A stretch of DNA of 62,954 bases, the filler included, from Asterionella formosa (taxonomy: Eukaryota): the NCBI GenBank assembly GCA_002256025.1. It is 12 parts of 12 records of this genome, joined end to end, with 100 filler letters (N's around TTAATTAATTAA, not from the genome) between each part and the next. Parts side by side here need not be neighbours in the genome. Positions count along the whole stretch, not along the records: positions 1 to 23,724 come from NKIB01002410.1; 11 more parts are not named here. One strand, written 5' to 3'. Shown here piece by piece: positions 1-62,954 of the stretch. Position numbers and translations under genes: made by a program. The notes below the pieces were generated by a model that saw only the letters and a program-made list of their open reading frames with translations, was not told where the DNA came from and did not search any database. Position 1 is the stretch's first letter, and each line of letters starts with the position of its first letter.

Positions 1-1251
1 GTGGTTCCAGCGGGTATTAACGACCTTCCAGGACTCAACATTCATCTTGAAGGTAACAAAATTACAGGTTTCCCCTCTGTTTTCTGCAATCAGACAAATT
101 GGATGAATGGCCAAATTGCGAGAGCTGGATGTGATGCTTTCCTTTGTCCTGTAGGGAAAGCAAATGTTATCGGGCGAGCTAACCAGTCCCTGGCATGCTC
201 TGCGTGTGTTAGTGACGCGCAAGCCCCCTACTTCGGAAGTACAAGCTGCCGAGATGGCACAGAGAGAAGTTTACTTGTAAACCTTTATCAGCAGTGTGGA
301 GGTCGAGACTGGTATCGCCACGACGGATGGACAACCGATGAACCGGTTTGTAATTGGTACGGAATTAACTGCAACACCAAGAAATCTGTTGAATCTATCG
401 ACTTGGGTAATAACAATCTGCAGGGAACAGTCCACTCAGAGATTTTTGAGTTGACGAACCTCAAATCACTTTGGTTGCACTCTAATCCTATCCACGTAAG
501 CTTTGAAAGCATTGGTTCGGCTAAAAGACTGACTGACATCCGTCTCGACGCAACAATGGTGGCGGATCTCAAGAACTTAGATCGTGCAGAATTCTTGACT
601 ATTCTTGACCTTCGGTTCACTCAGCTTCAAGGTCCATTTCCGGAGGAACTACTAAGTCTGACCAACTTGAGGTCATTAAATTTGGGAAACAACAAATTGA
701 ATGGACCGTTACCAGAGTCGTTCGCTGCACTTCGATTCCTTCGCGTACTCAGACTTGGGGCGAACCAATTCACTGGGAAGATCCCGGCGTTTCATGATTT
801 GAATGTGCTGGACACGCTTGATATCTCAAACAATGCACTTACTGGACAGATTCCATCGAACTTCTTGAGTTTGATCACAACAACTGCAGACCTTGAAGTG
901 GATCTCGCATCAAACGTACTGACTGGAACAATTCCGGTCGAACTAGACCGATTTGATAGAGTCACAATCTATCTTCGCGAGAATAACATTGTAGGGCTCT
1001 CATCTAGTTTTTGTGACAACGTTGGTTGGAATTCAGGTGATGTTGAGTCGTACGGATGTAACGGCATTCTTTGCCCTCCTGGTACCTTCAATAGCTTTGG
1101 ACGCGCTCGTGGAGCATCTGTATGTTTGCAATGCAACAGTGATAATACATACTACGGCCAGGTTGAATGTAATCCATCGTCAACGGCATCACCTCTCATG
1201 GCATGGTCTCTAGGAGCTATTGCGTTTCTAGTTTGCCTCTATTGCATGTGA
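1..1251 (+). CDS. Leucine-rich-repeat cell-surface/receptor-like protein, 3' part only
   Basis: Open frame from the window edge. Plant-type LRRs (LxxLxLxxNxLxGxIP), LRR N-cap (CNWYGINC), Cys-rich CPxG motifs and a hydrophobic C-terminal tail (TM or GPI signal). Confidence 0.9.
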   Translation: MVPAGINDLPGLNIHLEGNKITGFPSVFCNQTNWMNGQIARAGCDAFLCPVGKANVIGRANQSLACSACVSDAQAPYFGSTSCRDGTERSLLVNLYQQCGGRDWYRHDGWTTDEPVCNWYGINCNTKKSVESIDLGNNNLQGTVHSEIFELTNLKSLWLHSNPIHVSFESIGSAKRLTDIRLDATMVADLKNLDRAEFLTILDLRFTQLQGPFPEELLSLTNLRSLNLGNNKLNGPLPESFAALRFLRVLRLGANQFTGKIPAFHDLNVLDTLDISNNALTGQIPSNFLSLITTTADLEVDLASNVLTGTIPVELDRFDRVTIYLRENNIVGLSSSFCDNVGWNSGDVESYGCNGILCPPGTFNSFGRARGASVCLQCNSDNTYYGQVECNPSSTASPLMAWSLGAIAFLVCLYCM

Positions 1252-2043
1252 GGCAGACAACGAAAACTTGAATTCTTCACATAATATGTAATAACAATTA
1301 AATATTGTTGCCTTTAAACAAAGTAAGCCCTGTTTCGCTTCCTTGCTCCATTGAAAATATTAGGGAGGTGGTACCCAATTTGTAGATCGCCGGAGTACGA
1401 TGTAGTCTAATCGTCCGAAACAATGAGCTGTACATATGTACGAAAGGCTCTAATCAGCAACAGAATCAGATTCAATTTTGTTCTCCCCTCATATTTCAAT
1501 CAAATTTCGAGAGCTGCTTGTTATCACAATTTGAAAGGTCGTGGATCATTAAAATCGTCCCTTTGAGCAAACCAAACTTATCAATTGTTTGCAACTCAAA
1601 TGTTATTCGATCGAGTTAATATGTTGACCTTCCATTAAGACAAAACCAACGAGCCCTCTACATTGATATATATTGAGACGCCATTCGATGTCGCATCAGT
1701 AGGATGGATACTTGCTCAAGAACTACCACCGGGTTCGATTCTTATATTCGTAAGCCCTTTCATAACTTAGCCCCAGTAAATGGAGAATCATCGTCGCTAT
1801 CTACTAAAGAGGCTAAATACCAAACTTTTGCTGTCAGAGCAGCGAGAGAATGACGCGCTCATCGCTACTTTCGAAGCTGTGACCTTACATTTCGCTGTAG
1901 ATTTTTGCCATAACCTGTTCTTATCATCACCAGGTTCATCCCGTTGTTGGGTATGAATGCCATATACTCTCCAGAAGCTATTTCGTTTATGACATCTTGA
2001 ACGTTGATAGCAGCTACTTCAAGCCACTTGTGCTGCTCGTTTG

Positions 2044-3394
2044 CTATTTCCGCTCGTCAAGGTGTTCACGTTGTTTCGCGCTGCAACTGCCCTCGTGAAG
2101 GTCAAACTCCAAGACTTCAATCAATTCCTTTGCCAATTGGTCCATAATTGGTCGTCCTTTGGCATTAAAATTTCCATACCACTCAGATTTGCTGTTAGCA
2201 ACCATGACAGAGTGCCCCATCGGAACATGGAATCGTTCCGTCAATCGCTTTCCAACACTCTGTAACAGTTCCTCCGACGTCCAAACTGGCTGTTTCATAA
2301 GGGTGGCATCAGTCGATGCAAAAGGATTCCACAGAGAAGGAAGTGGTAAATCTTCACGAACATCACAAAATACCTTTGTCCAACCGAGACTATCCAGAGA
2401 GGCCGCCATTTCAGCATCATTTGCCATCCTAGGCATGCCTGTAGAAATCTCCGTGTTACCATATTCTTTGTTGTTCTCAGTCTGCACATCGTTTTTGCTT
2501 GTGGTTTGGACATTACTTCCGGTAATTGAATTTGTTTCGTTCGTTTTTACCCTCAAGATAATGGAACCTTTCCGTGGCTGGTCAATCGTAAAGTGAGGAG
2601 TATCGGCACGCGCCAAGAAAGCTGCGGTACTTGTAGGAACCTGAAAGTCTGTACCGTAGGCATTTGCATACGCCAGCCGATATTGGAAGCGTCTCAACGG
2701 AGCCAAGAATGTCTCTTTGGTAGCCAATTCGTGAACAATAGTGGACTGTAAAAATAAATCCCGTCCAGTTGTTCGCATGGTACTTCCAATGACCCATTCG
2801 GCCCACTTTGGAACAGGAATGTAGGTGTGATGCGACACGCCAAGATGAGGAGTAGCCGTGGTGCAAAAGGTCTTTGGTTCAATTTTGGAGTGAGGCAAGA
2901 GTTCCGAGATAGCATATCGTGCATAGAGGCCACCCAGAGAATTCCCGACCATGGTCAGGGTGAACTGCTCGGTTTGATGGGATTCTATCTTGTGCAGCAC
3001 CTCCGCAGCCAACCGCTTCCCACCCGCAGCAATACCGTCGGTCTGAATGAAATGGAGTGTTGTTTGAAAAGAGTTAGGAGATGTGTTATACAGAAGCGCC
3101 AGTAATCGCAGACTAGAAATGAATGGAACTCACCGTTTTCCCAACATTGGACGTCGCCGAATACACAATAAGGTTCTCCGAAGACGAAGCTTCCCGTTCC
3201 AGCGCTTCTTGAAGATATCCCATTTCTTTGTCATTCCCGTAAACCCCATGGACCAAGACAATCAAGTGCTTTTTGACAGCAGTCGAATCGCTTTTCAGTG
3301 AAGCAGCCACTGGGAGCGACGATGCACAAACGATGTTACTCATCAATAACGACCAGATCAAAGCCACGGCGATGGCCAGTGACTTCAGTATCAT
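2044..3394 (-). CDS. DUF676 putative serine esterase/lipase (alpha/beta hydrolase), 2 exons: 3394-3134 and 3042-2044
   Basis: HLIVLVHGVYG, nucleophile elbow GNSLGG and ATPHLG motifs. GT-AG intron 3133-3043 joins ...VGKT to TDGIAAGGKRL in frame. Hydrophobic N-terminal signal. Confidence 0.88.
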
Positions 3395-5089
3395 TACTCG
3401 TCCCCTAGAAAGGAATTCAGTCACAAGTCCTTCTGTGAATATGAACAAGCTTTTGCAAATGGACTGTCAGCTGGAGTTATAAAAACTCCGGGCGACGTTG
3501 CCAGTCTAATGAGTCAAGTCGCGAAATGACTTATGGGACTGAAAGTGGGATCGAAATTAGTTGGAGTACCGGTAGGTAGAAGTCTTGAATTGTATTTGGC
3601 AGGATTAAGGTTAGCAGGACCAGTTGGCAAGATTGATAGTTTAGAAATAATTACAATTAGTTTACAAGAAATTGACCAATGAGAAAGAGTGGATGGAGGT
3701 GAAGAACAAGTCCAAGAAAGTAAAATTCATGAAGCAAGATCAATTTGGTAAGGCCAAGTAATTTGGCAAGATTGCAAGAAAAATTAATCTGAAGTAATCA
3801 CAACATTGAAAAAGGCAAATCTAAAACTAGATTAAAGCGTTGTCAAACTACTAGCTAGTGGAGAACTACTACTGGGCGCTGGGCATGTAAGTACTATCAA
3901 GAGATCTGGAACATCTCAACATTTCTTGTCATTACCTGATTGTGATGTAGCTGGCTGTCTCTACTTTGATGATTTCTTGTTCCAGTTTTGAATGTTTGCT
4001 TCATGTATGGATATTCGCTACTGGTAATATACATCATACATATATTTATAAATTCATACATAGATGAAAACTGGTACAAACATTCCTGGATGAAAATCAA
4101 CCATAGAGTACTAAACACCCCCCTGTGAGCATTCATCCTCTAACCCCAATAACAGCAGCCACGACTGATTACTAGGTTCCAGTGAAGGTCATTCTGATCA
4201 ATAGAATTACATTCTTTGGCTCACTTGTGCACCTGAATTTTATCATTGTTTCAGTGCTGCTAACTATTTCTTCTGTAGGGACTGTGTAAGTGGATGCAAC
4301 TGATTTATATGCTATTAGCAATATTGGATGGTTAATACTATCTGAAAAATGGTAGTTGGGATATACTGGTAGATATATTCCCATCATTTTTAGTAGTAAC
4401 ATCACTTTCTACTTGCTCATTCTACATAAATCACCATTGCCATCACCAACTAACTAGTACTCCAGTACTCACTACTAAGTCATTAGCACTAAATTGTAGT
4501 TATTCACCAGCTCAGGAACAAATAGAAAGCTCATTTTGGAAAATCAGACAATATACAAGCAACAAGCAAGGTTGATTGTTGTTGTCATCATGATCATAGT
4601 CCTTGGAAGGATGGAAAAAGTAAACAAAATGATTACAGATGAGGCACCAGCCCAGCATGTGAGCAATGTAAATAATGTTGAAAAGCAATGTCATTGTTAT
4701 GAGCAAGCACAAAGAATTTTTTTCTCCGGAGAAAATAATTTTTGGCATTTGTGTGGTTTTTCAATCGTGCAACTTTTCTTGGTTTTATCATGTACCAGCC
4801 AGTATTTATACAATTATTTCTACATTATACACACGGCTATAAATATATTCATATACCCGGTAGGTAAGATCGGAGGATTGGGGCTAAGATGACTGTGGTC
4901 ATTACGCACGCGGATGTCCCTTGCTATGATGACATGATGACCGGTACATTCTTGCTTGACTGCTGCCTATGACGACGGGTTGTTTGCCCCAAATTCGAAT
5001 CAAGACGAAATAAAAGTAAAGTGAAATAATTTGAATGCTGAAGACTATGCATTGTTCGCTTTCGTCGTCGACCAGTGAAAGGGAGGACG

Positions 5090-6716
5090 ATGTCGACTGC
5101 TAGCAGAGACGATTCGTCGACAAAAAGTGGTCGGTCTAGGCGAAGGGGACGGCGGAGGATGGACACAATTTATGAAAACGATGGTTTCAGCGTCAACTTG
5201 GAGTCAAGAAATTGCCAACGGCTGGGGTTTATTTTGCTACTTTCCATGATTGCCTTCTTCGGGTTGGAGGGAATTGATTTCACACCGAATCTTGGGCGAC
5301 GACAAGATACAGCAAAGGCGATGAATCATGATGATTCAAAGAAAACCTCATGGACAGTGGAATTGGACGAAATGGACTCGCCCAAACTGATAAAGAAACA
5401 TTCCTTGTTTCGGCCACCGAAAGGAAAATCTCTCAATTACTTCGCTAGACTCGAAGACATCCCTGGGAAAGAAGATCTTGAGAATGAATTTGATTCAATT
5501 AGTCCGATTCGGACAGTACTAAACATCACATTGCTGACATCCAAGAATCAAGTAAAGTCAATAAGTTTGCTCAACGACGTTGTGACAGAAGAACAACATC
5601 AGGATGTACTATTGGCCATTCAATCAATCCTACCCCCTCCAGAAGCAAGCATATTGCTGGAAAGGCAATGGCTTGCCTATCAAAGCTTCTTTGCGAATCC
5701 TGCCTCAATGGTACTTAACCGTCATAGGGGACGAACGATTCCGACTTTTTGGCACATACCAAAAACTGGCGGGTCTACGATCAAAGCAATTCTAGGAAAT
5801 TGTCATTACAAAATAATGGCTTCGGAAGTGGGTGTCTTGGATGGTCACGAGTTCGACGAAAAGATCGACTTACTTCATATTCAAGGGCAAATCGAGCACA
5901 CTCGTCATGTTAACGTCGATGTCACGACGATTTATGGCCTGCAACGAGCTACAGACCTTGGTCTTGTCAATGCCAAACTTGTGGATGTGGTAAGTTCCCT
6001 GAATATGTAAACATTACTCACCAGTGCTGTGCATCTCTCTTATATTTCAACTTCGAGCTGACATTATGCTTTAGATTTCAACTCCCCTCATATGGGATGC
6101 TGCTCAACTCTTTCAGTCGACGAAAATTCGAGGAAAAGTTTTTTCGCTTTTCCGTGATCCCATCTCGAGAGCCGTCTCTATGTTTGCTTATTTACAAGGT
6201 GCTACTCACGAGCGAACCTTTCAAGATCATTTCTCGAATTTGACGCTGGAACAATACTCTGTCTCGTCTCTGGTAGAGGACAATTTCATGACTCGACAGC
6301 TTTGTAACACTCCACCAAATACATTATTGAACAAGGGACATTTGGAACAAGCCAAGGCAATTCTCAGTCAAAAGGTCTTAGTTGGGTTACTCGATCGTTT
6401 AGAAGAATCACTGGAACGTTTTGAACGCTTCTTTGGATGGACCTATACGATGAATCCCACTCATCAAGAAACATGCCGAAACTCGCTATTAGCCAATGGG
6501 GTCAACATGAACGCTTCCCCGAAAAATGTTTTACCGCACAAGGGGAGTGTGGTGTACAACGCGCTCGCGGAACGAAACCGATTGGATTTGGAACTGTTCG
6601 AGTTCGTCGTGGCACTGTATCGTCATCAAGCTTCATATGTGCAGAACATTCCACTGGAAGTTCGGTTCATAAATTCGACTTGCTCCATGTGCCATGATGG
6701 GAGTTCGTGGCGATGA
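5090..6716 (+). CDS. Type II membrane sulfotransferase-like protein, 2 exons: 5090-5989 and 6075-6716
   Basis: N-terminal TM anchor, 5'-PSB motif FWHIPKTGGST and 3'-PB motif FRDPISRAVSMF. Intron 5990-6074 (GTAAGT...TAG) joins the two ORFs in frame. Confidence 0.85.
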
Positions 6717-6838
6717 TCTTACATCCCATCAAGAATTGTAAAATAGGAATGGAGCGGCTTTTGAATGTAAAATAATTCTTGAACAACCTCCCGTCGCTAC
6801 AAAATATCTTTATTATGATCCTGCTTCATGTTTTGATG

Positions 6839-8285
6839 TCAATGCTCATCCGCCCTGTCGTTCCCTTTCGAAAGTTTTGTAGTCTCATCAATACAGTGGT
6901 CTTCTTGTATCAAGACATCGGGCAGGACATCAATTGCGTCTTGGGGTTGCCACCATTCAATGACTAAAAGAAGAAACTCAAACGAAACAAGGAGAAGACA
7001 AACCACGCTACCAGCTATAGCACCCATGGAAACGAAACACGATCCCAATCGTTCTAACAGAGTCTTGGATTGCTTCGTCAGTACTTGACGATATACTTCC
7101 ACAGTTTCGGTGGCGACACGGCTCCATGAGTACATTTGTTTGATTCGTTCATGAGCTCTAAAGGGGTCGAAATCAGCTTGTTTCACAATGGCTTCCTTCA
7201 AGTTGCGTACAAGTGAGGATACTTGGGGATCGGATAAAAAGACGAGATCTTCTGGAAGAACTTCGGGAACTCCACCAACATTAGTAGATACGACTAACAA
7301 CCCGCAGCTCGCAGCCTCCAAGATTGCAATACAAAAACTTTCTGTCAGGGAACAATTCAAAAATATATGGCCTCGACATAAGACACTTCTAACTCTGGAG
7401 TGAGGAACCGCGCCGAGAAATTCCACCCGGTCTTGAAGGCCTTCTCGTTCTACCATTTCTTGCAATGCTAAACGTTTGCTACCATCGCCACCAATAATGA
7501 AATCAACTTTTGTGTCCACATTGCATATCCTCGGAATGATCTCAACTAGCAAGTCAACCCCCTTCCGATACACCAGACGTGAAACTACCACAATTTTGAT
7601 TCGTTGCAAATCTCGTTTCAAAGGGTCCGGTGTAAATTTGGACGGATCAAGCGCATTGGGAATCACAACCACCGATCGCGGAGATAATTTGGCTCTCAAT
7701 ATCAAATTGTCTCGGCATGTATGAGAAACGCAAATGGCAGCATCTATATTACATAACGTTGCCTGAAGTACCTGAGGTTTGAAGCACAGTTAGCTACAAT
7801 GTATCACAAACGTTTCTCTGGTGATGCGAGCGCCTCTATTTTTGGCATTGGTGGTTGTCGCTTACCCGATTGAGTACTATACTGGCCACGTCGTCAAAGC
7901 CAAACAAGGAATGGTCGGTATACACACTTGCCAATCCCAACATTCCTGCATAAACTAAACTCTCATTTGCCATGACAGATGTAGCTTGATGTCCATGTAC
8001 CAGTTGGATCTTTTCGCGAAGGAAGATCCATCGTAGTAACGGCAAGGAGGCGGTAAAGGTCGGCAGGGTATCTTGATCTGTCATTTCTGCTAAAGGACAG
8101 TAATATACTTTCAACGGACCAGGAAGCCATCTTACTCCCTTCCTTTGACCGTACGAATGAGTAATGACGATCACTTTGTGTCCCAAGCGCAGTAAATGCT
8201 GCGCCAAGGACCATAGATGCATTTCAACCCCGCCTAGTCGAGGGTAGAAAAAGTCACAAACGAAAGCAATTCGGAGGCTCCTCAT
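6839..8285 (-). CDS. PIGA: Phosphatidylinositol N-acetylglucosaminyltransferase subunit A (GPI biosynthesis), 2 exons: 8285-7866 and 7771-6839
   Basis: DFFYPRLGGVE, VYTDHSLFGF, VSRLVYRKG and FLNCSLTESFCIAILEAASCGL motifs, plus a C-terminal TM. Intron 7865-7772 (GTAAG...CAG) is in frame. Confidence 0.96.
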
Positions 8286-9027
8286 GCTTTTGGAGAACCT
8301 TTCCTGCAGCTAGGAAGTAGCAGGATAGCGTGATCTTACCAATCCAGCCACAACCTATCAGAAGCTGCAATCAGAGGAAGAAAACAAGTGATCCTTGCTT
8401 AATTGATACACGTATCATTTTCGTAAATATTTGCGCACACTCGTTCACTTTTTGGGCTTGCTTCATCTTCATGCACATGGACTCCACAAACTAAATACAT
8501 ATATGCATACACAGCCCAGGTGTGAACATACCTGGACCTAGTACTCCTATCAGTACCACGTACCTGGTACCGGCCAGTATGAATAATGCAAAGATACATA
8601 TGAATATCGAGAAGCAGCGTCCATTTCATATACCAACTGCACAGCAATATTTGCAGCCATCTCTGTACGGTAGTACGACAGAATCAATAAATAAATACAG
8701 TTAGTAGACCGGTGTTCGTTCGTGTTGCACGTGCTTTGATTCCTGACTTCCTCACTGTTACCAATATACGGTATGTGAATGTATGATTGTACTAAGAGTA
8801 CAAAGAAATAATAAATCTATGTACCGGTAGTGGTCTAGACTTTGATGTTGACCTGGGGGAGTGTGTCTTTCCTGCCTGATGCTCGCTCTGCGCCACATTT
8901 TATTATTTTATTGGAGGATCGCACAATCGGTGATTTATAGGACTTGGCATTATCATATCCTCATTCTAAACGTGGACGCCATTCTCGAAACCTACCCCCA
9001 ACTACGCAGAGCATCACAGGATACGAA

Positions 9028-11397
9028 ATGGCTCCAAACAACGCCCTTGCAGAGCGCAAGGCGAAGCTGCCGAAGAAAGGGACGACGACAGTCCTCGACG
9101 CTGGCACTGTCGAGTCCCGTGGCATGGGGACAAGAGCTACGACTCGGTCGCAGGTATCCGCAGAGATCACCAACTTTCTCAATGGCGAAGCCAGAATCTC
9201 TGTCAAGGCCGAAACTCGAGCCTTCTTTACGGTGTGGACCTTTATCACCCGCCTTCCTGGGCCCACCTGGGTGGACCATCATCCGGGATACCTCATGCGG
9301 GGAATGGCGTACTTTCCCCTCGCCGGGGCCTTGGTGGGCATTTTTGTGTGCGTCTTTTTCGATCTAGCACATGTTACCATGGGTCTACCGGCTGTTGTAT
9401 CCGCCGCCATGTGCACTGCCGCAAGTCTATGGGTGACTGGATGCTTCCACGAAGATGGATTGGCGGATGCTTCCGACGGGATTGGAGGAGGGTGGTCACG
9501 GGCACAAATTCTTACCATTATGACTGACACTCGCTTGGGGACGTACGGGTGTGCAGTGTTGCTCTTGCATACGGTCGCAAAGCTGGAACTCATTGCTGCC
9601 TTGGAGACGTCTCATTGGGACTTAAACGGAAATGCGAGGGGAGCCGGACCAGCATTAGTTGTCATGCATACCCTTTCTAGACTGACTTCACCGTACCTTA
9701 TTCGTACTCGAGACTATGTTGATGAAGCAGGACCCAAATATAAATTCTATTCCTTTATGGTACAAGCGAAGCATTTGGTGTCATGGCACCGGGTCTTGTT
9801 TTCTCTCTTTTCGTCCTACTATGTGGCTACCCTTTTTTATGGACGAATCATGGCGTGGATCATGATAGTAACTGTAATGTTTGTCGCCCATCTATCTGGT
9901 ATGTATGGGGAATATCTTTTGGGTGGGATTATGGGTGATTATTTGGGTGCTACGATCTGTATAACTGAGATTGTTGTCCTGACCATGATTCTAGCAAAGA
10001 GTAGTATTTTGAACCTTAGCCAGTGGATACGTGTGGTAAGGGAAAGGGGTCCAGACAGCCTGTGGGATGCTGCATGCATGCAAGATCATCCAATTGGTGT
10101 CTTGGCCAGGTTTTTTCTTGTTATTTTCTTTACGGGCATTTGGTGCTGCTTCATTGGTCATCCAAATGTGCTTGTCCGAGAATCTGCAATTGATGCTCAA
10201 AACACCGATCCCGAAGATGATATCAGAATAAGCTTGAAAGCAGCGAGGGATACTAATTCGGACAAAAAAAACTCAGGACGTCAGGTTGCTGAATTCATTT
10301 GTAGCGAATCTGAATCATCATTCCAAGAAAGATTTGATGCAGTGATGGTCTACCTTGATTCACTAGCCAAGCCTGTTGGATCACTTGGGACATTAGAAAA
10401 CTGGGCTTCCAAGCTTGCTGCATTGCAACGAACACTGCAGCCATCCGTAGATCCAGTAGCTTGTCTTATCTTTGCCGCGGATCACGGAATCGCCAAAGAT
10501 CCAAGTGAGGGTGGGGAGAAATGTTCTTCGTATCCTCAAGCCGTCACACGAAGTGTCTTACAAGGTCTTGAACATGGAATTGCTGGCGCATCTGTATTGG
10601 CAAAAAGCAATCATGTTTCGCTACGAGTGGTCGACGTGGGTGTCTGCGGTGAGCCCTTTCAGGGGGATGTGGTCGTTTCGTCCCCTTTGAAAATCCAAGG
10701 TGGAACAAGGAACTTTTGCGTTGGGCCTGCAATGACAACGGTAGAAGTCGAACGATGCATTCGTCTTGGTCGTGAGGAACTTTCTCAATACATTTGTGAT
10801 ACAAATGCCATGGTGGTGGTCTTGGGAGAAGTTGGTATTGGGAATACAACAGCATCGTCTGCTCTGATTGCGCAGCTGACGGATTTCAGCGTGGAATCTG
10901 TTTGTGGAGGAGGTGCCATGACTGGAAGAGAGGACGATCAAGCATCCATTGCAAAGAAAATTAGTATCGTAAAGAAAGCAATAATGCTGCATGGTTCATC
11001 CATCCAAGGTGCAATGGATGCATTGGAACGACTTGGTGGAGCAGAGATTGCTGCACTTGTGGGGGCTATACTCGAGGCATCAGAGCGAAACCTTGCGATT
11101 CTGGTAGATGGATTCATTGTAACAACTGCAGCCCTTTTGGCAGCACTTTTATCTCCCAATGTCTGTCGGGTTTTACTCTTAGCAACCCAATCGGCGGAAA
11201 TAGGGCAGCTAGCTGCGATCCAACGCATTCAAAGCATTGCACAAGAAAACGGGATTCCAAGATTAGAAAGCCCTGCAATTACTATGGGCCTACGAATGGG
11301 GGAAGCCTCAGCAGCACTTCTAGCGGTTCCTATTTTGCGAATTGCCACAGTGGTTCTCTCAGAAATGGGGACTATTCAAGATATAATCTCGCTTTAA
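9028..11397 (+). CDS. cobS-cobT: CobS-CobT fusion: cobalamin synthase (adenosylcobinamide-GDP ribazoletransferase) fused to nicotinate-nucleotide:dimethylbenzimidazole phosphoribosyltransferase
   Basis: N-half is multi-TM with FITRLP, FHEDGLADASDG, DTRLGTYG and GGIMGDYLGA (CobS). C-half has LAKPVGSLGTLE, FAADHG, GEVGIGNTT, DGFI and LRMGE (CobT). Single uninterrupted ORF with first ATG at 9028. Confidence 0.95.
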   Translation: MAPNNALAERKAKLPKKGTTTVLDAGTVESRGMGTRATTRSQVSAEITNFLNGEARISVKAETRAFFTVWTFITRLPGPTWVDHHPGYLMRGMAYFPLAGALVGIFVCVFFDLAHVTMGLPAVVSAAMCTAASLWVTGCFHEDGLADASDGIGGGWSRAQILTIMTDTRLGTYGCAVLLLHTVAKLELIAALETSHWDLNGNARGAGPALVVMHTLSRLTSPYLIRTRDYVDEAGPKYKFYSFMVQAKHLVSWHRVLFSLFSSYYVATLFYGRIMAWIMIVTVMFVAHLSGMYGEYLLGGIMGDYLGATICITEIVVLTMILAKSSILNLSQWIRVVRERGPDSLWDAACMQDHPIGVLARFFLVIFFTGIWCCFIGHPNVLVRESAIDAQNTDPEDDIRISLKAARDTNSDKKNSGRQVAEFICSESESSFQERFDAVMVYLDSLAKPVGSLGTLENWASKLAALQRTLQPSVDPVACLIFAADHGIAKDPSEGGEKCSSYPQAVTRSVLQGLEHGIAGASVLAKSNHVSLRVVDVGVCGEPFQGDVVVSSPLKIQGGTRNFCVGPAMTTVEVERCIRLGREELSQYICDTNAMVVVLGEVGIGNTTASSALIAQLTDFSVESVCGGGAMTGREDDQASIAKKISIVKKAIMLHGSSIQGAMDALERLGGAEIAALVGAILEASERNLAILVDGFIVTTAALLAALLSPNVCRVLLLATQSAEIGQLAAIQRIQSIAQENGIPRLESPAITMGLRMGEASAALLAVPILRIATVVLSEMGTIQDIISL

Positions 11398-12181
11398 GAA
11401 ATAATAATGCGTATGGAATCATTTTCCAAACTAAGACAGCTTCAATACTGGAGAGCAATATCCAACTTACCAGATGTGTCCATTACTGGCAGATTACAAG
11501 CATGATGTGACTCAATCATGAATTGTCTAGCTTGTCTGCGCAAATGGAGGAGCATAGCAGCAAGTGATGGTCTTCATCGCCAGACATAATTAACAATCCA
11601 TCAATGCCAGTCAAGGTATTTGGGATACTTGTTTGATGCTGATTGCCCTACTGTGTGTCACTGCATCTTCTTTCTTGATGCAACCAGGTTGGCAATCAAA
11701 ACCTGGATTGGGCCCTTTATTTGGACCTTTTATTTTGTTCATCATGATGGATGTAACCTTCATTTGATAATTCCCTTCACTGGTTTATCAGTATTTTTGC
11801 TCTTAATTGGAACCAATATACTTCCATACAGGAACTCACCCTCTTACAGAAGGAAGCATTGCAGGAATGAATTACCACCGCATTGAAAAAGGTGTGCACC
11901 TAAACGGCTCACCATCAGCAATCATTTCGATACATTATGTGGGAACCGATAGACTATACCTAAATAATACCTGGAAGTTGCGGTAAAAGATAAACAGGGC
12001 ACCGGTATACGTGGTACCAGGTACCAGGATTTACCTAACCAGGTACCGGAGTACCATCTATCTAACGTGGTAAATCCAGTACCTGGTACGATAAATTAAA
12101 ACCAAATGGAGACAGACATCATAGCTATGAATACGATATTTTGAAATCGCTCTCCTTCTGTCCAAAAGGCGTTGAAAAATC

Positions 12182-13371
12182 ATGTTTCGCTTCTCACTAT
12201 TGGCCCTTGCCTTGGTCGGATTGACGCAGATTGAGGCTTCTCGACGAGGCGGGAGCTTGCTCACACCAATTGCCTTTCGCCATCCTACACTTCCTATAAA
12301 ATCAAAAAATGCAGTATCAAATCACGGCGCGTTGTCCTTCCTTGATGATGGGGGAAGCATTTCATCAGTAAAGCAAGTGGTTGCGGTACGTACGAAGCCA
12401 TGTACACCATATTATCCACCTTGTCGCTCTGAACCTACAATCATTTTGTCTCCGTCCTTCTTTTCAGATTCCTCTTTTGGCCAAGAATTTGCTTCGTGGT
12501 GCATTCCTCCGAGTGGCTTCTGATCTCTCCGGAGGAACCCCGTTGGAGTCTATTAAATGCCGAGTGACGGCAACCAGGGATGGCCCGATTCAGGCTACTC
12601 GAGATATCATTCGAGAAGGTGGTTTGGGAAATCTCTGGACCGGAACTCCATCACGTACCGTTGAGGGTGCCCTTATGGGTGCAATTTTTATGCTGGGTTC
12701 GACCGTTACAAAGAAACAAGTGCTTCTCCTGGGTGCCTCGAAGACTACAGCGGCGTTAGCAGGTGGACTGGTGGGTGGCGTCGCTCAAAGTATCGTCATG
12801 ACCCCCGCAGCTATGGTGTTTACCAGTCTCAATTTAAACCGCGGAAAGAAAGGATACGAAAATGACAATGCCATTACTGTGGCCCAAAGGATAATAAAGG
12901 AAAAGGGACTTAGGGGTAAGTGTCAACGACAGCCTTGTGCGTATACTCGACACAAAGTCAACTGAAAACATGAAAACTCAATCGGACTTTCATCTCCCTC
13001 GCCTAGGTATGTTCATTGGTGCAGGTCCCATGGCAACTAGGCAGGCCACCAACTGGGCCAGCAGATCGTGTTTCACTGAAATTGCCAGAACGACGTTTCG
13101 CATGTCTAACTATGGGTTAGTTGGTGAGTTTGGATCTGGAGTTCTTGGTGGACTCGGCTCTAGCTGGAACACTCCCGTCGAGACGATCCGTGTGCTGATG
13201 CAAATGGATGTTGGTGCTGGTCGTCCACCGAAGTCATCTCGGGAATACTGGGATGCTGTTGTGAAGGAGCAGGGCTATATTGGTCTTTTCCGTGGTGTCA
13301 CACCTAGGGCTATCCAGGCGGTTTGGCAAACACTATTCCTTGTTGTGGTTCCCAACCTCCTTGGAATTTAA
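12182..13371 (+). CDS. Mitochondrial-carrier-family (SLC25 fold) transporter with N-terminal signal peptide, 3 exons: 12182-12385, 12468-12915, 13007-13371
   Basis: Carrier signatures PLESIKCR and PVETIRV, plus GLFRGVTPR. Introns 12386-12467 and 12916-13006 are GT-AG and keep frame. N-terminus MFRFSLLALALVGLTQIEA. Confidence 0.88.
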
Positions 13372-15363
13372 TTCCAGAAAGCGAAGAAAAAGTAGCTAGA
13401 CTATATACTGTACATAGCTCTCCCGATCGTATACAGAGGCAACATGTGAATAGAGACTACAAGTATCGTAGAGGGGGGCTGTTTTGCAAGTGTACATGTT
13501 TTACCACAATGCCAGGAAATGATGTTTAGCTATGCACGACTCCCAGATACTGTACTATCAGTAGTCTCTATGATAGTCCGGGTAAAGTAGAATGTTTGAG
13601 ATGAGAAATAATCATTTAGACTGCTGGTAGCCGACATCATAGACATACCTATATCCATTGTAGTATATGATATCAAGATTTCTTGGCAGCGCCATGGCAA
13701 TTTGTGCTTGTGGGGCATTGTAACCGCTTTTTCGACGGCGTCCTGCGATGACGAAGCCCTTGCCGTCATGCTTCCATCATCTTCATCCTTGCACCTTCCC
13801 AGCTTGTTTCTCAACAGCACCACATTGTCAACTATCCGCCAGAAATTCCGAGGTTGAATAGGCTCAAGGGTTCACCAGCTCCCCGAAATGCAATGTCAGG
13901 AACGATTTTGTTGTGGTGTCAAAAGGATACAATCGCTTGGCTTCTTCATACAATCCCTCCTCTCTCCATGTGAAGATAAATTTAGACTGTGCCATTAAAA
14001 GTGAAGCCGCACTCTTGCCTTGTCTCATTCAAAACTCCTTGCGAGGAAAATATAATTTGAGTTTGTCATTCATGCACGGCAATATTTTTGCAATACAAAG
14101 GCTGAGGATTTCCACTAACAGTAAAACCTGAGTGAAGGAGGAGATCCCTAAAGGATTTCAATATGCAGCCACTGGCCATCAATCCAAAGGTATCCCCAAT
14201 TCCTACCAGCATGCCACAGGGCCACCTTGTATTGTTTTGCCATCGTGCACTGATGCTTTTGTATGAGGGCTTTCATTTGTCATTGATCTCACAGCAAGAT
14301 ATAGCACACAAGGATGATGATCACAAGATAAAGAAACTCAGTTTTGGAATTTTACTTGTTTCAGGCACTTTCTTCAGGATCCAACCAGCCAGCCAGCATG
14401 ATTCATATACTAATGGGGGCTTGTGAGACTTGTGACCATTGTCTACTTCTTCACAGGCTCTGATTGCAGCTCTCAGATGTGCACTTATCTTGGCCATGAA
14501 AGCATGTATCAAAAATCAATGCTTCATACCATGTAGTCATCAATCCATTTGCCTCTCAGATCAATGAAACAAAAACATAATTTACTCAATTTGCATCAAG
14601 ATTGTTGATACCCACCAGCAGAATGGAAATGGAGGCCATCGAAAACATTTGATGACATTGACAAAACATTTTATTGCTGCTGCATATAGCTACCATGCAT
14701 CAAAGAATAATGTTGGATAGTTGGGAGCAAAAACCTCATGTCCAATTAAAATGGAGGAAATCACCACCAAAGCAAGCCATGCTGAAAGATTCACAGATTA
14801 TCAACATATAAACAGGCACCCTAAGGGAACCAACAGACAATTGTGATAGAATGTCTTTTGTCATAACTTGTTTTATCATAAAGTTTATCAGAAACTTTTT
14901 ATCTTTATCAGCCCTAAGGATTTGAACCTTTTTCCAAAACATCAATTTCGACTGCTACCATACCGGTATTCTAGCAATGGTGGTATACCAGTAAATCAAA
15001 ATACCGGTACCACCCTGGTACTCTTTGTCGTATCATCCAGTCGCGACCATTCCCAAACGCATTTTGACGCTCGATGGACAAGGACGTCTGTCCCCTTCCC
15101 GCAAAATCTTTCAGTGGCTCTGGATCGTCGTTTGGTTGCCCCACAAGGCCAAGCTGAACTACCGGTATACCGGTACCTGGTACTGTATACTGTCCGGTAG
15201 ATACATATACATCACCATCAGTGGCCGGGACAATAACCTCCACTAATATTATTGGGGACATGGATACTGGTATATGTGGCACTTTACTACTACAATACCG
15301 GTAGGGTAGCATCACAACTTACTCTCCGTTCTGTTTTGACAAAAGTCTAGCAAAGCAGTCAAG

Positions 15364-18300
15364 ATGGTACGCTTTTCGTTGTCCGCTATTTACCGCTTAT
15401 TGCAATTGACATCTTTGATGTAGTGATCATCTCCGCAAGGAAGGAGTGCTTCGGTGCGATTTCTAATTGCCTTGTCAGCAATATCCATCGAGGTGGGAGG
15501 TTGTCTCGATTTTCTACGGGGAATCTGGTAGAATCTCGCTGTAGAGCATGGAACGGATTTTACCTTCGTTTTTGGCTCCACAGAACCTGTCAAATTGCTG
15601 GAAGCTGAAAATCGTTCTCCTGAATTGAACTACCGGTGCCGGTGTTGCTCCCACCATGACCGCAAATACGTGAATATGCTGGTCACTGCAGCAGTCCTCT
15701 GTTCATCCGCCAAGCCGGCATTGCTGAGCGTACGCGGAACAGCGGTAGTCTCGTCCCTCGACTCACCCTCTTTGCTTTCCGAACGATTCATTAGGTTAAC
15801 TTCACCGTCGATCAAATGAGATCCATTATGGATCTCAAGCACAACATCCGTTCGATGTCTGTGATTGCTCACGTCGATCACGGAAAAACCACCCTGACCG
15901 ACTCGCTAGTCCAGAAGGCTGGGATTATTTCTGCCAAGGCAGCCGGCGGAGCCCGTTACACCGATACCCGCCCCGATGAGGCCGAGCGTGGTATTACCAT
16001 CAAGTCCACGGGAATTTCCATGTTTTTCGAGTACGACATGGCTGCCGGAGAAGCTTGCAGTCTGTCGGAAGAGGTGCTCGCCGAGCAGCGTAAATTGATC
16101 GAGGACAAGCAGGACAGCGAGGCGAATGTGCAGATTTCGGACAAGTCTTACCTCATCAACCTTATCGACTCCCCAGGTCACGTTGACTTCTCCTCTGAGG
16201 TTACTGCCGCACTCAGAGTGACTGATGGTGCCCTTGTCGTCGTTGATACCATTGATGGTGTCTGTGTTCAGACCGAGACTGTCCTGCGTCAGGCTATCGG
16301 AGAGCGCGTTAAGCCCGTTCTCATGGTCAACAAGGTTGATCGTGCCCTTCTCGAACTTCAGCTTCCTGCTGAAGAGCTTTACCAGGCGTTCTGTCGTTCG
16401 ATCGAATCCGTCAACGTCATTGTCGCCACTTATAACGACGAGGCACTCGGTGATGTACAGGTTGACCCTACTAAGGGAACTGTTGCTTTCGGCTCCGGAC
16501 TCCACCAGTGGGCGTTCACTCTCAAGCGCTTCGCAAAGACTTATGGTGCCAAGTTCGGTGTGCCGGAAGCTAAAATGATGGAAAAGCTTTGGGGGGACTG
16601 GTATTTCGACGCCGGTCGCAAGGTCTGGACCACTCAGAACAAGGACGGTACTCTAGAGCGTGCATTCTGTCAGTTCATTGCCACTCCTATCACCACGCTT
16701 TTCGAGGCTATCATGGCCGAGAAACATGGAAAGGTCGCAAAGATGCTCAAGGCCATCGGAGTTGAGCTCAAGACTGACGAGAAGGAGCTTGTTGGAAAGG
16801 CTCTCCTGAAGCGTGTCATGCAAAAGTGGCTCCCTGCCGGAGACACTGTGTTGGAGATGATTGTGCTTCACTTGCCTTCTCCTTTTGTTGCGCAGAAGTA
16901 CCGTTGTGAAACCCTTTACGATGGTCCCCTCGACGATAAGACTGCTGTTGCCATTCGTACTTGCGATACTTCCCCAGATGCTCCTCTCTGCATGTACATC
17001 TCCAAAATGGTGCCCACATCTGATAAGGGCCGTTTCTATGCTTTCGGTCGTGTATTTTCCGGAACCGTTGCCACTGGACAGAAAGTTCGTATCATGGGAC
17101 CAAACTATGTTCCTGGCAAGAAGTCTGAGCTCTGGATCAAGAATATCCAGCGCACTGTCATCATGATGGGTCGTTACACTGAACAAGTCTCTGATGTTCC
17201 TGCAGGAAACACTTGTGCCCTTGTCGGCGTTGACCAGTACCTCCTCAAGTCTGGAACAATTGCCACTGAGGAGGACGCTCACTGTATTAAGACCATGAAG
17301 TTCTCAGTCTCCCCTGTCGTGCGTTGTGCTGTCGAGCCCATGAACTCTGCTGATCTCCCCAAGCTTGTGGAAGGAATGAAGCGTCTTGCCAAGTCTGATC
17401 CGATGGTTCTGTGCTACACGGAAGAATCTGGTGAGCACATTATTGCTGCCTCTGGAGAGCTTCATCTTGAGATTTGTTTGCAGGATCTTCAGAACGATTT
17501 CATGGGATGTGCTGTCAAGGTCTCAGATCCTGTCGTGTCTTTCCGTGAGACTTGTACTGACAAGTCCGACCAAACTTGTTTGGCCAAGTCTGCCAACAAG
17601 CACAACCGTTTGTTCCTTGAGGCAGGACCTCTTGGACCTGAGCTCTGTACGGCTATCGATGACGGTGATATCAAGGCCGGAAATGATGCCAAAATCCAGG
17701 GACGTAAACTTGCTGATGATTTCGGATGGGATGTCACCGAGGCTCGTAAGATTTGGGCTTTCGGTCCAGAGGGAACTGGTCCTAACCTTTTTGTTGATAC
17801 CACCAAGGGAGTCAACTACTTGGCCGAAATCAGGGAATCCGTTGTCGGCGGTTTCGCCTGGGCTACCCAGAACGGACCACTTTGTGAGGAACAGATGCGT
17901 GGTTGCCGATTCAACTTGATGGATGTCGTCCTGCACGCTGATGCCATCCACCGTGGTATGGGACAGATCATGCCTACTGCCCGTCGTGTTTGCTTCGGAT
18001 CCATGATGACTGGAAAGCCTGGCCTTCTCGAGCCCGTGTATCTCTGTAACATTTCTGTCCCTCAGGATGCTATGGGCAACGTGTACGGTGTGCTCACCCG
18101 TCGTCGCGGACACGTTTTCGCCGAAGAGCAAAGACCTGGAACCCCGCAGATGACCCTTCTTGCGTACCTCCCTGTCATGGAGTCTTTCGGTTTCACTGCT
18201 GATCTTCGTTCCAACACGGGAGGAAAGGCTTTCCCACAGTGCTCGTTCGACCATTGGGAGCCAATGTCTGGATCTCCATTCGAGGCCAATAACAAGACCA

Positions 18301-18383
18301 ACGAAACTGTTCTTGCCGTCCGAAAGCGCAAGGGTCTCAAGGAAGAAGTGCCTCTAATGAGCCACTACCTCGACAAGCTCTAA
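15364..18383 (+). CDS. EEF2: Eukaryotic translation elongation factor 2; first coding exon is the ATG alone (15364-15366), second exon 15795-18383
   Basis: [29 protein letters not shown] and the diphthamide loop [32 protein letters not shown] restores the canonical MVNFTVDQ start when spliced to AAGATG|GTACG. Strong codon bias. Confidence 0.98.
15367..15794 (+). other. 428-bp first intron of eEF2 containing several predicted RNA helices
   Basis: GT donor at 15367, ACTCAC branch-like site at 15761, pyrimidine tract and AG at 15794. About five times longer than the other introns in contig 1 (82-94 bp). Confidence 0.8.
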
Positions 18384-18828
18384 TAATAGTGTTGCTTGAA
18401 ACGAAACAAACATGTGGATTGACCAGATTGTTCTCATCGCCATCCCAACGTGTAGCTAGTAGTTTCAATTTACTAATGCATGTCTTTACTACTCTTATGT
18501 CACAAGATAGCGAATTTTGTTTGTATGCGGCTTACAAAAAGGAGTTGATGACGCGAGCTCGCCCGTATGTAACTACAAACGATTCAAGACAAATGGACCT
18601 TAGCCAAACGTACCTTCACCAAAGTCTTTGCTCTAACCGCAAAGAACAGCAAGGGCAAGCACCTGCTTTCATAATGTTTCCATTTAGAAGAAACCGTGGC
18701 ACTGTCAACTTAATCGTAGCTTCATCCGACAACGTCAGGATTTCATACCCTGGATCATAATTCACATCCTTAAAAAGGTTGCCCGAGAATGCTTTAAATG
18801 ACACACATGGTGCATTTGCACATAAATT

Positions 18829-19383
18829 CTATCGAAATCCCCCAAGCGCTTCTCTCCAATCGTAGGCTATGAGCTGAACAGCTGATGCAAGATTCAGCGA
18901 CCCAAATTGCGGATTCGTGGGTATTCCCAGTACCACATCGCATGCACTAATATGATGATCCTTTAGCCCGTATTTTTCGCTTCCAAACATAAATGCAATG
19001 TTTACAGGAAAGTTCGAACCTGACACTAATTCCTGGAAATAATGCCTTGGCGAGTTATAGGTTTGTTCCGATCGTTCCAGGCCCATACTATTGGGCATAC
19101 CCGTGGCGCACTTGTAGTCGAAGCCCTGCAACGCCGCCTCGACAGTCTCGTACATCTTCGCATTTTCCAAAATATCCAAGGCCCCACTCGCGCCTTGGAT
19201 CGTTTTGCTTCGGCTCAGTACATGTGGGTCTCGGGGACCCACCAAACACAATTCATCAAAGCCCATGGTCTTGATAGCCCTAGCAGCAGCTCCGACATTC
19301 ACATTGTGGCTTGTGTGGACCAGAATAAACCGAGTTTGCACTTGCAGGTCAATCATCGCGAAAAGAGGCGAAACGCAAATCAT
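18829..19383 (-). CDS. SpoU/TrmJ-family tRNA/rRNA 2'-O-methyltransferase; true 5' end uncertain
   Basis: NVGAAARAIKTMG, FMFGSEKYGL and IPTNPQFGSLNLASAVQL are SPOUT TrmJ-type motifs. Possible extra upstream exon(s) near 19430-19540. Confidence 0.9.
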   Translation of the reverse strand: MICVSPLFAMIDLQVQTRFILVHTSHNVNVGAAARAIKTMGFDELCLVGPRDPHVLSRSKTIQGASGALDILENAKMYETVEAALQGFDYKCATGMPNSMGLERSEQTYNSPRHYFQELVSGSNFPVNIAFMFGSEKYGLKDHHISACDVVLGIPTNPQFGSLNLASAVQLIAYDWREALGGFR

Positions 19384-19633
19384 GCGGGTAAAATTATACC
19401 CTCAACAAGAGATAAACACACTACTCGAGGCACGGGAACTGGTTGCAATAGCTTGAGTTGCCGACTCCATGTACCGGAAGAAGTCTGAGCGATAACAAAG
19501 AACGACGAGGCAGACAAATCCCATTCTGAACTTACCAGCAGGTACTCCTAATCAGGGTATACCAATAACGTCAGGTGGTGGGAGTATACCGGTAGGTATG
19601 TATGATGGTGTACCAGTACCCTGGTACCTGGTA

Positions 19634-21187
19634 CCTGGAAGGTCTGGTAAACGTACTTGGAAGCGCATGTTTTATGCGCACCATTTCAGTTTCGACGCAC
19701 TCCCAATGGATGTCTCATGCCTGCCAGACAAGATAGACTGGCCTTCCACCTGGTAGTACACATTTTTTGGACACCTTTCCAGTTTCGATGCACTCCCAAT
19801 GATTCCTCTTATGCCTGCCAGTCAAGATAGGCCATCCCTTGTAGGAAATAAGAATCCTCAAGTCATTTAGGAAAACATTACTCTTATTGACTGATGACAA
19901 TTTGCAGAAACAGTCTCTGAACACAACTCAGATTTGATGCCTGATGAACCTTTTCAGCAAACCATCTTCTAGCTTGGAATACAATAGGAGTCATCTCTTG
20001 CTACATTTAGAACTTGCTGACAACAACTTGAATTTGCTGACAATGATTAAAGTTTGCTGACAATGACTACTAGAACTTGTGGATACTCATAGATTTTCTG
20101 AATGACCCTTATGCCTATGAAGTATATAAAGAATAGACACAACCACTATCCCTCCTGATAGCCTTGCCAATGCTATGAACATAGGTAATGTTATATGCAA
20201 ATGCATGGTCACAGTCATTATCACGCATGATGCAATAGCCTACCAGGGTACCTGCCCGGTACCTGGTACCACTATATTTGCAATATCATACTGTACATAT
20301 CAAATGCATCTCACATATACTATGGCTATGCACATAGAATATATGCTCAGGGTACTAACAGAGGTAGCCCTTGTAGATAGTACTACTATAAAAATATTTA
20401 GCTAAGATGTTGCGATTTGTTTCTATATATAAAACGCTAAAGTGTAATTCTTTTTAGCAGCTGGAGAATCCTGCATCATGCTGTCTCTGCCTTGACCACG
20501 ATAAAAATAGCGAAATTCTCCACGAAAAGTGAAAATGGTGCTTTGCTATTGGCTACATACATCTAACACGACATAGATAATAAAATCGTAAAAAATAGCT
20601 GTAATAACACTAATATTGACAACGAAAATTGAAGACGCCCATGGTGCATTTCTTCATGAGTCTAGACAATGCACAATTCAAAACGATGAAGTTATGACGA
20701 GATTTAAAACTTACACAGTATGTGACACTCTACACTAGCTACGGCAATCTGTAGGTCGAACGAAATTTTGTTTGATATACTATGTAGAACCATATCAATT
20801 AATAGTCTATTGAAATTTCAAAATGACTCTTTTGTTTATGATTACTGATCCAGTTGCTGACTACATACGACTAGAAATCTGCTGACAACGATTAGGAGTT
20901 GCTGACAACGACTATAAGTTATTGATTGGTGAATTCCATTAATAATCCGTCGTCCAGTTGCTGAATAGGCTACCATTACCAGTAATAGTAAGTGAACACG
21001 ATCTCGATGATCAGAGCACGACTTGCATTTAATGATTTGATAATTTAACGATTTATAAATTTACTTAAGAGATTTTGGAATAGAAAACCAGCCTATCTCG
21101 TCCGATAGGCATGGGACGAGTCATTGGCTGGGAGTGAGTCGAAACTAAATAAGTGCGCATAAATGTGCGCTACCAGGCCTTCGAGGG
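19634..21187. mobile_element. Non-autonomous TIR DNA transposon (~1.55 kb), TA-flanked
   Basis: 19634-19741 is an imperfect reverse complement of 21088-21187 (GAAGG.CTGGTA..GCGCA..TTTATGCGCAC..AGTTTCGAC.CACTCCCA..CATGCCT..AGATAG.CTGG). TA on both flanks. Internal TGCTGACAA direct repeats near 20015-20062 and 20880-20909. No ORF. Confidence 0.75.
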
Positions 21188-21430
21188 TACTCATGTACCG
21201 GTTTATGTAAGCATGTTTATCGGCAGACACCTGCAAGTTGCGGCCATTTTTCTTAAACAAAAAATTTAATATGGGATAAATACTGCTAAACCTTTAGTTT
21301 CAGAACAATAACCGCAGCTTGTTGGTCCTGGGACTCCCTCTGGTTGAAAATAATGGTCGCATTTGTTAACATTCCTCCGCCAGCATTTTTACTCCTAGCT
21401 ACGATTGTCTCCGGCTTAATTGCCATATGG

Positions 21431-22100
21431 TAGCTGCGCCTTGCTCCAAGTTCTAGATGCATGTATAAAATTTATATAGTAATTTTAAAATTGGCAAAAA
21501 TGCTTAAAAATGTGTGTTTTGGGCCTTTTCGATTTTTGATTTTGGCTATCGCAAGCAAAATGCAGAAAGGTGAGAACCCATTTTTCTTCAAACCATCTAT
21601 GCTCAAAATACATATGAAGCACCATGATAAAATGATTAGAACAACTGTAATTTGTCTTCGATTATGGATTTAACAGCTGTGAAAGAGGCAATGATGGGAA
21701 GGAAGAGAATGATGATGGGCGGCATGCTCATTTCAATGATTAGAATCATCAAATATTTGGCGGTGTGGTCAATGTAACTGTAAAGGCTGGAAAAGGATAC
21801 GGAAAAACATGTATACTATTCTTGTTATAATAATTGTGATAGTGATGTTTTTTATTCAGTTTCCCAACATATTAAAATGGCTGGCCAGCAGCGTTTAAAA
21901 CATCAATTGGCAAAGTGTACAGCCAGTTACCGAATGTATATGTTCATGTTATATTGATTTCAATTAATTTATTAATATGCCGTGATTAATTTAAAAACAG
22001 AAACAGAATTTATATTCAACTCTAGTATATTACTAAAAAACGTATTTTTTTGAGTAAGCTGACCATGTGGAAAAATGGTATGCTTTCTACGTGATCTGTC
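21431..22100 (+). repeat. Dispersed AT-rich repeat family, copy A
   Basis: Colinear similarity with 24581-25200 (ATGTATA..AATTGGCAA..TGGCTATC..GCAAAATG..TTTTTCTTC.AACCA..TGGGAAGGAAGA..GGCCAGC). The 5' part recurs at 23825-23880 and 31066-31185. Confidence 0.75.
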
Positions 22101-22193
22101 CCAAAATAAGCTGGCTGCTCTACACTTTGACTCACAGCAAATCGCCATAATTTTTTAAAACTAGACGGAGGACGAGCGAGGATACTCCAATTA

Positions 22194-22432
22194 CCGTATA
22201 CTTCATTGTCCTGGACCCCCCAATTTACACTGCCGTGAATGAATTTGACTGATCTTACTTAAGAGGGGGCTCCAGGACAATGGAGAGCTTTACCTAATAC
22301 TAGATCTAAGTAAAATTCATTAGGTTCTGCAGGATAGAGCAAATTTTTCTAAGATGTATTAATGTGACAATTATTTCCGTAATGTGAAAAATGAGAGATT
22401 TCTTCACCTTGCAAGAAAAACGCAACTTCATG
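22194..22432 (+). mobile_element. Terminal fragment of a pogo-like element (TA|CCGTATA...) with an internal inverted repeat
   Basis: Homologous over ~200 bp to 38520-38740, which lies directly upstream of the decayed pogo transposase. Inverted repeat CATTGTCCTGGA-CCCCC (22204-22220) / GGGGG-C-TCCAGGACAATG (22265-22282). Confidence 0.65.
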
Positions 22433-23724
22433 TTGTTATCGGCGATCTCAATTTTCGTTGTCATTATTAGTGTTATTTATTTACTTCTTTTACGATTGTA
22501 TTTTTCATGTCGTTCTTAATACAGGTAGCAATTCCTGCTCCAGCTATCGTCTTGCCATTCGGGTACTTCTAAGTAATTTTTAGTCTCTAAGTAATTTCTT
22601 AAGTAATTTTTATTTAAGGGCAATATGGGGCACATCGAATTTTTCGGCAATAAAATTGCCGATTTTAGCATGACAACCAAAATAACGGTATCATGCATGG
22701 AGATGGTACAACAAGCGTAAAACACACGAGAATGATTGTAACATGCAACATCAACGAAAATTGAACATGATGTTTGGAGCAACCAAAGTATGAAATGCGG
22801 TGTAATAAGTAGCATCAAATGAGAAATAGAAAAAATTGTTTTTGGTTAGAAATGAAATAAAAAATAAGAGTTCCAATGGAGACGTATGCATTGTGAATCA
22901 TTGTAGTACTTACACAGGCAACATTGACTTTCCATCACCACACAATCGAAGACCAAAATAAGGAGGGAAAAGCTGAACCCAATCTTGACCTACATCGTTA
23001 TGTAGCGTAAATGGTCTGGTTTCTGCAACCATGCGCATCGCTGTAGTAGCCTGACACCAGTAGCAGTATTTCCGCCACAGTCATTCCTCTCCGCTGCCCA
23101 CCAAACAAGCAACCCTGATCATTCCATTCTGAGCAAGCGTGATCGCCACGCTGCTCCAGAACTATTGACTCTCTCTCTAGCTGAGTATTCATGTAGCTTC
23201 TGATACGAACTCGCAGTAGAGATGTAGCAAAGCGCGTTAGTGCAAGAAAAGCATTGCTTGGCGGCAATATTGACATCATTGTCAATGACTATACAAATCA
23301 ACAAATACAATAAACAACGGCACAATACCACATCTTCAATGAGTAGTCATTGATAAATGCATTGGTTCTTATGTAGATAAATACAGTCGAAACAAAACGA
23401 AAGTGCGTAACGACAAACAACGATGGAAGCAATCAAAACAAACCACGGAAGCAATCAAATCGGAAAGTCGATAAATACAATCTACAATCCACATTCAGTA
23501 TTTCACTGTTGTACTCACCGATCCGCTTCAACCAGCATAACAAGCAGCAGACTATGGGATCAAAGAAAGACGAACGTTGCCTATTGCAAGCCCAAATAGA
23601 GCAAAGGCAGGCAAGATAGCAGAGTGAGAACTATATTTGTGAGGACGAAATCGGGCATACAGTATGTAAAATCAATCAATATGTGAACGATAAATTCAAC
23701 ATTTCAGGTCTCGTAAAAATAATA

Positions 23725-23824
23725 NNNNNNNNNNNNNNNNNNNNNNNNNNNNNNNNNNNNNNNNNNNNTTAATTAATTAANNNNNNNNNNNNNNNNNNNN
23801 NNNNNNNNNNNNNNNNNNNNNNNN
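23725..23824. other. Artificial contig spacer (44 N + TTAATTAATTAA + 44 N); also at 47538, 49080, 50622, 52164, 53712, 55253, 56794, 58335, 59875 and 61415
   Basis: Eleven identical 100-bp linkers with stops in all six frames. The flanked pieces have near-identical lengths (23724 and 23713, then 1440-1448). Confidence 0.99.
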
Positions 23825-24580
23825 CACAGAATCATGTATAATATATATTTAGTAAATTTCAAATTGGCAACTAGCTACGTTAAGGGCAGTTGTCTCGCAA
23901 ATACTTCAAAATTCTATTTACATTTTTTCGCAAAGCCAAATGTCGCTGTAATTAGGGCGGACAGAATCCATTCCTAAAAAGCTCAATTCTTACTGCGGGT
24001 ATGGTCAGTCACAATCAGAGCATCATGCTGATGGTATATATCGTTGATATTCGCCATGTTTGATTTGTTTGTTGATTTGTGAAGTGTAGTCAAACTTGGA
24101 TTATTTTCTTTTAACCGTTCCAATTCGGCTCTTTTTTGTCCAAATAGTCGAACCATTGTCAAAGTTGGCTTGAATATGGTAATTGCAGTTGTTTATAGTA
24201 ATGACAAACAGAGAGACTTCTAGACTTTGTTGAGTTGGTTTCTTGTCTGAGGGAAAAGTCTTGTTTTGTGTTCAAACGCTTTTCTTTTCTCAAAGCATCG
24301 CGTGAGTCTTGCCTTCTTGAATTCTACACACATAATTATCCACGAAATTTGGTCCCTCATAGTACATGTTTATGTGATTACCGGTTTGCGAACAACTACC
24401 TATTACTGACTAACAACTACTACTCCATACCGGGTAACAATTTTATACCAGTACCAGCAGGTACTCCCTTGTCTGTCTAATATCAGTTACATCAAAAATT
24501 CAAATTTATCCGGGGCCATTTCGACTCTTACGATTTTCTCCTGCTCAATCGCTCTACTGTGCGGCTATATAGCTCTACTA

Positions 24581-25200
24581 AGCTACGGATCCATGTATAA
24601 TAAATATATAGTAAGAATACATATGTACTCTAGTAAATTTTGAATTGGCAACTACGTGGTATCAAAAACACGTTTTTGAGCTTTTTCGATTTTCACTAAT
24701 GGCTATCTCGAGCAAAATGTAGATGAATGAGGATCTATTTTTCTTCGAACCACCATCTATTCTAAACATACATACAAAGTAGAATATAACAGTAGAACAA
24801 CGGTAACTTGTGTTCAATTATGGAATGCGCAACGCACCCCAAAAGTTGCAATGGTGGGAAGGAAGAAAATGACGGTATGCTCGTTTTGAGGAAATCACCA
24901 TTAAATATCCGGTGGTACCCTGGTAGTATGGTCAATGCAAGTGCAACTAATGTAGAAGAAAGCATACCAAACGACATTTGAGTGGCCGGCCAGCCAGTGT
25001 AAAACGGCATTTGGCGATATGCATATCTATTCAATGAATAAATATATTTTGAATTGGTTTCGATTAATTTATTTAAAAATGCTAAATATTCAATTACAAA
25101 AAGAGAATTTATGTTCACGTCTATGTAACCAATAGCAAACGCATTTTTTCGACTAAGCCGATCCTCACGTAGAAAGATGGTATGTTGTTGGCTACGTAAT
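24581..25200 (+). repeat. Dispersed AT-rich repeat family, copy B
   Basis: Colinear with 21431-22100. Confidence 0.72.
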
Positions 25201-28200
25201 CCTTCATGTGCGAGCAGTGAAGACGCTAGTGGTGCCGTCGATTCGACGCATTTTTTTTAACCAGAGGTAGTAGTCAATTAGAGGCTATTGGAATGATGAA
25301 CTGGAATACCACTATATTTATAGACCATCTATGTATCATCCCCTATTCTAGTCAGTTTGTAAGAAGGCTGATGGATACACTAGCGTGTGTACTGTGAAAA
25401 TTTTTCTTAATAATTTAGTTTATAAAGCCATATTTGAGGCAGTCCTGTACAGTTTCAACTCCAGATAGCACACTGTCAGCCAAGCTCAAGAGCTTTTCCA
25501 CACATGAATCCATTGGTCATGTAGGCGTGGATTTGCCATGCTCAACACGAAATAGCATAGATAAATGAAATTGTGTGCTCTTATGGTGCCGCTTGGTGTG
25601 TTTACCGATAGCGCTGCTCATTGAGGCTATGTTGATAAATCAAGCAGCAAGGGAGTTGTAAATTTTTTGAGTAAACCAACAGAATAATACCAATATCGTC
25701 AATGTGTTAAAAAAGGTTTTAGGAACAAAATATCATATAAAGTAGGGTCAGGGTTTTTGCCAATACTAGCTAGGTCTACGGGATCTACCTCCTGGCCCCA
25801 GAAATTGCACCTATCCATAGGCCATCCCCATTCAGCGAAGCCATCACTTCCTTGGGATGAGCTATCATTGCCAGCAGAGAGTGTGCTGAAAGGTCAACAG
25901 CGAAGGCGGCGGTTGAGAAATAGTACCTACTTCATGGTATTTGGGATGCATGAAAAGTTGCAGACACAGCCGCATTTGTAACCACCATGCACCGGTCATA
26001 CCAGGTGATGTAGTATTTTGTATCATGAAGCCGCACAGGTTGGTACATATCCCTGTTGAAATGGCACTTCTTCCTAGCGCTCCACCAGTACTGTCCTGTA
26101 ATGAACATCAGTCAATATCTTGCTCGTGCTGCTTGTCCATATTATTCTGCTTTAGTAATAACACTGTCTATTTCCATACAGACACTTTCTCCTCAGAAGA
26201 CATTTAGTCTTTGGACACCTGTTGACATCAACAGCTTAACAGACGCATTCCGACATGATATCCTCCCATTGCATTAATTCAATATAAATATATATTACTT
26301 AGAAATGTTTCTTTAGTGCCAATGAGCAATCACCCTTAAATAGTAGTATGGAGGTAGTACAATACTGGTAGTCGCAGCACTGTTCAACTGAAGCTGCAAC
26401 ATGTTCAGCCGGCGGCTTGACTCGAGCCCGACCTTCGATCACAGCATACAAATCCACAAAGGATTCGTCAGACAATACAGAATTGGAACTGTTGTTTCTG
26501 CTATGAGAGGGCACAGGAGCCACAGTAATTGGTGCTTTGCAGGAAGACTTAGAGCTACTTGTCATTGTACAGTATTGAATAGAACAATGGCCAGAGCGAA
26601 CGAGGATGGCAATTAAGTGAAACAAGTCATGTACAAAAACTGTGTTTTATCTAAGATCGACCTCATCTCACATTTTCTAAAGAAAACGCAAAAGAACGCG
26701 AAGATCGCAAAAGAATGCAAAAGTTCGCAAAAGCAGAATTGAGAAAACCGTCGTATATCCGGATTTTCCGTTCTTTTGCGGTCTTTTAATGGTCTTTTTG
26801 TTCGAACCCTCTCAGTATGATACTACCTAGCATAAGCATTATTGCCGTGTCTTGGAAGCAATGTTCATATTGCCCCTGGGTGTTTAATTCCCACTCAGAG
26901 CTCAAATTCGCTACTTTGCGTACTTTTCAAGAAGCAAGCGAACTTTTCTCAGAAGAACGCGCAACTAGAGTTTCGCATGAAATTTGGAAAATAAACAGCG
27001 AGGGCTGTGCACGATACACATAAGGAATTTTCCTCGTAACGAGGAAGCTCAGAGTTTCCTGTACCTCGCTGATCTGCATTACAATAATATCCCAAAGACG
27101 ACGAATGACTCAAACGCATACCTGTTGGGCGTAGAATCGTGCCCTTTTGCTAAATTACACGGCTAAATAGCTCACAAATGAGCAGCAATAGGAAGATTAG
27201 TCATCATTCGCCCAAAGATTGTGAGGATGAGCAACCCCAGAGAATAAAGGTAAATTTTTAAGTACCCCTTAAGAAGTTGATTGAATCCATGGAGGCTAAG
27301 ACTCTTGAAATTAAATAGAAGCGTATCAATGCCAACTTTACAGACGAGCATCAACATTTGAATGAGATGTTCAAGGATCTAAAGATCTCGTTCACTAGTG
27401 AGAAGAATCCAGATGGTTCGTTTATGATGGATCCATTGCAGTGGTCCCAGCATTCAATCCTAATAGTGACTTCGATAGATCTAAGGGTCATCTGTTGAAC
27501 GTGACCAATGCTGGTCTAGACTCAAGTATGAATATATGGTCACTGGCAAATGAGTCATCAATGACATTATTCCCATTTTGGATCATATCTTGACCTTATG
27601 GAGAGAGGTCCCAGTGATAAGTTACAGCAGTATGCAACCAGATTTGTGAAGTGTTACATCCCTATTCCTCTTGTTGCTACATTCACAGATGTTATTGAGA
27701 AGAAGACACATCACAAGGTCCAGATGGGCAAGGAATTGGTTGATCAGACTCAAGAATTGGAATGATCCTACCTATGCAACTTCGCTACTGACAGTCCAGT
27801 ACCAGTTACTATGTATGGACCTATTTAGAATGGTAATGGTAAGACCATGTCATACAATAAGACCATGACAACAACACAGACTATCTATAATGATACCAAG
27901 CGTCGCAATCCCAGGAGGAGTTGGATTCTTCCATATCAGCCAGTGGCAATGCTTCTAGTCCACCCAATGGAGATACTCAAGATTTACCAGAGGACATAGG
28001 ATTAATATCGAAATTCAAGCAAGCTTGTATCATTCCATGCATTAGGAATCTCTACTGGGACTATCAAGCAGATCAGTTACAAGACAAAGAAAGATCATGT
28101 TGATATTTAGACCAATGGATTAAAGTATGCATTGATATATGGTAATACACTATGAGATACAGTCTCAACATTATGATCTATCTCATGAATTCTCATTAAG

Positions 28201-31200
28201 TTACATACTGTTAGTAGTAGCCCACCCATAAGATCCACTTGAGGTAGGGGCATATTCAGTATATCTACAAACTTGGTCTCATTTCTAAACTTGAATACTA
28301 TGATCATATTGGCAGGTGTCGTAGTAAAATGCAGTGCATCTGAATCATTTTATATGAACAGTGATGATTTGTTGATGACTTCATGGTCGTTGATGAGAGG
28401 TGTGCACATGCCCATGGTGATTTATTCATATGTAGACTGAATACATGATCGTCTAGACATAGATATACCATATGATCCTCTACAATCTCATCATCCCAAC
28501 TGTAATCATATACCCAACAGTACTTGACTCCTCTGAACATATGTGCCAATTCAATATCGGGTTGTCCTAGAACAAACACTACACTGACATTAGTATCAGA
28601 CAACAGTCGCATTATACATCTATTGAGTATTCCTAGTAGTACTATATTCTTTACTATTGATACACCACTCTATTGATGTCTGACTTGCAGGTATGAATCT
28701 TCTTCATTGTGTATGGTGTGTTACAAAAATGGGATTCAGTCTAGTGTTGTCTGCTACTATAGATGCCAGTATATGTTCATTTATGGTAGATCCATCAGGA
28801 CAGGCCACGGCAATGGTTTAATCACATATATATTATCATTGTCAACATAACAACAAAATGCATACTCATTCTCATATGTATCTGACCATAATGAATCATT
28901 TGATACTTTGCTTATAGTCGCTAGAATTTGCATCCCCTTATGGAGGCTCAACTATTGGTAGCGTGCTTCAGTTGCACTGGGGTTCAAAATGCCTAGTTCG
29001 AAAACAGTATGTAGCCTAATCAGGGGCAGAGAGTCAGACTGGCATAGTGAGCTGCGACAGATCATAGACACCAAGTGAAGTTGGCGGGCTTGATATATGG
29101 CTAACCATGTTGTCATGGCAGAGATGGAGTAAGTTAATCTTAAAGACAGTGGAGGGATGCCTAAATTCATCAGAAGGGACAAAAAAATTTGATTCTGGTA
29201 GGTAAGCCTCTGCAACCAGGCAGCTTGGTGCGGATGAGATGAAGTTGTCTTTGTTTTTAGACTAAGAGAGTGTCACTATAAACTGCATCATTGTGGTCAT
29301 TTTTCCAGTTTCATCGCACAAACTTGGAAGGAATTTACGAGTTGACCTAGCCATTGGGAAGAGTTGAAGAAAAATTTTGCTGGAATATCAGAACGCTGGG
29401 GGCAGAGGGGGCTGGGTGATTTTCCACTGCAGTGAAGAATTGCATGCTGAGCTGGACTTTGGTCATTAAAGAGTTTGTGAACATGGCGAACCTATGGCCA
29501 AAGGAAAAATCCTACGCATTCAATTGACACCATGATCTTCTTATTTCCACGGTTTAGCCTCAAGCCGATGTTGACTGTCTCCACCAATCAGGACTTTTAC
29601 AAGTAAAGAAATAACCCAAAATTTTACGAATCACCATCATATGATACCAGTAATATATATATACTCCCAGCACTATACAGGAAACGAAAGTACCTTGAAT
29701 TGGCAAATCTCGGTAGGTTTTCAACCGGTTTCCATCCTACAAATGCAGGCGTACCTTGTATTGGGGGTCACAACATTTTCCAATATAAGGAATTGACCAT
29801 TTGAATTTTTTTAATATCATTCTTTTGATGTTCCGTCACTGTATTGGATGCTTTGATGGCAATGTCTGTTTCAATCGCCACCTAAACTTTGGTCACAACT
29901 ATGCCCTGATTAGTATACAAGCCTCCAGAAACTGGACTCCATCGTACATAAATCAGAAGGAGAAAAGAAATGTGATGAATTGCACATCAGATGTAAATGC
30001 TTGTAGCAAGCAGCATCGAAAATTAGACATGATGATTTTGAAAAACCGACCTGCCATGAAACGGAAACCGAAAGGTAAGAAGCGACCATGACAAGCAGGT
30101 AATAGAATGAAGGGTGAAAAATTGGGTTAGCGGAAGATTCATGTTAATAATTGCCAATGAATGATCAATAAGCAACAATAGTCAAACACCTACACTTCTT
30201 GTTGTCGTCAAAACAAAATCTAGGAAATTTTCAAATTAGGCCTAGAGAAGCAGCAACCGATGAATTAGTCAGTTTGAAGGGACTGGGTGCTGAGGTGATT
30301 TTGGCTTGTGGTTCTTGAAGAGGGGCTGGAGGAGCACCAAGAACTTGATAGTAGAAGTTTGGTGGTGGTGGGAAGGGGGCGACTGGTGGAATTATCTGGT
30401 AGGAGGCAGGAGAAGCCTCGTCAGGATTATTGTAGATCAGCAGAAAAACCCAACTTATTAGCAGCAAAACATTCCACCAAGATTTTATTTAAAATAGTGT
30501 AGGACACGTAGAAGCATGCATACTGCTACAAATTATAGTAAAAATGTCAAGGCTGATCATGCAAACCTGACAAAAATACCGGTTCAGTAACAATGGAAGC
30601 CAAACTTGGACCTACCATAACGTTTTGACTTTTTCTTCTAATGATTGAACAAACTCATTTTTGATGAATCATTATCTTATTCATCAGTATCTATCAAATC
30701 TAGCAGAGCAGGTGACCAAAAATGCTTTACAAATTATGTTAGAAATGAATGGGAGATTGCAGAATTGATATGCAAATCATGTTTTATATGAAGGGTAATT
30801 GCAGTATTTAGTAATCCAGAAACTGAACATTTGGAATATGTTTAACATGAAGGACAATTGGCCACTAAGAAATCAACAAACTGACATGGCAATACAGGGC
30901 ACCGCTCGTTTGATCGATGTGCCCGCCCCTCCCAAAAGCAAGCAGTCTCCACCCTTGGTCTTGTTATACCTGTCCTCCTCTGGTTAAAAATAGTTGCGGT
31001 TAGTATTCTTAAATTTTCTGGGGCAATTTTTGATTCCTAAATTTTCTCTGGCTCAAAAGTCTTATTGTGCGCCTTGCTCGAGACTACAGATCCATGTATA
31101 CAATATTTATATATATAGAAAGATTAAAATTGGCAACTTCATTTTAAAAACTTTTAGGCTTCCAATTTAAACTTTGGCTATCTTGTAGGTGAGATGTAAG

Positions 31201-32138
31201 GTAAAGCAAACGAGGACATATGTGAAGACGAGCACACTCCTATGTAAAAGCTGAGAATAAGCCCTATATCACATCGAAGTCCTGCAAGGAAGCGGTTGTG
31301 ATGCTTGAAGGACTAGGCAAGAAGCAGGAGAGGAGGGTTTTACAATTATGGATTTGGCTCGGTTTAGTTATCTCATTGGTTTATGGATTCAATTCGAAGT
31401 GGCCATGTGAATGCTTCTATGCCGTTCAGGCCGATATTTTCACGATCCCCCCACCCACCCGGTCAGAACAGTGCGAACTACTAGTCTATGTTTGAGTCCT
31501 CCGAGTCATTACCCATCCACTTCTTAACTTAGGCAGCTACCGATACACTTATTACCAACTTATACAAGTATATTATTCGATGTAGTAAGAGTAGTACCAT
31601 TACTAAACGTTACTCCGTACTCGACGAAGTTAATGAGGACTGCTGCGGGACCAGCAGGGAATCTTGATTCTTGAGCAAAATGAAGAGGATGCATGAGGAC
31701 CTATAATTGTTCTTCAAACCATCAATTCTCACCAGAGTATGTACCGGTACATATGATGACCATCAGCCAGCAAGGTACATCACTATAAGTGAGCATTATT
31801 ATATCCGGTATTTTATTTATGCATGAGTGGTGCAACAGTTCACAACTGTGTCCTTCTATTTGTCAACGCAAAAATTAAACTTTTAAAATTAGAGCCTGGG
31901 GAAAGAGTGCAAAATATCTATCCCATGCCGATGGGACCTGGCAAGTAAAAGTGCTTTAGAGAGCTGAACAATTGCCAGGTTCGTCACATGAAGTAATTTC
32001 GAATTCCCACCATTGTTTTGCTGCTGTCACTAATGCATCTCGCTTCCTTTCCCTTGATCTATGTCAAAATCTCAATTATCAATGATCTAATCTCTACTGT
32101 CATGTCCAATATCCAGATGTGGTAATGTAATGGAGGCT

Positions 32139-32200
32139 GGGGAATGGCTTAGTGATTAGCACACCTGATGCGGTGGCAGGTTCGATTCCTGCATTCTCCA
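32139..32200 (+). ncRNA. tRNA-Ala-derived element (pseudo-tRNA or SINE head) with collapsed anticodon/variable region
   Basis: Acceptor stem GGGGAAT/ATTCTCC + A with a G3:U70 pair. A-box-like TGGCTTAGTG. Perfect T arm GCAGG-TTCGATT-CCTGC. Only a CACC-TGATGC-GGTG mini-stem in the middle. T5 tract at 32207-32211. Confidence 0.7.
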
Positions 32201-32709
32201 CCTGTCTTTTTCATGTAGTCCCTAGGGTTCCGGGCTGTGCCGCTGACGAAAAGACAGGTCCCGTTGTACCGTACGGACGAATAAAACCGGTATGTATTGT
32301 GTCCATTTATTTGGGCACGAGTGCGATTATTGGATAGCTTTAACGTACTATAAGATTTGATTGATAATTTAATTTTTTTGGTAATTTTATGTAGGCTGAT
32401 TCATTTAAGAACCAAGCAATGAAGGATGGTTGGCGTTCTTGTCCAAGATGTTATGGTACAAAGTTTATCTCCTCTGTCAAAATCCCAAGGAAGAACATTC
32501 TAAATTCCTGCTGTCATCCAAAAGCAGATGTATGGCAATGAAATGGAAGCAAATTAAATAATATATATACATTCTGCCTAGCTTATTTCACCATTCTGTC
32601 ACAATCGAGGTTAAGATCATAGTTACTTATAAAACTGTCCCATCCAGTTTTCACCGGTTTCATAAAATGTTCAACACATAATGCTACTATGAGTCTTCAT
32701 ATTTACTAC

Positions 32710-33923
32710 TTAAGGAAAATTCACTCGATCATAAGTTGTTAGCCACTTGCTACAATTAAAGTCACATGCTTGCACCCCAAGTCTCATTTTAAAGTCACTG
32801 ATGGTTTGTATTCTGGAAGGTGCCAGAAGGTAGAAACCAATCCCAAAAGCCGGAACACAGCAACAGCAAATAGCAAAGAAATAAGCCACCAAACGTATTG
32901 AAGGACCCAGAATAGCAGTCACATAAAACCCAGGCTTGTAGGTTTTTTTACACTCTCGTTATTGAATTTCATGTATGTATCGATATCTGGTGGGAATACT
33001 TTGATGAACTTTGTTTTAAATGAATCACTTAGTCTCAATAAGAATATCATAGCAGCCACACTTTTTACGATGGACTTAGCATCAGGTTCGAGGAAAATGG
33101 TCCATAGATTGATCAGGTAAACACCAGGCTCATAGACAAAGAATATGAATCGGTCCCAAATTACGGTTTTCATAAGGATTCCACCACTGGAAGTTTTTGT
33201 CAGTAATGAATGGTCAACCTGAACAAATCTCTGCATTCCCAGAATAGCGAGCCTGAACAAATATATGACAGCAACAGTGCAAGCAAGGGTTTGATTGGCG
33301 ACCCAGGCTTCTCCTTTTGGAAAAAATCCCTTGTCGAATCCCTGAGCATAACACAAGTGTTGATAATCGCTCCACTTCATGCAAGCAAGCAGGATTGGAA
33401 TAATGAACTGAGCGGCAAGTATATGAATCAGGGGGATTTTGGAGAGATTACAAGTCCACTGACTTGGGCCAGTTGTTTGATGAAACCAGATTAAGGTCAC
33501 AAGGCCAATATCCCCACTAGTTTCAATGTAATCCTTCCATTTATTGATATATTGAGCAGTGAGAGGAATCCTGACATGAGCAATTGCTGCCCCATTCGAA
33601 ATTGGCAACCCCCATGAATTTGCTGCTAAGTCATATTGATAGAAGTCCCCACCTTGGTTTCTGATGTTTCGTACAATGGCTGTAGCAACTGCTTCTTCTC
33701 GTTTGTCACGTGTGCATGTCTCCCAATTTGGTGGTATCTGGAATGCAGGCACACTGCTTGTGTTAGTCTTCAACGTTTCCAAACCACAATCAATAACAGC
33801 CTTGAATTTTTCACTCCAGATCAAGTAGGATTCAGCGATGGCTGCATTATCATTTAGAACATCTCTCATACAGAAAACAATCATGGGAGGAAGAGGAGGG
33901 AATTTGGTGGCCACCGAAGCCAT
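32710..33923 (-). CDS. Multi-pass membrane protein with N-terminal DUF6824-like region; frameshifted at a 7-nt homopolymer (32943-32949)
   Basis: The 334-aa ORF continues into the 70-aa ORF with one frame change (..SVKK / KTYKPGFYVTAILG..). IVRNIRNQGGDFY..W....A...V resembles the DUF6824 core. Several hydrophobic segments. Confidence 0.6.
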
Positions 33924-34115
33924 TGTTAGTAGTAGTCAAGGGTAAGAAAAGCCTGGCTGGGGGAAAGGAGTAGCTCCTATATTTCTCGGAATCGACGCTG
34001 AAATGAGATGTGCGATTGATTGAAATTTGTGTGCAATTCTTGAACAGTGGGAATGTATTTCATGTGGAGATTTGATTGTCGAAAAGGTGATGTGTGCAAA
34101 TCACGTGATCAAATA

Positions 34116-34900
34116 TATGAAATCCTACGTGAGAAAGAAACAGGACATCATGCCATGTCCAGATAAGGCAATGAATTTGAGATGCTTATTTATTGTCGAA
34201 TAAAATTAAGATGCTTAGTTATTTATTGAATATGACACCAAAGCAAAATGGTACGCTTATTTATTTATTGTCGAACATAAAGGGGATGTGGATTTAGTAT
34301 TTGGTCACGCGTAAAACAAATGAAATCCTACGAGTCGATGTTCGATACCGGTATTTTGATTGATAATATAAACCAGGACATGCAATGTCCTTTTATGTGA
34401 CAGTGGTTATTTATTGTCGAATATAATTGCGATGCTTACTTATTGAATATGACACCAACGCTAAATGGTATGTACCCAGGACCCGTGCAGGTTGTATGTA
34501 AAGACATACCCGGTAGTATTTGGTCATTTGCTATGTACTAGAATAATAAAATGTATGAAATCCTACGCAAGGCGATGTTCGATATTTTGATTGATTATAG
34601 AAACCAGGACATGCAATGTCCTTTTATGTGACAGTGGTTATTTATTGTCGAATATAATTGCGATGCTTACTTATTGAATATGACACCAACGCAAAATGGT
34701 ATTTAACCAGGTACCGTCCAGGTTGTATGTATAGACATACCCGGTAGTATTACTGGTAGGCCAATTGCTATATACCGGTACTAGAATAATAAAATGTATG
34801 AAATCCTACGCAAGGCGATGTTCGATATTTTGATTGATTATAAAACCCAGGACATGCAATGTCCTTTTATGGCGATGTTTACTTATTGAACATGAAACCA
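34116..34900. repeat. Tandem repeat, unit ~200-245 bp, about 3.4 copies
   Basis: TGAAATCCTACG anchor recurs at 34118, 34321, 34556 and 34799. The later units are nearly identical. Confidence 0.92.
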
Positions 34901-35399
34901 AAGCAAAATCATATTACAACTACTACCGCAGGTGGGGAGTACCTGGCATACCTGGTAACCTCATACTGGACCCTGGTACCCAATGTACCTGTATAAACGC
35001 ATATATCGCGAGCTTTGTCGAAGGTGCTGTATATAGTGACTACCAGGTACCGGTACATAGCTACAACGCTACGACTATATAAAAATAAGGCTAGTTGCAA
35101 CCTAAAGATCAATATAGTAGGATACGTTGGCCTTGGTATAGTTTTTCTTTTGCATTTAATAATTAAGAGTAAAAATTGTGACGCACAAAAAAAATTGATG
35201 GAAATTCTTTGATATACTGGTATATATATTGCACTCCGCTCATTTCCCTGAAAAAGGTAGTACCGGTATGTAACATCAATCTGTTGTTGTTCTTGTTCAT
35301 GTTTGTTGATTTTGCTGCTTGTTTCTTGTTTGCTTTGTTTTTCGCTATGTTAGATCATAGATACAGGGTGCCTTGCAGAAAGTTGTATTGAAATCAAGG

Positions 35400-37640
35400 G
35401 CACAGCGGTGAGTTTTGAATCATTTGACAAGCTTCTCAATGCTGATGGGGTCTGCTTCATGGGTTGTTGTATCAACTTTGGCATCCATCCTGTCATCTTG
35501 TCGTTAGCTTGTCAAGATCTTTCCGAATCTTGAAGTATGCACATACGTCTGCAAATGAAAACTATCATATTCCCATGATGCATCATAGGATTGGGAACTT
35601 CTGATCATAATTTTTTGTGAGTATGCATCATAGTAGGATTGGGATCTTCTGATCATAATTTTTTGTGAGTATATCTTCTAATAATTTTGATAAATGCCCT
35701 TGTAATTTAAATAGTAACCCTTTTGACTACTATGTATATTTAATTATTATATGTATTGTTTCTATTAGATTCCTGTATTTTAATTTCTTGGTAGGATATG
35801 CATTGTACCAGCTAAAGTAATGTAATTTGGCTCATCATTTCCATCTGTCATCACTCCGATTTTCGCAACAACAACGAAATACTAGCAATGACAAGTGGAA
35901 TGATTGTTTGCAATAACGTCTTCAATTGTTGGTCAAGTGATCACTATATCTTTGAGTAATCATCATGTGCAGTGAACCTATGTTCATCATCCCTTACTAA
36001 ATCAAGAGTTTACAGGGAAGAAATCATTCGAACTTGTATATATTGTCTTGCTTGCCTTAAAAATTCTTTTTGCTCCTAACACTTTTGCCCCTTGACACCA
36101 TGATGCTCTCTTGCACCACAGACCTGAAGTTCTTGTTCCTCTTCTTCATGGTCAGAGCAACCCAACGGTAGAATCCTTGGCGCAACCCCAAGAATAGCTG
36201 ATCGAATCGATTCCCTCTCATGAAAGTTAACAGTGAGATTTCGGTGTCAGCAAGTACTCCCATTTCCCTTCCTTCCCATGGAATGCAATAGTGTCTTCTC
36301 TTTCTCAAAATCAAGATAGTTTCCCATGCTGAAAGACTTCAAAGAAATTCTTGGCTTTGGGATGAAACCAAATTCTTACTGATTTCCATTTAATGTGTAT
36401 TCCTCCAACCTCGATTTTTTTGTAAATCCATGCTTCCAATCTTTGGAATTTACTCTTATTTGGATATGCATTGCAGCCGTATTTTCGAAATTTGCGGAAT
36501 CATTTGATTTGGATACAATGTGTGCATGTGTTGCCAGTGTGAGTTTTTGGTTTGTTAATCACTTGAAGGTGATAGTGCAACAACATTCCCAGGTCTTGTT
36601 CTCATGTTTTTGGAGTTAATGAGCAATGTATTGGCACTTCTGTTGTGGATTGTCCACTTGCGGGGATGGGTGATGTCGTCTTCTTGGCTTTTTCATTGGT
36701 GCTTGAGATTCAGAATCAATTGGTGGGCAGGGTATCCAGAGCTGGCAACAATTATTTGCTTGAGGATTTAGATTTGGTTGTTGATTGAAGGCATGGTGAA
36801 TTCAAATGAGCACAGTTTCTTGGCTTTAGTGAAGTACAAAATATTTTTGCTTGTTGCTGGATGTTGTTGTTGCTATAGTAGGTATGAATGATTTCAGGGG
36901 GACAAGTCTCAAATGATGAGTTCTTGTCTCACTGGATGTTGTTGCTCAGTCCCAAGTCTTCGAATTGGTACAATGAATCAGTATCTACATATGTTGAACA
37001 TTCACATCCCTTAATTCCCTCCTCCTGCAGCAATACTAATTTAGTAGTTGCTTCTTCTTTCCTCTGCCTCCATCTCTAGTTGTTCTTCTCTAGTTTAGTG
37101 ATTTCCGTTCTTCTCCTACACTATTCATAGTTCTTCTACTGGTGGAATTAAAAGTAGTAAATAGAGCAACTTCTTTATCTAATGTTCGAGGTGAAGTACT
37201 TCTAGCAGGTGATGTCACAGCCCTATGACTATCAAGAAAATTTTGATCATCACAACCCCAACTTCCACTCCTTCTTAGCTGTTTCTTCAATGGGATACAT
37301 TTCTCCTCCCATGCAGATGAATTCATATAAGTAAGGAGCGAAGTAATCGCTATTACTGAATCTTTTGTAACACAGATGTAATCTTTGTCTACTTTTGCTT
37401 TTCGTTCTTTGATACTCATGTTGGAATAGCATGATCACCTTCTTGCCTCTAGAAAACTCGAAGTCATTGGGTTCCAAAAATTGATTTGGAAAAAACTTCT
37501 TTAACTAACTTATCAATCTATTAGTATTGAATTGTATATCATCGGCATAACCGTACTTTTCATGAAGATATTCCCTGAATTGACCAACCGGCAATCAAGC
37601 ATCATGTATGGCAAGGTCACTGATGGCGGCCATAACTGAT
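35400..37640 (-). pseudogene. Heavily decayed coding sequence, probably transposon-derived
   Basis: Chain of short same-strand ORF fragments, CpG-poor, with a ~50-bp tandem duplication at 35575-35672. No diagnostic motif recognised. Confidence 0.35.
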
Positions 37641-38519
37641 ATTGCTATAATTTTTTAAATATCCAGTGAAAAGTGATTCCCCAAAAGCATTTCACTCATG
37701 ACATAACGAACAGTTCTAAAAACCTTTGGGGAATCACTTTTGCGCAAGAAACGACAGAGATATTGAGTAACATGGTGAGCTGATCAAAGCAAACAAAATT
37801 TCGTGATATTTAGTACGCCTAAAGGGATAAAGATAATATTTTGTACCAGATCTACGTGGGCTACTATATATATTATTTTGATGCAACTAGCCATATGGCC
37901 ATGAAATGTCCCGGTGAGAGTTTATTATTTTCGGGTACTTTTGTAGTCACGGCGTGCTTCCAGCTAAGGAGGTTTGCGGCATGGTAAAAGGGAAAGACGT
38001 TGTAACAGGCAGAGGTCTGCACGTTATTCAGGTGACATGCATGTGATATTTTTTTCAGGTCGAAGGAGTCAATTCTACATATGACAATAGTGGGATGAAG
38101 GGAAGGGAGATGTGGTGAATGATCCCCCCCTGGCGATCTACGCGAAAAATAAAGAGTTGATTGATATGGACATACTTGATCTTTGATGATTGTACGTACA
38201 AAACAAACTGTTTTAATGTATGCAACTTTTACCTGCCAACAACCCAGCACTACTGAGTACCAGGTGCCATATAATTCATTGTCGTGAGACCCCCCCCCCA
38301 CCCCACCCCGTCACCCCTGTTAAAATATATGGCTCCAACTCTAGCGCGCTCCAGTACTAGTACCCTGGAATGACCAGTCAAGATCTCTTTTGCCCCGCTT
38401 GTCTGCATATTATTTCGCTATATAAATCCTGTTTATTTCCATTTAGACATTCCTCAGACTACATCTAGTCATCAGACACATGTCGACATGATTAACAGCC
38501 TAACAGACACACTCTGACA

Positions 38520-39640
38520 CCCCCCATGGACACTGCCGTGACTGAATTTGACTGATTTTACCTAAGGGGAAGGGGGGGGGCAGGAAAATGAAGATATTTC
38601 CCCTTATAACAGACCTTAGTAAATTTGATTGATTCTACAGGATGGCGCGCATTTTTCTAATTAATAATAATATGATCATTGTTTCCATAAAGTAAAAAAT
38701 GAGAAAGTTCTTGACTTTGCAAGGAAAACGCGACATCACGCATGGATGAAGCATGGGAACTCCCCGGCAACATCAAAGCTGTTGTACGAAAGTATTGCAT
38801 TAGTGCCAACAATATTCGGTGATGGAAAGCTACCTTTCATGCTTTTGAGACTCGTTATACTGATTTAGAGGGATTATTTTCGGATGAGGGTTGTTTGTTA
38901 TTAAAGAAACATACGTTTCATTCAGGCGAGCCATGGATCAATAGTGCAGCTGAATTTGCTGTGATTAGCCTTGCTGATGATTGCGCTTGTTCGGTCATGT
39001 TGCTTGCTGCCGAGCTGAAGCGCTTTTTGGAACATGATGTTAGCTTGATTGTGTAGCTTGTTGGTGCGCCTTGCAAAACATTGTGGCGCAAAACACGCAC
39101 TATGTACTGAGTGTCATGCAGGAGTATCTCCTGTTTATTAACCCGCAGTTTCTTGAAGGGTCATATCATGGTACTAGTATCCTAGATATAGATGAAACAA
39201 ACATTTATTTTGATATGGCAGGCGGGCGGGCTCAAACTAGCTGATAGAGGTGCCAAAACAATTAGCTACTGCACCAATGGCAGCAGTATGTGTTGCACAC
39301 CAGTGTTGTTGGGTGTTTCAATGTCTGGAGAGAAGCTTACTCCTCCTGTTTTGTTTTCCAAGTAGTACCTGATGCCAGGATCCAGCAAGAGTTGAACAAT
39401 CAACAGTTTGCTTATCCTCAACAGAGGATAGTTTATTGTTGTCAGACAAAAGCATGTGTTGCTTGATGAGTCAGTAAAGCCATCATGGACAATCAGGCCA
39501 GTCATGGCACCCAGCCAACCATCCTACCTTCTGATGCATGAGTTCCAGGTACATTTGATGGCGACAAGCCTCCATGCAATTAAGGATGGTGGAACTGCCG
39601 TGGACTTCATGAATACATGCATTTCCAGGTATTTCCACCA
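38520..39640 (+). mobile_element. Decayed pogo/Tigger-type (Tc1/mariner superfamily, DDE_1) transposon
   Basis: Fragments read MDEAWELPGNIKAVVRKYCISANNIR*WK (HTH), VAQNTHY, IDETNIYFDMAG, LADRGAKTIS, LLGVSMSGEKLTPP and YLLMHEFQVH. Stops and frameshifts. Upstream terminus shared with 22194-22432. Confidence 0.8.
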
Positions 39641-40714
39641 TAGATTATTCTTTTCTGAACTAAGATTACTAGAGGCTAACGGTACCTGGTACCTGTATCC
39701 TACAAATCGGTGGTTGTTGTGTGCACCTGAAGAATACGTATACCAGTGCCTTGTAGTACCAGGGTACGTGCAAGTTACGGTAATTTTGCTGAAACTAAAA
39801 GTTTAGCTATCTTTATCCCATATTAAATTGTTAGTTCAAGCAAAATTACCGCGACGTGCTGGTACCAGGTACCCCGGAGTGCCAGTTTACTATAAGTACA
39901 TATGCACATCGTCTGCCAATTGAGGTGACCATGACATTTGTTCGGTTACAGTTGTATCGTCCATACTTAGCAGTAATAAATTAGAAATACGAAGAATTGT
40001 CTCAATTGGCACAAATATGCCATTCACTCTGGCTTATAACAGTGGTATATTTATTCTACTTAGGGAACCCTGGGGAAGAATGGTCGATTTGTGTATTTTG
40101 AGCCAATCGCCACTGTCCTTTGAAATGGCATTTTCCCTACCGACGGCTCTTTTATGGTGGCCACTACAGCTATGCCGTTACAATAAACTCAAGTTAGGTT
40201 CATATTCCGCGAATAGACATATCGAGGTACAACAGTGTTCAACTTAATTTCCATAGTCCGATTTGGAGCGGCCTTTTCCTATCTTCATGATCTCAACAGC
40301 CTGGGCGGTAGTAAAAAATAAATCTATTTAGAACGAAGTGAGCACCCGGTGGAGGGAGGCATCATGTAATATAAATATAGTCATACCTTTCTAAAGGTCA
40401 ATTTGTTCGAATGCATATGTGCGTCATACATGTACAAAAAATTTTAAGGATAAAATATCGGGTAGTTGCTTCCTGATCGTTGCAGAGCGGCTTTTTTATC
40501 AGAGTTCGAGATGAAACTACAAGTTCTACCTGTAGGGACATTATATCATTTACCGGTACATCTGTTGCAGTCTCTGTATTACAACGTATACATCTGCTGC
40601 AATCGGCTTTACAATCATAAAAATTGACGACAGCAACCAAAACCTTCTGGTTCTAATCACTACAAGGGATCCTGTACTCTCGTGCTTCCTGAGCAGTTCC
40701 AGATCCCATCCGCC

Positions 40715-41293
40715 ATGCTTCCTACTCTCCTCCTATGCCTTCTCTTTCTCCCCTTTCTTCTCGCCGAGGACTCAGGTTTGAGCTACACGTATGTGTCGTT
40801 CGTAATCACAGTCACACTCGATGGGGACGCACCGTCCATGTGCACCAGCTCACAACGTATCCGTCTTCGCAATACTTTGAGAAACGGGCTCCGTTATCAT
40901 GGCAACCTATTTCTTCAAATTAAGGACTTTAGTGACGAGTCCAAACTGACGGTGTTTGATTTTGATGCTGCAGGAGAACGAATCGATGGAACAAATCTTC
41001 GTCGTCTTACCGATACAAGTGGTAACAGCTTCACGTACAAGGCAGTTGGAGGATTTATTTGTCCCAGCACCTTTTGCACTGAAGTGGACACTATCGAAAG
41101 TCGTCGTCAACTTAAGCCTTTCCTTGTGTCAACACAAACGGTTACCATGGATAGTTACATGTCTGAAAAATTGACTCAAGATGTGCGGTTTTGGATCCAC
41201 AGAATGAACATCAACGAGGGGGAAATTAGTTGTCTAGGTAGTGGAATGGACGTTACTGTCGACTTTGCGCTCCTGGACGATTATATTAATTAG
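40715..41293 (+). CDS. Small secreted protein of unknown function
   Basis: Signal peptide MLPTLLLCLLFLPFLLA. Intact single-exon ORF, CpG-rich unlike its flanks, with LRRL and RRQL motifs and a CPSTFC Cys pair. Confidence 0.75.
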   Translation: MLPTLLLCLLFLPFLLAEDSGLSYTYVSFVITVTLDGDAPSMCTSSQRIRLRNTLRNGLRYHGNLFLQIKDFSDESKLTVFDFDAAGERIDGTNLRRLTDTSGNSFTYKAVGGFICPSTFCTEVDTIESRRQLKPFLVSTQTVTMDSYMSEKLTQDVRFWIHRMNINEGEISCLGSGMDVTVDFALLDDYIN

Positions 41294-42577
41294 GTGGACT
41301 ATACTGGTTAATCCATACTTCAATAGACGCACGGTAACATGTAAAATGTATATACTGCTGTCGCTCCTCACTTTCGAATTTGTTGAAAACCTTGAGTGCT
41401 GAATGAAAGACTAACAGATCATCCAAGGAATCTTGCTTGAAGTTGTACTACGTATAGCCAGGTTGGCTTGCGAGAAGGAGTTGCGAACCCGAACTCAAAG
41501 GTAACAAAGCATATGTACTGCAGATGGATATACATGCACAATATAAATAGCATTTTATAAATATCTTACATATTTGGATCACGATGAAGTACAAAAAAGG
41601 CATAACATTTTATTATATTTGTATCATTAGAAAGGTGACCTATCAGTAGCTAGCCGATACCAGTGATACCAACTTTAAGGCCATTCTTATCATTCCGAAA
41701 TTGCGGTATCATTTCCGGGGTATGGAAAAATGACAGTTGATATCAAAACACGGTATCAGCAATGGTTACTTGATGGTATCAATGCGAAAAATGGTCATGG
41801 TGAAGATCTATCTAGGTTCCCTACCGTATTAGTCAGTCCATGTTCTTGGCAGGATAGGGAGCAAATCAATAGACTCAATAGACCCAAAACCCCATCATTA
41901 GCTAGGTAAAAGTCTAGATCCTGGATTGGAACAGGAACTGTATGAAAGCGGAATTATCTTGGCCAATCATGCCTCCAAGCCTGTTTCACAATTTTGTCCA
42001 CATGATTGTACTCTTCCATGCTATACTGTTATTCCATGTGATCGTAGCATGTATCATTTGCAAAGAAAACTTGTTTTCACTAATAACTAAGATACTGATG
42101 AAAAGAATAATGCTTCTCCACCAGCACATTGGGCAATAGCTAGTAGCAATGCATCCATGGCTGCCTTAAGGTAGCTTCTTGCTAAAAACAAAGTGCTGTT
42201 TCATGACTCAGCCAGCGTGAACTTTCCCTTTTAGCAAACACCAATATAGACGGGAAATTCCTAGTTCAGCTTCATCATGAGGAAATAATTCAAGTGACAA
42301 AAATGACATACAAACGATTTCGCTCCTTGATTCTTGTTGCTAGAATACAAATGACCCACAGAATTGTTAACAACCCCTCCCCAAATTTTGCAATTTCAAT
42401 TTAAACAAATCTAATGTAGTGGAGAAAAGTATGCATTGATATTTTAATCAATTTATCGCTTAAAAAGAATCAGTTTAATCGAAAACAATATTGAAGGAAA
42501 AATAATGTCATGTGTTGATACTAATTAAATGTACTGTAAATGGGCTCTCAGTATATATTGTAATTCTCAACCTCACT

Positions 42578-43335
42578 CTACTGCTTGGCTTGCAAAATCT
42601 CCAATAACTTTATCTTGTCCTCGTTCTTCACGTTACTGGCTTTCCCATTTGTTACAATGTCCAAAGGCAACAGTCCCTTTTTCGTTTCCACAGTTACTGC
42701 TCCATTTGTTGCTAAAATGGCCACGCCATTGGAATTCAATGGACCACGTCCACTTTCCAAGGCACAAATGAGAGGAGTGCGTCCCCAACCATCTTTCACC
42801 AGCAGTGTTGATACATCCATATCTTTAAAAAAAGTTAAAATAGCTGGACCTGCAATGGGGTCACGATTCTGAAGTGCAGTACGATGAATTGGCAAATCAC
42901 CATACCTGTCAGCAATTCGAATCGCTTCTGGAGCAAGATCGACAAGTGCTTGAATGACATCCAAAGGACCTTCTTGACAAATGACAGCCTGAGTGTATGT
43001 GTGTATGTTTATGTGTACAGAAGACAGAAAGAACGGCAAGGTGCAACATGGACACTAATTAGTATCATGTATAATAGTAGCTAAACACAACATCAACATC
43101 AAGACACACACAGACGTACCAATGGTGTCAAAGAAAGCTCCCCTTCTCTCAAGAGTGCCATTTTAGCAGCATCCTCTGGATGATTAGACATGTATTCCAT
43201 CACTTCACTCCATGTGCGCAATTTCGGACGCTGATCTGCTTCAATGCATAATTTATGCAACTTGGATTCACATCCCCAATAGCAAACACCATGAAGGAAT
43301 GATGTGCTTGGATCTTCTTCCTCTTTTTCCGTCAT
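42578..43335 (-). CDS. Ankyrin-repeat-like protein, 2 exons: 43335-43120 and probably 42988-42578
   Basis: LTPL, DRYGDLPIH, DGWGRTPLICA and KKGLLPLD ankyrin-type motifs. GTACGT donor at 43119 and CAG acceptor at 42989 are in frame. Confidence 0.75.
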
Positions 43336-43785
43336 GATGGATGATGAGCAATATTATATAGTCGACAGACAGCACTCACATTTACTTGACGATTCAATTG
43401 TAATGACTGATGGTGGTGCTGGTGCTGGTGCTGGTGATTATACCTTGGTATACGAAGGGTCATGGGAAAATCAGTTGTGTGTTGTTGTGTCCTTTTTCTA
43501 TACTTAAATTCCGGTATACCAGTACCGCTATTTAAAATGGAAGGATTGATAATCGTATTTTCTTCCAGTTTCCATATTTAAAATTATTTCTATGATACAC
43601 ATAAATTTTTAGTTATTTAAGGCAAACAAACCTACCGGGATGTTAATAACGGTACTACCGGTACTACATATACTAACTACCGGTACACTATTACATCCAC
43701 CCTGGTGGTCTTTTCCTGGTGCAGGACACGAATCAGACACCAATCGGACACAAGCAAACATAGTATACCGGGAACGTAGTCGTAA

Positions 43786-46360
43786 AAAATTAAACTCCCA
43801 GTTAAACCCGTAGTGGAAGCTAGCACTAGTAGTTTACTCGTACTCCACTACTGTGCACAAAGCTAGCGACAATACCGGTACTGGTAGCAGGTACCATGTA
43901 TCATTGCTCCTATCGACTGGTACCTGGTACCAGGGTACCGTAACAGGGTACGTGTATGCGGGGAATAGACCACTGTATATATTATAGTATTTAATATGGA
44001 GTCACCACGAGTACATATACTTTTGCACTATATTACAGTAAATAGAGGACCAAGTCTATTACTGGTAGATATGTCTATTTATCATATAACCGAAATGAAG
44101 CGAAAACAATCAATGTGTAGCTACATATATTGAAAAATAGTGAAGAAAAAAATGTGACCACAGAAGTATGAAATCATGCATCTGTGTAATAATAACCTAA
44201 ATACATACTAGCTGTGTATGACCACCAGTGTGATGATCAGCAGATATCAATTGATTGGCAATCTAATCTGTGGCACTGTTCTATCTGGAATATATACCTC
44301 ATACATTTTGTCAATTTGCAATGTGGCACCAGTGAAAAGAATGCAGCTCAAAAAGGGTAGTCATCATTTCCCACACAACGCTTTGCCAAGCAACAATACT
44401 CCACCTTTTTTACTCTATCCTGCACAGCCCTTGTAACATTTTTAGCCACCTTACAAACCTAGTTCCAACTTTGCATTCCTACCAAAGAACAAATAGTTTT
44501 TGGTGTAACAGAAAGACTACAATACTGACAGAAATGCTTCCTCCCTCCTACCTCTTTGATGCACATCCTGCATCATTTCTGTTGGTTCATCAACTTGTTA
44601 ATTGTTGAAAACTTCTTTCTGGACTCTCAATCATCATTCTGCATACTTGTCACTCCTTCTACCACCAATAATACTAGTAGTCAGAAGTCAAAACTCCTTC
44701 AAGATTAGAGTTGATTGGCTGATGTCATCCACCATACTTTCAAAACTAGGCGATATTGCATCTCGATCTGCTGGGAGTACAACCCAAGTATACAGTTCAA
44801 AAAAACTGGCAGCTCAGACTTCCCTCCTTCACCTGCTGTTGGTGTCCCATCACTCACACCTTCCTCTCCTTACCTGCAGGTAAGAAGTACCTGTAGTATA
44901 CAACCGCTGCTGCATACCCATTACCGGGTACCTGGTACTAATAGTACATGAATGAGGATGGGGTTTAATTTTTGTGTACAGTTACCAGGTGGTACCTGGT
45001 ACCTTGTAATAGCTAATATGTACTCGTACAGTGTATATTCCTACGATGATCGTGCGTACAGTTATGGTTTAATTAAAGCAAAAAATTAAACCCGCAGTGA
45101 AACCGGGTTTAATTTTTCCATACCTACATACTGTTGCAACACGGTCCTTCCACTTGTATTTTCAGATCAATACCGTGCCAGTATTAAAATGACCAAGTAG
45201 ACACATAGGAGAGGCCCACAGGAAAATGCAAGTTGGGTTTAATTTTACCAATTACGGTACGGTATCTACATAATAGTCTACCGGATATCATCCGGAATAT
45301 AAATACGGTAAATTTTGGGGGACATGGAACTTAAGTACGGTATGTACAAAAAAAGGTATGATGGTCGTTCTCTTCATATTTAGCTAGCAAAAACCTCTAT
45401 GTAGTGAAATTGGCAGTTACGCATATTCTCTCTGCATTCACTCCAAATTCTTTATAGGACAAAGCATTACGAACGTACCCAAAAATAATCAACTCTCAGT
45501 GCAACCTTTTGTTGCCACATACACATACCGGTAGTTGTTGCTGTGTACTGCACTGGTAGTTAACTAGCACCTTCAACAAACCTCGCGATGTACATATACT
45601 TGAATACAGCGTAGACTGGGTAACAGGTACCTGGTACCGTTACATATACCGGTAGTCCAGTCGTGGCTATGTTGTGCACTGGTAAAGTTAACGGATTACA
45701 CACCTTCGACAAAAAAATTATGCGCCCCAACGGGTAGGGCAGACCGCGTACTGGTCAAGACTGGGGCTGCACACAGGTTTTTAGTGAGTGAAAGTCTAAC
45801 ACTTCCTCGCCCAGGTGAGAGGGGCGGGGTGCCTCACCGGACACTGGGACATGATTGGATGACGGGGTGCCTCAAAAACATTCCTCAATACGTGAACTGG
45901 TGGGAGGAGTTTGAATCCTCCCATGATGTCCCCCAAGCACCCCACATCGATGGGGCAGGTGGGCAAAGCGGCTGGATAGGTTTTCTCCTGGCGCCTTGGA
46001 ACAGCCCAAAAAAAAAATAAAAAAAAATATAAAAAAATGTAGCGATATACCGATACTCGTTTAGACTGGGTACCAGTACCAGGGACCAGGGACCAGTACC
46101 ACCACCATCTTGCTTCACGTGCATATTTTTATGCATCATCACGCACATCACGGACTTTCGACGACTAATCAGAGTTGATTTTTCAACCAAAAAGGGAGTA
46201 CAAAATCAACCGTCAATGCAACCGGGTTGATTTTTTCTTTGTTGAACAATACTGTAATTTTCTCGTGATCAAGTACGGAAAAATACCGTCAAGGTATTTT
46301 ACCATCCGCAGTAGAACGATACTTGAGGCCTACAGAAAAATACAGCCTGGGTTGATTTTT
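43786..46360. repeat. Scattered AAATTAAACCC / GGGTT(T/G)A(A/T)TTT motifs in both orientations (transposon-end-like)
   Basis: Copies near 43786, 44960, 45083, 45100, 45236, 46202, 46224 and 46349. Palindromic pairs at 45082-45115 and 46202-46234. Confidence 0.55.
45721..46037 (+). mobile_element. GC-rich structured element with poly(A) tail (SINE or 5'-truncated LINE 3' end)
   Basis: GC-rich island in AT-rich DNA. Stems GCCCCA/TGGGGC, GGTGAG/CTCACC, GGGAGG/CCTCCC and CCCCA/TGGGG. Ends in a ~30-nt A-rich tail at 46008-46037. Confidence 0.6.
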
Positions 46361-47180
46361 ACAAGTAATACCGGGGTATTCGATTTCATAAGTATTCATA
46401 TCAGTATACACATATAAATATTTCAAGAAAGGGAGCATGCACTAGTATTGATATACCAGGTAACTTGTTTTGGTCATAGAACATTCTTCAAACATGTGTT
46501 CTAGGAGGAAAATAGTATGTACTCCTTGTTTGACCTATTTCGTACATCAGGGAACGAACTCATGTACTGTATGTACAGCACACAAAACAGGTAGTACCCG
46601 GTACCTGGTACCATGTACCGGGTAAACTACCGGTCCTCGTCGAACAGGTGGCTGAGCACCTGTGGGATGAGGAGACCATCGATTTGCCTACCGTAGCGGC
46701 TGTGCCGCTAGTAGGATTTTCTATTGAAACACATTATAATTTATGTTCGTATATGAATAATATTAATAAAACAGGCATTGATTCTCGTGATCCACACATT
46801 TTATACTGTACTGCTTGCTGACTTTCGTCTTCATCATAATCTATTTTCCAGCCTCTTACTTCCTTTTGTGTTTTATAAATACGCACAGACAGCAGACCTG
46901 CTAACTATAATCGTACCAGGTACTACGGAGTACGGAGTAGTACATCATTGTAATTTTTTAAATTAAAATATACGCACGGTATTGATACGTACTATACGGT
47001 ATGTGTGGTCTACCGGTATGCTGGTTTGTCTTTTACCATGTCATTATTATTATATATATATTTAATTATATAAATTATTTTATTGCTCATGGTCTTGATG
47101 CTCAAAACAAAAACATACGTCTCCTCTACAGTGTCTCCCAATCATCTGACTGTTTCGTTCGTTCTATTACAAGTGTCACA

Positions 47181-47346
47181 ATGGAATCAACAATCAAGGC
47201 TACTGCTGCTGCTACCAGTAATAGTAACAATAACCACATACAGCAAGAGCAACTTCAACCAGATCAGAAACAGCAACCTCAACAAGATCAGAATCAGCAA
47301 CCACTACCGGTGGATCAGAAACAACAGAAACAACAGCAACAACAGC

Positions 47347-47382
<36 letters not shown>

Positions 47383-47537
47383 ACACTGCCAACAAACCTC
47401 ACGACCATCATATCCATACCAACACCACAACTACAGTCCTTCAAGCCAATCGCACCAACAGCAACAAGAACAGAAAGCGTCGCTTGGTTGAGGACACAAA
47501 TACTGCCACCACTCATACTGCTGCAGCGGCCACTGCG
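47181..47537 (+). CDS. 5' end of a low-complexity poly-Gln protein, cut by the spacer
   Basis: ATG 47181 starts MESTIKATAAAT..., followed by a Q17 tract and a basic RKRR motif. Open to the gap. Confidence 0.5.
47331..47381 (+). repeat. (CAA/CAG)17 microsatellite
   Basis: Read directly from the sequence. Confidence 0.97.
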
Positions 47538-47728
47538 NNNNNNNNNNNNNNNNNNNNNNNNNNNNNNNNNNNNNNNNNNNNTTAATTAATTAANNNNNNN
47601 NNNNNNNNNNNNNNNNNNNNNNNNNNNNNNNNNNNNNATATATTGTATGATGCATCATATTTTTTTGTGATGTCATACCCTTAAATTATGTACGTAGCTA
47701 AATTCGTCATATTGGGCCACCCAAATAA

Positions 47729-48784
47729 TTAATTTGGGTGATCATATTTGACTAGCGTTTTTTTTGTGGCGGCTGTACCAGTAATCGGCGTTGTAGATGA
47801 TTTTGTCTGAAGAAGACCAAATGCCATATCTATTCTTATCCTTAGCTGTGAAAGGAAAAAGTTAAATGTATCCTGTGTTGGATCATCACGTTGTGAGCCA
47901 ACAAAGGGAACAAGCATTACATCAGACAATGTGTAAGCTGCATCGCCGACCAGATAAAAACTTGTGTTGAATGCTGCAACTTGATCGAAAATGGAAGTTT
48001 TTTCAAAAGCTACTTGGTCACTGCATTTTCCCGGTGCAATTACACCAAAATAAATAAATCTTGAGTCAGCATCACAAACAGCCTGGACATTGATTCCATA
48101 AGTCATGTAGTGACCGGAAAAAAATGAACCAGGGTTGTTGCCACTTTCAACTATAGTCGGGCGGTTGATGGTGGCAAGGAAGCCGTCAATAGCACCAACA
48201 CATCCTCTCATCATGCCCTCTGAGCTTTTGCATTCAAAGCTGGAAGCCAATTTGATAAATTCTTCTTTTTCTTTTGGAAAAAAAATTTCGAGTTCTTCAC
48301 AGTTTAGTACAGCATCAATGAACAAATCACGACATCGATAAAGTGAAGCAATGCTACAACCGTAGGCATGACGAATGTCGATGTAACTGCCACCAGCCAG
48401 CCATCGCAAACCAATGGCTACCACAATTTCGGGAATTATGGGCTCAGAAGTGCCACATTTGGAATAATTCCCTGCAATCTGAATTTCCAGCATGGAGGTG
48501 AGTTTTTTGAATGCTCTGTGTGACATTCTGTATGTCTTCTCGAAAGCAATCTCGTGATTGAGTTTCTCGACATGTGATTGCCAGGAGATTCTTTCGTGGT
48601 GCCACTTGTGCCTTCGTTGTCGTCGTCGTTCAGATGACTGAAGCTGCCGTTTACAGCGTCGCCTTTGTCGTTTGGATGAGTGTTCTTTTTCCTCTGCTTC
48701 CTTAGTTAAATGACAGAGGAAGAAGAAATCAAGATCACTACTGTCATCGTCATTATCATCAAGTAAATCAAATGGCGACGACAT
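47729..48784 (-). mobile_element. PIF/Harbinger transposase (DDE_Tnp_4/HARBI1 family), copy 1, C-terminally disrupted
   Basis: YRMS...F..L, LRWLAGGSY, GCVGAIDG, NVQAVCD, PGKCSD, LVGDAAY and FNFFLSQLRIRIDMAFGLL motifs. Family similarity stops after LQTK (~47800). Confidence 0.92.
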
Positions 48785-49337
48785 GATTCATGCAAATGTG
48801 TGTTTTTAATATTATATTTAGTTTCCCGGTAATTATATTTTGTTGTTGCTTGATATCAAGACCATCATTATATTCTGGAGGGATATACACATGATCTTCG
48901 CCAGCCTGTTGCCGTTGAAGATTCATTTTACTCCATGATACAATGTGATCACAAATTAGTGATACAGTGACACTTTTGGAATGAATGAAATTCAGTTCAA
49001 ATCGAGTTACCGTTGCTGATACATTTTCAAAAAAATTCAAATTCCGTGATACACGAAAAAAAATGATAAGAACGACCCTNNNNNNNNNNNNNNNNNNNNN
49101 NNNNNNNNNNNNNNNNNNNNNNNTTAATTAATTAANNNNNNNNNNNNNNNNNNNNNNNNNNNNNNNNNNNNNNNNNNNNAACATGACACTTCTGTCCGAC
49201 TCGGTCGATGGAGCAAAAGAAACGACACCAGCGTCCGGTTATTTGCAAATGGCTGTACTTGATTAAAAACAAATAACCATTTTGTTAGTAACTATTTATG
49301 AGTAAATAAAAATTCTTACTTCCCTCTTTCCCCATAG

Positions 49338-49556
49338 GAATCAAGCAAAAACGAAAGTAGTCCTGACGAGGAATACTGTGTCGTCGATCCGGAAAGTTGG
49401 GAACTCATTCGTCTCACAGTAGCCGAAAAGGAGAGTATCTTTCTGGACACGCTTCAGTCCTACGATGCCACTGGAATGCAAATGCTCAAGGATGACGAGT
49501 TTGACCTATTGAAGGAAGATTTGCAATGGAACGGATCTGAGCATATATATAGCTAA
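49338..49556 (+). pseudogene. PGRL1: Isolated fragment of a PGRL1 (PGR5-like 1) gene
   Basis: EEYCVVDPESWELIRLTVAEKESIFLDTLQSYDATGMQMLKDDEFDLLKEDLQWNGSE matches the PGRL1 core (E..FL.ALQS.Y..G...M...EFD.LKE.L.W.GS). It runs into AT-rich sequence and a stop before the TM helices. Confidence 0.75.
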
Positions 49557-50181
49557 AACAAGGAAAGACGACACAACAATGAACGTGATGGCTGGTTGTT
49601 GAGGATACCTGCATGTGATATGCATCAATCCATATCACAAATCATATTATAGTGATGTACATATCAACGCATCCGTATACTTAGATCCTATCCACTGTAT
49701 AATACTATCATATTAACTGTTGACTTTAACTGTATACATTAAACGACAAACATACATATAAATTAACATACTTTATGATTGCTTGATTTATATTCTGTGA
49801 TGTATCGATAACACTTGCGTACATATTTTATCGTATTTTATTGTCATTGTACTATTTTTACATGATCATATTTTGATCAAAATTATATCATAAACATTTT
49901 ATAAAATCATCATAATTTTATGATCAGTGTATCATAGTTCTGTGATGTACTTTATTCAATATTACATATCATACTTTGGTGATGTATGCATCGATGTAAT
50001 CTTATCATGATATCACAGTATCATCTTGTCAATCATGATGAGATGATTGGGAAGCAACTGTATTATGCATCGTGCTACGGGGTATATTATTATATCACGC
50101 AATTTAGTAGCGAAGTCACTCCGCCTGTAATGTACAAAAGTTGACAGTGCACATACCGGGTACCGGTACTCAAACGCTAAT

Positions 50182-50600
50182 CAGGTTTGAGGCAACGGAC
50201 AGTGGTTCGAACGAGTGAATGATGATACGGTACCAATTTTTCCATTGAAAGAACTTGTCTCTCTATTGATGAGGATGACACGGACACGGACACGGACACA
50301 GACACGGACACCGACTTTTCCAGGAGCAAACAACAATGAAGAAACCCACTTGTCGCTCTATTGATGTTAACAAAGATGCGGACAAGTTCAACAGTGAATA
50401 CAAGAACAACATACCAATGAAAACAAGTCGACAGTGTGTGTACGCACACGCCAAGCAGGTTTGAGGCAACGGACAATTCCAACAAGCAAATGACGATACA
50501 GATATCAAATTCTTCCTACGAGCAAACAACAATGAAAAGAGCCACTTGCTTTCGCTCTCTTGATGGTATCAAAGATGCGGACAAGTTCAATAGTTAATTC
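50182..50600. repeat. Imperfect tandem duplication with an internal (GACACG)n hexamer tract
   Basis: CAGGTTTGAGGCAACGGACA at 50182 and 50456. GAGCAAACAACAATGAA...AAAGATGCGGACAAGTTCAA at 50323 and 50520. Hexamers at 50277-50311. Confidence 0.85.
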
Positions 50601-50721
50601 AAGTACAGTATGCCAAACGCANNNNNNNNNNNNNNNNNNNNNNNNNNNNNNNNNNNNNNNNNNNNTTAATTAATTAANNNNNNNNNNNNNNNNNNNNNNN
50701 NNNNNNNNNNNNNNNNNNNNN

Positions 50722-50990
50722 CTTTTTACGTGAAGAGTGGCATTAATGCATGTGAAGTACCACATAATTAACACTCGTACGTAAACGAAATTTCGAAAAG
50801 TCAAATGAATTATTTGAAACATCAACTAATTCAGTCTCGCGTTCAAAAGTCATTGTGAAAACTCACATGAAGCAGTTAAAACTTCACATGAAACCGTTAA
50901 AAGTAATCTTTTTTACGTGAAGAGTGGCATAATTGCATGTGAAGTACCACATTATTAACCCTCATACGTAGACGAAATTTCGAAAAGTGG
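50722..50990. repeat. ~80-bp direct duplication
   Basis: TTTTTACGTGAAGAGTGGCAT...GAAATTTCGAAAAGT at 50723 and 50910. Confidence 0.85.
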
Positions 50991-51010
50991 CGTATTTCGC
51001 GTCTTAGATG

Positions 51011-52140
51011 CCGTGTAGGGTGTAGGTGAAAAAATCCTGGCTGTGACATGTAAATGATTAGAAGCATTGATCCATTATGAATCAACGGAATACCATCTTA
51101 TTCGGTACTATCTTCCAATGAGATGAGTGGTTCTTAGGTATTGATTTCTCCAATATTGATGAAGTTATTGACAAATCAGCAGTGGTAACAATCATCACCG
51201 TGTAGGGTGTAGGTGAAAAAATCCGGGCTGTGACATGTAAATGATGTCTGACAATACTTTCAATGGCACACTTCCCACAGAGATTGGACTCTTGACAAGT
51301 CTCAATTATCTAGATGCATTCAATGGATCAGTTCCTCAAGATTTCTAAGTACTGATGACATAATAGTGGTCCATATGTGTTATCCACAGAATGCTACTAG
51401 GGTTAGATAAAATATGTAGGCAAGATTGGACTCTTGACAATATTTACTGATCTATATTTGTTGAACAATACTTTCACTGGCACAGGACTATTGACAATTT
51501 TTACTGATCTACCGGTATATTTGTTGAACAATACTTTTTTCCTTTGGAGATGTAGCCCCTTGATGTTTTGGAATTAGAGTCTGAGGGTTCTGTCCTCTAT
51601 GGCTATGGGTTTGTCTCCCCATGTGATTTGAGACTCTATGTCTGGATTTCTTGTTGTTGCCTGTATCTTTGATTGTAACCTTTGGCTGGTTGTCTTGCGC
51701 TTTTCTGAGTTTTGTTGTGAATTGCTTTGTTATCTTTTGTGATTTGTTTTCTTGGTTTCTCAGTTGTGTTTTATCTGTGTGTAACCATGGGACCTGCCCT
51801 GATTGTGTGTGTTCTGCTACTTGGATCTTAGTCGGTACTATCTTCCAATGAGTTGAGTGTTTCTTAGGTATGGATTGCTTCAATATTGATGAAGATATTG
51901 ACAAATCAGTAGTGGTAATAATCATCACCGCCCGTGTAGGGTGTAGGTGAAAAAATCCGGGCTGTGACATGTAAATGATGAGTAGCATTGATCCATTGTA
52001 TATCAACGGAATACCATCTATTCGGTACTATCTTCCAATGAGTTGAGTGTTTCTGAGGTATGGATTGCTCCAATATTGATGAAGTTATTGACAAATAAGT
52101 AGTGGTAACAATCATCACCGTGTACTAGTGTGTAGGCGAA
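51011..52140 (+). pseudogene. Rearranged, repeated remnants of an LRR-protein gene
   Basis: NTFNGTLPTEIGLLTSLNYLDAFNGSVPQ at 51253-51340 and further IGLLT..L.NNTFTG pieces. A ~190-bp unit repeats at 51011 and 51933, with partial copies at 51198 and 51826. Confidence 0.7.
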
Positions 52141-53811
52141 ATACTGGAAATTCAATTAGGTTANNNNNNNNNNNNNNNNNNNNNNNNNNNNNNNNNNNNN
52201 NNNNNNNTTAATTAATTAANNNNNNNNNNNNNNNNNNNNNNNNNNNNNNNNNNNNNNNNNNNNCTGAAGGCTAACCAACTATCAGTAAGCACTTGGCAGT
52301 GTGTGTTCCCATCAAACAGAACACAATTAGGGAAACACTATTTCTCACACACTCCTCATGATGAGTTTCAAGTAGTAACCATGGTACCAGTCAAAAACTG
52401 CTTAAGACCACTATGAACTGCTTAGACCACTATAACGGGGTAATCTTACATTTTGTACTACAAACTTTTTCAATTTTAGCAATACGACAATATTTACTAT
52501 GAACAAGTCATTTGTTTCACGCATCTACATAAAGGATGTCTTAACGCCCGATCGATGTTGTGTTCCAGTTGGTGAGATAAACGACTTCGAAAATGTTGAG
52601 TGAGGCACATCGGAAGAAAATAAAATTACCTCGTTTAGCTGGGCCGACATTTTATATTCATATACGATATCAAATAATGTTTTATACTCCAAATTAATAT
52701 AGCTTCCTTTAACGCTTTTCTTGAGGTGGATTATAATTACGGCGCGATTGTGTGCGACATCCCAATGTAAACATGCACACTAGTTCACACTTCACACCAT
52801 AGCAATTTAGTGATTTTTTACTGTCAACATAGATGCATCCTGAAATGCTCTCGAGACCATCACAATATACCACATTTTCATTTCTCCGGATCTTACAACT
52901 TAGTATAATGAACCGAAGAAGTACCAAACCTCGAGCAAGTACAGAGTTATTTTTAAGTCTCTAGATAAGGATTTAGTAAAGCTTGTTCTAAACAACAATG
53001 TCAGAGAAGTAGACGTTAGAAAGGCTAGCGGTGGAGGAGTTGTTTTACCAAGTGGCGCTATTGCTATCTAGATTATTAGTAGCAGACAAAGTTGACACAA
53101 TAACGTGGCTAACAAAAGACATGGTGAAGTACCCTTTGAAGAAATTGAATAATGACAGCAAAGATCTAGTAGTAGGGGGTTTGAATTCTATAGTGCTATT
53201 GGATTGTTCCCCAGCAGAACGAATCGAAACTAGCAGTACACTTACCTTTGGAACCAGAGCCACCACTACTGCATCGTCCACTTTGACACCAGATACATGT
53301 AATGCAGATAAACACAGCAGTGAGAGAAACAATAATCTAGCCGATAGACCGGAACAGCATGAGACTCAACAAACACAACCTTCCGGTGAGAAGGGGGGGA
53401 ACAAATACAAACGAAAAAAGTGTTCCATTGAGACCATGAAACTTGCTCCAGCACCACAAGCATGTGGTGGGCATCAATCTTGATAAGATGACTTGCCAGT
53501 TGGCGCTATTGGCGATCGCGCAAAATAAATGGTTCATGTGGTGGCTGGACGCTTTAAACTGGGAACGGAAGCACTGGACGATAAGACTAGGAGAAAAGAA
53601 GAGCAGAGTAGAAGGAGAGTGAGAAAGCGAATAAGAAAGTTATGGATTATAAAGCAACATTGAACGAGGTGCAAGCGATCAGAGCACTCAACAAACGGGC
53701 ACACAAATGGANNNNNNNNNNNNNNNNNNNNNNNNNNNNNNNNNNNNNNNNNNNNTTAATTAATTAANNNNNNNNNNNNNNNNNNNNNNNNNNNNNNNNN
53801 NNNNNNNNNNN

Positions 53812-54240
53812 TTCTATGGTTCAAGATTTCCTCGACCTATGGTGTCCCCTCGATTTAGAGATAAGGCAGTGTCGAGCAATACTGGGCCTGTTGAGAAAGT
53901 GCTTTCTCTTCTTTCGACGCAGTTGCTTCACAAGGCTATTCGAACTGATACTGATAACCTGCAGCAGCAACAACAACAACAACCACAACAGCAACAAAAC
54001 ATGATGAACATGATCATGATGTCAATCATAGCATCGTTATTGAATTGTGGGGTACCTCTCACAACTACCTCCACTGACAGTGCTGATCCCATTAAGGCAG
54101 TAATTAATTCAATTATTGCTTCGAACATGATTTCAATACAGCAAATAATGCAAAGCCAAAATCTAAATTCAACAGCAGCCAGGTTCCAATGCACAACAAA
54201 CTTTGTCTGCCTCAACTCAATGTCAAACACCAAAAAATAA
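53812..54240 (+). other. Gln/Met-rich ORF end convergent with the Harbinger pseudogene (possible accessory ORF remnant)
   Basis: Poly-Q then MMNMIMMSIIASLLN. A similar stretch recurs at 58435-58490. Tail-to-tail with the transposase. Confidence 0.35.
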
Positions 54241-54369
54241 CAGTGGTACTAGTAGTAGTGATGATGAATAACCTTAAACTAATTCATTCCTAATTCATTC
54301 TAATAGAATATGAAAGAAGTGGTAGTAAATAATCATGAATGAATAAATTCTATGAATTACATAGCATAT

Positions 54370-55130
54370 CTATTTGTATTCCTATGCCAATAGGGCATAT
54401 ACACTGAAGCAATTTGGTTCTGACCAACTTTGCTAGCACGAAAGTTGTAAAGCAATACAATCATTTGGAGTGTTAAATTTTCTCTCGCCTTTTTTCATAA
54501 CGAAATTTGTCTTTGATTCTCGGAAATGATCCCTGAAGGCATCGCATTCCCCATTCCGACAACTGTTGGATTGAGGTGGCTTGGCGATTCATACCAAATC
54601 TTTGTCGAGGATTACCATTTGCATCAACATTTTTATGATTTGATTTCTTAGATGCAAATGCTGAATTCACAACTACGTTTTTACCTGTATCCATGTAAAC
54701 TTTTTCAATCTGATCATTGGTCGATGACGAAATTGCCATGGTGGAGTCATGGAGAACACCAGCCAGGTGCATTGAAATATGAGTAGCGAATTTTGCCATC
54801 AGGCGAAAAAAGAAACAAGTTTGTCACATAATGTTCATGAGTCCATCCATTGTAGAAGTTGTTCTGCTGTGTTTCATTTCCAGCCTGTTGCAGGGTCAGT
54901 CTCAGAACATCCATTGCTCCCCAACAATTTGTTATAAGCGGTTATTCTGATTGATCATGGTTGCAGACAAGGGGGCTTCGTCTGCAGTAGGTAGTCTCAC
55001 AATGGCATCTTCATGTCATGTCAGCAGTACTTTTACAATCATTTGCCTTGAAAACCTCAACCAAACACTCAAAGAACCATGAGTTAATCCGAAAATAATC
55101 TGAAGAATCAAATAGGAACCATGAGATCTA
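54370..55130 (-). pseudogene. Decayed Harbinger-type transposase of a second family
   Basis: Fragments FGLTHGSLSVWLRF, NCWGAMD, NFYNGWTHEHYVTNLFLFSPDGK, GVLHDS, QLSEWGMRCLQGSFPR and LLYNFRASKVGQNQI. Frameshifts. Confidence 0.85.
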
Positions 55131-55352
55131 AAATATCTCTATTATCAGAGCGCAAGGACGATATTATGTAGCAAATCACCAAAATAATTTGTGTTATAAA
55201 AGTTAGTATGTTTTATAGCCCATTCGTGCTCCCCTCTCCTTTCAAGGCAAGTNNNNNNNNNNNNNNNNNNNNNNNNNNNNNNNNNNNNNNNNNNNNTTAA
55301 TTAATTAANNNNNNNNNNNNNNNNNNNNNNNNNNNNNNNNNNNNNNNNNNNN

Positions 55353-55550
55353 TACAGCGCCAGAGTCCAATGGAATACCAGCAGAGTTCAGGGGCCATAT
55401 CTCCAAAAGTACTTGGTCAAAGCAAAGGAGATTGGCTTCTTATTTGCCCGCAAATTTGATTCCACTGACCGGGGGTCAGCACAGCTTCGAACGTGGATTC
55501 GGAAATACTTACACCCAAAGCACAATGGTCCTTATAAGTTACAGAATTAA
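55353..55550 (+). CDS. 3' end of a probable GT14 (core-2/I-branching, xylosyltransferase-like) glycosyltransferase
   Basis: Open frame from the spacer to TAA, containing FLFARKFD. Confidence 0.6.
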   Translation, partial: YSARVQWNTSRVQGPYLQKYLVKAKEIGFLFARKFDSTDRGSAQLRTWIRKYLHPKHNGPYKLQN

Positions 55551-56722
55551 AAACAAATGACACAGGTTGCAGGTCACTATTAGCTAATAGTAAGATGATG
55601 AGGCCAAGTGGATAATTCGAATATTGTTTCTAGGGCTGTTGCACATAAGTAGTGATCTCAAGTACACGTTTCCCCATACTGGGCATAAACCCTAACTATC
55701 TAAGCATTGTATTCGGAATGCACAATTATGTGATTTTTTCCTTGTGCAGGCTATCGTTTCTTTCATCCCAAGCACGTGTAACCAGAGAACATATTTTGGT
55801 TGAGGCTAGTTTTGAAAACTGCCTACTTTTTCGGGAGTTGGTGTAGGATCATCTGTGAAGCTGCTCACATCATTTGTTCTTTATTTAGGTTCCCTCACAA
55901 CATTTACTTGGCTCCAAGCCGGTTTTGATGTCTGATGTCCTTTCAGAGAATCGATTAGCTCCTTTGCATAGTGCAGGGTGCAAAGCAGAGATTGACTGGT
56001 TGGCCGGAGTTTTTTTAAATAAGAATTTGGGACGGATAATTGAGCCAGACTGGAGAAATATTATTCCTCACTCTTACTTTACCCATTTTAGATCGCATTG
56101 TAGTAAGGTGCATGTTTCTGGTGTATTCAGTTTTCTTGTGTTTGCATAGAACCAATTATTTGTTTGTCTTGTTCAGAGAGCAGTGGGGCATAGTGCTAAG
56201 GAGGCGAGTCACCAAAGTGAATCAACTTTCTGAGGTCATCAGTGGCTGGGGAGTCAACCATGAATGTACTTTGTTATGGTTATCTATTGTTTTGTGTTTA
56301 TGAATTGAAGGCCATACTATTTAACCCTTTTTTTCTATGTAATTGTAAAAGCCGTCTTTTACCGCAAAACCATTGGTGGTACACCCTTCCTATGTACCAA
56401 TTACGGTACCGTACCAGTTGTATGGTTGTCTGGATGACGATTTGAACTCCCGTTACCTGGTACCACATACTCCGAGTACCGGTACCAGGGTACCTGGTAC
56501 CAGGGGTACCAGCGTTTGTTGTTCCATCCACAAACAGGAATAAGGAGTCCCATGTATTTGGAATTCCGTGGATCGGTCACCTTCATTCACAAACCCGAGC
56601 CCTTGATCAGTGGCTCACACGACAACAGGTTACGACTACTAATACCACCAGGAAAGATTTATGATAGAGTATTTCTGTTTGGCTGTGAAATAAAATACCC
56701 TGTGCGTATCCTCACCAGCACC

Positions 56723-56793
56723 ATGGCGTCCCTTCCACCCGCTCTCGACTTCGCCAAGATGGAGGAAGGCATCTGCGAAAAGTGGGCAGCTGA
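56723..56793 (+). CDS. 5' end of probable cytosolic isoleucyl-tRNA synthetase, cut by the spacer
   Basis: ACCATGG context. MASLPPALDFAKMEEGICEKW fits the eukaryotic IleRS start pattern (F...EE.I...W). Only 23 codons are visible. Confidence 0.55.
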
Positions 56794-56893
56794 NNNNNNN
56801 NNNNNNNNNNNNNNNNNNNNNNNNNNNNNNNNNNNNNTTAATTAATTAANNNNNNNNNNNNNNNNNNNNNNNNNNNNNNNNNNNNNNNNNNNN

Positions 56894-58334
56894 TTACACA
56901 TTTTTGTAAACTTTTTCAACACATTGTGGTGATCGGAAGTATGTACCTGGACACCATAGACACTTTTGCCACACTTCCAGATCAGATCAATTGCAGGAAA
57001 ATTGCAGTTTTTGGGTACATACATTCCATCCTCATCCATGATTTTTGGCAACACATTTGAGGGAAAGATCCCCTTGGAGGGAAAGAGTTCAATGAGATTG
57101 CATTCCTTCAAAGAAGGTAATTCCTTCGAAGAAGGTAATCCCTTCAAAGTAACATCAGCCTTGAGTGAACACCGGTTGATCACAATGAGTTCGAAAATCC
57201 GACCACGAGCATCATTTGTCAATTTAGGGTTGGCACAGACACACAAAAGTTCTTTCTCATCGTCATTGACAGAAGCCATGATAGCTTTCCAAAAATAACG
57301 TCGATAGCCTATTATCACCACAGGAAACAAAGGCTCATATTTATCAGCCTGTTCCACCTCATCAGGAACTGAATTATCGCTGGCATATTCTACTGCATCC
57401 TTTTTGGGAATTGAATCTTTCCTGTCATGTTCTATTGCATCCTTAACAGGAATTGAATATTTCCTGTCATATTCCATTTGATCTCCTGTAGTTGACAAAA
57501 CACAAGCAACAGCAGATTTGGTGATGCGATCAAATTTCGTTTTTGTTTTCGTTTCTTTCAAATGGTCAAGCGAACTTAGAATTATGCGCAATTCAGCATT
57601 TTCATATTTAGGGATAGAAAAGTTAGAAGAAATTAATTTCATCACCTGCCAGGGCACCCCACCAGTCACCTCCAAGATCCTTGCGCGGTCATTTCGTGTA
57701 TCCAAAACCTTAAATGCGAGCGTTAATTCTTCCCAATCCATTTGGCAAGGGTGATTGTATTCATCAAACCCTAGATGTCTTTCCTTGTAGGCAATCTCGT
57801 TGTTTGCTGAAGCTGAAACGATGGAGACAATTTGACCTCCCTGCATTATTTTATCGATGGCAATAAAAGGAAAGCGAAGCGTACCAAGATCTCTGGCTTC
57901 CTTTTGCCCTGGCCGAGCAAACAATCTGTTGATCTGATCGAAAACCAGGACCCATTTCTTCCCCATACTTCGAAGAATCAAGTCAATGGCATTGACAAAA
58001 GTGTTGAGGTGTGTCGATTTCGAAACCAAACCTGAGCTGCTCGACCACGAGAGAGCCGATAATGACGTACCAAATGAACTGCAGATCGCTGTGTACAAAT
58101 CGTCAACGTCTTCCCATTTGTCACAGTCTGGAATGAAAGTTACGAGGTACTTGCAGCTACTACCATATTGCAGTTTCCGAACCAAGTTGACAAGAGAGTG
58201 CGACTTGCCGATTCCATGCGGTCCCTTAATCATGATTCCAGTTGGACCACCTTTTTCGAAGGCATATTCAACCGCTTTCGTCATATCCTTCACAATTTTA
58301 GGGCGATATAAGATTCCCCGACTCTTACAATCAT
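56894..58334 (-). CDS. Crinkler/RHS-type P-loop NTPase + PD-(D/E)xK restriction-endonuclease-fold protein, both ends cut by spacers
   Basis: Walker A GPHGIGKS, Walker B LVFDQ, TGGVP, then RGRIFE...YVPKNCNFPAIDLIW...GVQVH nuclease motif. Uninterrupted frame. Confidence 0.8.
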
Positions 58335-58811
58335 NNNNNNNNNNNNNNNNNNNNNNNNNNNNNNNNNNNNNNNNNNNNTTAATTAATTAANNNNNNNNNN
58401 NNNNNNNNNNNNNNNNNNNNNNNNNNNNNNNNNNAGAACATGATGAACATGGCTGATGATGGTGTCAATCATGGCATCATTGTTGAATCCCACACAAGGT
58501 AATCAGAGCATCATCATGCTTGCTAGTACAACGGATAACCCTAACCCTTCTAAAATTTATGATTGCGAGCAAAAAACCTTGCTGTTTTGTGTCCACAATG
58601 GCCATCATTGAACGTCGCTTTTCTTTAGACCGCATTGCGATCTTGCGGATCCAACTCCGATTCGAGATTCACAATCATCTTTACTAATAGAATGAGTCGA
58701 TGGATCCACGAGGTCACTCATTCTCATTTAATTTTGAGCTATTTTAATTTTATCTGTTCAGAAAGTTCCTACCAACAGAAATGAATTCCAATCGAGCTCC
58801 TGGGTGACCAC

Positions 58812-59874
58812 ATGCACCTGAGATCCAATGTCGAAGATGACATGAAGTTCACAAAGACTATTTTGACAAGAAAGATTTTTATAATTCATAGAAAGACAGA
58901 AAGAGAGGCAAATAAAGTGGTTCTGGCGGAAAATCTTCTGGTTTACATGTATTGGCATGGTCATCGTGAGAAAGGAAGCGGTCGGCGTGAGTTTTTGTAC
59001 CTGAAAATGGAAGGAGGAGTCAAGCCCCAGTTTCCATCTGGAAAGAATGCATCTTTGTGGGTGGATACATGTGTTGCAAGGCGATTGTGTGGTGGGAGGA
59101 AGGATGGCAATGTAGTAATTGATGAAATTTTCACAAAGGTGATGACACCTTCTGCCAATAAAAGAAAATGCGACTTTGGTGAAGAAGCAAGGAATAGTGA
59201 CAATACAGCAGATGATTCTCGTCGTTCTGACTCACTTTATGATATCAATCAACCTCATGTTCCTGGATTTGTCGATTGGTGGACTTCTGGCGATGCCGCC
59301 TCCTTTTTGCGCCATTTGCCAAATACAACAATTATTGCAATGTGAATGGACGTTGTCATGGACAGAATTGAACTATTTGAGTCGGTGAATCAGAATTCAA
59401 GCAATTGGAAACTTGTTGTTGAGGAAGGGGATAAGGAAAATACATGCAGCTCCAATGATATATTTATGATTCAACAAAGATGTATGTATTTGGTGATTGC
59501 ATCGCACAAGTTTGTAAATGAAGAACAAACTGGAATGAGATGGACATGGAAGAAGTGCATCATGCACTCTATGAGTGAAATGAACGATGTTGGTGTTGAA
59601 GTCTACACTAACTGGCAACCTTTACAGCGATGGCATCGTCGAATTGTTACTAGGTTCAACAATACTTTCTTGAAGGCACCATCTGTCAAGCAATTAATGC
59701 CACCATTTTCCGGGAGCACCCAGATGCTATGGATGCATTTAAAAGAAATGGAGTGGTTCACTTGAAGGAGCTGTCCATTGAATTGATGCATAGCTATGTG
59801 CATGATAGCTTGATTCCAGCGACAATGAAGAGTGGGACAGGCATTGTTTGACGAAGACACAACAAGCAACAACA
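58812..59874 (+). pseudogene. Decayed transposase-like N-terminal region
   Basis: Two long ORFs in the same frame separated by one TGA (59343-59345), then a frameshift. HTH-like LQRWHRR and ELSIELMHSYVHDSLIP. No catalytic domain is visible. Confidence 0.45.
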
Positions 59875-60597
59875 NNNNNNNNNNNNNNNNNNNNNNNNNN
59901 NNNNNNNNNNNNNNNNNNTTAATTAATTAANNNNNNNNNNNNNNNNNNNNNNNNNNNNNNNNNNNNNNNNNNNNTGATCAACTCCTTAGGGACATGGGCT
60001 TGAATCCACATCGAAAGGGGAATCCAATATCAGAATACCTTATGCCGTACGAACCGGCCGATTACGATGGAATCATTGGCAAATGAGTCCAAAGTGAGTA
60101 GCGATGTTTTGCCTGTCCTTTTATTGCACTGTGTAACAACCACTTGATGTTTTACCATACCTAGTGACTTAATAGTTGGTTTATGCAGAGTAGCTAGCTC
60201 TTATTGTATAAAGCCTTCTTTCTGTGACAAGCTTCTGAGGGAAAAAGGAGGGAGGTACCAACGTCAATGCTAGGCACAACTTCTTCGATATATCTTTCTC
60301 TAAGGGTCGTTCTTATCATTTTTTTTCGTGTATCACGGAATTTGAATTTTTTTGAAAATGTATCAGCAACGGTAACTCGATTTGAACTGAATTTCATTCA
60401 TTCCAAAAGTGTCACTGTATCACTAATTTGTGATCACATTGTATCATGGAGTAACATGAATCTTCAACGGCAACTGGCTGGCGAAGATCATGTGTATATC
60501 CCTCCGGAATATAATGATGGTCTTGATATCAAGCAACAACAAAATATAATTACCGGGAAACTAAATATAATATTAAAAACACACATTTGCATGAATC

Positions 60598-61414
60598 ATG
60601 TCGTCGCCATTTGATTTACTTGATGATAATGACGATGACAGTAGTGATCTTGATTTCTTCTTCCTCTGTCATTTAGCTAAGGAAGCAGAGGAAAAAGAAC
60701 ACTCATCCAAACAACAAAGGCGACGCTGTAAACGGCAGCTTCAGTCATCTGAACGACGACGACAACGAAGGCACAAGTGGCACCACGAAAGAATCTCCTG
60801 GCAATCACATGTCGAGAAACTCAATCACGAGATTGCTTTCGAGAAGACATACAGAATGTCACACAGAGCATTCAAAAAACTCACCTCCATGCTGGAAATT
60901 CAGATTGCAGGGAATTATTCCAAATGTGGCACTTCTGAGCCCATAATTCCCGAAATTGTGGTAGCCATTGGTTTGCGATGGCTGGCTGGTGGCAGTTACA
61001 TCGACATTCGTCATGCCTACGGTTGTAGCATTGCTTCACTTTATCGATGTCGTGATTTGTTCATTGATGCTGTACTAAACTGTGGAGAACTCGAAATTGT
61101 TTTTCCAAAAGAAAAAGAAGAATTTATCAAATTGGCTTCCAGCTTTGAATGCAAAAGCTCAGAGGGCATGATGAGAGGATGTGTTGGTGCTATTGACGGC
61201 TTCCTAGCCACCATCAACCGCCCGACTATAGTTGAAAGTGGCAACAACCCTGGTTCATTTTTTTCCGGTCACTACATGACTTATGGAATCAATGTCCAGG
61301 CTGTTTGTGATGCTGACTCAAGATTTATTTATTTTGGTGTAATTGCACCGGGAAAATGCAGTGACCAAGTAGCTTTTGAACGAACTTCCATTTTCGATCG
61401 AGTTGCAGCATTCA
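60598..61414 (+). mobile_element. PIF/Harbinger transposase, copy 2 (cut by spacer)
   Basis: Near-identical to 47729-48784, including ~295 bp of upstream sequence (60303-60597 vs 48785-49079). Confidence 0.92.
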
Positions 61415-61514
61415 NNNNNNNNNNNNNNNNNNNNNNNNNNNNNNNNNNNNNNNNNNNNTTAATTAATTAANNNNNNNNNNNNNNNNNNNNNNNNNNNNNN
61501 NNNNNNNNNNNNNN

Positions 61515-62954
61515 AATAATTGCGCACATGATTGGTTGACCATTGGCTGCAGTGAATCCTAGGACAGTAAAGTGTGCATCTTTGGTCGAGGCCCGGATTT
61601 GAGGACGGCCACCTGCAATGCAAAGAAATTTTTCGCCACCAACGTTGCCATCTTTTGTTTGGGATGTATTGGAACCAACTTCGTCCACAAAGAGGAGACG
61701 GTCAGGTCTGATTAGCTCATATTCACTTGCTAACCCAAACGCTTCCTGCTCCTCAACTACTAACCCTTCTTTTGAGTACCATTGTTTGCTTGGGTTTTGT
61801 CTTGCAACTCCTCCAGCCACCATTTCTTTATAGACGTCTTTATACATTGACAAGAAGGACTGGTACGTACACCAATCTGCACGTTTGCTCTCAAACTTTA
61901 CTCCCTTCTTTGCTGTAACTAACTGTGCATTTCTTTTCATAAATCCTTTCCAATAGGATTTCCCAAGTTCAGGCTTTTTGTTGATTTGGAATGGAATGCA
62001 ATTTGTTTCTCTCCAATTGTTCACCTTTGCCATAGTTTCAGTACCAGCAATCAAAGAGTTGGCAAGCATCAGTCCTTCAGAAACAGAGATTGGGACCCTC
62101 ATTTTTGCAAGTTGTTGAATGAGTCCAACAAGGTAAGGTTCAATCTCGTTCATTGGTGATTGATGTCCATGTTTGCTAATATGATGCTGACCATTCTGAA
62201 CCTCACCACTCTTCTTTATTTTGATTGCTGCTCTGCTTCTGACTGTTTCAAAACTAACCTTCACATTAGCAGGTATTCCATTCCTTTCCTTGGCAGCATC
62301 AATGATCAAAGAAATTGTTCCTTTGGAGGTACATTTGCTGTTATTTTTGCTGTCTAGCATTTTATTCATGTACTCATCTGTTGCTTCACTCAATGCTTTT
62401 TGCATCTGGGATTTGTTGCTAATGGTGGCAGCAATGGTGGCACCTTTGGGCCGTCCACCAACAGTTGTATTACTCATTTCCTCCTTGTTTGTTTTCGTTG
62501 TGTTTGTATTTGCCTCCAAACTTCCCCAGGTAAGCACACCATTGTTTCCAGTTTCATATGCCAAAGTGCCCATTGTAAACTGACTATCATAATGCTCACT
62601 CACACCTTCATTGTTGTCATCTTCTTCCTCCTCGACAATTTCATATGAATTATGAATGAGATTGCTGGGAAATAACAAGGCAAAGCTGCCATCAGCATTC
62701 AAGAATTGGGTTTTAGTAGGGCCACAATGGTCAGGTGTCAATGTAGACACCATGGTTGCAGTTGATGGTTCAAAGAGGGATGAACCAGAAGTAGTATACA
62801 TAGTAGTACTAGACTTAACTTCTAGTTTAGCACTTCGTTTTAGTTCATTCTTCACTTGGTTAACAGATATCCAAGGGAAAATGCATTGCTTAGCTGATAC
62901 TGTCCTAGAAATAGCACCATTAGGCATTTTTCCACCATTGTTAGCCTTCTTAGC
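61515..62954 (-). mobile_element. pogo/Tigger-type transposase (CENP-B-like HTH + DDE_1), open frame cut at both ends
   Basis: SPMNEIEPYLV..QLAKMRVP, LGKSYWKGFMKRN, LLFVDEVG (first catalytic Asp) and HFTVLGFTAANGQPIMCAII. No stops across the contig. Confidence 0.88.

Follow-up and report, generated by a model that had tools for sequence, protein, structure and literature searches.

A fused CobS-CobT gene in the diatom Asterionella formosa, probably encoding a membrane-anchored, bifunctional enzyme of late cobamide assembly

Vitamin B12 limits the growth of phytoplankton, and cyanobacteria supply mostly pseudocobalamin, which is unusable for most algae unless its lower ligand is swapped. In algae, possession of COBT and COBS correlates with the remodelling of pseudocobalamin with 5,6-dimethylbenzimidazole (DMB) (PMC4850488). 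A 2020 paper described the algal remodelling genes as not yet identified (PMC7733943); in 2026, remodelling in Chlamydomonas proved to depend on COBT, a knockout of which (CrCOBT) abolishes the process (10.64898/2026.08.07.738727). In these algal papers (Helliwell et al. 2016; 2026 preprint), COBT and COBS are scored in separate yes/no columns, over 47 MMETSP strains including 25 diatoms, and a fusion of the two is not mentioned. The protein from Asterionella formosa that we describe here belongs to the same eukaryote-type families as the COBT and COBS of Chlamydomonas reinhardtii and other algae and presumably serves the same DMB-dependent remodelling of pseudocobalamin, but it unites in one polypeptide what is encoded there by two genes.

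The bacterial enzymes are the best-characterized relatives of both halves. CobS of S. enterica and E. coli is a polytopic membrane protein of ~247 aa, for which AdoCbi-GDP is the usual, classical substrate (PMC8749415). According to one study (PMC8092220), the HxDxxxDxxD motif of S. enterica CobS lies in cytoplasmic loop 2, where the substitutions D82A, D86A and D89A abolish function, and the GxxGDxxG motif in cytoplasmic loop 6, while alpha-ribazole phosphate is the first ligand to bind (Kd 0.58 uM); the same study presents a physical coupling between CobT and CobS as something that has been proposed by bacterial workers, but never shown. E. coli CobS has an N-in/C-out orientation by experiment and seven transmembrane helices by TOPCONS prediction (PMC4604451). 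Fusions among other late cobamide enzymes follow a shared logic in that consecutive or cooperating steps are joined: diatoms possess a CbiZ+CbiB fusion (10.1101/2020.01.24.918219), and at prokaryote loci and in other proteins we find CobT fused to a BluB-like nitroreductase, to CobU, to a HAD domain and to a histidine phosphatase resembling CobC. In none of these, however, is CobT, a soluble enzyme, linked to CobS, a membrane enzyme.

The fused gene of A. formosa lies on the plus strand at positions 9028..11397 of the window, by which we mean the whole stretch of 62,954 nt that was analysed. It is one uninterrupted frame of 789 codons followed by a TAA stop (11395-11397). Upstream, an in-frame TAG occurs at 8938-8940, and the next ATG downstream of it is that at 9028. 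RNA-library contigs from four runs in three studies, with poly(A) libraries as two of the sources, are colinear with the ORF and show no joints; among the differences listed between them and the ORF, there is no stop codon or frameshift. A single contig of 3189 nt spans 8921-12115 and bridges both halves. In two studies, the contigs start at 8921 (X4) and 8926 (X5), which is a weak hint at the 5' end of the transcript and marks 8921..9027 (plus strand) as a probable untranslated leader; this leader contains no ATG. Further upstream, intergenic DNA lacks RNA-contig cover (~8569-8754 in X1, 8440-8920 in X4 and 8412-8925 in X5), although we did not count this uncovered stretch as proof of transcription. 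The claim of an earlier note on this DNA that a eukaryote carries CobS and CobT in one intronless ORF is borne out by the frame, by the Pfam matches of both domains and by the jointless contigs, which also place the gene in the RNA libraries.

The surroundings are eukaryotic as well. Upstream, on the minus strand (6842..8309), lies a PIG-A-like GPI-anchor glycosyltransferase gene (Pfam PIGA and Glycos_transf_1), which consists of two ORF pieces (6842-7789 and 7839-8309) that are 49 nt apart and therefore in different frames. Downstream, on the plus strand (12182..13371), a gene of the mitochondrial carrier family (Pfam Mito_carr, in two ORF pieces) is likewise split over frames, with GT..AG boundaries in the sequence. 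The earlier note had ascribed introns to both flanking genes; this stands as a reading of split frames and GT..AG boundaries, not as a demonstration from RNA. With a GC content of 0.487 and a GC3 of 0.44, the fused gene is inside the range of its neighbours, and the locus is a nuclear diatom gene of ordinary composition. Among 19 long ORFs from the window that were scanned with Pfam, no other cobalamin gene turned up; a repeat search around the gene gave no flanking mobile-element signature, and an Rfam scan of 8300-12300 no cobalamin riboswitch. The sole Rfam match in that interval falls on an inverted repeat (11996-12104) and is a sub-threshold one to mir-277 (23.2 vs 43 bits).

The N-terminal half is a CobS (cobamide 5'-phosphate synthase), with its core at residues 60-325 (9205..10002, plus strand). 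It matches PF02654 over residues 70-318 (E 3.6e-38; 132.2 bits, cutoff 23.2; profile positions 2-206 of 207) and NF001277 over residues 60-325 (profile positions 2-253 of 255). PF02654 and both motifs are common to the bacterial and the diatom proteins, the diatom protein is probably polytopic in the membrane like the bacterial one, and the earlier note's full CobS motif set is indeed present: HxDxxxDxxD (H141, D143, D147, D150) at 9448..9477 and GxxGDxxG (G300, G303, D304, G307) at 9925..9948, both on the plus strand, both invariant in 58 homologues, and both located by pattern and not via alignment to the S. enterica sequence. Unlike its bacterial counterpart, the diatom core carries an insertion of ~44 aa (249 residues vs 205 profile positions), is preceded by an N-terminal extension and is followed by an eighth helix past the bacterial end. 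It also scores below the NCBIfam equivalog cutoffs (NF001277, 163.8 vs 273 bits; TIGR00317, 80.6 vs 110); judged by its sequence, it is a divergent branch of eukaryote type. The extension comprises residues 1-58 (9028..9201, plus strand) and contains conserved motifs, namely a MAPNNAL start and a TTVL..GTVESRG.G block. Among eukaryote-type CobS proteins, a start of the form MA[PV]NN[AG]L occurs in 30 of the 67 fused and in 39 of the 86 unfused ones. Residues 1-37 have a pLDDT below 50 in the AlphaFold2 model, and no signal-peptide-like hydrophobic stretch is apparent in the extension by Kyte-Doolittle analysis. Plastid targeting was considered and dropped, given that neither the hydropathy profile nor the model has a hydrophobic signal peptide at the N-terminus.

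The C-terminal half is a CobT (NaMN:DMB phosphoribosyltransferase), at residues 439-785 (10342..11382, plus strand), with a match to PF02277 (DBI_PRT/CobT) that covers profile positions 12-326 of 329 (E 1.3e-81; 274.8 bits, cutoff 22.6). The Pfam matches of both domains are far beyond chance. This half further matches ten solved CobT/ArsAB chains, with E-values down to 2.9e-40, and is modelled mostly with a pLDDT above 93. Two glutamates stand out: E601 in GEVGIGNTT (10828..10830), which aligns with residue 174 of S. enterica CobT (1jh8_A) and is kept in at least 90% of the homologues, and E759 in LRMGE (11302..11304), which aligns with residue 317 and is invariant in 58 sequences (both on the plus strand). 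We take E174 and E317 of the S. enterica enzyme to be its catalytic glutamates, and residue 317 to be the catalytic base; the LRMGE glutamate that the earlier note had reported as retained is the one that aligns with residue 317. Compared with the bacterial structures (PDB 1d0s/1jh8, 1j33, 1wx1), the diatom CobT matches along its full length and shares both glutamates, but it is attached covalently to a membrane enzyme and is only 38-39% identical to the best prokaryote proteins. In the alignment to 1jh8_A, it has Tyr at the position of S80 and Val at that of Q88. It falls below the TIGR03160 equivalog cutoff (269.6 vs 319.3 bits), so that both halves score as divergent from the bacterial enzymes.

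Between the two domains lie the extra hydrophobic segment and the charged linker that had been noticed earlier. The segment appears as a hydropathy peak (Kyte-Doolittle 19-mer, 2.31) at residues 354-383, and AlphaFold2 models it as a helix at residues 355-375 (10090..10152, plus strand; pLDDT ~81-88). The linker, at residues ~379-431 (10162..10320, plus strand), is largely disordered, with a pLDDT below 50 at residues 394-412. A hydrophobic inter-domain 19-mer is found in 58 of the 63 full-length fused homologues, in which the linker measures 66-133 aa. The model as a whole has a mean pLDDT of 87.7 and consists of two well-folded domains, the helix and the disordered linker; with a pTM of only 0.53, however, it does not predict how the two domains are placed relative to each other. 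A complex prediction that paired the CobS part (residues 40-395) with the CobT part (residues 413-789), run without controls, scored 0.00 where the mark was 0.32 and speaks neither for nor against docking.

The match to the CobS family and the multiple hydrophobic helices in the Kyte-Doolittle profile and the model agree with the earlier proposal of a membrane-anchored enzyme. As prokaryote CobS ORFs stop 0-11 aa past the core (n=34), the helix at residues 355-375 lies beyond the bacterial C-terminus, and since E. coli CobS is C-out, this eighth helix would bring the chain back to the cytosol, where CobT works. One extra helix would thereby solve the topological problem that bacterial CobS ends outside. 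The orientation of the diatom helices is inferred from the experiments on the E. coli and S. enterica proteins, and the number of passes in the diatom core is unproven owing to a continuous 46-residue helix (253-298) in the model; should this helix cross the membrane once instead of twice, CobT would be on the lumenal side. We also weighed whether the extra helix had evolved to make the fusion possible, and dropped the idea because unfused eukaryotic CobS proteins carry it as well; it must have some other role besides.

The fused design is widespread in diatoms. The order of N-extension, CobS, extra helix, linker and CobT recurs in at least 63 full-length homologues, and all the named ones among these are diatom proteins annotated only as CobT. 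The closest proteins are P0002, which is 789 aa long, 99% identical and from an independent source, and P0003, which is 74% identical. In 58 full-length homologues with identities of 40-75%, every catalytic motif is kept, a degree of conservation that indicates purifying selection. Deposited fusions of identical architecture come from Fragilaria crotonensis, Nitzschia inconspicua and Seminavis robusta, with further ones in a Bacillariaceae MAG and a CCRYP_ model. The deposited diatom fusions are 49-57% identical over 84-100% of the length, 57% being the value for the nearest named one, and go by the names 'nicotinate-nucleotide--dimethylbenzimidazole phosphoribosyltransferase' or 'phosphoribosyltransferase' only; A. 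formosa itself is not among the named species. Because automatic annotation calls the fusions CobT only, name-based surveys of COBS will undercount diatoms. Our search found no paper that names a CobS-CobT fusion, and its occurrence in many diatoms looks undescribed. The fusion is not required, as one diatom lineage, of the Thalassiosira/Skeletonema type, has CobS and CobT as separate ORFs.

How, then, did the diatom gene arise? The earlier note had suggested horizontal acquisition, with a phylogeny of each half as a check. In our trees, both halves group with eukaryotes and not among prokaryotes. In the CobS tree, all 36 prokaryote loci stand apart from a eukaryote-type clade of 103 rows (support 100) that holds the diatom half; in the CobT tree, the diatom half is placed in a clade of 20 eukaryote rows (SH-aLRT 100), among them a brown alga and further protists. 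These eukaryote-wide clades, together with a best prokaryote identity of 38-39%, or at most about 40%, argue against a recent or diatom-specific transfer, as does the neighbour-like GC and GC3 content. A recently transferred bacterial cobS-cobT operon or fused gene, still essentially bacterial, could appeal to the ultimately prokaryotic origin of the cob genes, to the reported horizontal transfer of other diatom cobalamin genes (10.1101/2020.01.24.918219) and to the contrast between an intronless gene and neighbours with inferred introns. We nevertheless regard it as improbable: none of 80 prokaryote loci has both domains in one ORF, cobS is directly followed by cobT at only one of the 48 loci with both genes, and the gene has no flanking repeats. 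Among 14 prokaryote-locus ORFs that were scanned, 12 of them long potential fusions, none has both domains; several of them are BluB-, HAD- or CobU-CobT fusions. Still more remote, to the point of being hardly credible, is an artefact, be it chance read-through of adjacent genes, a mis-assembly or a bacterial contaminant contig. The separate ORFs of Thalassiosira- and Skeletonema-type diatoms might be taken to favour it, but the uninterrupted frame, the bridging 3189-nt contig, the 99% identical protein, the 63 homologues of the same architecture and the eukaryotic genes on both sides of the fusion on the same contig all stand against it.

We consider it quite probable that this nuclear diatom gene encodes an enzyme with two activities, anchored in a membrane, for the final steps of cobamide assembly. 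Its most likely role would be the activation of DMB and its attachment to corrinoids, through salvage or pseudocobalamin remodelling; this lower-ligand role, already put forward in the earlier note, appears likely and fits the literature on remodelling by algal COBT and COBS (PMC4850488, 10.64898/2026.08.07.738727). In the mechanism that we propose, the cytosolic, C-terminal CobT would convert DMB and nicotinate mononucleotide to alpha-ribazole 5'-phosphate, which the N-terminal CobS, a polytopic membrane enzyme with its acidic motifs facing the cytosol, would join to an activated corrinoid, yielding cobalamin 5'-phosphate for completion by a separate phosphatase. Given a bacterial CobS that ends on the non-cytosolic side, the one additional transmembrane helix of eukaryote-type CobS would return the chain to the cytosol, and because of it, a cytosolic CobT could be fused to the CobS C-terminus, beside the CobS active site. 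With this arrangement, the first reaction would form its product at the mouth of the second active site, and DMB could be attached to incomplete or 'wrong' corrinoids from the water, in cobinamide salvage or in the remodelling of cyanobacterial pseudocobalamin. We infer the substrate hand-over (channelling) between the domains, as well as the topology of the diatom protein, its corrinoid substrate and its membrane.

Could one of the halves be a relic? COBT is commoner than COBS among algae, and for Chlamydomonas, a knockout phenotype of COBS was not obtained (10.64898/2026.08.07.738727); yet the residues that are essential in S. enterica CobS (motif Asp, GxxGD) are kept in all 58 fused homologues, which makes a CobS half that is a mere anchor unlikely and a relic, overall, very improbable. 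A more serious alternative, possible in our view if not the one we favour, is that the enzyme acts in the classical AdoCbi-GDP route with CobU and CbiZ-CbiB, salvaging cobinamide or incomplete corrinoids with no direct remodelling of pseudocobalamin. This route would agree with the usual substrate of CobS and with the presence of CobU and the CbiZ+CbiB fusion in several diatoms (10.1101/2020.01.24.918219), whereas P. tricornutum reportedly remodels without CobU and CbiZ+CbiB (10.64898/2026.08.07.738727, 10.1101/2020.01.24.918219), and for V. cholerae CobS, remodelling that does not need CbiZ has been reported, albeit with in vitro proof lacking (PMC8092220). Two sources (PMC7733943, PMC8092220) report direct remodelling of pseudocobalamin by the V. 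cholerae enzyme, so a missing source of cobinamide-GDP would be only a weak argument against the proposed function. Classical salvage and direct remodelling are mutually compatible.

Besides the diatom fusions, we found two eukaryote-type proteins with the opposite domain order, CobT-CobS (P0364, 687 aa; P0368, 748 aa). Their CobS halves are of eukaryote type, with the SRG.G block and a C-terminal tail helix, and since these branch apart from the diatoms within the eukaryote-type CobS clade, the reverse form probably represents an independent fusion event. That the reverse order exists at all speaks for a functional coupling of the two enzymes. An Atlas look-up with P0364 retrieved only the diatom fused cluster (score 0.82), which we regard as no more than a lead. 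A metagenome scan yielded no close relatives of P0364, with matches of only ~30-37% identity; one of these (L084) carries cobT and cobS separately, together with a 169-aa ORF.

The fusion is a hint that CobS and CobT act as a single unit, and it provides independent evolutionary evidence for a physical coupling of CobT and CobS. More tentatively, and with more doubt than confidence on our part, eukaryote-type COBS and COBT may form an obligate membrane unit that is self-sufficient for the swap from pseudocobalamin to the DMB form without CobU, CbiB or CbiZ, and that would thus be the missing algal remodelling enzyme; the marks of its COBS would be the eight helices, the cytosolic C-terminus, the MAPNNAL start and the SRG.G block. 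If so, the two independent fusions would be 'Rosetta stone' evidence for the long-proposed CobS-CobT membrane complex. In diatoms, which are major primary producers, the fused COBS-COBT gives experimenters a single target for knockout, localisation and assays.

The CobS-CobT gene is a single reading frame of 789 codons plus stop on the plus strand (9028-11397), starting at the first ATG (9028) downstream of an in-frame TAG (8938-8940). Its product carries a CobS domain (PF02654, residues 70-318) and a DBI_PRT/CobT domain (PF02277, residues 439-785), both far beyond the Pfam threshold (E = 3.6e-38 and 1.3e-81, respectively). NCBIfam names the same two activities, with scores below the equivalog cutoffs (163.8 versus 273 for the CobS half and 269.6 versus 319.3 for the CobT half), so both halves are divergent from the bacterial enzymes. 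E759 of the LRMGE motif, which the earlier note took for a retained catalytic residue, indeed aligns with residue 317 of the S. enterica CobT chain 1jh8_A, and E601 (GEVGIGNTT) with residue 174; we take these two positions to be the catalytic glutamates. Likewise, the CobS motif set is complete, as had been proposed: HxDxxxDxxD (H141-D150) and GxxGDxxG (G300-G307) are both present and invariant in 58 homologues. In S. enterica CobS, mutagenesis is reported to show that these motifs, located in cytoplasmic loops 2 and 6, are required (PMC8092220).

Four RNA libraries from three studies (metatranscriptomes of lake water and of freshwater, plus one 'algae' poly(A) library) contain contigs that are colinear with the frame and show no joint. 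Together with the uninterrupted frame and the two Pfam domains, these contigs confirm that CobS and CobT form one eukaryotic polypeptide, encoded by an intronless ORF. One contig of 3189 nt covers 8921-12115 and thus bridges both halves. Contigs from two studies start at 8921 and 8926, a weak hint at the 5' end of the gene; being assembled contigs, these data speak to presence and colinearity only, not to expression level or transcript ends. According to Pfam, the neighbours are eukaryotic genes, encoding a PIG-A-like glycosyltransferase, a mitochondrial carrier, EF-2, a SpoU methylase and an LRR protein. The GC content of the fusion gene (0.487; GC3 0.44) lies within their range, and no flanking repeats point to a mobile element. 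The introns previously ascribed to the adjacent genes are supported by sequence features: the PIG-A-like gene, on the minus strand, falls into two ORF pieces 49 nt apart, and the mitochondrial-carrier gene is split over frames with GT..AG boundaries, from which we infer introns in both.

The gene belongs to a diatom-wide CobS-CobT family. A word-indexed search yielded 132 proteins close in length to the fusion protein, 120 of them listed. Among the matches listed, the best is 99% identical to the fusion protein, the next 74% and the closest named one 57%, and all named fused matches are diatoms: Fragilaria crotonensis, Nitzschia inconspicua, Seminavis robusta, a Bacillariaceae MAG and a model with the prefix CCRYP_, presumably Cyclotella cryptica, as well as, in partial form, Stephanocyclus meneghinianus. 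Both domains were detected by our own profile search in 114 of the 361 collected proteins; at least 63 of these are full-length fused homologues (740-900 aa, covering 85% or more of each profile). As a lead only, an Atlas cluster with both families comprises 103 members from Eukaryota alone, most of them Bacillariophyta. Some homologues occur in two pieces, an N-terminal one of ~215 aa and a C-terminal one of 500-580 aa (e.g. the proteins P0297, 216 aa, and P0077, 582 aa; also P0289-P0299 versus P0080, P0089 and P0096-P0101); in one such pair, both contigs are 18287 in size. This pattern suggests an intron near residue 215 in some diatoms, split by prokaryote-style gene calling.

The architecture is already visible in public protein records, where the database names give only 'nicotinate-nucleotide--dimethylbenzimidazole phosphoribosyltransferase' or alike. 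No paper found by full-text literature search names a CobS-CobT fusion, though a mention elsewhere is possible; in the part of a preprint on diatom horizontal gene transfer that was available, a CbiZ+CbiB fusion is noted and CobT and CobS are given separately (10.1101/2020.01.24.918219). The fused architecture is a variant of known enzymes that has apparently not been discussed.

Between the two domains, the earlier note had described an extra hydrophobic segment. Such a stretch follows the CobS core at residues 354-383 (maximum Kyte-Doolittle 19-mer score 2.31), and a hydrophobic 19-mer occurs in the interdomain region of 58 of the 63 full-length fused homologues. An AlphaFold2 model based on an alignment of 58 sequences (mean pLDDT 87.7, pTM 0.53) places a helix at residues 355-375, followed by a low-confidence linker (pLDDT <50 at residues 394-412) and then CobT, which is modelled with confidence; the first 37 residues of the protein are disordered, and with so low a pTM the model does not predict how the two domains are placed relative to each other. 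Prokaryote CobS ORFs stop 0-11 residues past the core (median 1.5, n=34), so the diatom helix lies beyond their end. E. coli CobS (247 aa) is described as N-in/C-out from reporter fusions, with seven passes predicted by TOPCONS (PMC4604451), and in S. enterica, loops 2, 4 and 6, where the two conserved motifs are located, are reported to be cytoplasmic, as are CobU and CobT, the enzymes feeding CobS (PMC8092220). One added pass would turn a C-out CobS into a C-in CobS, and helix 355-375 would thereby put the linker and CobT on the side of the CobS active-site loops. By analogy with the bacterial proteins, we regard this switch as the best explanation of the extra segment; the model has a single long helix at 253-298, and the number of passes in the CobS core is therefore unproven.

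The segment is not specific to the fusion, however, so that its earlier account was incomplete. Of 22 split Thalassiosira-type CobS, 21 have a tail helix, and among 31 non-diatom eukaryote-type CobS a weaker version is seen in 18. The presence of the helix in unfused proteins argues that it did not arise with the fusion: a cytosolic C-terminus would have come first, to which CobT could then be appended. Most unfused non-diatom eukaryote-type CobS end in ...(K/Q)(E/D)C directly after this helix (P0312, P0313, P0317, P0307, P0318, P0320-P0339); a terminal Cys behind an acidic residue is unusual.

In bacteria, CobT converts 5,6-dimethylbenzimidazole (DMB) and nicotinate mononucleotide to alpha-ribazole 5'-phosphate, which CobS condenses with AdoCbi-GDP before CobC dephosphorylates the product (PMC8749415). 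In algae, the use of pseudocobalamin plus DMB is reported to correlate with COBT and COBS being present (PMC4850488), and COBT disruption in Chlamydomonas to abolish it (10.64898/2026.08.07.738727). Furthermore, V. cholerae CobS is reportedly required in direct pseudocobalamin remodelling (cited in PMC7733943 and PMC8092220), for which, according to PMC8092220, in vitro proof is lacking. By analogy with these systems, the most likely role of the fused protein is to activate DMB and, at a membrane, to join it to a corrinoid, with AdoCbi-GDP and pseudocobalamin itself as candidate substrates, in line with the identity and probable use proposed at the outset. CobS is described as binding alpha-ribazole-P tightly (Kd 0.58 uM in liposomes; PMC8092220) and as binding it first; tethering would hold this scarce intermediate beside it. 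The gene offers a clean experimental handle for algal B12 remodelling.

A horizontal acquisition had also been proposed, and phylogenies of each half do not bear out a recent one. Domain stretches were cut by profile from every fourth fused protein and all named ones, with a coverage of at least 85% for CobT and, for CobS, at least 80% (proteins) or 70% (loci); the trees are unrooted, and their taxa are skewed toward the best matches of the query. In the CobS tree (FastTree, 139 rows), all 36 prokaryote loci fall on one side (support 100), opposite 103 eukaryote-type rows. The diatoms group together in a single clade of 71 rows (support 99), whose sister consists of 32 unfused rows, including Prorocentrum cordatum and MMETSP/EukProt transcripts. 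CobT was analyzed with FastTree (204 rows) and with IQ-TREE (quick LG+C20, 64 rows, excluding the long-branch prokaryote locus L044). Here, the diatoms (SH-aLRT 100) lie within a eukaryote clade of 20 rows (SH-aLRT 100), two of them counted as eukaryotic from placement alone. A brown alga, Discosporangium, belongs to this clade, as do EukProt/MMETSP rows; the nearest rows outside it are proteins including one from a Granulosicoccus MAG (95). Given these clades and a top prokaryote identity of 38-39%, the sequences indicate that both genes are ultimately bacterial, rather than the product of a recent or diatom-specific transfer.

Among the best 80 prokaryote loci, 48 have cobS near cobT and none has an ORF with both domains. 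In 20 of the 48, cobT directly precedes cobS and in 10 it does so with a gap; in 17, cobS precedes cobT with at least 150 nt between, and in one (L043) it is directly adjacent. Long ORFs in these loci are other fusions, namely BluB-like nitroreductase-CobT, HAD-CobT and CobU-CobT. Overall, CobT is found fused to BluB-like nitroreductase (on either side), CobU, HAD phosphatase, CobC-like histidine phosphatase and zinc alcohol dehydrogenase (loci L023, L074, L077, L079, L020, L051 and L071; proteins P0391, P0397, P0402, P0410, P0417, P0419, P0428 and P0447).

Within diatoms, a clade with the names Thalassiosira, Skeletonema, Mediolabrus and Discostella has separate genes (in the CobT tree, none of its 37 rows is fused, and in the CobS tree, 35 of 37 are unfused; P0124-P0164 for CobT, P0248-P0278 for CobS). 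Its CobS (~400 aa) keeps the extra helix at its end and a short acidic/lysine tail, and its CobT (~396 aa) has its own Met start. The split point lies exactly within the linker, where CobS ends in ...VGPPDMYDRE and a Lys/Asp/Glu tail, and the Skeletonema menzelii models AAC.5 and AAC.6 are numbered consecutively on one scaffold. As fused forms flank this clade on both sides (pennates and the CCRYP_ model), a secondary split of the fused gene is the simpler reading, and the split form can serve as a natural control for the fused one. Many other 'unfused' matches in the pennate clades are probably fragments (short pieces, short contigs).

When 1.84 billion representatives were searched exhaustively with HMMER, 11,664 proteins matched at E <=0.001 and 609 at E <=1e-30. 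The best 150 matches included 101 new proteins, among them three more CobS-then-CobT pieces, diatom-type in look, and three proteins of the opposite order. One of the latter, P0373, was set aside, as it resembles a bacterial read-through whose tail has degraded. The other two, P0364 (687 aa) and P0368 (748 aa), have a clean CobT-linker-CobS architecture. In their CobS half, both the SRG.G block of the eukaryote type and the tail helix at the C-terminus are retained, and this half branches within the eukaryote-type clade (25 rows, support 99), away from the diatoms. A scan of the metagenome contig collection turned up no close relative of these proteins. Two fusions of opposite order are a classic sign that CobS and CobT cooperate, and the eight-helix CobS, the tethering of CobT to it and the occurrence elsewhere of a reverse fusion are useful evidence of a CobS-CobT unit.

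Two N-terminal blocks recur among the homologues (P0312, P0315 and P0317, among others). Among eukaryote-type CobS, 30 of 67 fused and 39 of 86 unfused proteins retain MA[PV]NN[AG]L (window 9028-9048), including that of the dinoflagellate Prorocentrum cordatum. The second, ..TVL..G.VESRG.G (window 9082-9126), is likewise conserved and sits between the domains in the reverse fusions. Bacterial CobS have neither MA[PV]NN[AG]L nor the VESRG.G block, and both lie in the region disordered in the AlphaFold2 model.

Downstream of the gene, an imperfect GGTACC-rich inverted repeat occupies intergenic positions 12029-12096, and similar runs occur near 8560-8580 and 8824-8835; its match to mir-277 is sub-threshold (23.2 versus 43 bits) and most likely due to chance. 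From 20000 to 62954, the window is AT-rich (GC 0.36-0.42 versus 0.43-0.52 on the left) and gene-poor, with DDE_Tnp_4 (PIF/Harbinger-type) transposase ORFs at 47732-48787 (minus strand) and 60595-61467 (plus strand) and an AAA_22 ORF at 56845-58386 (minus strand).
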